From: Pristiophorus japonicus
Lineage: Eukaryota
Reading direction: 5' to 3'
Length of the DNA: 64,000 nucleotides
Assembly: GCF_044704955.1 (NCBI RefSeq)
Contig: NC_091983.1
Location: forward strand, 199,330,001-199,394,000
In this document: in pieces, positions 1 to 64,000 of the stretch
Position numbering within the stretch: the first letter of the stretch is position 1
Layout: every line of letters begins with the position of its first letter
Made by a program: the position numbers and the translations under genes
Notes under the pieces: generated by a model
What the model saw: only the letters and a program-made list of their open reading frames with translations
Databases searched by the model: none
What the model was told of the DNA's origin: nothing

Positions 1-331
1 GATGTGGGTAGAATGTTCCCGATGTTGGGGAAGCCCAAAACCAGGGGACAGAGTCTTAGGATAAGGGGTAGGCCATTTAGGACTGAGATGAGGAGAAACT
101 TCTTCACTCAGAGTTGTTAACCTGTGGAATTCCCTGCTGCAGATGCCAGTTCATTGGATATATTCAAGGGGGAGTTAGATATGATCCTTACGGCTAAGTG
201 AATCAAGGGGTATGGAGAGAAAGCAGGAAAGAGGAAAGAGAGAATGATCAGCTATGATCTTATTGAATGGTGGTGCAGGCTCGAAGGGCCGAATGGCCTA
301 CTCCTGCACCTATTTTCTATGTTTCTATGTT
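1..331 (+). mobile_element. CR1-clade LINE, 3' end
   Basis: C-terminal ORF2 (GRMFPMLGK..RGQSLRIRGRPFRTEMRRNFF) and 3'UTR ending in the (TTTCTATG)n tail; same family as 2627-5840 and 35870-39471. Confidence 0.9.
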
Positions 332-1340
332 TTACAAAAGGGCAGGTATTATTACGGTCCTGTAGACCATGAGCTTGGTGACAGTTTTGAGGGACTGATC
401 TTCAAACTCTCTTTTCCTCAGGCGGCTGAAGGCTGCACTGGCGCACTGGAGGCAGTGTTGGATCTCATCATCAACAGTCCACGTTGTCCAGGGCCATGCC
501 GTGGATCTTGATGTTTGGAGGGGGCAGTGCTGTGCGGCGAGGACAGACTGGTGTAGGACCTTTGTCTTATTAATGTTTAGCATAAGGCCTATGCTTTCAT
601 ACGCCTCGGTAAATACGTCGACTATGTCCTGGAGTTCAGCCTCTGTGTGTGCACAGACGCAGGCGTCATCCGCCTACTATAGCTCGACGACAGAGGTTAG
701 AGTTGTCTTGGACCTGGCCTGGAGACGGCGAAGGTTGAACAGCTTCCCACTGGTTCTGTAGTTTAGCTCCACTCTAGCGGGGAGCTTATCAACTGTGAGG
801 TGGAGCATGGCAGCGAGGAAGATTGAGAAGAGGGTTGGGGCGATGACGCAGCCCTGCTTGACTCCAGTCCGGACATGAACTGGGTCTACGATGGATCCGT
901 TGGTAAGGATCACGGCTTGCATGTCGTCGTGGTGCAGGCGGAGTATGGTGACGTACTTTTGGGGGTATCCGAAACGGAGGAGGACGCTCCATAGACCCTC
1001 GCGGTTGACAGTGTCAAAGGCCTTTGTAAGGTTGAAGAAGGCCATGTTTAAGGGCTGGCGCTGTTCCCTGCATTTTTCTTGCAGCTGTCGCGCTGCAAAA
1101 ATCATGTCCATTGTGCCCCGGAGGGGACTAAATCCGCACTACTACTCCGGGAGGAGCTCCTCGGCCACAGGGAGAAGACGATTGAGGAGAACTCGAGCGA
1201 CAACTTTCCCAGTGGTTGATAGCAGGGAGATTCCTCTGTGGTTGCCGCAGTCGGACTTATCCCCTTTTTTAAAGATGGTCACGATCACTGCATCTCTAAG
1301 ATCTCCCGGCATGCTCTCCTCCCTCCAGATGAGAGAGTAC
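332..1340 (-). mobile_element. RTE-clade LINE reverse transcriptase fragment (decayed)
   Basis: ORFs give FKKGDKSDCGNHRGISLLS, DMIFAARQLQEKCREQ, LTKAFDTV, GVKQGCVIAPTLF, broken by stops and frameshifts. Confidence 0.9.
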
Positions 1341-1378
1341 AGAGCCAGTGAAAGGGGCTGGTGGTGGGGAGGAATAAA

Positions 1379-4300
1379 GGGCCCAAGTTTCGAGCGGCGC
1401 CTAGAACGGCGCAGTCCCGACCTGGACGCCCGTTTTTCGCGCCACAAAGTGCGCCTAAAAAAAACCTCCAGATTCTCCACCTCCCTGCAGGTCTTCTGGC
1501 CCTCGGCGGAGCGCAGCACGAGCTGTAGGGGGCGGAGCTAGGTCCCTGCGCTGAAAACAGTGCCGGGACCTCTGCACATGCGCGCTACAGTGGGTGCGCA
1601 AGTGCAGTAGCTCCAGACGCCCGAAACTGTGTGGGAGGGGCCCGAAGCACGCAGCCCCTAGCCCTGGCCGAGTGGTCTCACTGGGGCTGCGTGAATAAGG
1701 CTCCTCCCACGCCCAGCTCCTGCTTCCTCCCGACCCGACTTGACTCCCGCCCCCCAGACCGGACCCGACTCCCGCACCCCCCCCACCCCACTTCTGGACC
1801 CGACCCCCGCTCTCCCCCCACCTCCCCCCTCCCCGGACCGGACCCGACCCAACTCCCCCACACCCCCCCCGGACTGGATCCGACCTGACCTCCCTCTCCC
1901 TCCCTCCCTCCCTCCCCTTCGACCCGAACCGAAACGAACCGTCCTCCCTCCCACCACCCCCCCGATGCGACCCAACGCCACCTTCCTGTAAATCTGGTGC
2001 TGGGGACGGGCCCTGCCCGAAGTCTCGGGCCCGGCCCATTCAGCCTCCCTCCCCCCCTTCTCCCCACCACCCCCCCCCCATCTCCTTTACCCCCCCTTCC
2101 CCCGCCCCAATCTCCTTCCCCCATCTCCTTCCCCCCCCATCTCCTTTCTCCGCCTTCATCCCCTTCTCCCCCCCGTCCCCCTTCTCCCCCCTCCCCCTTC
2201 CCTCCCTCTGCTCCCCCCCTCCCCTCGCTGTCAGAAACACAGACACTGACAGACAGAGAATGAGAGACACACACAGACAGACAGAGAGATAGAGACACTG
2301 ACAGAGACACACTGGAGGGGGGGCATCCCAGCACGCTGTTGGAGGGCTTCCGGTGCTGCAGTCGGTAAGTAGAAAATGTTTTATTTATTGATTTTTTAAA
2401 AAATTATTTCTTATTAAATTTTTTTGATTGATTTATTGGTTGATTTATTGATGTATTTTATCATTTATTATTGATGATGGCTCTTTATTTGTAAAACTGA
2501 AGTGTTTAATGTTTGTAAACTTCCCTTTAAACGCCCCCCTCCCCATTGCCTACGCCTGATTTATAACCAACACCTGATTTTCTAAAGTGTAGACAAGGTT
2601 TTTTCGAGCGTACAAAAATCTTCACTTAGAAACATAGAAAATAGGTGCAGGAGTAGGCCATTCAGCCCTTCTAGCCTGCACCGCCATTCAATGAGTTCAT
2701 GGGTGAACATGCAACTTCAGTACCCCCTTCCTGCTTTCTCGCCATACCCCTTGATCCCCCTAGTAGTAAGGACTTCATCTAACTCCCTCTTGAATATATT
2801 TTGTGAATTGGCCTCAACTACTTTCTGTGGTAGAGAATTCCACAGGTTCACCACTCTCTGGGTGAAGAAGTTTCTCCTCATCTCGGTCCTAAATGGCTTA
2901 CCTCTTATCCTTAGACTGTGACCCCTGGTTCTGGACTTCCCCAACATCAGGAACATTCTTCCTGCATCTAACCTGTCTAAACCCATCAGAATTTTAAACG
3001 TTTCTATGAGGTCCCCTCTCATTCTTCTGAACTCCAGTGAATACAAGCCCAGTTGATCCAGTCTTTTTTGATAGGTCAGTCCCACCATCCCGGGAATCAG
3101 TCTGGTGAATCTTCGCTGCACTCCCTCAATAGCAAGAATGTCCTTCCTCAAGTTAGGAGACCAAAACTGTACACAATACTCCAGGTGTGGCCTCACCAAG
3201 GCCCTGTACAACTGTAGCAACACCTCCCTGCCCCTGTATTCAAATCCCCTCGCTATGAAGGCCAATATGCCATTTGCTTTCTTAACCGCCTGCTGCACCT
3301 GCATGCCAACCTTCAATGACTGATGTACCATGACACCCAGGTCTCGTTGCACCTCCCCTTTTCCTAATCTGTCACCATTCAGATAATAGTCTATCTCTCT
3401 GTTTTTACCACCAAAGTGGATAACCTCACATTTATCCACATTATACTTCATCTGCCATGCATTTGCCCACTCACCTAACCTATCCAAGTCACTCTGCAGC
3501 TTCATAGCATCCTCCTCGCAGCTCACACTGCCACCCAACTTAGTGTCATCCGCAAATTTGGAGATACTACATTTAATCCCCTCGTCTAAATCATTAATGT
3601 ACAATGTAAACAGCTGGGGCCCCAGCACAGAACCTTGCGGTACCCCACTAGTCACTGCCTGCCATTCTGAAAAGTACCCCTTTACTCCTACTCTTTGCTT
3701 CATGTCTGACAACCAGTTCTCAATCCACGTCAGCACACTACCCCCAATCCCATGTGCTTTAACTTTGCACATTAATCTCTTGTGAGGGACCTTGTCGAAA
3801 GCCTTCTGAAAGTCCAAATATACCACATCAACTGGTTCTCCCTTGTCCACTTTTCTGGAAACATCCTCAAAAAATTCCAGAAGATTTGTCAAGCATGATT
3901 TCCCTTTCACAAATCCATGCTGACTTGGTCACATTTTTCCAAATGCGCTGCTATGACATCCTTAATAATTGATTCCATCATTTTACCCACTACTGAGGTC
4001 AGGCTGACCGGTCTATAATTCCCTGTTTTCTCTCTACCTCCTTTTTTAAAAAGTAGGGTTACATTGGCTAGCCTCCACTCCATAGGAACTGATCCAGAGT
4101 CAATGGAATGTTGGAAAATGACTGTCAATGCATCCGCTATTTCCAAGGCCACCTCCTTAAGTACTCTGGGATGCAGTCCATCAGGCCCTGGGGATTTATC
4201 GGCCTTCAATCCCATCAATTTCCCCAATACAATTTCCCGACTAATAAGGATTTCCCTCAGTTCCTCCTCCTTACTAGACCCTCCGACCCCTTTTATATCC

Positions 4301-6065
4301 GGAAGGTTGTTTGTGTCCTCCTTAGTGAATACCGAACCAAAGTACTTGTTCAATTGGTCTGCCATTTCCTTGTTCCCCGTTATGACTTCCCCTGATTCTG
4401 ACTGCAGGGGACCTACGTTTGTCTTTACTAACCTTTTTCTCTTTACATACCGATAGAAACTTTTGCAATCCGCCTTAATGTTCCCTGCAAGCTTCTTCTC
4501 GTACTCCATTTTCCCTGCCCTAATCAAACCCTTTGTCCTCCTCTGCTGAGTTCTAAATTTCTCCCAGTCCCCGGGTTCGCTGCTATTTCTGGCCAATTGG
4601 TATGCCACTTCCTTGGCTTTAATACTATCCCTGATTTCCCTTGATAGCCACGGTTGAGCCACCTTCCCTTTTTTATTTTTACGCCAGACAGGAATGTACA
4701 ATTGTTGTATTTCATCCATGCGGTCTCTAAATGTCTGCCATTGCCCATCCACAGTCAATCCCTTAAGTATCATTCGCCAATCTATCCTAGCCAATTAACG
4801 CCTCATACCTTCAAAGTTACCCTTCTTTAAGTTCTGGACCATGGTCTCTGAATTAACTGTTTCATTCTCCATCCTAATGCAGAATTCCACCATATTATGG
4901 TCACTCTTCCCCAAGGGGCCTCGCACAATGAGATTGCTAATTAATCCTCTCTCATTACACAACACCCAGTCTAAGATGGCCTCCCCCCTAGTTGGTTCCT
5001 CGACATATTGGTCTAGAAAACCATCCCTTATGCACTCCAGGAAATCCTCCTCCACCGTATTGCTTCCAGTTTGGCTAGCCCAATCTATGTGCATATTAAA
5101 GTCACCCATTATAACTGCTGCACCTTTATTGCATGCACCCCTAATTTCCTGTTTGATGCCCTCCCCAACATCACTACTACTGTTTGGAGGTCTGCACACA
5201 ACTCCCACTAACGTTTTTTGCCCTTTGGTGTTCTGCAGCTCCACCCATATAGATTCCACATCATCCAAGCTGATGTCTTTCCTAACTATTGCATTAATCT
5301 CCTCTTTAACCAGCAATGCTACCCCACCTCCTTTTCCTTTTATTCTATCCTTCCTGAATGTTGAATACCCCTGGATGTTGAGTACCCAGCCCTGATCATC
5401 CTGGAGCCACGTCTCCGTAATCCCAATCACATCATATTTGTTAACATCTATTTGCACAGTTAATTCATCCACCTTATTGCGGATACTCCTTGCATTAAGA
5501 CACAAAGCCTTCAGGCTTGTTTTTTTCACACCCTTTGTCCTTTTAGAATTTTGTTCTTTGTCTTGGGTTTCTCTGCCCTCCACTTTTCCTCATCTCCTTT
5601 CTGTCTTTTGCTTTTGCCTCCTTTTTGTTTCCCTCTGTCTCCTTGCATTGGTTCCCATCCCCCTGCCATATTAGTTTAACTCCTCCCCAACAGCACTCGC
5701 AAACACTCCCCCTAGGACATTGGTTCCGGTCCTGCCCAGGTGCAGACCGTCCGGTTTGTACTGGTCCCACCTCCCCCAGAACCGGTTCCAATGCCCCAGG
5801 AATTTGAATCCCTCCCTGCTGCACCACTGCTCAAGCCACGTTCTAAGTTACTTTGGAGTAAGTTTTCACTGACGAAACTTTGAAAACAGGCGTAAGTGGC
5901 CGGACACGCCCCCTTTTGAAAAAAAAATTCTGTTCCAAAGTGAAACTGTTCTAACTGACTAGAACTGGAGCAAACTAAATGACGAGAATTCCGATTTCTA
6001 AGATACTCCGTTCTACACCAGTTGCTCCTAAAAATCAGGAGCAAATCATGTGGAAACTTGGGGCC
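1379..6065 (+). mobile_element. Non-autonomous Harbinger-type element, split by a CR1 insertion (own sequence 1379-2626 and 5841-6065)
   Basis: TIR GGGCCCAAGTTTC / GAAACTTGGGGCC, 3-bp TSD AAA/AAA; near-identical to 11942-13462; ends homologous to the autonomous copy 30441-34630. Confidence 0.9.
2627..5840 (-). mobile_element. CR1-clade LINE, 5'-truncated in ORF1, near-complete ORF2 (APE + RT) with few disablements
   Basis: ORFs 4795-5583 (APE: LNARSIRNK, GITETW, MGDFN, SDHN), 3907-4794 and 2717-3910 (RT: [28 protein letters not shown]); esterase fragment at about 5700-5840. Confidence 0.95.
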
Positions 6066-6303
6066 AAACAATGGGAAGGTCTGTGATAGGGTAAAGGACA
6101 TGAGAGATTAAATGACAAAAGGGTTGAGGGTGCACGGTAAAAGGGGTGGTAATGGCACAAGTAAAGAAACAAAAGATGGGTCTGGATGAGCTGTAAATGG
6201 CAACAGCAGAATCATTACCAGCACCTGCTGTCTCAGAAAATGGGAGCAGTGGTTATGATCTGAAATTGTTGAACTCAATTTTGTGTTCAGAAGGTTGTAA
6301 AGT
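6066..6303 (-). mobile_element. Penelope-like element remnant (continues 1341-1378; target of the Harbinger insertion)
   Basis: Reverse strand ACTTTACAACC...GAGTTCAACAATTTCAGATCATAA resembles the GIY-YIG C-terminus (..EFNNFRS*) and adjacent UTR of fish Penelope-like elements; recognised from memory, not aligned. Confidence 0.5.
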
Positions 6304-6889
6304 AAAATAAATAAAAGAAAGATGGTGCTGAACCAAGGCAATGATTTTCTTAAATTAACAATTCTCATAACATCACTTCAACCAGACCCTGAAAAACACA
6401 AAACTGGGATATATTTCTGGATATTTTTGCTTTATTAGCCACTATTATAAAACTTAGCACTATTTTGTTGGCAAAGATCATCATTCATCATTATTCATCC
6501 TTTGTTTTGACAGTCCACTCATACGCCTTGCTTTAATTTGAAGGTAAAGGACAAAAGAAACTCCTCTATTTTAAGCTGTTTTCTCCTGCCTCATGTCAAA
6601 TCACATTTTATGGTAAAGATGGTGACACCTACATATTGTTTTCTTTCATTCCCTTTTACATAGGAATGTACAAGACTAGATGAGGCCACAGTGGTCCATC
6701 TTCCCGATCCAGTCTCGAGGAACTATGTTATACCGTGCTATCATTAATTTTCTCCATATACTTATCTAACTCTCTCCTAACATTGTTGGTACAATCAATC
6801 CCCATTGCCTCCCTTGGTAGTCCAATCCATACATTCACCACCCTCTTTCTCTGTAACAATGTTAAATATACTGATGATCATCTTGTCTA

Positions 6890-7122
6890 CGGAATCTATG
6901 GAATTCCCTGCCCCAGAGAGCTGTGGAGGCTGAGTCATTGAATATATTTAAGGTGGAGATAGATAGATTTTTGAGCGATAAGGGAGTAAAGGGTTATGGA
7001 GAGCAGGCAGGGAAGTGGAGCTGAGTCTATGATCAGATCAGCCATGATCTTATTGAATGGCGGAGCAGGCTCGAGGGGCCGTATGGCCTACTCCTGCTCC
7101 TATTTCTTATGTTCTTATGTTC
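6890..7122 (+). mobile_element. CR1 LINE 3' end
   Basis: NLWNSLP-coding segment and 3'UTR ending in (TTCTTATG)n; matches 29855-30077. Confidence 0.85.
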
Positions 7123-7650
7123 TACACCTTTTAGGATTTTGTACATCATAAACATTCCTAGCAAATGCAGCCTGTTCTCATAACTCAGGTGCCTAATCAT
7201 AGCTGTTAGTTTAGCAGCCCTTTGCTCCACCCTCTCCATTGCTTTCCCATACTATCAGTAACCAGAAGTGAACACAATACTCCAGATGAGGTAGCACTAG
7301 TGCTCTGTACAAGCACAGAATGATTTCCTAAAATTTGTGTTTTATTCCTCCAGCTATGCAGCCCAAGATCCTATGCCCTCTCTTTACTGCATCTGCACTG
7401 TGCTGATGGTTTCAGCGATCCATTCTTCACCACCTGCTAAACTCTCCTGGGTCATGTCTGAGGAACAACATGAGTTTGCTTATACTGCCATGGTTTATTA
7501 TTCTTTCTAATCTCATGATTGAGCATTGACCTAATTAAATGACATCTGCCACACACCAGCACAGCTCTCCAATCTATCCAGGTACTTCTGTACTTGATCA
7601 GCCTGCTCCCCATTTGCCATCCCGCCCAGTCCTATGTCATCTACAAATTC
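7123..7650 (-). mobile_element. Old, diverged CR1-clade RT fragment
   Basis: Reverse strand encodes remnants such as HLEYCVHFW, MERVEQRAAKL..LSYENRL and FVDD. Confidence 0.65.
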
Positions 7651-8074
7651 ATCCCTGCTTCCAAATCATTTTCTTGTGAACAGCGACCCGCTCAATTGTC
7701 TGCAAGTGTTGCTCTGTAGAGATACAGAATGATCTTTCGACCCTCCTTGTGATACCTCTAACAGAACAACTTAGATCCAAACTCATCATGTTACAACACA
7801 TAGCCTCATGCCTGAGTAACAGTGCTGTCTGTTCTGCATTCTGTTGCCATGCTGGGAGAGGTGACATGGAGTAGACACCAGGTTTAGAAGCTTAAATCTC
7901 CCCCACACACCTCCTCACAGAGAGCAAAAAAGGTGCGTCACCCCAAGGCAATCTCATGACGGTTAGAGTAATGATGACAAAAGTCTTAGCGGTTGTTGCC
8001 CACCTTCTTGGTTGGGGGCTGTGCATGACACAGAAATGCTAAGGCGGGATAAGGGGTGATAAAATATCTAAAAA

Positions 8075-8238
8075 ATATATTTCAAAAAGGAACTGGATAA
8101 GTACCTGAAGGAAAAAAAATTGCAGGGCTATGGGAAAAGAGCGGGGGGAGTGAGACTGGCTGAAGTGCTCTTGCAGAGAACTGGCACGGGCCCAACGGGC
8201 CAAATGGCCTCCTTCTGTACTGTAACCATTCTATGATG
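8075..8238 (+). mobile_element. CR1 3' tail fragment
   Basis: Matches 25715-25866, ending GGCCTCCTTCTGTACTGTAACCATTCTATGAT. Confidence 0.8.
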
Positions 8239-8809
8239 TACAATTTTAAGGCTACTGGGAGGCAACCATGAGTGACATGAAATAGATTAACTATTGATTA
8301 TCCCACCTTCCATCGGAGGCAAGTGCCAACCAGAGGCTCAACCTTTCCAATATCAGAAATTGATATTATCGAGGTGTATGGGTCACATAATGAGTCTCCT
8401 GCTCTTTCCTCGATTCCCTTATGGAGTTGTTCAGGAATTTGTTAAAGTTCTTCCCAAAATTGGCCACAGCTTCTTTCTGTTTTTGCCTCCCTTCAGAGTT
8501 AGCATTAATAAATTTAGAGCTGAACCAGGTTGTGCCATCCAATGGAAGCAGCGAGCACAAATAACCCTTACAACTGTTTTTCATTTATTCCCACCCCCCA
8601 CATCCAAAACAATAGTCAGTATATGTGGAGCAATGAGAGATATCTACAGCTCTGTAATGCATTATTAGAGGGACGGAGCAACAAATCTGATGGAAAACTC
8701 CCCGCCCATGCCACTGTCAAACACAGCTGGCTCTTATGAGCTGCAATGGTTGAGATTGGGAATAGATTACTTAGCACCAATTGCGGTTTGGGAATAGATT
8801 ACTCAGCAG

Positions 8810-9555
8810 TGCCAGGCAATGACTATCTCCAACAAGCAAGAGATATAACCATCACCCTATGACATTTAACGGCATTACATCACTGAAACCCCCACCATCA
8901 ATATCCTGAGGGTCATCATTGACCAGAAACTTAACTGGACCAGCTACATAAATACTGTGGCAACAAGAGTAGATCAGAGGCTGGGTATTCTGCGGCGAGT
9001 GTTTCACCTCCTGACTCCCCAAAGCCTTTCCACTGTCTACAAGGCACAAGTTAGGAGTGTGATGGAATACTCTCCACTTGCCTGGATGAGTGCCGCTCCA
9101 ACAACACTCAAGAAGCTCGACACCATGCATGAGACAGCAGCCCGCTTGATTGGCACCCCATTAAACATTCACTCCCTCCATCACCGATGTACTGTGGCTG
9201 CAGTGTGTACCATTTACAAGATGCACTGCAGCAAATCACCAAGGCTCCTTCGGCAGCACCTCCCAAACCTGCAATCTCAGCCACCTAGAAGGACAAATGC
9301 AGCAGGCGCATCGGAACACCATCACCTGCAAGTACCTCTCCAAGTTACAGACCATCCTGATTTGTAAGTATATCGTTGTTCCTTCATTGTCGCTGAGTCA
9401 AAATCCTGGAACTCCCTCCCTAACAGCATTATGGGAGTACCTTTACCACATGGCCTGCAGCGGTTCACCACCATCTTCTCAAGGGCAATTAGACATGGGC
9501 AATAAATACTGGGTCTTGCCAGCAACACCCATATCCCATGAACAATTTTTTTTTA
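8810..9555 (+). mobile_element. CR1/L2-group LINE 3' portion (family 2)
   Basis: ORF 8957-9367 YKAQVRSVMEYSPLAWMSAAPTTLKKLD; homologous to 9985-10855. Confidence 0.85.
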
Positions 9556-9611
9556 AAGCACTAGCTGAGATTGGGAATAGATTACTCAGCAGCATTGGCA
9601 TAGATGTTATA

Positions 9612-9745
9612 AACAAAAAACTGCCAATGCTGGAAATCTGAACCAAAAACAGAACATGTTGTAAACACTCAACAGGTCAGGCAGCATCTGCAGAGGCAGG
9701 AGGAAGTTGATAGTTCAGGTGTGCAACCTTCATCAGAACTTCAAC
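9612..9745 (-). mobile_element. Penelope-like terminal repeat with degenerate minimal hammerhead ribozyme
   Basis: Reverse strand AAGTT-CTGATGA-AGGT-tgcac-ACCT-GAActatcAACTT; related degenerate copies near 14010-14110 and 14600-14665. Confidence 0.55.
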
Positions 9746-9984
9746 AGCATTTAAAAAGGGAACTGAACAAAGGAGTGGAAAAACACATACGCGCACACGC
9801 GAGCGAGAGAAGAAATAGAACATGTAAAGTGATGAGAGTAAAACAATATGGTTAAATGACAGAACTGATATTAACATGAGACAATAGGAGGAATATTGAG
9901 AGAAATTAAGTAAATACATTTATGAGACCAGAGAATGTGGGAAAAAGATGAACTGGGGGTAAGGTAAGTAGAAATGGAAGCACA

Positions 9985-10855
9985 GCCCCAGGACATCGCT
10001 GCAGGAGTTCCTCAGGGCAGTGTCCTATGCCCAACAATTTTCAGCTGCTTCATCAATGACATTCCCTCCATCATAAGGTCAGAAGTGGGGATGTTCGCTG
10101 ATGACTGCAGTGCTCAGTGCCAATTGCAACTCCTCAGATAATGGAACAGTCCATGCCCACATGCAGCAAGACCTGGACAACAAGTCAGGCTTGGCCGATA
10201 AGTGACAAGTAACATTCGTGCTACACAAGTGTCAGGTAATGACTATCTCCAACAAGTGAGAGTCTAACCACTGCCCCATGACATTCAATGGCATTACCAT
10301 CACCGAATCCCCCACCATCAATATCCTGGGGGTCAAACATTGACCAGAAACTTAGCTGGACCAACCACATAAATACTGTGGCAATAAGGGGTCAGAGGCT
10401 GGGTATTCTGCGGCACGTGTCTCACCTCCCGACTCCCCAAAGCCTTTCCACCATCTACAAGGCACAAGTCAGCAGTGTGATGGAATATTCTCCACTTGCC
10501 TGGATGAGTGCAGCACCAACAACACTCAAGAAGCTCGACACTATCCAGGACAAAGCAGCCTGCTTGATTGGCACCCCATCCACTACCTTAAACTCCCTCC
10601 ATCACCGGCGTACCGTGGCTGCAGTGTGTACCATTTACAAGATGCACTGTAGCAACTCGCCAAGGCTTCTTCGGCAGCATCTCCCAAACCCTCGATCTCT
10701 ACCACCTAGAAGGACAAGGACAGTAGATGCATGGAAACACCACCACCTCCACGTTCAAGGCAGCGGCTCACCACCATCTGCTCAAGGATAATTAGGGGTG
10801 GGCAATAAATGCTGGCCTTGCCAGCGACACCCACATCCCATGAACGAATAAAAGA
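9985..10855 (+). mobile_element. CR1/L2-group LINE RT 3' portion (family 2)
   Basis: [13 protein letters not shown] and ORF 10288-10791. Confidence 0.85.
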
Positions 10856-11116
10856 AATGTGACAAAGCAGAGCTGGCCATCTTGTCACTCAAGTACCAAG
10901 CCTTACCCCTCCAAGAAATGCAGTCTACCAATCCCACAAGCAGCACTGCCCGAGGGAGCTTTCATTAAAGTCTGAAGTTATTTTAGTCATTATTAAAACC
11001 AGAGGGCTGTAAAGTGCCCTCCAACAGAGAGAGACGATGCTATTCCTTGATATAATGTTGACAATGGAAGTTAATTATTCAAAAGAAAATTAGATAGATT
11101 TCTTGCAGAAAATCAT

Positions 11117-11813
11117 AGCCCAGACTGGGACGGGGCGCCTCGTGGCGTGCCCTGTTATTTTTCCCTCACCCTTCAGTTCGAAAACTTATTGCCCTGGAAG
11201 TGAGTGCTGCTAATGGTATGGCAAGTGCAACGGAGCATCTGGGGCCTTGGTGAATGATGGGACTAACAGTGAATCTCTTTTCCAATGAGATTTAAGGATT
11301 GAGAAACACTGAGGGAATGACAGAGGAGGAGAGTGAATGAGAGTCAAATCAGGTACGGAATGAAAAATAAAATAGGAAAGATTGGATTAAGAGCAAGAGG
11401 AAAAAAAGAGACAGATAGGAAAAGAAAGACATTTTTTTTTAAATTGAGAAATTTAAAATGTAAAAATTAACAATAATGTACTACCTACAGTATTATAGTC
11501 CAGTTTCAATTGTTTCCTTGCTGGGCCAGAGAGGTTAATTAGCAATGATAACATAAATCTCAAAATCTAAAAAGGTACAGTTAATTACCAGCTCTAATGT
11601 TCTGTGGCAAGTTTAATTAGCAATTAATGCAGCAACTTCACAATACACATAGGGTGGTTGAGGGTGAGCCGCATTTTCACGAGGCTAACAGCAGCCAATG
11701 GAAAATCGTCCAGCCGCTTGTGGCAATTCACAATTCATGGGGTACCTCTTCTTCACATTAATAACGGCGAGCACCATTAAACTCGCTGTTATTTTGGCAG
11801 CAAATTCTGGGCC
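11117..11813. mobile_element. Older Harbinger-like MITE (degenerate left end)
   Basis: Right end GCAAATTCTGGGCC resembles the GGCCCRRAWTTT TIR class; internal 11220-11300 is homologous to 41010-41090. Confidence 0.5.
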
Positions 11814-11941
11814 AATATTTTGGGATACAGTACGAGTAATTTGAGGTATGACATGTGGTAAGTGTTGCATGTTTAGGAAGAACAGGTGACTTTGGATCCA
11901 TGGATCCCAAAGCTCTCCACTGGCCTGAATGGAGGTCCTAT

Positions 11942-13462
11942 GGGCCCAAGTTTCGAGCTGCGCCTAGAACGGCGCAGTCCCAACCTGGACGCCCGTTTTT
12001 CGCGCCACAAAGTGCGCCTAAAAAAAACTTCCAGATTCTCCAGCTCCCTGCAGGTTGTTTGCAGCTCGGCGCAGCGCAGCAGGAGCTGTAGGGGGCGGAG
12101 CCAGGTCCCTGCGCTGAAAACAGTGCCGGGACCTCTGCACATGCACGCTACAGTGGGCGCGCATGTGCAGTAGCTCCAGACACCCAAAATTGTGTGGGAG
12201 GGGCCGAAGCACGCAGCCCCTAGCCCTGGCCGAATGGCCTCACTGGGGCTGCGTGAATAAGGCTCCTCCCACGGCCAGCTCTTGCTTCCTCCCGACCCCG
12301 ACCCCGCTCCCGGACCGGACCCCGACACCCGCTCCCACCCCCGGACTGGACCCGACCCGACCCCCCGGACTGCACCCGACCCGACTCCCGCTTTCCCCGC
12401 CCCCGGACCTGACTCCCGCTTCCCCGCCCCCGGACTGGACCCGACCTGACCTCCCTCCCCCCGACCTGACCCGAACCGACCTCCCTCCCACCACCCCCCC
12501 GACCCGCGCTCCCCCCGACCTGACCTAACGCCACCTACCTGTAAATCTGGTGCTGGGGACGGCCCTGCCCAAAGTCTCGGGCCCAGCCGAGCCCGGCCCG
12601 TTCAGCCTCCCTCCCCCTTCTCCTTCCCCCCCTCTTCTCCTTTCTCCCCTTTCTTCCCCCCCCTTTCCCCTCCTTCTCCTTTCCTCCCCCCTCTTCCTCT
12701 GCTCCCCCCTTCCCTCCCTCTGCTCTCCCCACTTCCCTCCCTCTGCTCCCCCCCCCTACCCTCCCTCTGCTCCCCCCCTCCCCTCGCTGTCAGAAACACA
12801 GACACTGACAGAGAGTGAGAGACACACACAGACAGACAGACAGACAGACAGACAGAGAGATAGAGACACTGACAGAGACACACTGGGAGCGGGGCGGGGG
12901 GGGGGGGGGGGGGGGGGGGAAGGGGACCATCCCCAGCACGCTGTTGGAGGGCTCCCAGTGCTGCAGTCAGTAAGTAGAAAATGTTTTATTTATTGATTGT
13001 TTTAAAAATTATTTCTTATTAATTTTTTTTGATTGATTTATTGATGTTTTTATCATTTATTATTGATGATGGTTCTTTGTTTGTAAAACTGAAGTGTTTA
13101 ATGTTTGTAAGCTTCCCTTTAAACCCCCCGCCCCCCATTCCCTACGCCTGATTTGTAGCCTGATTTGTAATCTACGCCTGATTTTCTAAAGTGTAGACAA
13201 GGTTTTTTTGAGCGTACAAAAATCTTCACTTGCTCCATTCTATGTTAGTTTGGAGTAAGTTTTCACTGACGAAACTTTGAAAACAGGCGTAAGTGGCCGA
13301 ACTCGCCCCCTTTTGAAAAAAAAATTCTGTTCCAAAGTGAAACTGTTCTAACTGACTAGAACTGGAGCAAACTAAATGGCGAGAATTCCGATTTCTAAGA
13401 TACTCCGTTCTACACCAGTTGCTCCTAAAAATCAGGAGCAAATCATGTCGAAACTTGGGGCC
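11942..13462 (+). mobile_element. Non-autonomous Harbinger-type element, intact
   Basis: TIR GGGCCCAAGTTTCG / CGAAACTTGGGGCC, flanks TAT/TTT; C-rich tandem core; sister of 1379-6065. Confidence 0.9.
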
Positions 13463-13533
13463 TTTGTGTTTATCATTCTTTCTGTGAGGAACTCTCTGAA
13501 GTGACATCGAAGTTGTGTTTTAAAAGTACTCAC

Positions 13534-13663
13534 CTCTGCAATCATTCGGTTAGTATCTCCCAAGAACAGCAGGTTGAGGGATTCTTCCTCATTGTTCGCC
13601 TGGTGAAGAGAGAGATTCCTAAGGTGAATGTGCTGGTCGGCATCTTCCATAATGGTCACCTTG
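13534..13663 (-). CDS. KIF6: Internal coding exon (130 bp) of kinesin family member 6, motor domain
   Basis: Encodes (P)KVTIMEDADQHIHLRNLSLHQANNEEESLNLLFLGDTNRMIAE, matching KIF6 PKVTILEDPDQNIHLKNLTLHQATTEEEALNLLFLGDTNRMIAE; acceptor ..catccatcag|C and donor GAG|gtgagt. Confidence 0.93.
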
Positions 13664-14149
13664 CTGATGGATGGAAATAAATACCATCAAAATAAAACAC
13701 TATGTAACTTTATACTAGAAACTGAGAGCTGTAACCAAACATTTTTACATTGGTCATACTGCACTGGAATAACTTTAAATCATTGGCATTTATGCCGCAG
13801 CAAACAGTGAAGTGACCAGAAAACTGCACCCCAACAGTGTGGAGCGTAAGCCGACTGAAAAACAGGATTTAAAAAAAATCAGACTCTCATCACTGAACCC
13901 ACCTACACTTTTAAAGGTTAATAAGGTATAAAACTAGTTAAGAACTGGGCGTGCATAGCAAGATGATCAGGATCTGAAAGAGAAGGAGATTCTGTTTTAA
14001 TTCTTGAAAAGCTTTCCGATGAAGGGTTTCAGGCCAAACATTAGCCTTTATGGATGTTGACTGGGCTGCTGTGTATTTTCTACTTTTTCTGCTGTTATGT
14101 CAGATTTCAAATTTCAAGGTTTGCTTACTGATTCACCACCCCCTTCTGG

Positions 14150-14510
14150 CAAGTGTCTCCTCGGCTCAGTTCATAGCACTGAAAATCAGTGGGTTCAACC
14201 CCACTCCAGGACTTGAAAACAGAATCTAGGCTCACACTTCAGTGCCGTTCTGAGTGAATGACAACCTTTTGATGTTGCTATCCTTCTGTTGAGGTCCTGT
14301 CAGCCTCTTCTGGTGATTCAGATGGATGCAAATGATCCCATGAGACTCTTTGAAGAAGAGCAGAGGGTTTTCCTAATGTCCTGGTCAGCATTACTTCCTC
14401 TGCCAACACCACTAAAAACAGATCAATTGGTCATTCATTTCATTTGCTATTTGTGAGCCCTTACTACGTGCAAATTAGCTGCTGTGTTATCCACTTAAGT
14501 GACTGCATTT
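14150..14510 (+). mobile_element. tRNA-derived Deu-domain SINE (SacSINE1-like), diverged
   Basis: Homologous to 45311-45762; B-box-like GGTTCAACCCC. Confidence 0.7.
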
Positions 14511-15827
14511 CAACAACAACAACATTGTATTTATATAGCGCCTTTAACATAGTAAAATGTCCCAAGGCATTCACAGGAGTATTCGGAGATAAAAAAAGGG
14601 CAGCGTCAGTGGAGAGAGAGAGAAACAGGGTTAAACATTTCAGGTCGATGACCTTTCGTGGAATTATTTCACACAAGTAAGCAATTTCCTTTTTTTTTCA
14701 TTGCAGATTAATCCAAGTCACCAATCAAGCGCAGGAAGGAGCATCTTATTATGCAATAGTTCAAGCAGTTTTAGAATGCGTCTCACCCGGCAATTTTTTT
14801 TGAGCTGCCTAAAATTTATTTCAAAGTAAAGTGTTGGATATTAAGTACTTTAGGACATTCTGAACTATGTGGTAAGATGTTATATAAATGCAAGTTCTTT
14901 ATGCTTTCTCTTGCTTTATTTTACTGGTTACCGAATCAATCTACTTCTTGAGTGGTAGTTGTTGTACTTGGCTGCTCTTTGTTCAATAGAAAAAGAGCCC
15001 TACCGGCTCAGTTACAATTTGGTTCTCTTTTATATAATACTTGAGGCAATCAGGTACAGGTGTGTTATGCACGTTGCATGTGTAATCCTTTCAAACATGA
15101 CATTTTCTAAGTGTGACAGGCACATGCAAGACACAAGACTTAATATATGGATAGATTCTCACAATGTGAGATCAGGATTGCCCTTCTATTTTGACACTGT
15201 TAACATCGTAGAAGAGGGAACACCATGATAACATCTATGACCAGCGGACAGCCTTAACAGATAGTATGCATCGTTCCTTACAAATATTCTAAATGACAAC
15301 AGAATAAACCAAAGCTATTTCTCAGAAATTTTACTATTTTATCACACCTGTTTATTTTCACACTATAAATTATTGCAAATTGCAGCTTTAAGAGAGCTGA
15401 AGATTTTTGCTTATAGGTCAAGAACAAGGCAAGCGACTGTCACAGCAAACTGTAGCTCCAACCTGCTAGGTCACACAGTGCAACAGACCATGGGATTCAC
15501 AACTGTTATTCAAAACTTAATTTGTTCCTGTTCTTGTACATACCTTCAGAAGTAGATGTTAAGAAAATAGCAAGCTTCCATAAAGGAAATTGGAAAATTA
15601 TGGGTCACATCACCATGGGATACCTCCATACAAGGTATGGGAATGAGGCAGATATACGGCAAATGCAACTCAACAGAGATAAATGTGTTAGATTTTGGGA
15701 AAGAGAGAATGCTAATATGCATCAAATAGTAAAATTCTCAATGCAGAGAAATGGAGATGTAGGAATGAAGATCTTTAAAAGTAAATCTGCAGGTAAACTA
15801 TGCTGTATACGTGATTCTGGTTTTATG

Positions 15828-16480
15828 TCATCATCATCATCATAGGTAGTCCCTCGAATCGAGGATGACATGCTTCCACATCAAGAAGTTCACAGGTGTT
15901 TCAATGAAGGGCCTAAATTCCAGGTCCCAAACTAAATCTTGAAGGGTGGAAGATGCCTGTGCATGGATTTTTTTTTTTAACATGTGGTGGCCGTTGCACA
16001 CCAGCCACCACACGGGCTTGATAGAGCTAGGTCTTGGTCCAGTAGCAAGGATTAACAAAGACGACTGGAGATCAGCTCTGCTGCATGGACCTAGTGTGCA
16101 CACATATCGCAGAATGGGCTGACTCGTGCTGCCCCTGGGCCCTCGCCTTTCATGGGCCCCGAACTCACGCCTCTCCTGGGCCCCGATCACGTCCCTCTAC
16201 AATCTCTCGCCGCTCCTTCGCCCCGACCTCGCCGCTCCTGCTGTACCTGCCCACGCTCCAATCACCGACCTGGATCTTGGTGACGTCCCTTTTCACTGCT
16301 GATGCTCTCCTGCTCCAGCACGTGCTGCTCCCTGGAATGGTATGCCGCCACGCTGTCCTTCCATTCCCCGGCCTGCTCCGATAATACTCGCAGGCCGGGG
16401 GCCGCTCAGCCTGCTGTGCCAGGCCTCCACTCCGCTCCTTCCGGTCCCCAGCCTGCTCCAATGGTGCTCGCAGGCCGGGG
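15828..16480 (-). mobile_element. Non-autonomous RTE-tailed element (bipartite SINE-like)
   Basis: (CAT)n + AGGTAGTCCCTCGAATCGAGGATGAC tail is shared with the RTE at 20358; body matches 23745-24200 and 63258-63826; no RT. Confidence 0.8.
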
Positions 16481-16509
16481 TGCAACAGTTTATTGGTTGA
16501 ACGGCTGCA

Positions 16510-17055
16510 CTGGTTTTATGTAAAGGGGCACTGAATGCAAAATCAAAATGATTATGAATCCATACAAGATATTGGTTAGGCCATAGTCAAGAGTACTGTG
16601 ACAGACTTGGAAAACTAGGGCAGTATACACAAGTAGAAAAAGGTGAAGGGAGATCTAAGAGAGCTGTCCAAAATTATGAAAGGGTTTGAGAAGGTAAGTA
16701 GTGAATGACTATATCCACTGATCAGTTTGTCAGGAAAAAGGAGGCATAAAATTAGAAATAGTACTGGAAGTATCAAGGGAAAGGTTAGCAGAATATTTTT
16801 CAAACACTGATTATTGCAATATTGAATATTGAATATATTACCACAAGTGGCAACTGAAGCCGAGTCAATCACAGCATTTATGAGGGAGTTAGATAAACAC
16901 CTGGATAAGAAAAATAAATGATGCAGAGAAAACATCCTTTTCCCTACAGTGAAAGATCAAGAAAATGGGATTAGAGCGTGTGTTTGGAGCTAGCACCAGT
17001 GCAGGCACAATGGACTGCAATGGCTTCCTACCATGATTGAATGTCTATGATCCTA
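16510..17055 (+). mobile_element. Old CR1 3' fragment
   Basis: Decayed YK.LVRP..EYC and KIMKGFEKV coding remnants plus a CR1-type tail. Confidence 0.6.
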
Positions 17056-17899
17056 CAATACACCTCCTAGCGGTCTTTTCGATATCAGCAATGAAAGAGG
17101 CTTAGGATACGCTCAAGTGTCTTCCAGAACATTTTATTCATGCACAAGCTGTATGCAACAAAATATTAGCAACAGATTTCTCTTACACAATTTCTTGCAG
17201 GGTTTTTACTATTACGGGAGTATTTTATATGGTTATTACTCTTAATGTGTGTAATCTTGTAGACTGCTGAAAATATAGATGCAGTGCAATTTGTACTCCA
17301 TGTGTGATCTTGCCAGTTGACTTATTTGTTTTCAGTTTAAAATCACCTAGCAGAGATTCATTTAAGTGTACCACATAGGAAAATAGATTATTCAGTACCA
17401 ACTTCCAAATGCTGTGAACAGAACCTCTCTAAAGACCACTAACTGCAAGTTCATATTCACTAACACTTTCCAATTAACCTGAAACCACTTTACTGAAGAT
17501 TAATCAACATTGAGCCTTCATAACAATTTCTTCTAAATAAGTTCTTTACACTTGAGAAATTGACCACAATTTATCCTAAACAGTAACTTTTGATTTTGCT
17601 TTTCCCCTTTATGGTACGGATTAGTACCAGCATGCCAAAAATTACAGCATTAAAAGAAATAACTGATCTCCTGTGGCATTACTCATGGGTGGTTTGGAGT
17701 TTGGAGCTGCGAAGATGGAGCAGTGATTTAACCTGGCCAGTTCCCTTTAAGGCCACTGCTCAAGTACTCCCCTATAGGGAAGAGAGCTGATTAGGTAAGT
17801 CTTGGAATAATTAAAGGCTAATTCTCAAGAGGTGTTTCTGTAGATTGGCAGCTACTTGGAATTATTTGGCTCCTGCCCTTGAGCTGAGGCCAGGTTATC

Positions 17900-19389
17900 G
17901 GCCCAAATTTTCCTGCAACGAGATCGCCGACATACACCGTAGATCTCACTGATCACAATTTACTCCAAAATCTGCTCGAAAAATAATTAGAATACGTGAT
18001 AGCGAGCATAGTAGCGAATCAGAAGAAGCACACAAAGTAATCAAATGAATGCCTCTCACGACGCAAACAGAAATTAATCAGATCAATAATTCGCACACCG
18101 GTCAGTAAAATGTACTTAAAGGCTCACGGTGTATGGTTTGTGGATTAAATAAACTCCATCAATTGCTCAGATTCTGACACAGATAACTGCCCGAAATACC
18201 GACAGCTCTATTCACCTTTGTTATTCAAGTCCATCCAGGGAATTTAATTTATCGATATGAAACTGCAATACTCTGCACAGGGAGCTGATTTTATTAACAC
18301 TGAAATCTGATGGTGCCCCTCACGACTTAATTCGCTCCAATTACAGTTGAACTATGAAACATTTTTGAAACATTTAAAACATGCCTGGTTTTAAAAAGAT
18401 TAGGATTTAAACTTTACATTATTGGAAATTCATTGCAATATAAGAACATAAGAATTAGGAACAGGAGTAGGCCATCAAGCCCCTCGAGCCTGCTCCGCCA
18501 TTCAACAAGATCATGGCTGATCTGGCCGTGGACTCAGCTCCACTTACCCGCCCGCTCCCCATAACCTTTAATTCCCTTATTGGTTAAAAATCTACCTATC
18601 TGTGATTTGAATACATTCAATGAGCTAGCCTCAACTGCTTCCCTGGACAGAGAAGTCCACAAATTCACAACCCTCTGGGAGAAGAAATTCCTTCTCAACT
18701 CGGTTTTAAATTGGCTCCCCGTATTTTGAGGCTGTGCCCCCTAGTTCTAGTCTCCCCGACCAGTGGAAACAACCTCTCTGCCTCTATCTTGTCTATCCCT
18801 TTCATTATTTTAAATGTTTCTATAAGATCACCCCTCATCCTTCTGAACTCCAACGAGTAAAGACTCAGTCTACTCAATCTATCATCATAAGGTAACCCCC
18901 TCATCTCCGGAATCAGTCTAGTGAATCGTCTCTGTACCCCCTCCAAAGCTAGTATATCCTTCCTTAAGTAAGGTGACCAAAACTGCATGCAGTACTCCAG
19001 GTGCGGCCTCACCAATACCCTGTACAGTTGCAGCATGCAATGGATCTGAATGGGAAGTTGCAATTGCATTCTTGGATCAGGTAGTAAACCTGATCAACTA
19101 TATTCAGAAAACCGGACACTGCTGGTACTCTACTGTGCATCTTTTGGGTTTTTTGTTAATTTCTCTCTTTCTGTATATAACTTAAAGGTTCTAGAGTTCA
19201 GGCCCACGTATTGTGCCGCGGAGCTTGAACCTCCAGCCTTCTAACTCGGAGGTGAGGATATTTTGAAAATGTATTCATTCCAACTCTTGTTGATGGCATA
19301 AATCACTTACTTCATCATTTCCTCTTCCTTTTGCGGCATTCAAGGGTCCCTACGCCGTAGATGCACAAGTCCCCAGGAAAATCTGGGCC
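17900..19389. mobile_element. Non-autonomous Harbinger-type element (different family), with nested CR1
   Basis: TIR GGCCCAAATTTTCCTG / CAGGAAAATCTGGGCC (15/16), perfect 3-bp TSD ATC/ATC. Confidence 0.8.
18443..19036 (-). mobile_element. CR1 LINE 3' end
   Basis: ORF 18695-19069 LQLYRVLVRPHLEYCMQFWSP; near-identical to 50985-51580. Confidence 0.92.
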
Positions 19390-20403
19390 ATCAAGTTCAG
19401 AAGCACAAGCAAGAAATTACATTTTTTTTAAGTATAATTTTAACGCTTTGATTCGTAGCAGATGAAGACTAGGCACAGTAACTCAGAGCATGTGCTGATT
19501 CATAGTAACAGGAGTGTTGTACCATGTAACTTTAATCTTAAACAGCAGCATGTTTTAAAGTGTTGGTATTCCGCTTCTCCCAGCCCAAGGATGTTTCCAG
19601 CTGGTTACTGTAACAGCTGCTCATACATTCGTTAAGGGTTCCACTTACCATCATTTAATCCAAACAGGATTTCAAACTAGTATCTACTGTACAACTAGCT
19701 GTTACATAGAAATCACCTTCAATATGAATTTGGGATGAAGTGAGATGAAAGAGGCAGAGCATGCCGATTTTAAAACTGGCCACTGGTTAAAATATCCTTT
19801 TTCTCTGACTCTCCTTCCCTTTATACAAGGCTTCTATACGTCTCAGAGTTTCTACCTTTCTCATTTTCTTTGTCTTTCATTCTCACACACATACTCTCTT
19901 TCTGAAACAAAAATAAGCTTTTGATAATACTTCTCCTGTGAAAAATGTTTCTCACCTCAAAAATGTTTCATAGTTCATACATTATTTATTTTGAAGGCAA
20001 TTGGGGAAAAAAAACCAAACAGATTTATTGCTGTAGCCTCTAGCTTTGGGTTGTAATGCAAAGATTAATTTACAAAAATTACAGTGATGCAGGCTGAGGG
20101 ATTTCACCAGTCTTTCTGCTCAGATGGTTAATAAGTAAGTCTCTTCAACTTAGTGATTGCTGTGGCAAAAATATTGACCTAAAGGATTCTATTAGAAACA
20201 TAGGCCTCAGAATGAAAACATTCTTAAAATACATTTTTAACACAGAACATTCTATTTTGTAGGTAATTTTGAACATTCTCATGTGAATAGACACAAAAAA
20301 ATATTGAAAAATTATGTTGCAATCTTAATTTCCAGTTGTAAGATTCTCATTCAGTGAGATCATCATAGGCAGTCCCTTGAAATCGAAGAAGACTTGCTTC
20401 TTC

Positions 20404-22067
20404 GGGCTCAAAATTGGCCAGGAGTTGGACATTTTTTTGATTTTTCTGGAGTATCTTAAAAATCCACATTTTGCACATTCAATTTGCGCCAGTGTAAGTG
20501 AGTTAGTTAGGATTTTTTTTTAAGTTTAGTTTAGTTTTTTTCAAAAGGGGGCGTTACCAGCCACCTAGCCCGTTTTGGCCATTTAGGACACTTTGGCCAG
20601 CTAATAGTTACTCCAAACTAACTTAGGCCAGTGTATGTGGCCACTTGTGAAAACCCTTGCGGAGAGTTAAGAAATCAGTGCAGGTAGGTACATCGGAGGC
20701 CAGCAGAACTTAATGACTTGACTAAAGAATGTGAATAGGATCAAACAGCTATACAGGACATCATACGACAAACTTCGCAAAGTTAATTTACTATACAACA
20801 GAAGCATTCATGGAAACTTAAACTACAAAAATAAAACAAGTAAAAGATAGTTGAATTAAATTGCCCTAATCTCTCAACTAATTTAAACAACTATTTGTTT
20901 GCAATGATTACACTGGGCCAAGATCGAGCCCATATTATCTAAATAAAGTCTACTTCAATAAATAAGATATTCTCTCAGTGTTCCTCTGTCACTTATGTTC
21001 TTCTTTCACAATAGCACCAGGTAAATAGGTTTGACAAATGGTCACCACTATTCACGAGACAAAACATATTTACATAATTTTTTCAAAATATCCAAATAAA
21101 AAATATAAGTCCTACCCTACCTTCATCCTCAGTCCGCGAAGACAGCAGGCTAGCCTGTGCGGTAGAAATCATAGAATGGTTACCGCACGGAAGGCCTGAT
21201 CGAACCCATGCCGAATTAGAAACACTGACAGCAGCCAGTGACAATCAATCAAACCAAATGAAGATCCAGAATGGGGATTGCTTCTGAATGAATCCTCCCG
21301 GCGATGCAGATTTCAGTCCCAGGGATCTTCACTTCGGGATCAGCCTCAGGCCTGGGCTGATGAGTTCGAGGATGATTCTCCTTTTTCAGCAGGATTTGCT
21401 GGGCTGTATCCAGATTTCTTCTCTCCTTCTCTCTTCTTCCACATAACGCCACCGATGACCAGAGCAATCAGGGTGACGACAGCAATCACAATCCAACAAT
21501 CAAACAGAGATTTGTTCCCTTTGGAAATCCTGGAGTCACTCGGAATGTCCCGTCCCAGTCTCGATTCTTCACTCCTGTGTTGTCACTCTGCTCATACTGA
21601 CAGGAATAGGTGTCTCCATCTCGGATTCAATCTCAGCCCATCTCGTCAGCTGGTAGGTTCCGTCGTGGTTGGGCAGGATGCCACTGGATTCTGTGTCCCT
21701 GATCGGCTCGCGATTTCTCAGGAGGGTGACTTCGATATCACGAGGGTAAAAGGCCGTGACGAGGCAGGAGAGTTGGGTCGGTTTAATATTTGGCCACTCG
21801 GTCTGGGATAGGGGCAGGACACACACAGAGATGCATTGGAGCTACTGCGCACACACTCCAACGCGCATGTGCAGATGTCCCGGCACTGTTTTCAGTGCGG
21901 GATGCTGGCTCCGCTCACGACTCGACTGGCCACACTGCATGAAGACCTGGGAGAGGCAGGACAGCGACCAAAGTCGAGACATCTTTTTTCGGCGCGCTTG
22001 GAAACGTAGAAAAGCTGTGCAACTCGGGTGAATGCGCCAAAAATCAGCATGGGCCAATTTTGAGCCC
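20404..22067 (-). mobile_element. Non-autonomous Harbinger-type element carrying an MHC class I retrocopy
   Basis: Perfect 16-bp TIR GGGCTCAAAATTGGCC / GGCCAATTTTGAGCCC; both arms homologous to 61786-62620 and, in reverse, to 46055-46989. Confidence 0.88.
21164..21778 (-). pseudogene. Processed (intronless) MHC class I heavy-chain fragment: alpha3 C1-Ig + TM + cytoplasmic tail + 3'UTR + CR1 tail
   Basis: TQLSCLVTAFYPRDIEVTLLRNREPIRDTESSGILPNHDGTYQLTRWAEIES / fs / DGDTYSCQYEQSDNTGVKNRDWDGTFRVTPGFPKGTNLCLIVG / fs / IVIAVVTLIALVIGGVMWKKREGEKKSGYSPANPAEKGESSSNSSAQA*, stop at 21346-21348. Confidence 0.9.
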
Positions 22068-23744
22068 TAAAAGTGAGTTCTTAGGTGACTCAACAGTCCA
22101 ATACGGAAATTACAGTCTCTTGTCAGAGGCGGGACAGACAATCGTTGAAGGAAAGGGTGGGTGGGACTAGCTTGCCACACGCTTCTTCTGTTGCCTGCAC
22201 TTGGTTTCTGCATCCTCTCTCCGACGAGACTCGAGGTGCTCAGTGCCCTCCCAGATGCACTTCTTCCATTTAGGGCAGTCTTTGACCAGGGACTCCCAGG
22301 TGTCGGTGGGGATGTCGCATTTTTATCAGGCGACTTTGAGGATGTCCTTGAAACATTTCCTCTGACCACCTTGGGCTCGCTTACCGTGTAGGAGTAGAGC
22401 GCTTGCTTTGGGAGTCTTGTGTCAGGCATGCGAACAATGTGGCCCCGCCCAACGGAGCTGGTCAAGTGTGGTCAATGCTTTATTGCTGGGGATGTTGGCC
22501 TGATCGAGGACACTAATGTTGGTGTGTCTCTCCTCCCAGGGAATTTGCAGGATCTTGTGGAGACATCATTGGTGGTATTTCTCCAGCGATTTGAGGTGTC
22601 TACTATATATGGTCCACGTCTCTGAGCCATATAGGAGGGCAACTACAGAGGAATCTCCCCGTTATCAACCATTGGGAAAGTCATCGCTATGGATCCTCCG
22701 CAACTGCTTTTCCCCTGTGGCTGAGGAGCTCCTCCTGGAGTCACAGTGTGGATTTCGTCCTCTATGGGGTACAAGATTTTTACAGCGCGACAACTGTAAG
22801 AAAAATGCAGGGAACAGCACCAATCCTTGTACATGGCCTTCTTCGACCTTACAAAGGCCTTTGACACTGTCAACCGCGAGGGACGATGGAGCATCCTCCT
22901 CTGTTTCGGCTGCCCCAAATGTTCGTCACCAGCCTCTGCCTGCTCCACGACACATGCAAGCCGTGATCCTGACCAACGGATCCATCACAGATTCAATCCA
23001 CGTCCAGACCAGGGTCAAGCAGGGCTGTGTCATTGCCCAATCCTCTTCTCGATCTTCCTCGCTGCAATACTCCACCTCATACTCAACAAGCACCCTGCTG
23101 GAGTGGAACTAAACTACAGAACCAGTGGGAACCTGTTCATTCAGTGATAGTTGGGATGGTGGCTGACAGAATATTCAAAAATAAAGTGATTTGATTGGTT
23201 CATTTTCTCCTTTATTTTATTGGTAGCCTTCGCCGAAGGCCCATTTTTCATTTGTAGCTTTTTTTTTATAACTTCATGATTGGTGTTTCTCATTCTCGCT
23301 TGTTGTTTGCTTATTTGTACATCTCCTACCTCTTTAGCGGCACCCACCCGACCAGTGAGAGAACACCATCAGCAGCAGGTGGGGACAAAAGCAGGAGCTA
23401 GCCACCGCAGGAGGCAGTGCAAGCCATTCTAGGAGGGCGACGGATTCGAAGAGGGCGACTGCATTGACGTCACGAAAAACCAGGTAGACGACTGGAGCGT
23501 GGACGGGGGTGACTGAGGGAGACGCGGCTCACTCGGCCCGGTGCTGTGGCTGTTACTGACCCTGGACCCGCTCCCTGCACGGCAGTTTGGTTAGAAGAAG
23601 GTGGGTTGGGACATGGATCCCATGTTTTATCCTGAAGCTATTTCAGACGACGCAAGTTCCAGTTCTGCGCCAATATCTGTACGCAGCTACTTGAGAAAAA
23701 CGCGTATGACCAGGATAAAGTTCAGTGAGTGATCGGTGAGGTAA

Positions 23745-24200
23745 GGTCTTTCGGCAATGAAGAGGGACGTCACCAAGGTCCAGGTTGGTGATTGGAGTGT
23801 GGGCAGATACAGCAGGAGCGGCGAGGTCAGGGCAAAGGAGCGGCGAGAGATTGTAGAGGGACGTGATCGGGGCCCAGGAGAGGCGAGGGCCCAGGAGCAG
23901 CACGGGCCAGCCCACACTGCAAATGTGTGCGCACTAGATCCGTGCAATCCGAGCTGGTCTCCAATCATCTTGGTTAATCTTTGCTACTGGACCAAAACCT
24001 CGCTCTGTCAAGCCCGTGTGGTAGCTGGTGTGTAACGGTCACCACACGTTAAAAAAATCCACGCACAGGCATCTTCCACCCTTCAAGATTTCGTTCGGAA
24101 GCTGGAATTTTAGATCCTTCATTGAAACACCTGTGAACTTTTTGATGTGGAAGTAAGTCATCCTCGATTCGAGGGACTGCCTATGATGATGATGATGATG
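23745..24200 (+). mobile_element. Non-autonomous RTE-tailed element (bipartite SINE-like)
   Basis: Ends ATCCTCGATTCGAGGGACTGCCT(ATG)n; reverse complement of 15828-16310. Confidence 0.82.
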
Positions 24201-24339
24201 AGGAGGAGGAGGAGGACGATACCATCAGCGGGGTCGGGACCCAGGTACAGGGGTAGAGGTGGCAAGCAGCAGAGGAACTAAGAGTTCGGGGCTGGGGAGA
24301 GGTGAGAGATCGGCGGCCGGGGAGAGGAGAGAGAATTAC

Positions 24340-25331
24340 ACATTTATCCTGACTCTGTTTTCTGTTAGTTAGCCAATCCTCTATCCATGCTAATATATTA
24401 CCCCCAAGCCCATGAAGTTTTATCTTGTGCAGTAACCTCTATTTGGCACCTTATCAAAAGCCTTCTGGGAATCCAAATACACCACATCCACTGGTTCTCC
24501 CTTATCCACCCCACTCTTTACATCCTCAAAGAACTCCAGCAAATTTGTCAAACATGATTTCCCTTTCATAAAATCATGCTGACTCTGCTTGATTAAATTA
24601 TGCTTTTCCAAATGTTCCACTACTGCTCCCTTAATAATATTTTCCCAACATTTTCCCAACGACAGATGTTAGGCTAACTGGTCTATAGTTTCCTGCTTTT
24701 TTTTTGCCTCTTTTTTTTTTTAAAATACAAGCGTTACATTTGCGGTTTTCCAATCCGCTAGGACCGCCCCAGAATCCAGGGAATTTTGGTAGATTACAAC
24801 CAATGCATCCACTATCTCTGCAGCCACTTCTTTTAAGACCCTAGGATGCAAGCCATCAGGTCCGCCTTTAGTCCCATTATTTTACCGAGTACTACTTCAT
24901 TAGTGATCGTGATTGTATTAAGTTCCTCCCTCCCTATAGCCCCTTGATTATCCACCATTGGGATGTTTTTAGTGTCTTCTACGTGAAGACCGATACAAAA
25001 TATTTGTTCAACGTCTCTGCCATTTCCCTGTTCTCCATTATTAATTCTCTCGTCTCATCCTTTAGGGAACCAACATTTATTTTAGCTACTCTTTTCCTTT
25101 TTATGTACCTGTAGAAACTCTTACTATCTGTTTTAATATTTCGTGCTAGTTTACTTTCATAATCTATCTTCTCTCTCTCTCATTTTTTTAAGTCATTCTT
25201 TGCTGGCTTTTAAGATTTTCCCAGTCATCTGGCCTCCCACTAGTCTTGCCACATTGTATGCCCTTGTTTCCAATTTGACACCATCCCTTATTTCCTTAGT
25301 TAGCCATAGATGGTTATCCCTTCTCTTAGTC
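24340..25331 (-). mobile_element. CR1 ORF2 internal fragment
   Basis: WLTKEIRDG.., [33 protein letters not shown]. Confidence 0.88.
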
Positions 25332-25866
25332 ATTGGTCCGATCTCAACTGGAGTATTGTGTCCAATTCTGGGCACCGCACTTTAGGAAGGATGTGAAGGC
25401 TTCAGAGAAGGTGCATAAAAGATTTACAAGAATGGTTCCAGGGATGAGGGACTTCAGTTACCTATATAAACTGGAGAAGCTGGGGTTGTTCTCCTTGGAT
25501 TTGATTGAGGTGTTCAAAATCATGAGGGGTCTGGACAGAGTAGAGAGAGAAACTGTTCACATTGGCAGAAGGATCGAGAACCAGAGGACACAGATTGAAG
25601 GTGATTGACAAAAGAACCAAAGGCAACATGAGGAAAAACTTTTTTATGCAGCGAGTGGTTAGGATCTGGAATGCAGTGTCTGAAAGAGTGGTGGAGGTAG
25701 ACTCAATCGTGGCTTTCAAAAGGGAACTGGATAAGTACCTAAAGGAAAAAAAAATTGCAGCGCTCCGAGGAAAGGGCGGGCCAAGCTTAAGTGCTCTTGC
25801 AGAAAGCCGGCACGGGCTTGATGGGTCGAATGGCCTCCTGTGTTGTAACCATTCTATGATTCTATA
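25332..25866 (+). mobile_element. CR1 3' end (ATTCTATG-tailed family)
   Basis: VRSQLEYCVQFWAPHFRKD; tail TGTAACCATTCTATGATTCTAT. Confidence 0.88.
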
Positions 25867-25934
25867 TATGGGTCTTGGATGGGGTGCAGCACAGTTTCAA
25901 CATAATTTTACAGCGGCTTAAAGTTATAAACTTG

Positions 25935-26320
25935 CCTTGTATTCCCTTGTGTTTAGAAGATTGAGAGTGATCTAATTGTACTTTTTTTTAAATGATGAGA
26001 TTCGATATGGTATATATATATACAGAGAAACTATTTCCTCTGGTGGGGAATTGAGGACATGGGGCAATCTTAAAATTGGCCATTTAAAAGTGAAACAGGA
26101 AGCCCTTTTTTTTTTTACACAAAGGATAATGGAGATCTGGAACACTCTACCCCAAAAGGCTGTGGCTGCTGGGTGAATTGTGAAATTTTCAAGACTGAGA
26201 TAATCACATTTTTGTTGGGTAAGGGTATCAAAGGATATGGAGAAAAAGTAGATAAATGGAGCTGAGGTACAGATCTACAAAACAGGCTCAAGGAGCTGAA
26301 TGGCCTATTCCTGTTCCTAT
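25935..26320 (+). mobile_element. Diverged CR1 3' end
   Basis: FFTQRIMEIWNTLPQKAV and a CR1 3'UTR. Confidence 0.7.
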
Positions 26321-27049
26321 GAGCCAGAAATAATTTGCCAGTGCTGAGCTAAACTGCAAGTTATTCAGCCTCTCTCATTTATGATGTAATCTGTAGATTC
26401 CACAGTTCACTCGGGGTTAACTTCCATGCAATAAAATCAAGATGATGCCTGGAAAACATAAGTGATGTCTTGCCTGGAATTCTCCTTGCACTTGCGCAAC
26501 TTATGGTAGGTCGTCTTTTCCCCTGTGGTTATCTTCATTTGTGGTGCAATGTTTTATTCAATCTTTTAATTACCATAAATGAAGCATTCTGAAAATAGAC
26601 AATGCCCATTTAACATATGGTTTACATTCTGCCTCAAAACTATTACACCACGAAAAACCCCACTGACGACTGTGGGATTTCAGACCGAGCTTTTATTGTC
26701 CTAAAATGTTATTTGTGAAAATTTCAACTGTTTTTTAAGATATAAACACTCAGGCAAAAAAACACTTGCCTCTGATAAAAATGTTTTAAGTGAACAGAAG
26801 AAAAATTCAACCTGAATGTCTTTCCTTTTTATTAAGGCATACTTAAAAATGATTAAAGGGGGAGAATGTAACCATAACTAAATTAAATGCTGCAAGTCAG
26901 TTTCGGTTTCCTGGTTAGAAGTGGTGGCTTTGGGTAGAAATAGCATGTTGCAACTATTTTTCTTTCATTTGAGGGCTAGTTATATCAAACTGCATCTTAA
27001 AAAACAAATGCATTTATTTTTTTTAAGTTATTTCTTCCAACTGAAATAA

Positions 27050-27601
27050 GGTGCCAATTTTAATTCACCCCTCTTGGCTGAATTGCGGCGGGAGAACAGT
27101 TAAAATAGCTGTGAAAATACTTACTGCCCCATTCCAGCTCAATTCCCGCCCACCACCGTCTTTTATAAGCTCCTTTAAGTGTCCGCGTGCCCGCCTGACA
27201 TAGGCAGGAGCCTTATTAACAATTGCTAATCAGGATCCTATGACACCCATAGGAACCCCATGACTTAACGGTCTACTAAGCAGGGCTCCCGCCATGAGCA
27301 GCCCACTCATCAAAGCCCGACACGGGAAAAAAGGTAAAGCAAAAACTTTCCATTCTGAGCATCTAATGCTCAGGCCTCCCTCCCCTTCTAAAACACAAAA
27401 TTGCCCCGATTCCAACCCCCTATGACAAATCTGGATGCTGGCAGGCCACCTCTGGGACCCACGATTTTGATCTGCCCAAAGCTAGCCAGTCTTTCTGCCC
27501 ATTTCGGGTAGAAAGTGGGCTGGCTGGATATAAACGAGGCCTACTGTTTAAATCAACAAAGCCTCCCCCTGGCCTCCCATTGGAGAGTTAAAATTCACCC
27601 C
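27050..27601. mobile_element. Probable older Harbinger-like MITE
   Basis: Imperfect TIR GGTGCCAATTTTAA / TTAAAATTCACCCC (11/14), GC-rich interior; no clear TSD. Confidence 0.45.
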
Positions 27602-28654
27602 AGGATTTCTGGAGGCATAGTTGCCTCATTACTTCTAAAGTCTGGATTTGTATTCAGCCTAGGTTGATAGGCTGCAAGGACCCTACATGAAGTGACCTTG
27701 AAAACTCTCAACCTAGATCTTATTGGGCTTAAAAGTGCAATCTCACTCAGTGGTTCACATTAGTGAAGCCTTGTGTCAGAAATCGAAAAATGAACACCGA
27801 GTAATTAATACTGGGTAAGGGGTGCTCTTCTGAATTTTTGGAGTGTGTCGTTGTCTGTGCTTAGGGAGGATTAACGCACAGGTCCTATGGAGTCCTATGC
27901 CCAAGGGCCCCAGTCAAATATGGGGCAATTATTCCTCCCTTAAAGCTCAAAGAATGCCAACCATTTAAAAAGGTAAAGACAACTATTTTCATGTTATTTA
28001 TGTGTTTGTATTTTTTCATGTTTGGTTATGCACTTAATATGGTATTACTAAAAACGCAGGGTATTTCTATCAGCCACATACATACATGGGTGTTTGTGAT
28101 CATTGTATATTTGGTAAGCATTTTGCCTAAATCAAACAGATAAATCTATTTTATTTTGTTGTGTACGACAAAATTAAACGGTTTCAGTTAAGTGTCTTTT
28201 TTGTGATATGAGTTACTTTATTATTAATGCAGTGTGTAAATATTCTACAGGCCTAATTTTTCCACACATTTTACTCCATGTTTATGTTTAAATGGATCAA
28301 GAGGGGGTGCTGCAAGGGATGCGGAGGGGCCCAGAATCCCAAGAATTCTTATTCAGGCTCTGGTCTTTGCTTGGCCTGGGTATGCTTGATATTATTAGGT
28401 GGCAGAATTTGGAAAAATATTCCGAATCCCAGTATGTGCATTCTTCACCTTGAGCAAAAAAAACCACTCCAAGAGATAAGAAAACAATTCAGAAACAGCA
28501 TGAATACGATCACTTTGTCTGTGGAATCAACTGCTCATCTCCTTGCTGCTCGCAATATTGGAATGAAACATCGTTCAAAATAGGGTGTTTCCGATATACG
28601 TACAAACCACCAGTTGCAACTGGTACCACATAGATATAGGGTCTGTAGTCAACT

Positions 28655-30077
28655 GACTAAAAAAGGAGGCAGACAAAAAGCAGGAAACTATAGACCAGTT
28701 AGCCTAACATCTGTCGTTGGGAAAATGTTGGAGCCCATTAAGAAGCAGTAGCGGGACATTTGGAAAAGCATCATTCAATCAAGCAGAGTCAGCATGGTTT
28801 TATGAAAGGGAAATCATGTTTGACAAATTTGCTGGAGTTCTTCAAGGATGTAATAAGCAAGGTAGAGAAGGGGGAACCAGTGTACGTGGTGTATTTGGAT
28901 TTCCAAAAGGCATTCGATAAGGTGCCACATAAAAGGTTACTGCACAAGATAAAAGATCATGGGGTTGGGGGTAATATATTAGCATGGATAGAGGATTGGC
29001 TAACTAACAGAAAGCAGAGTCAGAATAAATGGGTAATTTTCCAGTTGGCAAATAGTGACGAGTGGGGTGCCGCAGGGATCAGTGCTGGGTTCTTAACTAT
29101 TTACAATCTATATTAATGACTTGGATGAAGGGACCGAGTGCAATGTAGCCAAGTTTGCTGATGATACAAAGGTGGGTGGGAAAGCACATTGTGAGGAGGA
29201 CACAAAATCTGCAAAAGGATATAGACAGGCTAAGTGAGTGTGCAAAAATTTGGCAGATGGGAGTATAATGTGGGAAAATGTGAGTTTATCCACTTTGGCA
29301 GAAAAAAATAGAAAAGCAAATTATAATTTAAATGGAGAAAAATTGCAAAGTGCTGCAATACAGAGAGACCTGGGGGTCCTTGTGCATGAAACACAAAGAT
29401 TGAGTATGCTGGTACAGCAAGTAATCAGGAAGGCAAATGGAATGTTGGCCTTATTGCAAGGGGGATAGAGTATAAAAGCAGAGAGGTCCTGCTACAATTG
29501 TACAGGGTATTGGTAAGGCCACACCTAGCGTACTGCTTACAGTTTGGTCTCCGCATTTAAGGAAGGATATGCTTGCATTGGAGGCTGTTCAGAGAAGGTT
29601 CACGAGGTTGATTCCGGAGATGAGGGGGTTGACTTATGAAGATAGGTTGAGTAGGTTGGGCCTATACTCACTGGAGTTCAGAAGATTGAAAGGTGATCTT
29701 AATCGAAACATACAAGATAATGAGGGGGCTCGACAAGGTGGATGCAGAGAGGATAGCTCCACTCATAGGGGAAACTAAAACTAGGAGACTGTTTTAAATG
29801 GGTGGCACTTTATTGAGAGACTGAGATGAGGAGGAATTTCTTCTCAGAGGGTTGTAAATCTATGGAATTCTCTGCCCCAGAGAGCTGTGGAGGCTGGGTC
29901 ATTGAATATATTTAAGGCAGAGATACAGATTTTTTGAGCGATAAAGGGAATAAAGGATTATGGGGAGCGGGTGGGGAAGTGGAGCTGAGTCCATGATCAG
30001 ATCAGCCATGATCTTATTAAATGGCGGAGCAGGCTCGAGGGGCCAAGTGGCCTACTCCTATTTCTTATGTTCTTATG
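28655..30077 (+). mobile_element. CR1 LINE, 5'-truncated RT portion
   Basis: [31 protein letters not shown], (TTCTTATG)n tail. Confidence 0.92.
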
Positions 30078-30981
30078 ACTAATCCACTTCTTTTAGTCAA
30101 AATCTCTAACTATAGCTTAATAAGCCCTTTCAATTATGCTTTGGGCGCAGGGCATGCAGAGTGCACAGTTTTGGATAGCTTGGTGAGCCTGAGCAACTGA
30201 AAAAACCTGCAGAACCTCAACTGCAATCAACTAAAGTCCAACAAAACCTGATGGCAGAGAAACAAATATGTTCAAATCCTTCTTTCTAATTTATGGCTTC
30301 TCATTTCTTTTAGATTTCACAAAAAATTCCATTGCATCTGTTCCTAATGCACTTCAGTCACAGAATATCTCAGATTCAGCATTTGCTGTACACAATTTTA
30401 CTGCGTGTATGTATGCCACCCAGGAGGATGGAGAACTATAGGGGTCAAGTTTCGGGCCGCGCCTAGAACGGCACAACCTCGATCTGGACGCCCGTTTATC
30501 GCGCCTAAAAGTGCAGAAAAATACCTCTTAATTCTCCAGCTCCTTGCTGGTCCCTGGGAGCTCGGCGCGGCTCGCAGACAGCAGCGGGGGGGGGGGGGGG
30601 GCGCGGAGCCACAGAGTCGCGCCGATTCTGCAAGTGGAGGGGGGGCGGGGCTAAGTTAAATGAGGCAACGTCGTGCTGGCAGCCCTGCGCGTGTGTGTTG
30701 GAGCGCACGCGCGCAGTAGCCCAGAAATATTGGCACTCAGCCATTTTTAAAGGGACTGAAGTGTTGATTTGTCTCGTGGACCCCTGGAAAGGCTTGGGAT
30801 TGAATTTTGGTGATTTTTGTGTGTCTGAAGGAGTGCTTTTAGCAGCACTGTTGAATAAATCACCTGCTGAAATCAGTGAGTGCTGCTTTTCATTGCTAAA
30901 CCTCCAGAACAGGTGCTGCATTGGTGCATGCAAATTAAAGACTGTGTGTTTTGAAAATAACAGTGTCAATTCAATACAGCA

Positions 30982-32335
30982 ATAGAACAACGTTCACCAA
31001 GAACAAAGAATTTCTTGCAAGAGGAAGGGGAGATATTAGTCAGCGTCATTCAGCAGAGATGGCAGGAGCTAGATAACAGCAACAGCATAAAAGTGCCATC
31101 TAAACAAATGAAGAAACGGTGGAACCAAGTTGCAGAAGATTACTGCGCAGTGGTGCATACCATGAGATCTGGAAGCCAGTGTAAAAAGAAATGGCACGAC
31201 CTTGGTCAAGTAGTTAGTGTAAGTAATAGTTCCATTTTTAATGTAATCATTATTGTAATGTGACTATCTGTATGTCCCACCCTGCAGAAAGATGCACTCA
31301 GTAAAAAGGTATAGTTTACTCTTTGCAGAAGAAATTGGCCCACAACAAAAGGGAAGCAACTCAATCAGGAGGCGTGCCCAATCTGCATCCACTGACACCC
31401 TTGGAACAGAGGGCAGCTGCTATGATGAGTGGTACATGGAGAAAAGCAATCAGTACAGCACAAGCTGGGTCGGCACGTGAGGAAGAGGGTAAAGTCCTGA
31501 AAATGCATCATGGCCCTTCAAATCAACCTGCTGTCTGGCCTATGTGTGAGAGTACTCATGCCACCCATCCTGCCCCCTCCCTTGCTGTTAAACATTTGAC
31601 TGTTCTGATGTATTTTGCAGCACATGATGATGATGATGCTGCTGCTGATGATGATGAAGACGACGCTGCCAACCCTGAGGATCCTGAAGATACAGAACAA
31701 GAACCAGTACAACCAGATGCGGACGATCCAGACTGGATGGTGGCGACGATGACTGAAATGTCTTCAGGGGAGAGCTTCCAAATTAATGTTTATGCACCCC
31801 CATTAAGAGGCATCAGAGTTTCAACCCCTTGCATAGGTTCTGGTTCCACCTTCCATGGTTTTGATTCCGACATTGCGGGTCCCAGTGGTGCTGGTGATAT
31901 AATGGAGCAGTTTACACCCATTCACCCACCATCCCAGCCCACACTCGAGTGTTGTCGTTTGAAACACCGAGCTTCCCGCCGTGCGTGCCCGCGCCTCCAA
32001 GAGTAGTGGTGCCACGAGGCAGACCTAGGCAGAGGAGAAGGAGATTGGAGACATGCTCTCCTAAGATGCAGCGTGCAACAGATGTGGCTCAGGTTGTGGC
32101 ATTGGGTATGGAGACCAATGAGCTTACCCGATCACTCATCGGCAGCGTCAGTGCAGTGGGTGAAGAGGTGATGGTCCTGACGGCAGAAATAGCAGTAATG
32201 ACACAGGAACTTAGGGAGGGAACATCCGAGGGAGTGCAATCGACGGCACAGGCTGTCAGAGAGGGCATGCAAGTGACGGCACAGGCTGTCAGGGAGGTAG
32301 CTGCTGCAATAAGGGCACACGGCCTAGCCAATTAA
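30982..32335 (+). pseudogene. Harbinger Myb/SANT-like DNA-binding protein; 3 exons (30982-31218, 31329-31488, 31621-32335)
   Basis: RTKNFLQEE..LV..I..RW..L....KKRWNQVAE......RSGSQCKKKWHDL; GT-AG introns 31219-31328 and 31489-31620; start codon apparently ATG>ATA; frameshift near 31950; acidic linker and coiled-coil-like C-terminus. Confidence 0.85.
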
Positions 32336-32819
32336 ATGACACCCCCATGAAGAAGTGAACATTCACTGAGATGTGGATGAGAGATAGTTGCAGCCTTTGT
32401 TCTTGATGTAGCTCTAGTAACATTTTTCAAATTGAAATTGTTTTGTAAGTTTTGTAACTTTACAACTTATAAATGATCTTAGGGTTTTTAAGTGTTCTTA
32501 TAGTATAAATGCTCTCACATTTTGTATTTTATTTAATTTTGCATCTAAAAAGTGATCTTGAAGTTTGAGTGATCTTAAGAGTATAAGATCTTTCACATTG
32601 AAATTGTTTTGTAACTTTACAAGTTTATAAGTAATCTTCAAGAGTCATATTAAAAAGTAAAGTTTGATACAACAAATATTTTATTACAGTGACGTTAACT
32701 TTTCAATAAAATATTTTTTCATTAAAACTGTTTCATGTTCCATTAACACAACACAACATAGGAACACTGCAAAGAATAAACATGTCCATGCGCAACAGTT
32801 GTCGCAGAGCCCTCAAGCA

Positions 32820-34027
32820 TCAGTAGTTGAAGCGTTCACGGATGAGCTGCTGGCGCAGGGCTCGAGCAATCGTTAAAGGAGCACGATGGACGTCCCTCCT
32901 CCGACCTCGTGCTCCGGCATCAGGCACTTGCATGCTTTCCTGATCGTCGTTATCATCCACATCCTGCTCTTCCGTAATACTATCATGCACTGGACGCTCA
33001 CGTGGGTCTTCTGGTTCCACTACCAGCTCCTGCTGCCTCATGATGCCTAAGTTATGGAGCATGCAGCACAGTGAACTGACCGACAATCTGAGGAGAGTAT
33101 TGCAAGTGGCCTCCGGAATGGTCCAGGCATCGGAAACGCTGTTTCAATATACCAATGATCCCCTCAATGATGCTGCGCGTTGCAATGTGCGCCATGTTGT
33201 ATTGATGGTCAGCTTCTGTCCATGTCATGCATAGGGGCGTCATGAGCCAGGTGGTCGAGCCGTACCCTTTGTCTCCCAGTAGCCAGCTCTGCCCTTCTGG
33301 CTGCTTTTCAAACATGTCAGATATAACAGTGTCGCGTAGGATGAACGCATCATGGGTGCTGCCAGGGTATCTCTCATCGACTGACATGACGCGCTGCTTG
33401 TCATCACACACGAGCTGCACATTGATAGAGTGGAAACCTTTTCTATTCCTGTACTGCTCGGAATCCTCCACAGGTGCTCGCAAGGCGATGTGGGTACAAT
33501 CAATGCAGCCCTGTACCTTTGGGAAGCCAGCAATCCTGAAGAAGCCCACAGCTCTCTCATGGATCGCTTGTGCAGTCATTGGGAACTTGATGAAGTCATT
33601 CCTCCGCACATACAGTGCAGCCGTGACCTGGTAAACGCAGGCATGTATTGCACGTTGAGAGATGGCGCACACATCTCCAGTTGTAGCCTGAAACAATCCC
33701 GAGGCATCGAAGGCAAGTGCAGCTGTTACCTTCACTTCAACAGACAAGGCAGTTGGCGTTCTGCTTCTGGGCAGAAAATCTGCTCTCAGCAGATCACAGG
33801 TCTCAGCGAGAACTTCTCTACGGAAATGCAGCCTTTTGACAATCAGCCTCGCTCATGTCCAGGTACGAGCACCTGGCTCGATATTGCCGACGTGGGCATG
33901 GTCTCCTGCCCATCAGCCTACAGGCTATGACGTTCCTGGTGCGGTGAGCTCTAATCAATTCTCTCCTATGCAGTGAATTGCTGGCGAACCATTGCATAAT
34001 CCGTGGTGTTTACAATGCAGCACCCAT
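32820..34027 (-). pseudogene. Harbinger (HARBI1-like) DDE transposase, disabled
   Basis: GCIDCTHI (D), YRNRKGFHSINVQLVCD, PGSTHDAFI, LLGDKGY (D), RSIIEGIIGILKQRFRCL (E), CCMLHN; early stop at codon 6 and frameshifts. Confidence 0.93.
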
Positions 34028-34079
34028 TCTGCAAATTTAAGTTTCAACCTGGCTATCTGGCTGCCTCTCCCTGTCCCTG

Positions 34080-34400
34080 GCTGAATGGCCTCAGTCTCCC
34101 TCGCAGCTCGAAGGCTGCTTGCTGTGTCTTCGGTTGCCGTCAGCCATTGCCGCCGCCCCATCCCGTGGCCGAATGTCCTCAGCTTCCCTCGCAGCTCGAA
34201 AGCTGCTTGCTGTTTCTTCGGCTGCCGTCGAGCCACTGACGCCGCCCCTGTCTCCTACATGGAAGTAAGGACTGCCTGAAGCACCGCAGCTCAAAGGCTG
34301 TTTGTTGCCGTTGTTGTTGGGCTGCCGTCGAGTCACTGATGCCGCCCGTCTCCAACATGGGAGGCCTGCCTGAAGCACCGCAGCTCGAAGGCTGCTGCTG
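34080..34400. repeat. About 4 diverged 90-100-bp tandem units inside the Harbinger, upstream of the transposase
   Basis: Recurring GCAGCTCGAAGGCTGC...GCTGCCGTCGAGCCACTGA. Confidence 0.75.
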
Positions 34401-35259
34401 CTTCTCAGTTAAGTTAGTATGGAGTAAGTTTTCACTGCCTAAACTTTCAAAACAGGCGTAAGTGGCCGGACATGCCCCCTTTTGAAAAAAAAATCTGTTC
34501 CAAAATTAAACTGTTCTAACTGACTAGAACTGGAGCAAACCAAATGCCGAGAATTGCAATTTCTAAGATACTCCATTCTAAACCAGTTGCTCCAAAAAAA
34601 TAGGAGCAACTCAGGTCGAAACTTGACCCCATAGAGTTTGCTGCTACAAAACATTTGGCGAGTAGTGCATATGCCTAGAATTGGCACCAGTTATAACTTG
34701 TAATTAATTTAATTATTTATTTGGTTACTGGAACAGGAAGTATAACTCGCAATTTAAATTTAAGATATAGCTTTCCTTTGAAATTTAACTTCCAATATTA
34801 TCGCATAATGACTATTAAGAATACCAAACTACACCAAATGTATGCCAAGAATATGAAGTGTAGAATGATACCAGGTTTTGGTTGGGGGGGGGGGGGGGGG
34901 GGGGAAGAGAAAACACGACGAGACCTCCTCCATTCAGTAGCTTTACTGTATGCAAAATTAACAATCCTCCAACCAGCCGCAAATGCAAATGTTGCAAGAA
35001 AAAAAACCTGCATTTATAATCGAACTTCACATTCTCAGTATGTACCAAAGCACTTCACAGTCTATAAAGTACATCTGAAGTGTAGTTACTGTTGCAATGT
35101 AGGGAATTTGGTGTTCAATGAAATGCTTACCTGCTTTCTAGTAAAGGTTACAGAAGAGGCTAATCACCAAGCAAAGCCTATGTCACTTGAGAATTATCAG
35201 ATAGACAGCCATTGTTCAAATTCCAATTTTACAGCAATCAGAAGGTTAGGTTGTCACCT

Positions 35260-35635
35260 CAATGCAGTACTGAGACAGTGCTGCACTGCTGAAGGTGCTG
35301 TCTTTTGGAATGAGACATTAGAGGCACAGTCAGGCCTCTCAGGGGGATGTAAAAATATCCCAATAAATTACTTGCAAGGGATTTCTCCCAATGTAATATA
35401 CCAATAAATTACTTGCAAGGGATTTCTCCCAATGTCTTGGCCAACATTTATCCTTTAACCCACACCACCGAAAACAGATCATCAGACCACTTACCTCATT
35501 GTTGTTTGTTGGACCTTACTGTCTACAAATTGATTGCCGCATTTCCTTACATAACAATGGGTGACTGTACTTTGGTGAAGCGCTTTGGGATGGTCCGAAG
35601 ACGTGAAAGGAATTATATAAATGCACGTTCCTTCC
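35260..35635 (+). mobile_element. Deu-domain SINE body and tail, with an internal 41-bp tandem duplication (35360-35435)
   Basis: GCACTGCTGAAGGTGCTGTCTTTTGGAATGAGAC and tail TATATAAATGCA; homologous to 45410-45762. Confidence 0.7.
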
Positions 35636-35869
35636 TTTTTAAAAATATTTTCCTTTATATTGAACTCTAGATTTCTTATCATGGGAAATCATCTTGCTCC
35701 ACTTAGCCAGAGCTGTAAGTAGCATGGCTACAGGTGTAAATAGAAGAGAGAGTCAATTTCTCTTTTTTTTTTTTAAATGTCTTCCCTTCTCCTTTAAGAT
35801 GTATCCTCAGAGCAACTAAAGTAGTAAGATAGATGGCATAGATAAGAACAAATAAGAAAATACGCGAAA

Positions 35870-38800
35870 CCATAAGAGAAAGGAGAGTCGGGAGTTTTGG
35901 GGTCGGAACAGTAGATGCCTACAAAAGGCAGAGAGTCAGAGAGGCGTCGGAGAGTCTGGGAATTCCGGGGATGGTATTTGCCTCCCTGGTGCAAGGGTCA
36001 AGGATGTCTCGGAGCGGGTGCAGGACATTCTGAAAAGGGAGGGTGAACAGCCAGTTGTCGTGGTGCATATAGGTACCAACGATATAGGTAAAAAACGGGA
36101 TGAGGTCCTACGAGACGAATTTAGGGAGCTAGGAGTTAAATTAAAAGGTAGGACCTCAAAAGTAGTAATCTCAGGATTGCGACCAGTGCCACGTGCTAGT
36201 CAGAGTAGAAATCACAGGATAGCTCAGATGAATACGTGGCTTGAGCAGTGGTGCAGAAGGGAGGGATTCAAATTCCTGGGGCATTGGAACCAGTTCTGGG
36301 GGAGGTGGGACCAGAACAAACTGGATGGTCTGCACCTCGGCAGGACCAGAACCAATGTCCTAGGGGGCGTGTTTGCTAGGGCTGTTGGGGAAGAGTTAAA
36401 CTAATGTGGCAGGGGGATGGGAACCTATGCAGGGAGACAGAGGAAAATAAAATGGAGTCAGAAGCAAAAGATAGAAAGGAGAATAGTAAAAGTGGAGGGC
36501 AGAGAAACTTAAGGCAAAAAACAAAAAGAGCCACATTACAGAAATATTCTAAAGGGGAAAAGTGTGTTAAAAAGACAAGCCTGAAGGCTCTGTGCCTCAA
36601 TGCGAGGAGTATTCAGAATAAGGTTGATGAATTAACTGCGCAGATAGCAGTTAACGGGTATGATATAATTGGCATCACAGAGATATGGCTCCAGGGTGAC
36701 CAAGGCTGGGAACTCAACATCCAAGAATATTCAGCATTTAGGAAGGATAGACAGAAAGGAAAAGGAGATGAGATGGCGTTGCTGGTTAAAGAGGAAATTA
36801 ATGCAATAGTAAGGAGGGACATTAGCCTGGATGATGTGGAATTGGTATGGGTGGAGCTGCGGAATTCCAAAGGGCAGAAAACGCTAGTGGAAGTTTATGT
36901 ACAGACCACCAAACAGTAGTAGTGAGGTTGGGGACAGCATCAAACAAGAAATAAGGGATGTGTGCAATAAAGGTACAGCAGTTATCATGGGCGACTTTAA
37001 TCTACATATTGATTGGGCTAACCAAACTGGTAAGAATGCGGAAGAGGATTTCCTGGAGTGTATTAGGGATGGTTTTCTAGACCAATATGTCATGGAACCA
37101 ACTAGAGAGCTGGCCATCCTAGACTGGGTGATGTGCAATGAGAAGGGACTAATTAGCTATCTTGTTGTGTGAGGCACCTTGGGGAAGAGTGACCATAATA
37201 TGGTAGAATTCTTTATTAAGATGGAGAGTGATAGTTAATTTGGAAACGAGGGTCCTGAACTTAAGGAAAGGTAACTTCGACGGTATGAGGTGTGAATTGG
37301 CTAGAATAGACTGGCAAATTATACTTAAAGGGTTGACAGTGGATAAGCAATGGCAAACATTTAAAGATCACATGGATGAACTTCAGCAATTGTACATCCC
37401 TGTCTGGAGTAAAAATAAAAAACGGGGAAGGTGGCACAACCATGGCTAACAAGAGAAATCAAGGATAGTGTTAAAGCCAAGGAAGAGGCATATCATTTGG
37501 CTAGAAAAAGCAACAAACCTAAGGACTGGGAGAAATTTAGAATTCAACAGAGGAAGATTAAGGGTTTAATTAAGAAGGGGAAAATAAAGTACGAAAGGAA
37601 GCTTGCAGGGAACATAAAAACTGACTGCAAAAGCTTCGAGAAATATATGTGGAGAAAAAGATTAGTTAAGGCAAACGTAGGTCCCTTGCTGTCGGATTCA
37701 GGTGAATTTATAATGGGGAACAAAGAAATGGCAGACCAATTAAACAAATACTTTGGTTCTCTCTTCACGAAGGAAGACACAAATAACCTACCGAATGTAC
37801 TAGGGGACAGTAGATCTAGTGAGGAGGAGGAACCGAAGGATATCCTTATCAGGAGGGAAATTGTGTTCGGGAAATTGATGGGATTGAAGGCCGATAAATC
37901 CCCCGGGCCTGATAGTCCGCATCCCAGAGTGCTTAAGGAAGTGGCCCTAGAAATAGTGGATGCATTAGTGTTCATTTTCCAACAGTCTATTGACTCTAGA
38001 TCAGTTCCTATGGACTGGAGGGTAGCTAATGTAACAGCACTTTTTTAAAAAAAGGAGGGAGAGAGAAGACGTGTAATTATAGACCAGTTAGCCTGACATC
38101 AGTAGTGGGGAAAATGTTGGAATCAATCATTAAGGATGAAATAGCAGCACATTTGGACAGCAGTGACAGGATTGGACCAAGTCAACATGGATTTATGAAA
38201 GTGAAATCATGCTTGACGAATCTTCTGGAATTTTTTTTGAGGATGTAACTAGTAGAGTGGACAAGGGAGAACCAGTGGATGTGGTGTATGTGGACTTTCA
38301 AAAGGCCTTTGACAAGGTCCCACACAAGAGATTGGTGTGCAAAATAAAAGCGGATGGTATTGGGGGTAATGTACTGAAGTGGATAGAGAACTGGTTGGCA
38401 GACAGGAAGCAGAGAGTCAGGATAAACGGGTCCTTTTCAGAATGGCAGGCAGTGACGAGTGGAGTGCCGCAGGGCTCAGTGCTGGGACCTCAGCTCTTTA
38501 CAATATACATGAACCATTTAGATGAAGGAATTGAGTGTAATATCTCCAAGTTTGCAGATGACACTAAACTAGGTGGTGGTGTGAGCTGTGAGGAGGACGC
38601 TAAGAGGCTGCAGGGTGACTTGGACAGGTTAGGTGAGTGGGCAAATGCATGGCAGATGCAGTATAATGTGGATAAATGTGAGGTTATCCATTTTGGGGGC
38701 AAAAACACGAAGGCAGATTATCTGGATGGCGGTAGATTAGGAAAAGGGGAGGTGCAACGGGACCTGAGTGTCATGGTTCATCAGTCCCTGAAAGTAGGCA

Positions 38801-39471
38801 TGCAGGTAGAGCAGGTGGTGAAGGCAGCAAATGGTATGTTGGCTTTCATAGCTAGGGGATTTGAGTATAGGAGCAGGGAGGTCTTACTGCAGTTGTACAG
38901 GGCCTTAGTGAGGCCTCACCTGGAATATTGTGTTCAGTTTTGGTCTCCTAATCTGAGGAAGGACGTTCTTGCTATTGAGGGAGTGCAGCAAAGGTTCACC
39001 AGACTGATTCCAGGGATGGCTGGGCTGTCATATGAGGAGAGACTGGATCAACTGGGCCTTTATTCACTGGAGTTTAGAAGGATGAAAGGGGATCTCATAG
39101 AAACATATAAGATTCTGACGGGACTTGACAGGTTAGATGCGGGAAGAATGTTCCTGATGTTGGGGAAGTCCAAAACCAGGGGACATAGTCTTAGGATAAG
39201 GGGTAGGCCATTTAGGACTGAGATGAGGAGAAACTTCTTCACTCAGAGTTGTTAACCTGTGGAATTCCCTGCCGCAGAGAGTTGCTGATGCCAGTTCATT
39301 GGATATATTCAAGAGGGAGTTCGATATGGCCCTTACGGCTAAGGGGATCAAGGGTTATGGAGAGAAAGCAGGAAAGGGGTACTGAGGGAATGATCAGCCA
39401 TGATCTTATTGAATGACGGTGCAGGCTCAGAGGGTCGAATGGCCTTCTCCTTCACCTATTTTCTATGTTTC
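35870..39471 (+). mobile_element. CR1 LINE (ORF1 esterase half + ORF2 APE/RT), ORF1 N-half missing
   Basis: VVVHIGTND..DGLHL (SGNH esterase), APE motifs, RT ORF 38209-39255. Confidence 0.95.
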
Positions 39472-39477
39472 GATGAG

Positions 39478-40720
39478 TCGACCATTTGGCCACTCGAGCC
39501 TGCTCCGCCATTCAATAAGATCATGGCTGTTCCGGTTTCAGCCTCAACTCTACTTCCCTGCCCGATCCCCATAACCCTCGACTCCCTTATCGTTCAAACA
39601 TCTCTCCATCTCCACCTTAAGTGACCCAGCCTCCACAGCTTTCCGTGGTAGAGAATTTCACAGATTCGCGACCCTCAAAGAAATTCCTCCTCATCTCTTC
39701 TCTGAATTGCCTCCAATGGAAGTATATCCCTCCTTAAATAAGGAGAGCAAAACTATACACAATATTCTAGGTGTGGTCTCGCCAACGCCCTGTATAGTTG
39801 GAGCAGGACTTCCCTACTTTTATATTCCATCCCCCTTGCAATAAAGACCAACATTCCATATGCCTCCCCAATTACTTGCTGTACCTGCTGCTAACTTTGT
39901 GTTTCATGCACAAGGACCCCCAGATTTTGTAATCTCTCCATTTAAATTATAATTTGCTTTTTTATTTTTCCTACCAAAGTGGATAACCTCACATTTTCCC
40001 ACATTATACTCCATCTTTCAAATTTTTGCCCACTCACTTAGCCTACTTATAACCCTTTGCATATTTTTTGTGTCCTCCTCACAACTTGCTTTCCAACCCA
40101 TCTTTGTATCAGCAGCAATTTGGCTACATTACACTTGGTCCCTTCATCCAAATCATTAATATAGATTGTAAATATATTACAATCCAGCACCAATCCCTGC
40201 GGCACCCCACTCATTACAGTTTGCCAACCTGAAAATGACCCATTGATCCAGACTCTCTGCTTTCTGTTAGTTAGCCAATCCTCTATCCATACTAATATAT
40301 TACCCCCAACCCCATGAGCTCTCATCTTGTTCAGTAACCTTTTATGTGGCACCTTATCGAATGCCTTCCGGAAATTCAAATACATGACATCCACTGGTTC
40401 CCCTTTATCCACCCTGCTCGTTACATCCTCAATAAACTCCAGCAAATTTGTCAAACATGATTTCCGTTTCATAAAACCATGCTGACTCTGCTGGACAGTA
40501 TTATGATTTTCTAAATGTCCTGCTACTATTTCCTTAATAATGAACCCCAGCATTTTTCCAATGATGAATGTTAGGCTAACTGTCTCCCTCCTTTCTTAAA
40601 ATGGGGCATTACATTTGCGGTTTTCCAATCCGCTGGGACCTCTCCAGACCTCTCCAGAATCCAGGGAATTTTGGTAATTACAACCAATGCATCCATTATC
40701 TCTGTAGTCACTTCTTTTGC
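39478..40720 (-). mobile_element. CR1 RT fragment with internal deletions
   Basis: ORF 40047-40553 [22 protein letters not shown]. Confidence 0.88.
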
Positions 40721-42344
40721 AGGCCATGAGGTCCAAATAAGAGGGGCCAATCAGCCCATATAGTGCTTCCTTCCATAGGAACCACATTCACCTATCACAG
40801 CATCCAACGACCCCTGGAATCGTTTGTGTCTCCACAACTTTACCCAGAAGGCTATTCTAGATAGTCTTTGAACTCAAGACAGTTGTTCAGATTTTGCTGA
40901 AACGAAGCATCTCACAGCATGCCCAGTTTGTTAGATTAGTTTTCTTCACCCTTCTGCTCAAAAAATCTTTGTATCGCAAATTGCTGAAGGTGTGTTCTGA
41001 CAACGGCGTGACGAGGTCAACAGGGCATCTGAGACCTTGGTGAACGACGGAGCCAACAGTTTATCTCTTTAACCAATGAGATTTAAGAACAAAAAAAGAA
41101 ACAGGAGAACGACGGAGAAAAAAAAAAAGAGAATTAAACTGAAATTAGATACAGGAAGATATACAAGAGGGAAAGAAAGATTGAATTAAGAGAGAAAATT
41201 GATGCTTGGGCTCCAACCGCCATTTAAATAATCTAGGTTATTTGGGAATGAAAGTTTTTAAGATCATTCCAAGATCAGATGTATACTGACTAAGATCTGA
41301 ACATTTTTTTTGCGCTCAACGAGGTGATGAATGCCAGTACTGGAGAATAAAAATCGGTATCACTTTCAGTTTCAGAATTCCAAAGTCAGCATCACACCCA
41401 GATTCAGAATAAAACTCCCCCTACTCTGTTACAATGATGTCCCATAACACCTGAAGAACATTCTGGGCCAAAGTGAATATTTCCTCTTCATTTTGAGATG
41501 GTCAGAGGGCATGAGAGGTACTATTAATAAATGCAAGTTCTTTCTTGTTGATTTGTGGGGAAAACATTCCTGTGGGTTAATGCAGCAGTACTGGATTCAG
41601 CTCATTTCACTTAGAAACCTAACTGGCAGGAGAGAAAAAAAACACGTCATCCTACCAGTTTTGGCTGGATTAGACACCAGCTCCTAAATGTGAAATGAAG
41701 ATGTGCTAATCCACTATATCACCTATCTCCTGAAATCCAACTTTCGGTTCTCAAAGTTTTTCTGATTGTTTGAGAAAAACACTTTGCTCGATAGATTAAC
41801 AGCAATATGTTCCTTGAACCATTGTAGTCTCAAATCACATTTAGGAAGAAATATACAATACCAAACCAGACTACACACATAGTAATGCTCTTTCACATTT
41901 TCCTCGTACACATTAAAAGCCAGACTGGAATGAGTCTCTTCTAACTTTGGTAGTCCATCAATCCCTTCAGTTTATCAATGTTTCATGAATTTGACAGCTG
42001 TTGCTACATACTCTCATTTCTCAGCAGTACCAAAAAGAGCCCGTCTTAAATTGCCATTATGTTGTGTGCTAAATATTAAACAGAATACAAGCAATGAAAA
42101 AATATATAGAGGTCAATTTTTCCCAGCATATATGCTTCCTGAGATTTTCCAATATGCACAGCTAGCAGGTGATCTTCTCTGTCAGCAGCATGTACTTAGA
42201 AAATCAGCCCTATATGTTCTTTAGGTTAGAAATTGTACTTCAGAGCAATAAACAAAGTCTGAATTTCAATATATAAGGAAGACAAAATACAATAATAATG
42301 ATGTTTTCCCATGGAGTCTTTAGAATCAGCCAGCAGCTTTCGCT

Positions 42345-43607
42345 TCCCTAATATATTTATGAGTATGATTAAGAAGTTTGCAGACGACACTAACATTGGC
42401 TGTGTGGTTGATAATGAAGAGGAAAGTCATGGGCTGCAGGAGATATCAATCTACTGGTCAGGTGGGCAAAGCAGTGGCAAATGCAATTTAATTCAGAGAA
42501 GAAGTGAGAGATGATGCACTTTGGGAGGGCTAATAAGGAAAGAGTATACACATTAAGCGGTAGGCCACTTAATAGTGCAGGTTAAACAAAGAGACCTTGG
42601 AGTGCTTGTCCAAGTTCCCTGAAAGTAGGCCAGGTGAGAAGGTGGTTAAGGTAGTATATAGAATGCTTGCCTTTATTGGCTGAGGCAGAGAATATAAGAG
42701 CAGGTAGGTTATGCTTAAATTGTATAATACTTTGGTTAGGCCACAGCTGGAGTATTGCGTTCAGTTCTGGTCGCCGTATTATAGGAAGGACGTAATTGCA
42801 GTAGAGAGGGTGCAGAGGAGATTTACTAGGATGCTGCCTGGAATGAAGAATCTTAGTTATGAGGACAGATTAGATAGGCTGGGTTTGTTCTCAACAGAGG
42901 AGGTTGAGAGGAAACCTCATCAAGGTGTACAAAATATTGAGGGGCCTGGACATAGTGGATAGTAAGAGTCTATTTCCATTGGTGGAGGGGTCTATTACAA
43001 GGGGGCATAGTTTTAAGGTGGTTAGTGGAAGGCTTAGAGGGGATTTGAGGGGGGGGGGGGGGGCTTCTTTACAGAGGGTTGTGGGGATCTGGAACGCACT
43101 GCCTGGAAGGGTGGTGGATGCAGAAACACTCACCACTTTTAAGAGATGGTTGGATGGTCACTTAAAGTGCAGTAACCTGCAGGGTTACGGACCTAGAGCT
43201 GGTAATTGGGATTAGACTGGATGACCTTTTGTTGGAGCAGATATAATGGTAAGTACTGCAGGGAATAGAATACGGCTAGGGTGATCGCCTGGATGGGTCG
43301 GAAAGGAATTTTCCCAGATTTTTTCTCCCTAAATTGGCCTGGGTTTTTATTTGTTTTTTTGCCTCTCCCAGGAGATCACATGGCTCCGGTTGGGGTGGAG
43401 TGTAGAATGTTTTAGTATAAGGGGTGTCATAGTTGTGGTGAGGCGGACTGGTTGGGCTGGGTGCTCTTTGCCTTTCAGTCATTGTTCATAGGTTTAAGTG
43501 TAACCTTTAGGGCTGCTGACCAAGGGCCGTGTGGCTCTTTGTTGGCTGGCGCGGACACGATGGGCTGGAATGGCCTCCTTCTGCGCTGTAAATTTCTATG
43601 TTTCTAT
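42345..43607 (+). mobile_element. CR1 LINE 3' portion with a long composite 3'UTR
   Basis: KFADD, LVRPQLEYCVQFWSP, tail TGTAAATTTCTATGTTTCTAT. Confidence 0.88.
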
Positions 43608-45310
43608 ACTCAGGATTCTTGCAGATAGGATCTCTAAAGATCTGCTGGCAAAAATAATTCAAAAAGACCCAGTCTAAAAATTGTAACAAATTAAGCAGAT
43701 GTGAATTATATTGACCAAAAGAACAAGACACAAACATGCAAGATGGTTAATAAAGTGCATCATTTTTAGAGCACAATAGATAGCAACAGCCTAGTTATAG
43801 ATATGGATGAGGAAGGTCATGAGACTCATTCTACCTCATCCATTAAGAACCTACAGTCCTCCAATCAGAGCATCCAATTATTTATTCTATAAATAATTAT
43901 ATTGGAAGATACATAGGAAACAGGGACAAGAGCAGGTCATTGCTGCCTGCTCTACCACTGCATTAGATACATCAGGCCTAACACCCAGCTAGCTTTTAAT
44001 GATTATGGACCTGGACTCTATGCTTGAAGGGGGTAAATACATACATAACCTGTGGAAACGTTATTTCAGTGAGTGAGTGGTAAATTGATGGAACAGGCTC
44101 TCTAGGGAGATGGTAAACCTGAAAGTGTTGATTCATTCAAATTAGACAGACTTCCTTCAGAAAATAATATTCTGGAATATGATGTGAATAATGAGATACA
44201 CAAAATATGGTTAAGTGTATCATGCTTAGGAGGAACAAGTGACTTTGGACCAGGGTTTTTTTTCACCTCATGTCTGGGTATGTTGTAGACTAAATGAGAG
44301 AGACTGATTACCATGATTAGTCAATAATTCCATTATTGCTGTCTCATGCAACTAACAGATGTCAAACTAGATCTTGATCTTTTTTCATCTAGCAATTTCT
44401 CTATTATATATTCATAAGATCCTTAAATTCATCTGTTTATCGACACCCTCTGGTGCTTCTCCATTTACTTTCATCTGCCCGACATTATTGTGTCCGAGAT
44501 TTACTACATCATACTTTTTAAGATCAAATGCAGGAGCTGAACAGTGTTAGATGCAGTTTAATCCATGTGCATTCACAATTTTCTGGTGTAATCTTCACAT
44601 TTCACTATACCTCTTTAGCTTAGTATCTAAAAATTGATATATTCCCTTCTATTCCCAAATAACCTGGTTTGTTTACACAAAAATTTAAAACAAACTGGGG
44701 CCTGCTGGTCACGAACTGCCTGGGTTTTGCCTCTACTACCAGAAGTCCATTCCAAGTGTTGATCACTTTTGGTCTGATGAAAAAAAATCTTCCTGGCATC
44801 AGGCCCAAGTTTCCCTTTCACCAGTTGGACCTCTATTACAAAGTATTACATAGTATTTATAGCACAGAAACAGGCCATTTGGCCCAATAGGTGTCTACGC
44901 TCCACATGAGCCTCCTCCCACCCGTCTTCATCTAACCCCACCCACTTATCGTTCTATTCCTTTCCCTTAAATGCATCTAAGCCTCAACTACTCCTTGTGC
45001 GAGCGAGTTCCACATTTTAACCATTCACTGGGTAAAGAAGTTTCTCCTGAATTCCCTATTGGATTTATTAGTGACTTTCTTATATCTATAGCCCCTAATT
45101 CTGGTCTCCACCACATGTGGAAGCACCTTCTCGATGTCTACAATCCCAATATCTTTGTGTCCATCAATTCTGGCCTCTTGAACATCCCTGATTTTAATCA
45201 CTCCACCACTGGCAGCCTTGCCTTCAGCTGCCTAGGTCCTAAGCTCCAGAATTCCCTCCCTAAATCTCTCTGCCTTTCTACTTCTCTTTCCTCCTTTACT
45301 GCACTCCTCG

Positions 45311-45762
45311 GCAGTGTCAGCTGTGGCTCAGTGGGTAGTCAGAAGGTTATGGGTTAAAGTCCCACTCCAGGGACTTGAGCACAAAAAAAACATCTAGGCT
45401 GACACTCCAGCGCAGTGCTGAGGGAATGCTGCACTGTCTGAGGCACCGTCTTTCGGATGAGACGTTAAACCAAGGTCCTGTCTACTCTCTCAAGTGGACT
45501 TAAAAGATCACTTGCCACTATTTCAAAGAAGAGCAGGGAAGTTATCTCCAGTGTCCTGGCCAATATTTATTCTCAATCAACATCACTAAAATGGATTATC
45601 TGGTCATTATCACATTACTTTTTGTGGGAGCTTGCTGTGCACAAATTGGCTGCCACCTTTCCTACATTACAGCAGTGACGACACTTAAAATGTACTTGAT
45701 TGGCTGTGAAATACTTTGGGATGTCCAGTGGTTGTGAAAGGCACTATATAATTGCAAGTCTT
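45311..45762 (+). mobile_element. tRNA-derived Deu-domain SINE (SacSINE1-like)
   Basis: A-box TGGCTCAGTGG; Deu core GTCTTTCGGATGAGACGTTAAACC; L2-type tail GGCACTATATAATTGCAAG. Confidence 0.8.
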
Positions 45763-46054
45763 AGGATTGCTCATGGTTTCAATTTCAGAAATTAGGAGTT
45801 TGATATTTCAAATCCTAGTTTTTCATTTTTTTGGCAGTTTGCAGGATGTTTATGAAAAATGCTAGTTAATCACTATCAAAATAATATGTTTTAATAAAAT
45901 ATGTAATAATCTATGAAGGTTTCCCTACAAACTGAAGCTGGGAGCAGCAAGCATATTATCTGGAGACAAAATCGTGATAGTCTCTTCAGTCATTAATGGC
46001 TGCTACCTAGTGAGTGAGAAACACTCACTCTGAAATGCTTTTTATAGTGTCAAT

Positions 46055-46989
46055 GGGCTCAAGTTTCGGACTCCCGCTAGAACGGCGCACCATCAGAGAG
46101 GCCTGCCTAATTTGTAGAACAAAAATTGCGCCAAATACTTACCTCGCGATTCTCCGATAGCTGTAGGCCCATTTCTAGCTCGGCGCTGCGCAGGAGCTGC
46201 TGGGAGAATCTACAGCCTGCGCCAAAAACAGTGCCAGCAGCTGCGCACGTGCGCAGTAGCTCCCAGCGTGTCCTGTCTCCTGGGCGACGACCCTATCCCT
46301 GGCCGAAGGGACATCGCCCCTATCCCGGGCTGAGTGGCCAAACACCGTTTACCTCGGGTGGGCGGGGCCGGCCCACCCACCCGGCCTCTCGCTGGGGGCG
46401 GGTCCCGCCCGAAGAGTCGACGGCGGCGGCAGTCTGGCATCGGCTGCGTGCGGGCCTCGCCCGAAGTACTCGGCGGGGCCCGTTCAGCTTCTTCTCTTCC
46501 CCCTCCCCCCCACCTCTTCTCCAGTGCTGCAGTAGGTGAGAAGAAATATTTGAGTGATTTTTTATTATTTTTTATTTTATAATTTTTTTGATTTATTGGT
46601 TGATTGGTTGATTTATTTATCATTGATTTATTGTAAAAGTGAAGTGTTTAATGTTTGTAAACTTCTCTTTCTCCTCCCCCCCGCCCGCCACTATCTCAAT
46701 CCCTACACCTGGTTTCTAATTGTAGGCAAGATTTTTCTGAGCGTACAAAAATCTACATTTATTCCACTTTAAGTTAGTTTGGAGTAAGTTTTTGCTGCCT
46801 AAACTTGCAAAACAGGCGCAAGCGGCCGGACACGCCCCCTTTTGAAAAAAAATCTGTTCGAAAGTGTAACTATTCTAACTCACTAGAACTGGAGCAAACT
46901 AAATGCCGAGAATTGCAATTTCTAAGATGCTCCATTCTAAACTAGTTGCTCCAAAAAAATAGGAGCAACTCAGGCCAAAACTTGAGCCC
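46055..46989 (+). mobile_element. Non-autonomous Harbinger-type element
   Basis: TIR GGGCTCAAGTTT / AAACTTGAGCCC, perfect TSD AAT/AAT; right arm nearly identical to 34408-34630. Confidence 0.92.
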
Positions 46990-47169
46990 AATGAAACTAT
47001 AAGCACAACACATTAATATCTAGTTACTTATCAGAGTGATCCCTAGATCAAACAAGTTGTTGGAGCCAGAATTATTCCATTATCCAAGAAAGCCCCTCCG
47101 TTCCAAGATTGAGTATTAAATTATACAGTTCTGGAAGTATGTGGTTTTTCATTTTAGGGAACTATTGTA

Positions 47170-47705
47170 ATAGGAACATAGGTACAGGAGTAGGCCATTC
47201 AGTCCCTCAAGCCGGTTCTGCCATTCAATTAGATCACAGCTGATTTGTATCTTAACTCCATCTACCAGACTTGGTCTGTAGCCCTTAATACCCTTGTCTA
47301 ACAAAAATCTAGCAATCTTAGTTTTGAAACATTCATTTGATTTCCCACATCACCCCCCCCCCCCCCCACCTCAACAGCGTTTTGTTTTGGGGGGTCCAGA
47401 TTTCCACTACCCTTGTGTGAAGAAGTGCTTCCTGACATCACCCGAAATGGCCGAGCTTTAATTTTAAGGTTATGCCCCATTGGTCTGGACTCTCCCATCG
47501 GAGAAATTAGTTTATCTTATCTATCATATCAACTCCTTTAATCTTCTTAAACACCTCAATTAGATCACCCCTTAATCTTTTATATTCAAGGGAATACAAG
47601 CCTATTTTATGCAGCCTGTCCTCATAATTCAACCCTTTAGCACCAGTATCATTCTATTGAATCTGTGACGCACCCCCAGCAGCCCCCACTACCCAAGGCC
47701 AATAT
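47170..47705 (-). mobile_element. CR1 3' end, diverged
   Basis: Reverse-strand tail ATAGGAACATAGG and GESRPMGHNLKIKARPFR. Confidence 0.8.
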
Positions 47706-48068
47706 AGAACTTTTAGAAAAGATAGGCAAAATGGAAAAAGAGGAAGGATACCCCTGATAATAAAGGATGGGATAAAGACAGTAGAGAGAAAGGATCTTTG
47801 CTCAGAAAATCAAGAAGTAAAATCAGTTTAGGTGGAGCTAAGCAACAGCAAGGGACAGAAAACATTGGTGGGAGTTGTTTATAGTAGTTGCAATGTAGGG
47901 CAGAGTATAATTCAGGAAATTAGAGACACATGGTACAAGGGTTATATGGCAATCATGGAGGACTTTAATCTACATATAGACTGGGCAAACCAAATTTTCA
48001 GAAATGGTGTAGAGGATGAGTTCATGGAATGTATACAAGAGTTTTCTAGATCAAGTATTGTGAAATGA

Positions 48069-51000
48069 GAGAGGAGGCGGAGCAGGTGTCCAGGGAGGCC
48101 TACAAGAGGCCCATCAATCGGTGGGAGTTTGTCGGTGGAGAGGAGGCGGAGTGGGTGTCCAGGGAGGCCTACAAGAGGCCCATCAGTCGACGGGAGTTCG
48201 TCAGCGGAGTGGGTGTCCAGGGAGGCCTACAAGAGGCCAGCCAGTGCAGCTGCAGCAGGGAGGCAAAAAAGTAGAAAGAAATCAAAAGGTGACATCACAG
48301 CCAAGGAGGTAAGTGACTGGCTGGTGATTGGTAAGTAGTTTTTCTTTTTCTTTTCTTTATCAGTAAGTAACCTTTAAGTTAATCTAGAGGTTAAGTCATG
48401 GCAGGAGAGCTCAGACACGTGTTATGCTTTTCCTGTACTATGTGGGAAGTCAGGGATGCTTCCAGTGTCCCCGACGACTACGTGTGCGGGAAGTGTATCC
48501 GCCTGCAGGTCCTGACGGACCGCATTGTGGCACTGGAGCTGCGGGTGGATTTACTCTGGAGCATCCACGATGCTGAGAATGACGTGAATAGCACGTTTAG
48601 TGAGTTGGTCTTATCGCAGGTAAAGGGTACACAGCCAGATAGGGAATGGGTGACCAATAGGAAGAGCACTGCAAGGAAGGTAATGCAGGGGTTCCCTGCG
48701 GCCACCCCCCTGCAAAACAGATACACCGCTATGGGTACTGTTGGAGGGGATGACTCATCAGGGGGGAGCAGCAGCAGCCAAGTTCATGGCACTGTGGGTG
48801 GCTCTGCTGCACAGGAGGGCAGGAAAAAGAGTGGGAGAGCGATAGTGAAAGGGGATTCAATTGTAAGGGGAATAGATAGGAGTTTCTGCAGCCGCAACAG
48901 AGACTCCAGGATGGTCCGGTGCAAGGGTCAAGGACGTCTCGGAGCGGGTGCAGGACATTCTGAAAAGGGAGGGTGAACAGCCAGTTGTTGTGGTGCATTT
49001 AGGTAAAAAAAACGGGATGAGGTCCTACAAGACGAATTTCGGGAGCTAGGAGTTAAATTAAAAAGTAGGACCTCAAAAGTAGTAATCTCAGGATTGCTAC
49101 CAGTGCCACGTGCTAGTCAGAGTAGGAATCGCAGGATAGCTCAGATGAATACGTGGCTTGAGCAGTGGTGCAGAAGGGAGGGATTCAAATTCCTGAGGCA
49201 TTGGAACTGGTTCTGGGGGAGGTGGGACCAGTACAAACCGGACGGTCTGCAACTAGGCCCAGAACCAATGTCCGAGGGGGAGTGTTTGCTAGTGCTGTTG
49301 GGGAAGAGTTAAACTAATGTGGCAGGGGGGTGGGAACCTATGCAGGGAGACAGAGGGAAATAAAATGGAGGCAGAAGCAAAAGATAGAAAGGAGAATAGT
49401 AAAAGTGGAGGGCAGAGAAACCCAAGGCAAAAACCAAAAAGGGCCACATTACAACAAAATTCTAATGGGGCAAAGTGTGTTAAAAATGCAAGCCTGAAGG
49501 CTCTGTACCTCAATGCAAGGAGTATTTGGAATAAGGTGGACGAATTAACTGCGCAGGTAGCAGTTAACGGATATGATGTAAGTAGCATCACGGAGACATG
49601 GCTCTAGGGTGACCAAGGCTGGGAACTCAACATACAGGGGTATTCAACATTTAGGAAGGATAGACAGAAAGGAAAAGGAGGCAGGGTGGCGTTACTGGTT
49701 AAAGAGGAAATTAATGCAATAGTAAGAAAGGACATCAGCTTGGATGATGTGGAATCGGTATGGGTGCAGCTGTGGAATTCCAAAGGGCAGAAAACGCTAG
49801 TGGGAGTTGTGTACAGACCACCAAACAGTAGTAGTGAGGTTCTGGAAATGGCCGAGACCTTAAACAATTATTTTGCTTCTGTCTTCACAGTGGAAGACAC
49901 AAAAACCATGCCAAAAATTGCTGGTCACAGGAATGTGGGAAGGGAGAACCTTGAGACAATCACTATCACTAGAGGGGTAGTGCTGGACAGGCTAATGGGA
50001 CTTAAGGTAGACAATGATGAAATGCATCCAGGGTATTAAAAGAGATGGCGGAAGTTATAGCAGATGCATTCGTTATAATCTACCAAAATTCTCTGGATTC
50101 TGGGGCGGTACCAGCGGATTGGAAAGCAGCTAATGTAACGCCTCTGTTTAAAAAAGGGGGCATACAAAAGGCAGGTAACTATAGGCCGGTTAGTTTAACA
50201 TCTGTAGTGGGGAAAATGCTTGAAACTATTAAGGAAGAAATAGCAGGACATCTAGATAGGAATAGTGCAATCAAGCAGACGCAGCATGGATTCATGAAGG
50301 GGAAATCATGTTTAACTAATCTACTGGAATTCTTTGAGGATATAACGAGCATGGTGGATAGAGGTGTACCGATGGATGTGGTGTATTTAGATTTTCAAAA
50401 GGCATTCGATAAGGTGCCACACAAAAGTTTACTGCAGAAGATAAAGGTACGCGGAGTCAGAGGAAATGTATTAGCATGGATAGAGAATTGGCTGGCTAAC
50501 AGAAAGCAGAGAGTCGGGATAAATGGGTCCTTTTCGGGTTGGAAATCGGTGGTTAGTGGTGTGCCACAGGGATCGGTGCTGGGACCACAACTGTTTACAA
50601 TATACATAGATGACCTGGAAGAGGGGACAGAGTGTAAGTGTAACAAAATTTGCAGATGACACAAAGATTAGTGGGAAAGCGGGTTATGTAGAAGACACAG
50701 AGGCTGCAAAGAGATTTAGATAGGTTAAGCGAATGGGCTAAGGTTTGGCAGGTGGAATACAATGTCGGAAAGTGTGAGGTCATCCACCTTGGGAAAAATA
50801 ACAGTAAAAGGGAATATTATTTGAATGGGGAGAAATTACAACGTGCTGCGGTGCAGAGGGACCTGGGGGTCCTTGTGCATGAATCCCAAAAAGTTAGTTT
50901 GCAGGTGCAGCAGGTAATCAGGAAGGCGAATGGAATGTTGGCCTTCATTGCGAGAGGGATGGAGTACAAAAGCAGGGAGGTCCTTCTGCAACTGTATAGG

Positions 51001-54000
51001 GTATTGGTGAGGCCGCACTTGGAGTACTGCATGCAGTTTTGGTCACCTTACTTAAGGAAGGATATACTGGCTTTGGAGGGGGTACAGAGACGATTCACTA
51101 GGCTGATTCTGGAGATGAGGGGGTTACCTTATGATGATAGATTGAGTAGACTGGGTCTTTACTCGGAGTTCAGAAGGATGAGGAGTGATCTTATAGAAAC
51201 ATTTAAAATAATGAAAGGGATAGACAAGATAGAGGCAGAGAGGTTGTTTCCACTGGTCGGGGAGACTAGAACTAGGGGGCACAGCCTCAAAATACGGGGG
51301 AGCCAATTTAAAACCGAGTTGAGAATGAATTTCTTCTCCCAGAGGGTTGTGAATCTGTGGAATTTTCTGCCCAAGGAAGCAGTTGAGGCTAGCTCATTGA
51401 ATGTATTCAAGTCGCAGATAGATAGATTTTTAACCAATAAGGGAATTAAGGGTTATGGGGACTGGGCGAGTAAGTGGAGCTGAGTCCACGGCCAGATCAG
51501 CCATGATCTTGTTGAATGGCGGAGCAGGCTCGAGGGGCTAGATGCCCTACTCCTGTTCCTAATTCTTATGTCCTTATGTTATCAAACATGAAATCAGGGA
51601 TGTGTGCAATAAAGGTACAGCAGTTATCATGGGCGACATTAATCTACATAATGACTGGGCTAACCAAACTGGTAGCAATGCGGTGCAGGAGGATTTCCTG
51701 GAGTGTATTAGGGATGGTTTTCTAGACCAATATGTCGAGGAACCAACCAGAGAGCTGGCCATCTTAGACTGGGTGATGTGTAATGAGAAGGGACTAATTA
51801 GCAATCTCGTTGTGTGAGGCACCTTTGGGGAAGAGTGACCATAACATGGTAGAATTCTTTATTAAGATGGAGAGTGACACAGTTAATTCAGAAACTCGGG
51901 TCCTGAACTTAAGGAAAGGTAACTTCGACGGTACGAGGTGTGAATTGGCTAGAATAGACTGGGAAATTATACTTAAAGAGCTGACAGCGGATAGGCAATG
52001 GCAAACATTTAAAGATCACATGGATGAACTTCAACAATTGTAATCCCTGTCTGGAGTAAAAATAAAACGGGGAAGGTGGCTCAACCGTGGCTAACAAGGG
52101 AGATTAAGGATAGTGTTAAATCCAAGAAAAAGGCATATCATTTGGCTAGAAAAAGCAGCAAATCTGAGGACTGGGAGGAATTTAGAATTCAGCAGAGAAG
52201 GACTAAGGGTTTAATTCAGAGGGGGAAAATAGGGTACGAGAGGAAGCTTGCTGGGAACATAAAAACTGACTGCAAAAGCTTCTATAGATATGTGAAGAGA
52301 AAAAGATTAGTGAAGGCAAACGTAGGTCCCTTGCAGTCATAATCAGGTGAATTTATAATGGGGAACAAAGAAATGGCAGACCAATTGAACAAATACTTTG
52401 GTTCTGTCTTCACGAAGGAAGACACAAATAACCTTCCGGATGTACGAGCGGACCGAAGGTCGAGTGAGAAGGAGGAACTGAAGGATATCCTTATTGGACA
52501 GGAAATTTGATGGGATTGAAGGCTGATAAATCCCCGGGGCCTGATAGACTGCATCCCAGAGTACTTAAGGAAGTGGCCCTCGGCATAGTGGATGCATTGG
52601 TGATCATTTTCCAACAGTCTATCGACTCTGGATCAGTTCCCATGAACTGGAGGGTAGCTAATGTAACACCACTTTTAAAAATGAAGAGAGAGAGAAAACA
52701 GGTAATTATAGACCAGTTAGCCTGACATCAGTAGTGGGGAAAATGTTAGAATCAATTATTAAGGATGAAATAGCAGCACATTTGGAAAGCAGTGACAGGA
52801 TCAGACCAAGTCAGCATGGATTTATGAAAGGGAAATCATGCTTGACGAATCTTCTGGAATTTTTTGAGGATGTAACTAGCAGAGTGGACAAGGGAGAACC
52901 AGTGGATGTGCTGTATTTGGACTTTCAAAAGGCTTTTGACAAGGTCCCACACAAGAGATTGGTGTGCAAAATCAAAGCACATGATATTGGGGGTAATGTA
53001 CTGACGTGGATAGAGAACTGGTTGACAGACAGGAAGCAGAGAGTCGGGATAAACGGGTCCTTTTCAGAATGGCAGGCAGTGACTCGTAGAGTGCCGCAGG
53101 GCTCAGTGCTGGGACCCCAGTTCTTTACAATATACATTAATGATTTAGATGAAGGAATTGTGTAATATCTTCAAGTTTGCAGATGACACTAAACTGGGTG
53201 GCGGTGTGAGCCGTGAGGAGGACGCTGAGGCGCTGCAGTGTGACTTGGACAGGTTAAGCGAGTGGGCAAAAGCATGGCAGATGCAGTATAATGTGGATAA
53301 ATATGAGGTTATCCACTTTGGTGGCAAAAACATGAAGGCAGAATATTATATGAATGGCGGCAGATTAGGAAAAGGGGAGGTGCAACGAGACCTGGGTGTC
53401 ATGGTTCATCAGTCATTGAAAGTTGACATGCATGTACAGCAGGCGGTGAAGGAGGCAAATGGTATGTTGGCCTTCATAGCTAGGGGATTTGAGTATAGGA
53501 GCAGGGATGTCTTACTACAGTTGTACAGGGCCTTGGTGAGACCTCACCTGGAATAGTGTGTTCAGTTTTGGTCTCCTAATCTGAGGAAGGACGCTCTTGC
53601 TATTGAGGGAGTGCAGCGAAGGTTCACCAGACTGATTTCAGGTATGGTTGGACTGATATGAGGAGAAACTGGATCAACTGGGCCTTTATACACTGGAGTT
53701 TAGAAGGATCAGAGGGGATCTCATGGAAACTTACAAGATTCTGACGGGACTGGACAGGTTGATTGCGGGAAGAATGTTCCCGATATTGGGAAAGTCCAGA
53801 ACCAGGGGACACAGTCTTGGGATAATGGGTAAGCCATTTAGGACTGCGATGAGGAGAAACTTCTTACTCAGAGTTGTTAACCTGTGGAATTCCCTGCCGC
53901 AAGAGTTGTTAATGCCAGTTCATTGGATATATTCAAGAGGGAGTTAGATATGGCCCTTACGGCTAAAGGGATCAAGGGGTATGAGAGAAAGCAGGAAAGG

Positions 54001-54099
54001 GGTACTGAGGGAATGATCAGCCATGATCTTATTGAATGGTGGAGCAGGCTCGAAGGACCGAAAGGCCTACTCCTGCACCTATTTTCTATGTTTCTATGT
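48069..54099 (+). mobile_element. Full-length CR1 LINE (5' tandem repeats, ORF1 zinc finger/leucine zipper + esterase, ORF2), interrupted at 49842-51580
   Basis: ORF 48398: CFSCTMW..CGKC..L..RI..LELRV and GDSIVRG; APE and RT fragments; (TTTCTATG)n tail. Confidence 0.93.
49842..51580 (+). mobile_element. Younger 5'-truncated CR1 nested in the previous CR1
   Basis: ORFs 50045-50659 and 50752-51483; host reading resumes at ATCAAAC with about 9 bp lost relative to the 36925-36945 copy. Confidence 0.92.
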
Positions 54100-54590
54100 T
54101 AATTAATAACCTTATAGTAAAGGGATCTTTAGGGAAGACTGACTATAATATGATAGAATTTTATAGTGAGTTTGAAAGCAATTTAGGCAAGTCCGAAATT
54201 AGGGTTTTAAACCTAAACAAACTATGAAGGTATGAGGGGTGAATTGGCCAGGGTAGATTGGAAAACTACATTAAAAGGTATGACTGTAGACAAGCAATGA
54301 ATCTATAATTTACAATAAATATACATTCCTTTGAGGCAGAAAAATCCACGGGAAAAGTGATCCAACTGTGACTAAGAGAAGTTAAAGATAGTATTAGATC
54401 AAAGGAACAGGCTTATAATGTTGCCAGAGAGTCGTAAGCCTGAGATTGGAAGGATTTTAGAATTCAGCAAAGGAGGATCAAGAAACTGATAAGGAGAGAG
54501 AAAAATGAATGCGAGTGTAAATTAGTGAGACATATAAAAACAGATTGGAAGTGTTTCTGTAGGTATGTAAATAGGAAGAGATTAGTGAAG

Positions 54591-57500
54591 AACCACAAAG
54601 TGCTTCAGCTCAGAGTGAGAAAACAAGAGTTTGGTAAGTGGGAGAGCTAGGTCAAGTGGGGCAGGAGGTGTTGCTTTGCCTCGTTTTTCCTAACATTTTC
54701 CGCAGAGCGGCGGCGTACCTGAGCGGGAGCAGACCGAGGCCCGCGAGTAGGGATAAAAGCCACAGCAGACCACAGCATACAGCCAGTGTGATCTCCTGGA
54801 CTAGTTTCGATCTCCTGGTTGGGTCGGAGAGGAATTTTCTCAGATTTTTTCCCCCCAATTGGCCTGGGTTTTTAAATCTGTTTTTTTGCCTCTCCCAGGA
54901 GATCGCATGGCTCCGGGTGAGGAGAACTCTGCTATCTGACATCGCAGGTAAGGCAGGTAAGTGATTGAAAGTGATTGTGGGCCAAGTTTTTCTTTAAATT
55001 AACATATAGCATATAACTAAATACTAAAAACTAACCTTTATTTGTTTAACTAATTTAATAAACTATATATGGAAAATACTTAATTAATGCTAAACGAATG
55101 AATTAAATATAATGGGAAAACAGGAGATATGTTGCTGCTGCAATATGTGGGAGCTTCTGGACGTTTTGGTCCAGGGTGACTACATCTGCGCTAAGTGTCT
55201 GCGCTCGACAAATTTCGGCTCCGAGTTGAGGTGCTGGAGTCTGAGCTACAGACATTGCGAGACATCAGGGAGGGAGAAAGTTGCCTAGACCTTTTGCTTC
55301 AGGAGGCAGCCACACCTTCTAGATTAAATACTTTAGAATTGACACGTGGTCAGGGACAGGAGGGTGTGATTGCAAGTGAAGCAGGTAAGGGGATCCAGAA
55401 GGTAGTATTGCAGCAGCTTCAGTCCCTGCACTTGTCCAATAGATTTGAGGTTCTTGCAACCCTTGAGGACAAGTGTGCAGACTGCAGGGTGGATGAGCAG
55501 ACTGACCAAGGCACCATGGTGCAGAAAGCCATTCAAGTGAGGGGAGTAAAGAGGCAGGTGGTTGTGATAGGGGACAGTATAGTTAGCAGATAGATAGGGC
55601 TCTCTGCAACCAAGAGCGTGCGTCCGGAAGCCTGTGTTGCCTACCTGGTGCCAGGGTAAAGGATATCTCTTCCGGGCTGGAGAAGAACTTGGAGTGGGCA
55701 GGGGAGGATCCAGTTATCGTGGTACATATGACATAGGTCAGACTAAGAAACTATGCTGGGACCAGTTAGGGACTAAATTGAAAAGTAGAACCACAAAAGC
55801 AATAATCTCTGCATTATTACCTGAGCCACGAGCAAATTGGCATGGGGTCAATAGAATCAGGGAGATGAATGCGTGGCTCAGGAGGTTGATGTGGGAGAAG
55901 TGGGTTTCGATTCATGGGGCACTGGCACCAATACTCGGGAAAGAGAGCTGTTCCGTGGAGACTGACTACACCTGAACTAGGCTGGGACCAGAGTTCTAGC
56001 AAACCGACTAATTAAAGGAGGTAGATAGGGCTTTAAACTAAATGGGGGGGGGGGGAGGAAAGTATGGTCGCAGTAGAGCAATCTTGAATGCTAAAGAGAA
56101 AAGAAAAGGAAGCAATGCAGGAAAGTGATTGTGGTAAGGATAATCAGATTATGTCAGGAAGGGACAGAGCAGACAAACAAAAAAAAAGAGAGTGCACTGG
56201 CAAATAGGGTCCAGGTAAGAAAAAATAGCGATAAGACAAATAGGGCTATGGTGCAAAATATTAAGATGTCTAATAATGTTAAGACAAATTTAAAAGCATT
56301 CTGAATGCATGAAGCATCTGTAATATGGTAGACGAAATAACAGCGCAAATAGATGTAAACGGATATGATATAGTTGCAATTACAGAGACATGGATGCACG
56401 GTGACCAGGGTTGGGAACTGAATATCCAATGATATTCGATATTTAGGAAGGATAGGCAAAAAAGAGGGGGTGGTGTGGCATGTTAGTAAAGGATGAAATC
56501 AGAGCAATAGTGAGAAAGGATATTGGCTCAGAAAATCAAGATGTAGAATAAGTCTGGGTGGAGCTAAAGAGCACCAAGGGGCAGAAAATATTGGTGGGAG
56601 TTGTCTATAGGCCTCAAAACAGTAGGGGTAGGGTAGTGTAGGGGACGGCATCAAACAGAAAATTAGAGATATATGTAGCAAGGGTACTACAGTAATCGTA
56701 GGTGACTTTAATCGACATATAGACTGGCCAAACCAAATTAGTAATAATACTGTGGCAGATGAATTCCTGGAGTGTGTACGAGATAGTTTTTTAGACCAGT
56801 GTGTTGAGGAGCCTACTAGGGAACAGCCTATCCTAGATTGGGCATTGTGTAACGAGAAGGGGTTAATGAACAGTCTTGTTGTGCAGGGTCCTTTAGAGAA
56901 GAGTGACCATAACATGATTGAATTCTTCATTAAGATGGAAAGTGAAGTCGTCCAATCCGAAAATAGGGTCCTAAATCTAAACAAAGAAAACTATGAAGGT
57001 ATGAGGAATGAATTGGCTATGATGGATTGGGAAGATTCATTAAAAGGCATGACGGTGGATAAGCAATGGCTAATATTTAAGGAACGAATGCATGAATTGC
57101 AACAGTTATACATTTCTTTCTGGCGTAAAAACACAAAAGGAAAAGTGGCCCAACCATGGCTAACAAAAGGAATTAAGGATAGTATTAGATCCAAAGAGGA
57201 GTTATACAAAGTTGTCAGAAAAAGTAGTAAGCCTGAGGATTGGGAGCAGTTTAGAATTCAGCAAAAAAGGACCAAGAGATTGATTAAGAGGGGAAAAAGA
57301 GAGTACGAGAGTAAACTTGCAAGGAACACAAAAACTGACTGCAAAAGTTTCTACAAGTACGTAAAAAGAAAAAGATTAGTGAAGACAAATGTATCTCCTT
57401 TACAGACAGAAACAGGAGAATTTGTAATGGGGGAACAAGGAAATGGCAGACCAATTAAGTAAATAGTTCAGTTCTGTCCTCACGGAAGAGGACACAAATA

Positions 57501-59160
57501 ATGTCCCAGAAATACGAGGGAACCAAGGATCTAGTGAGCAAGAGGAATTAAAAGAAATGATAATTAGTAAGAAAATAGTGCTGGACAAACTAATGAGACT
57601 GAAGGCAGATAAATCCCCAGGGTCTGATGATCTGCATCCCAGAGTACGAAAAGAGGTAACCGTGGAAATAGTAGATGCATTGGTTGTCATCTTCCAAAAT
57701 TCTATAGATTATGGAACAGTTCCTGCAGATTGGAGGGTGGCAAATGTAACCCCACTATTTAAAAAAAGGAGGGAGAGAGAAAACAGGGAACTACAGACCA
57801 GTTAGCCTATCAGTAGTAGGCAAAATGCTGGAGTCTATTATAAAAGGATGTGATAACGGCACACTTAGATAGTATCAACAGGATTAAACAAAGTCAACAT
57901 GGATTTATGAAAGGAAAATCATGTTTGACAAACCTACTGGAGTTTTTTTTAAGGATGTAACTGATAGAATAGATAAGGGAGAACAAGTGGATGTAGTGAA
58001 TTTGGATTTTCAGAAGGCCTTTGTTAAAGTTAGTGTGCAAAATTAAAGCACATAGGATTGGGGTAATGTATTGGCATGGATTGAAAATTGGTTAACTGAC
58101 AGGAAACTGAGAGTAGGAATAAACAGATTTTTTTCAGGGTGGCAGGCAGTGACTAACGGGGTACCACAGGGATCAGTGCTTGGCCCCCAGCTATTCACAA
58201 TATAAATAAATGATTTGGATGAGGGAACCAAATGTAATATTTGCAAGTTTGCTGACGACACAAAACTAGGTGGGATTGTGAGTTGTGAGGAGGATGCAAA
58301 GACGCTGCAAGGCAATTTAGATAGGGTGAGTGAGTGGGCAAACACATGGCAGATGCAATATAACGTGGATAAATCTACTTTGGTAGGAAAAACAAAGACA
58401 AAATATTATTTAAATGGTGATGGCTTGGGAAGTGTCGATGTATAGAGGGACCTGGGTGTCCTTGTACACCAATCATTGAAAGCAAACATGCAGGTGCAGC
58501 AAGCAATTAGGAAGGCAAATGGTATGTTGGCCTTCATTGCAAGAGGATTTGAGTACAGGAGCAAGGATGTCTTAGTACAGTTATACAGGGCCTTGGTAAG
58601 ACCGCACCTGGAGTATTGTGTGCACTTTTGGTCTCCTTACCTAAGAAAGGATATACTCATCATAAAGGGAGTGCAGCGAAGGTTCACCAGACTGATTCCT
58701 GGGATGGCAGGACAGTCGTATGAGGAGAGATTGGGTCGACTAGGCCTGTATTCAATAGAGTTTAGAAGAATGATCTCATTGAAACGTATAAAATTCTGAC
58801 TGGGTTGGATAGGCTGGTTGTGGAGAGGATGCTTCCCCTGGCTGGGAAGTCTAGAACAAGGGGTCACAGTCTCAGGATATGGGGTAGGAAATTTAGGACC
58901 AAGATGAGGAGAATTTTTTTTCACTCAGAGGGTGGTGAACCTGTGGAATCCTCTACCATAGAAGGCTGTGGAGGCCAAGTTACTGAATATATTTAAGAGG
59001 GAGATAGATTTCTAGAAACAAAAGCCAACAAGGGGTATGGGGGAAAAGCGGGAATATGGTGTTGAGATAGAGGATCAACCATGATCATATTGAATGGCAG
59101 TGCAGGCTCGAAGGGCCAAATGGCCTATTACTGCTCCTATTTTCTATGTTTTTGTGTTTC
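54591..59160 (+). mobile_element. Full-length CR1 LINE (decayed ORF1 and ORF2)
   Basis: ORF1 remnants (CCCCNMWE..YICAKC, VVVIGDSIV), APE and RT motifs, tail at about 59140-59160. Confidence 0.9.
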
Positions 59161-61785
59161 TAAATGTGGGCCCATTGAAGGAAGAGACAGGAGAAATTAT
59201 AATGGGCAATAAGAAAATGGCATTAAACAAATACTTTGTATCTGTCTTCATGGTAGAAAACACAAAAAACATTCCAGAAATAATGGAGAACCAAGGGTCT
59301 ATAGAGAATGAGGAACTTAAAGAAATCAGTATAAGTAAAGACATAGTATTTGAAGAAATTAATAGGACTAAGTGGCGACAAATCCCCTGGACCTGACGAC
59401 TTCTCATCCATTCAGAGAGGTAGCTGCAGAGATAGTAGATGCACTAGTATTCATCTTCTGGAATTCCCCAAATTCTAGAACAGTTCCCAAGGATTGCAAG
59501 GTAGCAAATATAACCCGGCTATTTAAGGAATGAGGAAGAGGAAAAAACAGGGAACTATAGCCCAATTAGCCTGACATCAATAGTAGGCAAAAGGCTAGAA
59601 TCTATTATTAGGGATGTGGTAAAAGGCACTTAGAGAATCGTAATATGATTAGGCAGAGTCAACATGGTTTTGTAAAAGGGAAATCAAGTTTGACAAATCT
59701 TTGAGTTTTTTTTGAAGAGGTAACTAATAAGATGGATAAGGGGGAAACCAGTGGATGAAATGTATTTGGATTTTCAAAAAGCATTCGATAAGGTTAACAT
59801 GCAGCTACACAAGCAATTAGGAAAGCAAATGGTATGTTAGCTTTTATTACAAAGGGATTAGAGTATAAGTGTAAAGTCTAACTGCAATTATACAAGACAT
59901 TGGTGAGGCCACACCTGGGGTACTGTGTACAGTTCTGGTCTCTTTACCTAAGGAAATATTAACTTGCCTTAGAGGGAGTGCAACAAAGGTGCACTAGATT
60001 GGTTCCTGGGATGAGGGGATTGCCCTATGAGATTGAGTAGACTAGGCCTATATTCCATAGAGAAGGTGGTGATCTAATTGAAACATATAAAATTCTTAAG
60101 GGGCTTGACAGGGTTAATGCCGAGAAGATGCTTCCCCTGGCTGGGGAATCTATAACATGGGGTCTCAATCTCAAAATAAAGGGTCGGCCATTTAGGACTG
60201 AGATGAGGAGAAATTTCTTCACTCAATGGGATGTGAATTTTTGGAATTCTCGACCATAGAGAGCTGTGGATGCTCAGTCGTTGAGTACATACAAGACGGA
60301 GGTCAATAGATTTTTGGGAACGAAGGGAATTAAGGGATATTGGGATAGTGCGAGAAGGTGGAGTTGAGGTAGAAGATCAGCCATGATCTTGTTACAGGCT
60401 CAAAGGGCCAAATGGCCCACTCCAGCTCCTATTCTTTATGTTCTTGTATTCTTTCTGAAAAAAGCTAATCCTCCTTACTCGCCCATTACAATTCCCAATT
60501 TACTTTTCTGGCGGTGTTATGAGGTTGCTGGCAACCAGATCATCTAATCTAAAAGGGCTTGCTGCAAACTTTCAATGGCCACTTTCTTTGGCTGATACCA
60601 GGTAGAAACCTAGTAAAATGATGCAGGAAGTGTTTTGTCACCACTCGCATGTCATTCCCATACAATTTAAATTACCCACTTATTTTGGAGTGCTTCCTGC
60701 CTCATTCAAAGGATGTTCCAGCAAATGTGCAAAAGGGCTTACACCGGAATTATGAGTTGCCTCTTTAATTTCCTCTGCCTAATGCCCCAGAAACAAGCAA
60801 GTTACACCTCAGAAAATCAGCTCCATACTCTTTATAAAACAGGAACTAGGGGTGTACTTATGTCTGAAGTAGATAGAATGCAATTAGTTAACTGTTCATA
60901 TGACTAAAGTCTTACTTCTTGACAATTATTGGACTTGTGTCTTGGTTATTTGGTACAATCAGCAGTTGAATTTCTTTTAAAGTTGCAGATGCCCACTTTG
61001 CTTTGCTTTTTTTAAAAAGTAGTTCTATGTTAGGGTTCTTTGATCATCTGCCAGGAGAAGCCAATTAAACCTTAGCTCAAGGGTAACTGAACCTAAATTA
61101 CAACTGGTAAGAGTTGGAAGTTCATGAACCATTTAAGCATCATGTTCAGCTAACTAAAACTTCTACTTTTAGAAATGTGTGCAAGCCTATCAAGGTTTTC
61201 TAAACATTTGTGCTTTTGCTTTTAACTTTTTGGTGAATTTAGTACTTTTCAGTGAGATGTTGGTGTTGGGGAAAGGAATGGTTTCTCATTATGGGCATCC
61301 AGGGTCAGTATCAAACATTCCCAGATCAAGTATAGCATAATTAGATGCTCTGTTTACTTTGCCCCAAAATATGGTTCAGCCCTAACCTCGGAAGAACACC
61401 CCTACTGAATCAGTGTAACATTTCTATTTCCAACACCAGCCACCCTGATTGTAGTAATTGGTACTGATTTAAGGATTGTTTCGTGCTTTGCGCCCATGCC
61501 CAATAGGAGCCAGATTGAAAATGCATAAACTCATTTGGCATAGGATCATAACTGCTTGCAGACAGAGGACATTTACATTCTGTCAGTTATGGACTGGATC
61601 ACAGTAAAGTATCATGCATTAATAGATGCTAAAGTATATTCATAAAACTTTAACAGGGATTGTTATATGGTGCAGAAAGTACTTGCAACTGAGCTTTTCA
61701 GCTTAAGTGACACTGTCACCTCCCTATGATAGCAAAGAGTGTAAATTTAAAAACCTGACTTTGTTGTGCACACACTAACAATACA

Positions 61786-62620
61786 GGGCCCAAATTTCCC
61801 CAGGAGTTGCTCTGGTCTTTTTTGGAGCAACTTGATTTTTCTGGGAGTATCTTTTTAGTTGCAATTCTGGCCATTTAATTTGCATCAGTGTAAGTGAGTT
61901 AGTTAGGTTTTTTTTTTCAAAAGGGGGCATTACCAGCCACTTGCACCTGTTTTGGCCATTTAAGCAAGATTAGCCAGCTTCAAACTGACTTAGACCAGCG
62001 TAAGTGGGCACTCCTGTACGTTCAGAAAAACCTTGTGGTGACGTAAGAAATCAGTGCAGGCAGCCAGAGGTTCAGGGGAGGAGGGGGGGAACCTTGCAAA
62101 GCACTAAACACCTTCACAACATTAAAGAAGCATAAATACATTTAAAGCACCAAGCACTAAACAAAACAGTACATTTGCACCAAGCACTAAAAGTAATCAG
62201 CAATTAATTAATAAAAAATAGATGGAACCCTGCACCTAAAGCACCAAGACCAAAGTAATATGCAATCAATCAGTAAATAACAAATAAAAAATAGAAGTCC
62301 TACCTTAGGGAACGCAGCAGGCCACCAATGAGGGAGCCCATTCGGCCAGGTGCTTTGGGCCCCTCCCAGACAGCCTGCAGCGCGCACTCAGATTCGGCCT
62401 GCCAAGATCTACTGCACATGCGCGCAGACTCTAGCATGCATGTGCAGAGGTCCCGGCATGGTTTTCAGCGCCAGGACCAGGCTCCACCCCAATCCACGCT
62501 ACACCATCACAGAGGAGAGGCCAGAATCGCGAGGAAGATTTTCGGCACGCTTGGAGGCAGACATAAGCGGCGCACCTCGGGTGAGAACGCCAGAAAAAGG
62601 GGTTGGAGAAATTTGAGCCC
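61786..62620 (-). mobile_element. Non-autonomous Harbinger-type element, closest cargo-free relative of 20404-22067
   Basis: TIR GGGCCCAAATTTC / GAAATTTGAGCCC, flanks ACA/ATA; shares CAAATAAAAAATAxAAGTCCTACC with 21093-21116. Confidence 0.88.
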
Positions 62621-62928
62621 ATAGACTTTACTCACCTGACCAGAGCCTAACACTTTGCCAAAATGTTTACATAGGATTAGAATCTGATTCACTTTGCCCT
62701 GAACTTCACACTATACACTACAATGACACATTCCTATCATACAAATCATTGCACATTTGATTCGATCAAAATGGGGAACAGGTAAGGATGAGGGGAAAAT
62801 ACAAGCACCAGATCTTCAGATGGAGGGGAAGAATCAATCAGGATGCTGGAAGACTGGGTTCAATGTCTGTCTGCACTTCTTGTAGTTACAGGGAATCCTA
62901 AATGCATAAATCTCAGTACAGATTCATA

Positions 62929-63096
62929 GGCCCGGAATTTCCTCGGAGCTCCTGCTCCATCCCATAACTTTGTTGGAAGTGCAACGGAAATCCTATTTAC
63001 TCGTGTAAACAGTGGGGGGGGGGGGGGGGGGGGCTGAACCACACTTGTGGTTTGTACAGCGGCAGAGCAGGAAAAGCTCTGGGGAAATTCTGGTCG
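62929..63096. mobile_element. Short Harbinger-like MITE
   Basis: GGCCCGGAATTTCC / GGAAATTCTGGTC imperfect TIR. Confidence 0.5.
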
Positions 63097-63257
63097 TGGT
63101 TTTGTATTCTGCCAAATGAACAAAAATGCTTATTGATGACTTTTACTGTATATTTCCTCCATTTTTCCCCCCCCATTTGATTTAAAATGAACTTCAAGTT
63201 TTGGAATTTCAAACTATGCCATTGTGGGACAATCTTGGTATAATTTATGTTAAAAAT

Positions 63258-63826
63258 AATCATCGTAGGCAGTCCCTCGAAACGAGGATGACTTGTTTCC
63301 ATGCCAAAAAAGGATGAGTTCACAGGTGTTTCAATGAAGGACCCAAACTACATCCTCAAGGATGGAAGATGCCTGTGCGTGGATTTTCTTTTTAAACATG
63401 TGGTGGCCATTGCACACCAGCCACCACACAGGCTCGACAGAGCTAGGTCTTGGTCCAGTGGCAAGGATTACCCAAGACCACTGAAGACCAGCTCTGCAGT
63501 ATGGGCTGGCCCGTGCTGCCCCTGGGCCCCTGGCCCCAAACTCACGCCTCCCCTGGGCCCCGATCACAACCCTCTACAGTCTCTCGCCGCTCCTTCTCCC
63601 CGACCTCGCTGCTCCTGCTGTATCTGCCCACGCTCCAATCAATCATCGACCTGGACCTTGATGACATTACTCTTCGATGCCCTCGCCCTCCTGTACCAGC
63701 TCACGCTGCTCCCTGGAGTAGTATGCCGTTCCTTTTATGGCCCCAACCTGCCGCTGGTGTTCTCACGCAGGTCGGGGCCTTCACACTGCTCCCAGAGGCC
63801 TCCACGCCGCTCCTTTTATGGCCCCT
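63258..63826 (-). mobile_element. Non-autonomous RTE-tailed element (bipartite SINE-like)
   Basis: ATCATCGTAGGCAGTCCCTCGAAACGAGGATGAC tail; body matches 15828-16480. Confidence 0.8.
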
Positions 63827-64000
63827 CTAATAATACTATTAAGTTAGAGGTAAATTCAAAAAACAGCATAGCTTGCAAATATAGTTTACGATTCAGACAA
63901 AGAGTCTGGAAGAGAACGAAAGTTAAGAGATTCCAGTGAACATTCATAACTACTGAGGTGGGGATGATTCTATTCACATGGCCCAGCATGTGGTTTGCTG

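Follow-up and report, generated by a model that had tools for sequence, protein, structure and literature searches.

An MHC class I retrocopy with a CR1 3' end inside a multicopy Harbinger-like element of Pristiophorus japonicus

LINE-tailed retroposons are among the closest described counterparts of the sequences discussed here, and platypus snoRTE is reportedly one such non-autonomous retroposon. In TguSINE1/PittSINE (PMC5729268), and in shark HE1/HER1 and other SINE–LINE pairs (PMC3747384), the copies derive from a host RNA that is equipped with the hairpin and repeat of a LINE 3' end, and they terminate in that repeat. Our copies are alike in this respect; however, their passenger is a spliced protein-coding mRNA, the tail is internal (~385 nt before the transcript end), and they stem from a functioning immune gene rather than a Pol III master. 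A second point of comparison is provided by L1-type processed pseudogenes as outlined in PMC5470649, which are likewise intron-free, 5'-truncated, dispersed, mostly decayed, and occasionally intact; the copies described here differ from these in lacking poly(A) and a consistent target-site duplication (TSD). In the same outline, sequence-specific recognition by CR1 limits the RNAs that can hitchhike—a limit that one class I gene bypasses here.

Multicopy Pack-TIRs and Pack-MULEs, as presented by Tan et al. (2021, PMC8277862), are alike in that a host gene fragment lies within TIRs, has been amplified with distinct TSDs, and is decaying. In contrast to the Pack-TIRs of that account, the cargo here is spliced cDNA, a class that the pipeline described there discards, and whereas the multicopy families found there in 100 reference genomes number four and are small, the loaded element reaches at least 45 copies; the word "shark" occurs nowhere in the main text. 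The organization of elasmobranch MHC class I is described by Verissimo et al. (2023, PMC10751288); in keeping with it, most of the intron-containing class I exons that we found cluster in one region, on contig C19 at 40–57 Mb. According to that account, elasmobranchs have no class I genes outside the MHC, and "retro", "intron", and "pseudogene" have zero occurrences each in its main text; we find, by comparison, eight intact intron-free class I frames on contig C3. Among the openly accessible papers listed by a literature search, none was seen to describe class I retrocopies in sharks or the copying of an mRNA via an internal CR1 tail. Here we describe a locus in a 64,000-nucleotide stretch of P. 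japonicus DNA (hereafter the window), together with its parent gene and its relatives elsewhere in the genome.

The MHC insert and its host element

At 21166–21791, on the minus strand, the window holds a copy of MHC class I sequence that runs from alpha3 to the 3' UTR. The first-pass annotation called this a retrocopy, and rightly so: compared with the spliced parent on C19, it is identical at 568 of 626 positions (90.7%) across four exon junctions (21553, 21428, 21392, and 21344), and all four parent introns are precisely absent. The 5'-truncated alpha3 exon (21554–21791) includes the first cysteine codon (21766–21764) and matches class I structures, the best single-domain match being PDB 6lup_A (E 3.4e-13), which we take to be a nurse shark molecule. 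It is joined by splicing to the transmembrane exon (21429–21553), which is followed by two cytoplasmic exons of 36 nt (21393–21428) and 48 nt (21345–21392, with the stop TGA at 21348–21346) and by the last-exon 3' UTR (21214–21344), all on the minus strand. The coding remnant has two frameshifts, one of 1 nt in each of the alpha3 and transmembrane exons; the cargo is decayed, and the window copy is dead. Truncation before the first alpha3 cysteine had been noticed at the outset and stands, but the junction lies at 21791/21792, 26 nt before the cysteine codon (21766), and not at 21782.

The insert closes with a CR1 3' end derived from the parent UTR (21163–21213, minus strand). This tail had been placed correctly at 21213–21164, and it lies 132 nt past the stop; poly(A) was looked for at the 3' end of the insert and is absent, the octamer being the last element. 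The 132 nt agree with the roughly 130 nt of 3' UTR first counted, but the UTR originally measured 254 nt and has lost 115 nt by a deletion between two TGTTT motifs (microhomology at 21224–21220). Within the tail, a hairpin with a 7-nt deletion precedes the ATTCTATG repeat, which starts at 21177; the stretch ATTCTATG-ATTTCTA (21177–21163) is the ATTCTRTG octamer repeat, and its last CTA (21165–21163) is common to tail and target. ATTCTRTG with a hairpin is described as a CR1 signature in PMC8665684. The predicted folding energy of the hairpin before the repeat is -19.2 kcal/mol in the parent tail and -9.6 kcal/mol in the window copy, where the 7-nt deletion would weaken it. A reference CR1 3' end in the window (25808–25866, plus strand) stands behind a decayed ORF2 C-terminus that resembles that of the window's RT-bearing LINEs and is presumably CR1-type; Pfam gave no match on the LINE C-terminus. 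The insert's tail matches this end and 8185–8238, as first proposed, and the parent tail is 87.5% identical to 25808–25866 over 56 nt.

A multicopy, non-autonomous TIR element of 1664 bp (20404–22067, minus strand), overlooked by the first-pass annotation, carries the insert as its cargo. A 16-bp TIR pair bounds the element—left at 22052–22067 (GGGCTCAAAATTGGCC on the minus strand) and right at 20404–20419 (plus strand)—and the cargo is flanked by a host left arm (21792–22051) and a host right arm (20420–21162; both minus strand), the latter 87–90% identical to three empty elements (L033, L035, and L046). Among most of the matched loci, similarity continues beyond both ends of the MHC part, out to the TIRs. 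PIF/Harbinger elements are recognized by TIRs starting GGG and by a 3-bp A/T-rich TSD, and both features are found in this family. Of the 28 elements whose two ends are in register, 11 have an exact 3-bp TSD (permutation mean 1.7; equalled in 0 of 5000 permutations), while control lengths of 2, 4, and 5 nt give 4, 1, and 0 elements; the other 17, among them the window element (TTA/GAA), have no exact TSD. We have filed the host as Harbinger-like. A Harbinger-type element with a transposase is also found in the window, at 30441–34630 (transposase at 33055–33852, minus strand, DDE_Tnp_4; GGGGTCAAG TIRs; ATA TSD). One of its ends is 68% like the host end over 180 nt, and its TIRs are related but not identical; it is an apparent relative and at most a candidate mobilizer. 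Pfam gave no match on 31305–32003.

Several further observations concern this family of elements. The window also contains a diverged empty relative of the host (61785–62620) and related ends near 1532, 5843, 12095, 13240, and 46770, and the TIR element itself lies within a decayed LINE, RTE-like by eye, near the 3' end of which it has inserted (22068–23100 and below 20403). The flanks of 29 TIR elements have a target preference that extends past the TSD, as a loose palindrome (C/T at -4, G/A at +4). On contig C10 (L180, 44.105–44.114 Mb), the octamer of one retrocopy is interrupted by an element related to this TIR family, and TIR-like starts follow the copies L155 and L161; Harbinger elements may favour the octamer as a target.

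The tetramer CGGT had initially been taken as a TSD around the retrocopy. Both copies are literally present (21160–21163 and 21779–21782), but the TSD reading is rejected: the upper copy sits 9–12 nt inside parent-derived sequence, because the parent alpha3 exon reads CAAATATTAAACCGACCC and so encodes it. By chance, some 4-mer is common to two random 25-nt stretches 77% of the time. Empty hosts provide a second view of the site; the unfilled junction, used as a search pattern, has 73 exact matches (reversed control 0); 20 were fetched, and the 12 of these that had both TIRs were aligned. In four of the 12 (L033, L035, L037, and L046), which make up the subfamily with this junction, window position 21792 is joined straight to 21165; they hold a single ACCG and match the right arm at 85–90%, and the empty site reads GAGTGGC-C-TACCGC. 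No target-site duplication at cargo insertion is seen in the aligned empty hosts, only short junction overlaps—at the 5' junction one C (21792) common to host and parent, and at the 3' junction 3 nt, CTA, where the octamer repeat overlaps the target.

The loaded element occupies at least 45 loci (43 from the union of searches, plus L177 and L178), 26 of them inspected and 19 recognized by junction pattern; in the DNA search, 40 of the 115 candidates were scored, and these yielded 41 matches. The same 5' junction pattern is found in 15 loaded loci. In the tree, the 16 cargoes included group together next to the parent in a clade of star-like shape (UFBoot 86), with a mean pairwise identity of 91%; 15 of the 16 are 88–91% identical to the parent, while other intron-free copies are at 81–86%, and 15 of 16 have a frameshift or stop within ~420 coding nt. 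One tree member, L013, includes an unrelated CR1 piece that gives it a long branch, and it was left out of the decay-rate estimate; dN/dS of cargo against parent (0.49–1.02) was dropped as evidence of selection, the parent's own branch being mixed in. The CR1 tail is kept in three of the 26 inspected loaded elements (the window element L001, L023, and L011, the last with the full UTR), and 30 loaded loci have one common tail-less junction, left by a deletion that starts in the UTR and reaches host sequence. As in a Pack-TIR, a gene fragment lies between TIRs, in several copies with different flanks, with its parent elsewhere; unlike a captured DNA fragment, the cargo has been spliced, and the CR1 repeat is its end point. 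The host behaves like a Pack-TIR that was likely loaded through RNA, and the window locus is not itself the site of retro-insertion, but a DNA-transposed copy of one older event.

The parent gene and the 3' ends of its copies

A pattern spanning the boundary of UTR and tail gave 26 matches. One of them lies in the C19 cluster, where class I alpha1/alpha2 exons are found 11.5 kb upstream of it. This is the parent, an intron-containing class I gene of classical type at C19:54.657–54.670 Mb, with seven exons mapped (the leader is not among them). Classical class Ia molecules anchor peptides through Y7, Y59, R84, F123, T143, K146, W147, Y159, and Y171; the parent frame is open, and all of these residues can be read by eye in its translation. 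Its last exon holds a 56-nt CR1 end 254 nt past the stop and ~385 nt before transcripts stop. Three public runs, from one study and with no RNA label on record, have joints at the parent introns and little intron cover, and they cover the tail and ~385 nt past it. The tail is internal in the parent mRNA, because this cover reaches ~385 nt beyond it and the A run that ends one retrocopy (L138) sits at the same point. Inspection of the parent 3' UTR had been proposed as the way to tell cis-licensing from template switching; since the parent has the same CR1 end at the same position in its last exon, cis-licensing is supported and template switching is not needed. The copies are heritable, which points to expression of the parent in the germline or early embryo.

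Where do the copies of this gene end? A search that used only the pre-tail UTR, and was hence not biased by the tail, gave 40 matches of 50 candidates. Thirty were fetched: besides the parent and a single loaded element, they include four copies from C3, and the remaining 24 stand alone. Of these 24 stand-alone copies, 22 end from -7 to +4 nt of the repeat end, one has a decayed tail, and one runs 125 nt beyond, while the 5' ends are scattered. Eighteen copies, eight of them overlapping the 24, were found by the tail's first bases (a search biased toward the tail). With L176, this makes 35 inspected loci and 34 events, L131 and L134 being duplicates, and two pass the tail. When the C3 cluster and the loaded family are added as one event each, plus two post-tail loci, 38 independent insertion events are traced—34 tail-ended and four with sequence past the tail. 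The survey suggested at first reading, for other retrocopies ending in (ATTCTATG)n, has found many. Priming at the tail is not exclusive, as the four events that pass it demonstrate; post-tail UTR is found in only four loci other than the parent, including L138.

The octamer run is longer than the parent's in L150, L152, and L159, and L155 and L161 are perhaps interrupted, as L119 is. Stand-alone copies have no consistent TSD; the best junction repeats of 30 loci are 2–5 nt long, at scattered offsets. Two housekeeping genes served as controls, with one profile search each, so that the counts are lower bounds: GAPDH has only two intron-split loci and 0 stray fragments, and RPS6 has its own gene and one fragment, of 43 codons. 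Three of the past-tail copies (L137, L139, and L140) run into a similar short sequence that the parent UTR does not contain today; the 3' end may have been different in an older allele or in a paralogue. A sister class I gene with a long UTR has left retrocopies as well, and all four inspected (L066, L067, L074, and L080) end in a (GAT)n tail, which we take to be RTE-type. Class I exons are also found off C19, at C11:148.44–148.55 Mb (L070, L079, and L081; one alpha1/alpha2 pair is intron-split), and are a possible source of the (GAT)n-tailed copies.

Intact intron-free genes on C3

Nine near-identical, intron-free class I genes from one event lie in both orientations at C3:316.6–319.3 Mb (L051–L053, L055–L064). 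Eight of the nine have an open 355-aa frame that includes the leader, and the ninth, L062, has a 20-nt deletion; each one checked ends in the same CR1 tail. These genes are 86% like the parent and keep the anchor residues except for F123L. At the decay rate of the cargoes, the chance of an open frame is P 0.0004 over the whole stem branch, 0.02 over half, and 0.14 over a quarter; the result hinges on the post-insertion share of that branch, and selection is only suggested. Contigs of 177–560 nt, at least 97% alike, match the C3 genes in all three public runs, where DNA carry-over from nine copies is possible. We considered these genes as the source of the transposon cargo and rejected them, the cargo being ~86% like the C3 genes and 88–91% like the C19 parent. 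Each C3 gene fetched is flanked by long simple satellites. A TPR-repeat frame (L055:9077–9571), matched by TPR families only in Pfam and presumably IFIT-like, lies ~4 kb from one C3 gene; an interferon-induced neighbourhood could regulate these genes.

Route of loading and its meaning

We consider it very probable that a CR1 RT copied the parent mRNA from its internal tail into a Harbinger-like element, and that DNA transposition then carried the product to at least 45 loci. The steps may be pictured as follows. A CR1 stub would have landed in the 3' UTR of a class I gene, the result of which is what we see today; CR1 ORF2p is probably recruited by the hairpin and octamer of this stub, with priming inside the mRNA and copying toward the mRNA 5' end with variable truncation. 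One such event would have entered a Harbinger-like element, presumably primed on the 3-nt CTA overlap and stopping 37 nt into alpha3. Transposition, by a putative transposase, would then have spread the loaded form, and deletions would later have stripped the tail from most copies; heritable copies would need access to the germline or early embryo. The 3'-end positions and the two housekeeping controls point to CR1 ORF2p as the enzyme. The priming step is assigned to it because of the end positions and because tail recognition is found in other stringent LINEs, such as the tail binding described for ZfL2 ORF2p (PMC4176376).

Could the TIR element instead have captured, by gap repair, the DNA of an existing intron-free retrocopy, reverse transcription having happened earlier and elsewhere? 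The short overlaps at both junctions (1 and 3 nt) would suit this, as such overlaps are described for 67.6% of Pack-TIRs (PMC8277862); more than 30 intron-free donors exist, and with 40 of 115 candidates scored, an unseen DNA donor is possible. However, the cargo stops exactly at the octamer repeat, without donor flank, and in the tree the sister position to the loaded clade is taken by the parent and by none of the 14 other intron-free copies included. The identities point the same way—88–91% to the parent in 15 of 16 cargoes, against 81–86% for other copies—and we regard capture by gap repair as unlikely. Template switching, in which RT began on CR1 RNA and moved to the MHC mRNA, was one of two routes offered by the first-pass annotation and has been proposed for CR1-tailed bird SINEs (in the account of PMC5729268). 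It is very improbable here, as the intron-containing parent already has the same UTR–tail junction and independent copies on many contigs share it, where separate switches would differ. Least credible of all is a separate later insertion of the tail into the window copy, which the absence of the tail from other copies was to indicate: only three of the 26 inspected loaded elements keep it and 30 loci are tail-less, but their junction is a later deletion inside the transposon, from UTR into host, and the parent, L011 (full UTR), and L023 hold the tail at the same place.

The probable copying of the parent mRNA from its internal CR1 tail bears on a wider question, since strict tail recognition by CR1 is the standing explanation for the few retrogenes in CR1-dominated genomes. 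The parent provides a natural test—a gene with a 56-nt UTR tail has at least 34 tail-ended insertions, against 0 and 1 from two housekeeping genes. A broader reading, which we offer tentatively and with somewhat less than even confidence, is that, in genomes without relaxed L1-type enzymes, any host gene whose 3' UTR has acquired a LINE tail is thereby licensed as a source of retrocopies; this licence would have been used twice for class I here (CR1 and RTE-type), and would have given rise both to an expressed, selected C3 cluster outside the MHC and to an RNA-loaded DNA-transposon family. Such a licence predicts which genes get copied, and the outcome can be counted genome-wide. For sharks themselves, intact class I frames outside the MHC run contrary to the published elasmobranch statement, and the more than 80 dispersed class I fragments can confound shark MHC typing.
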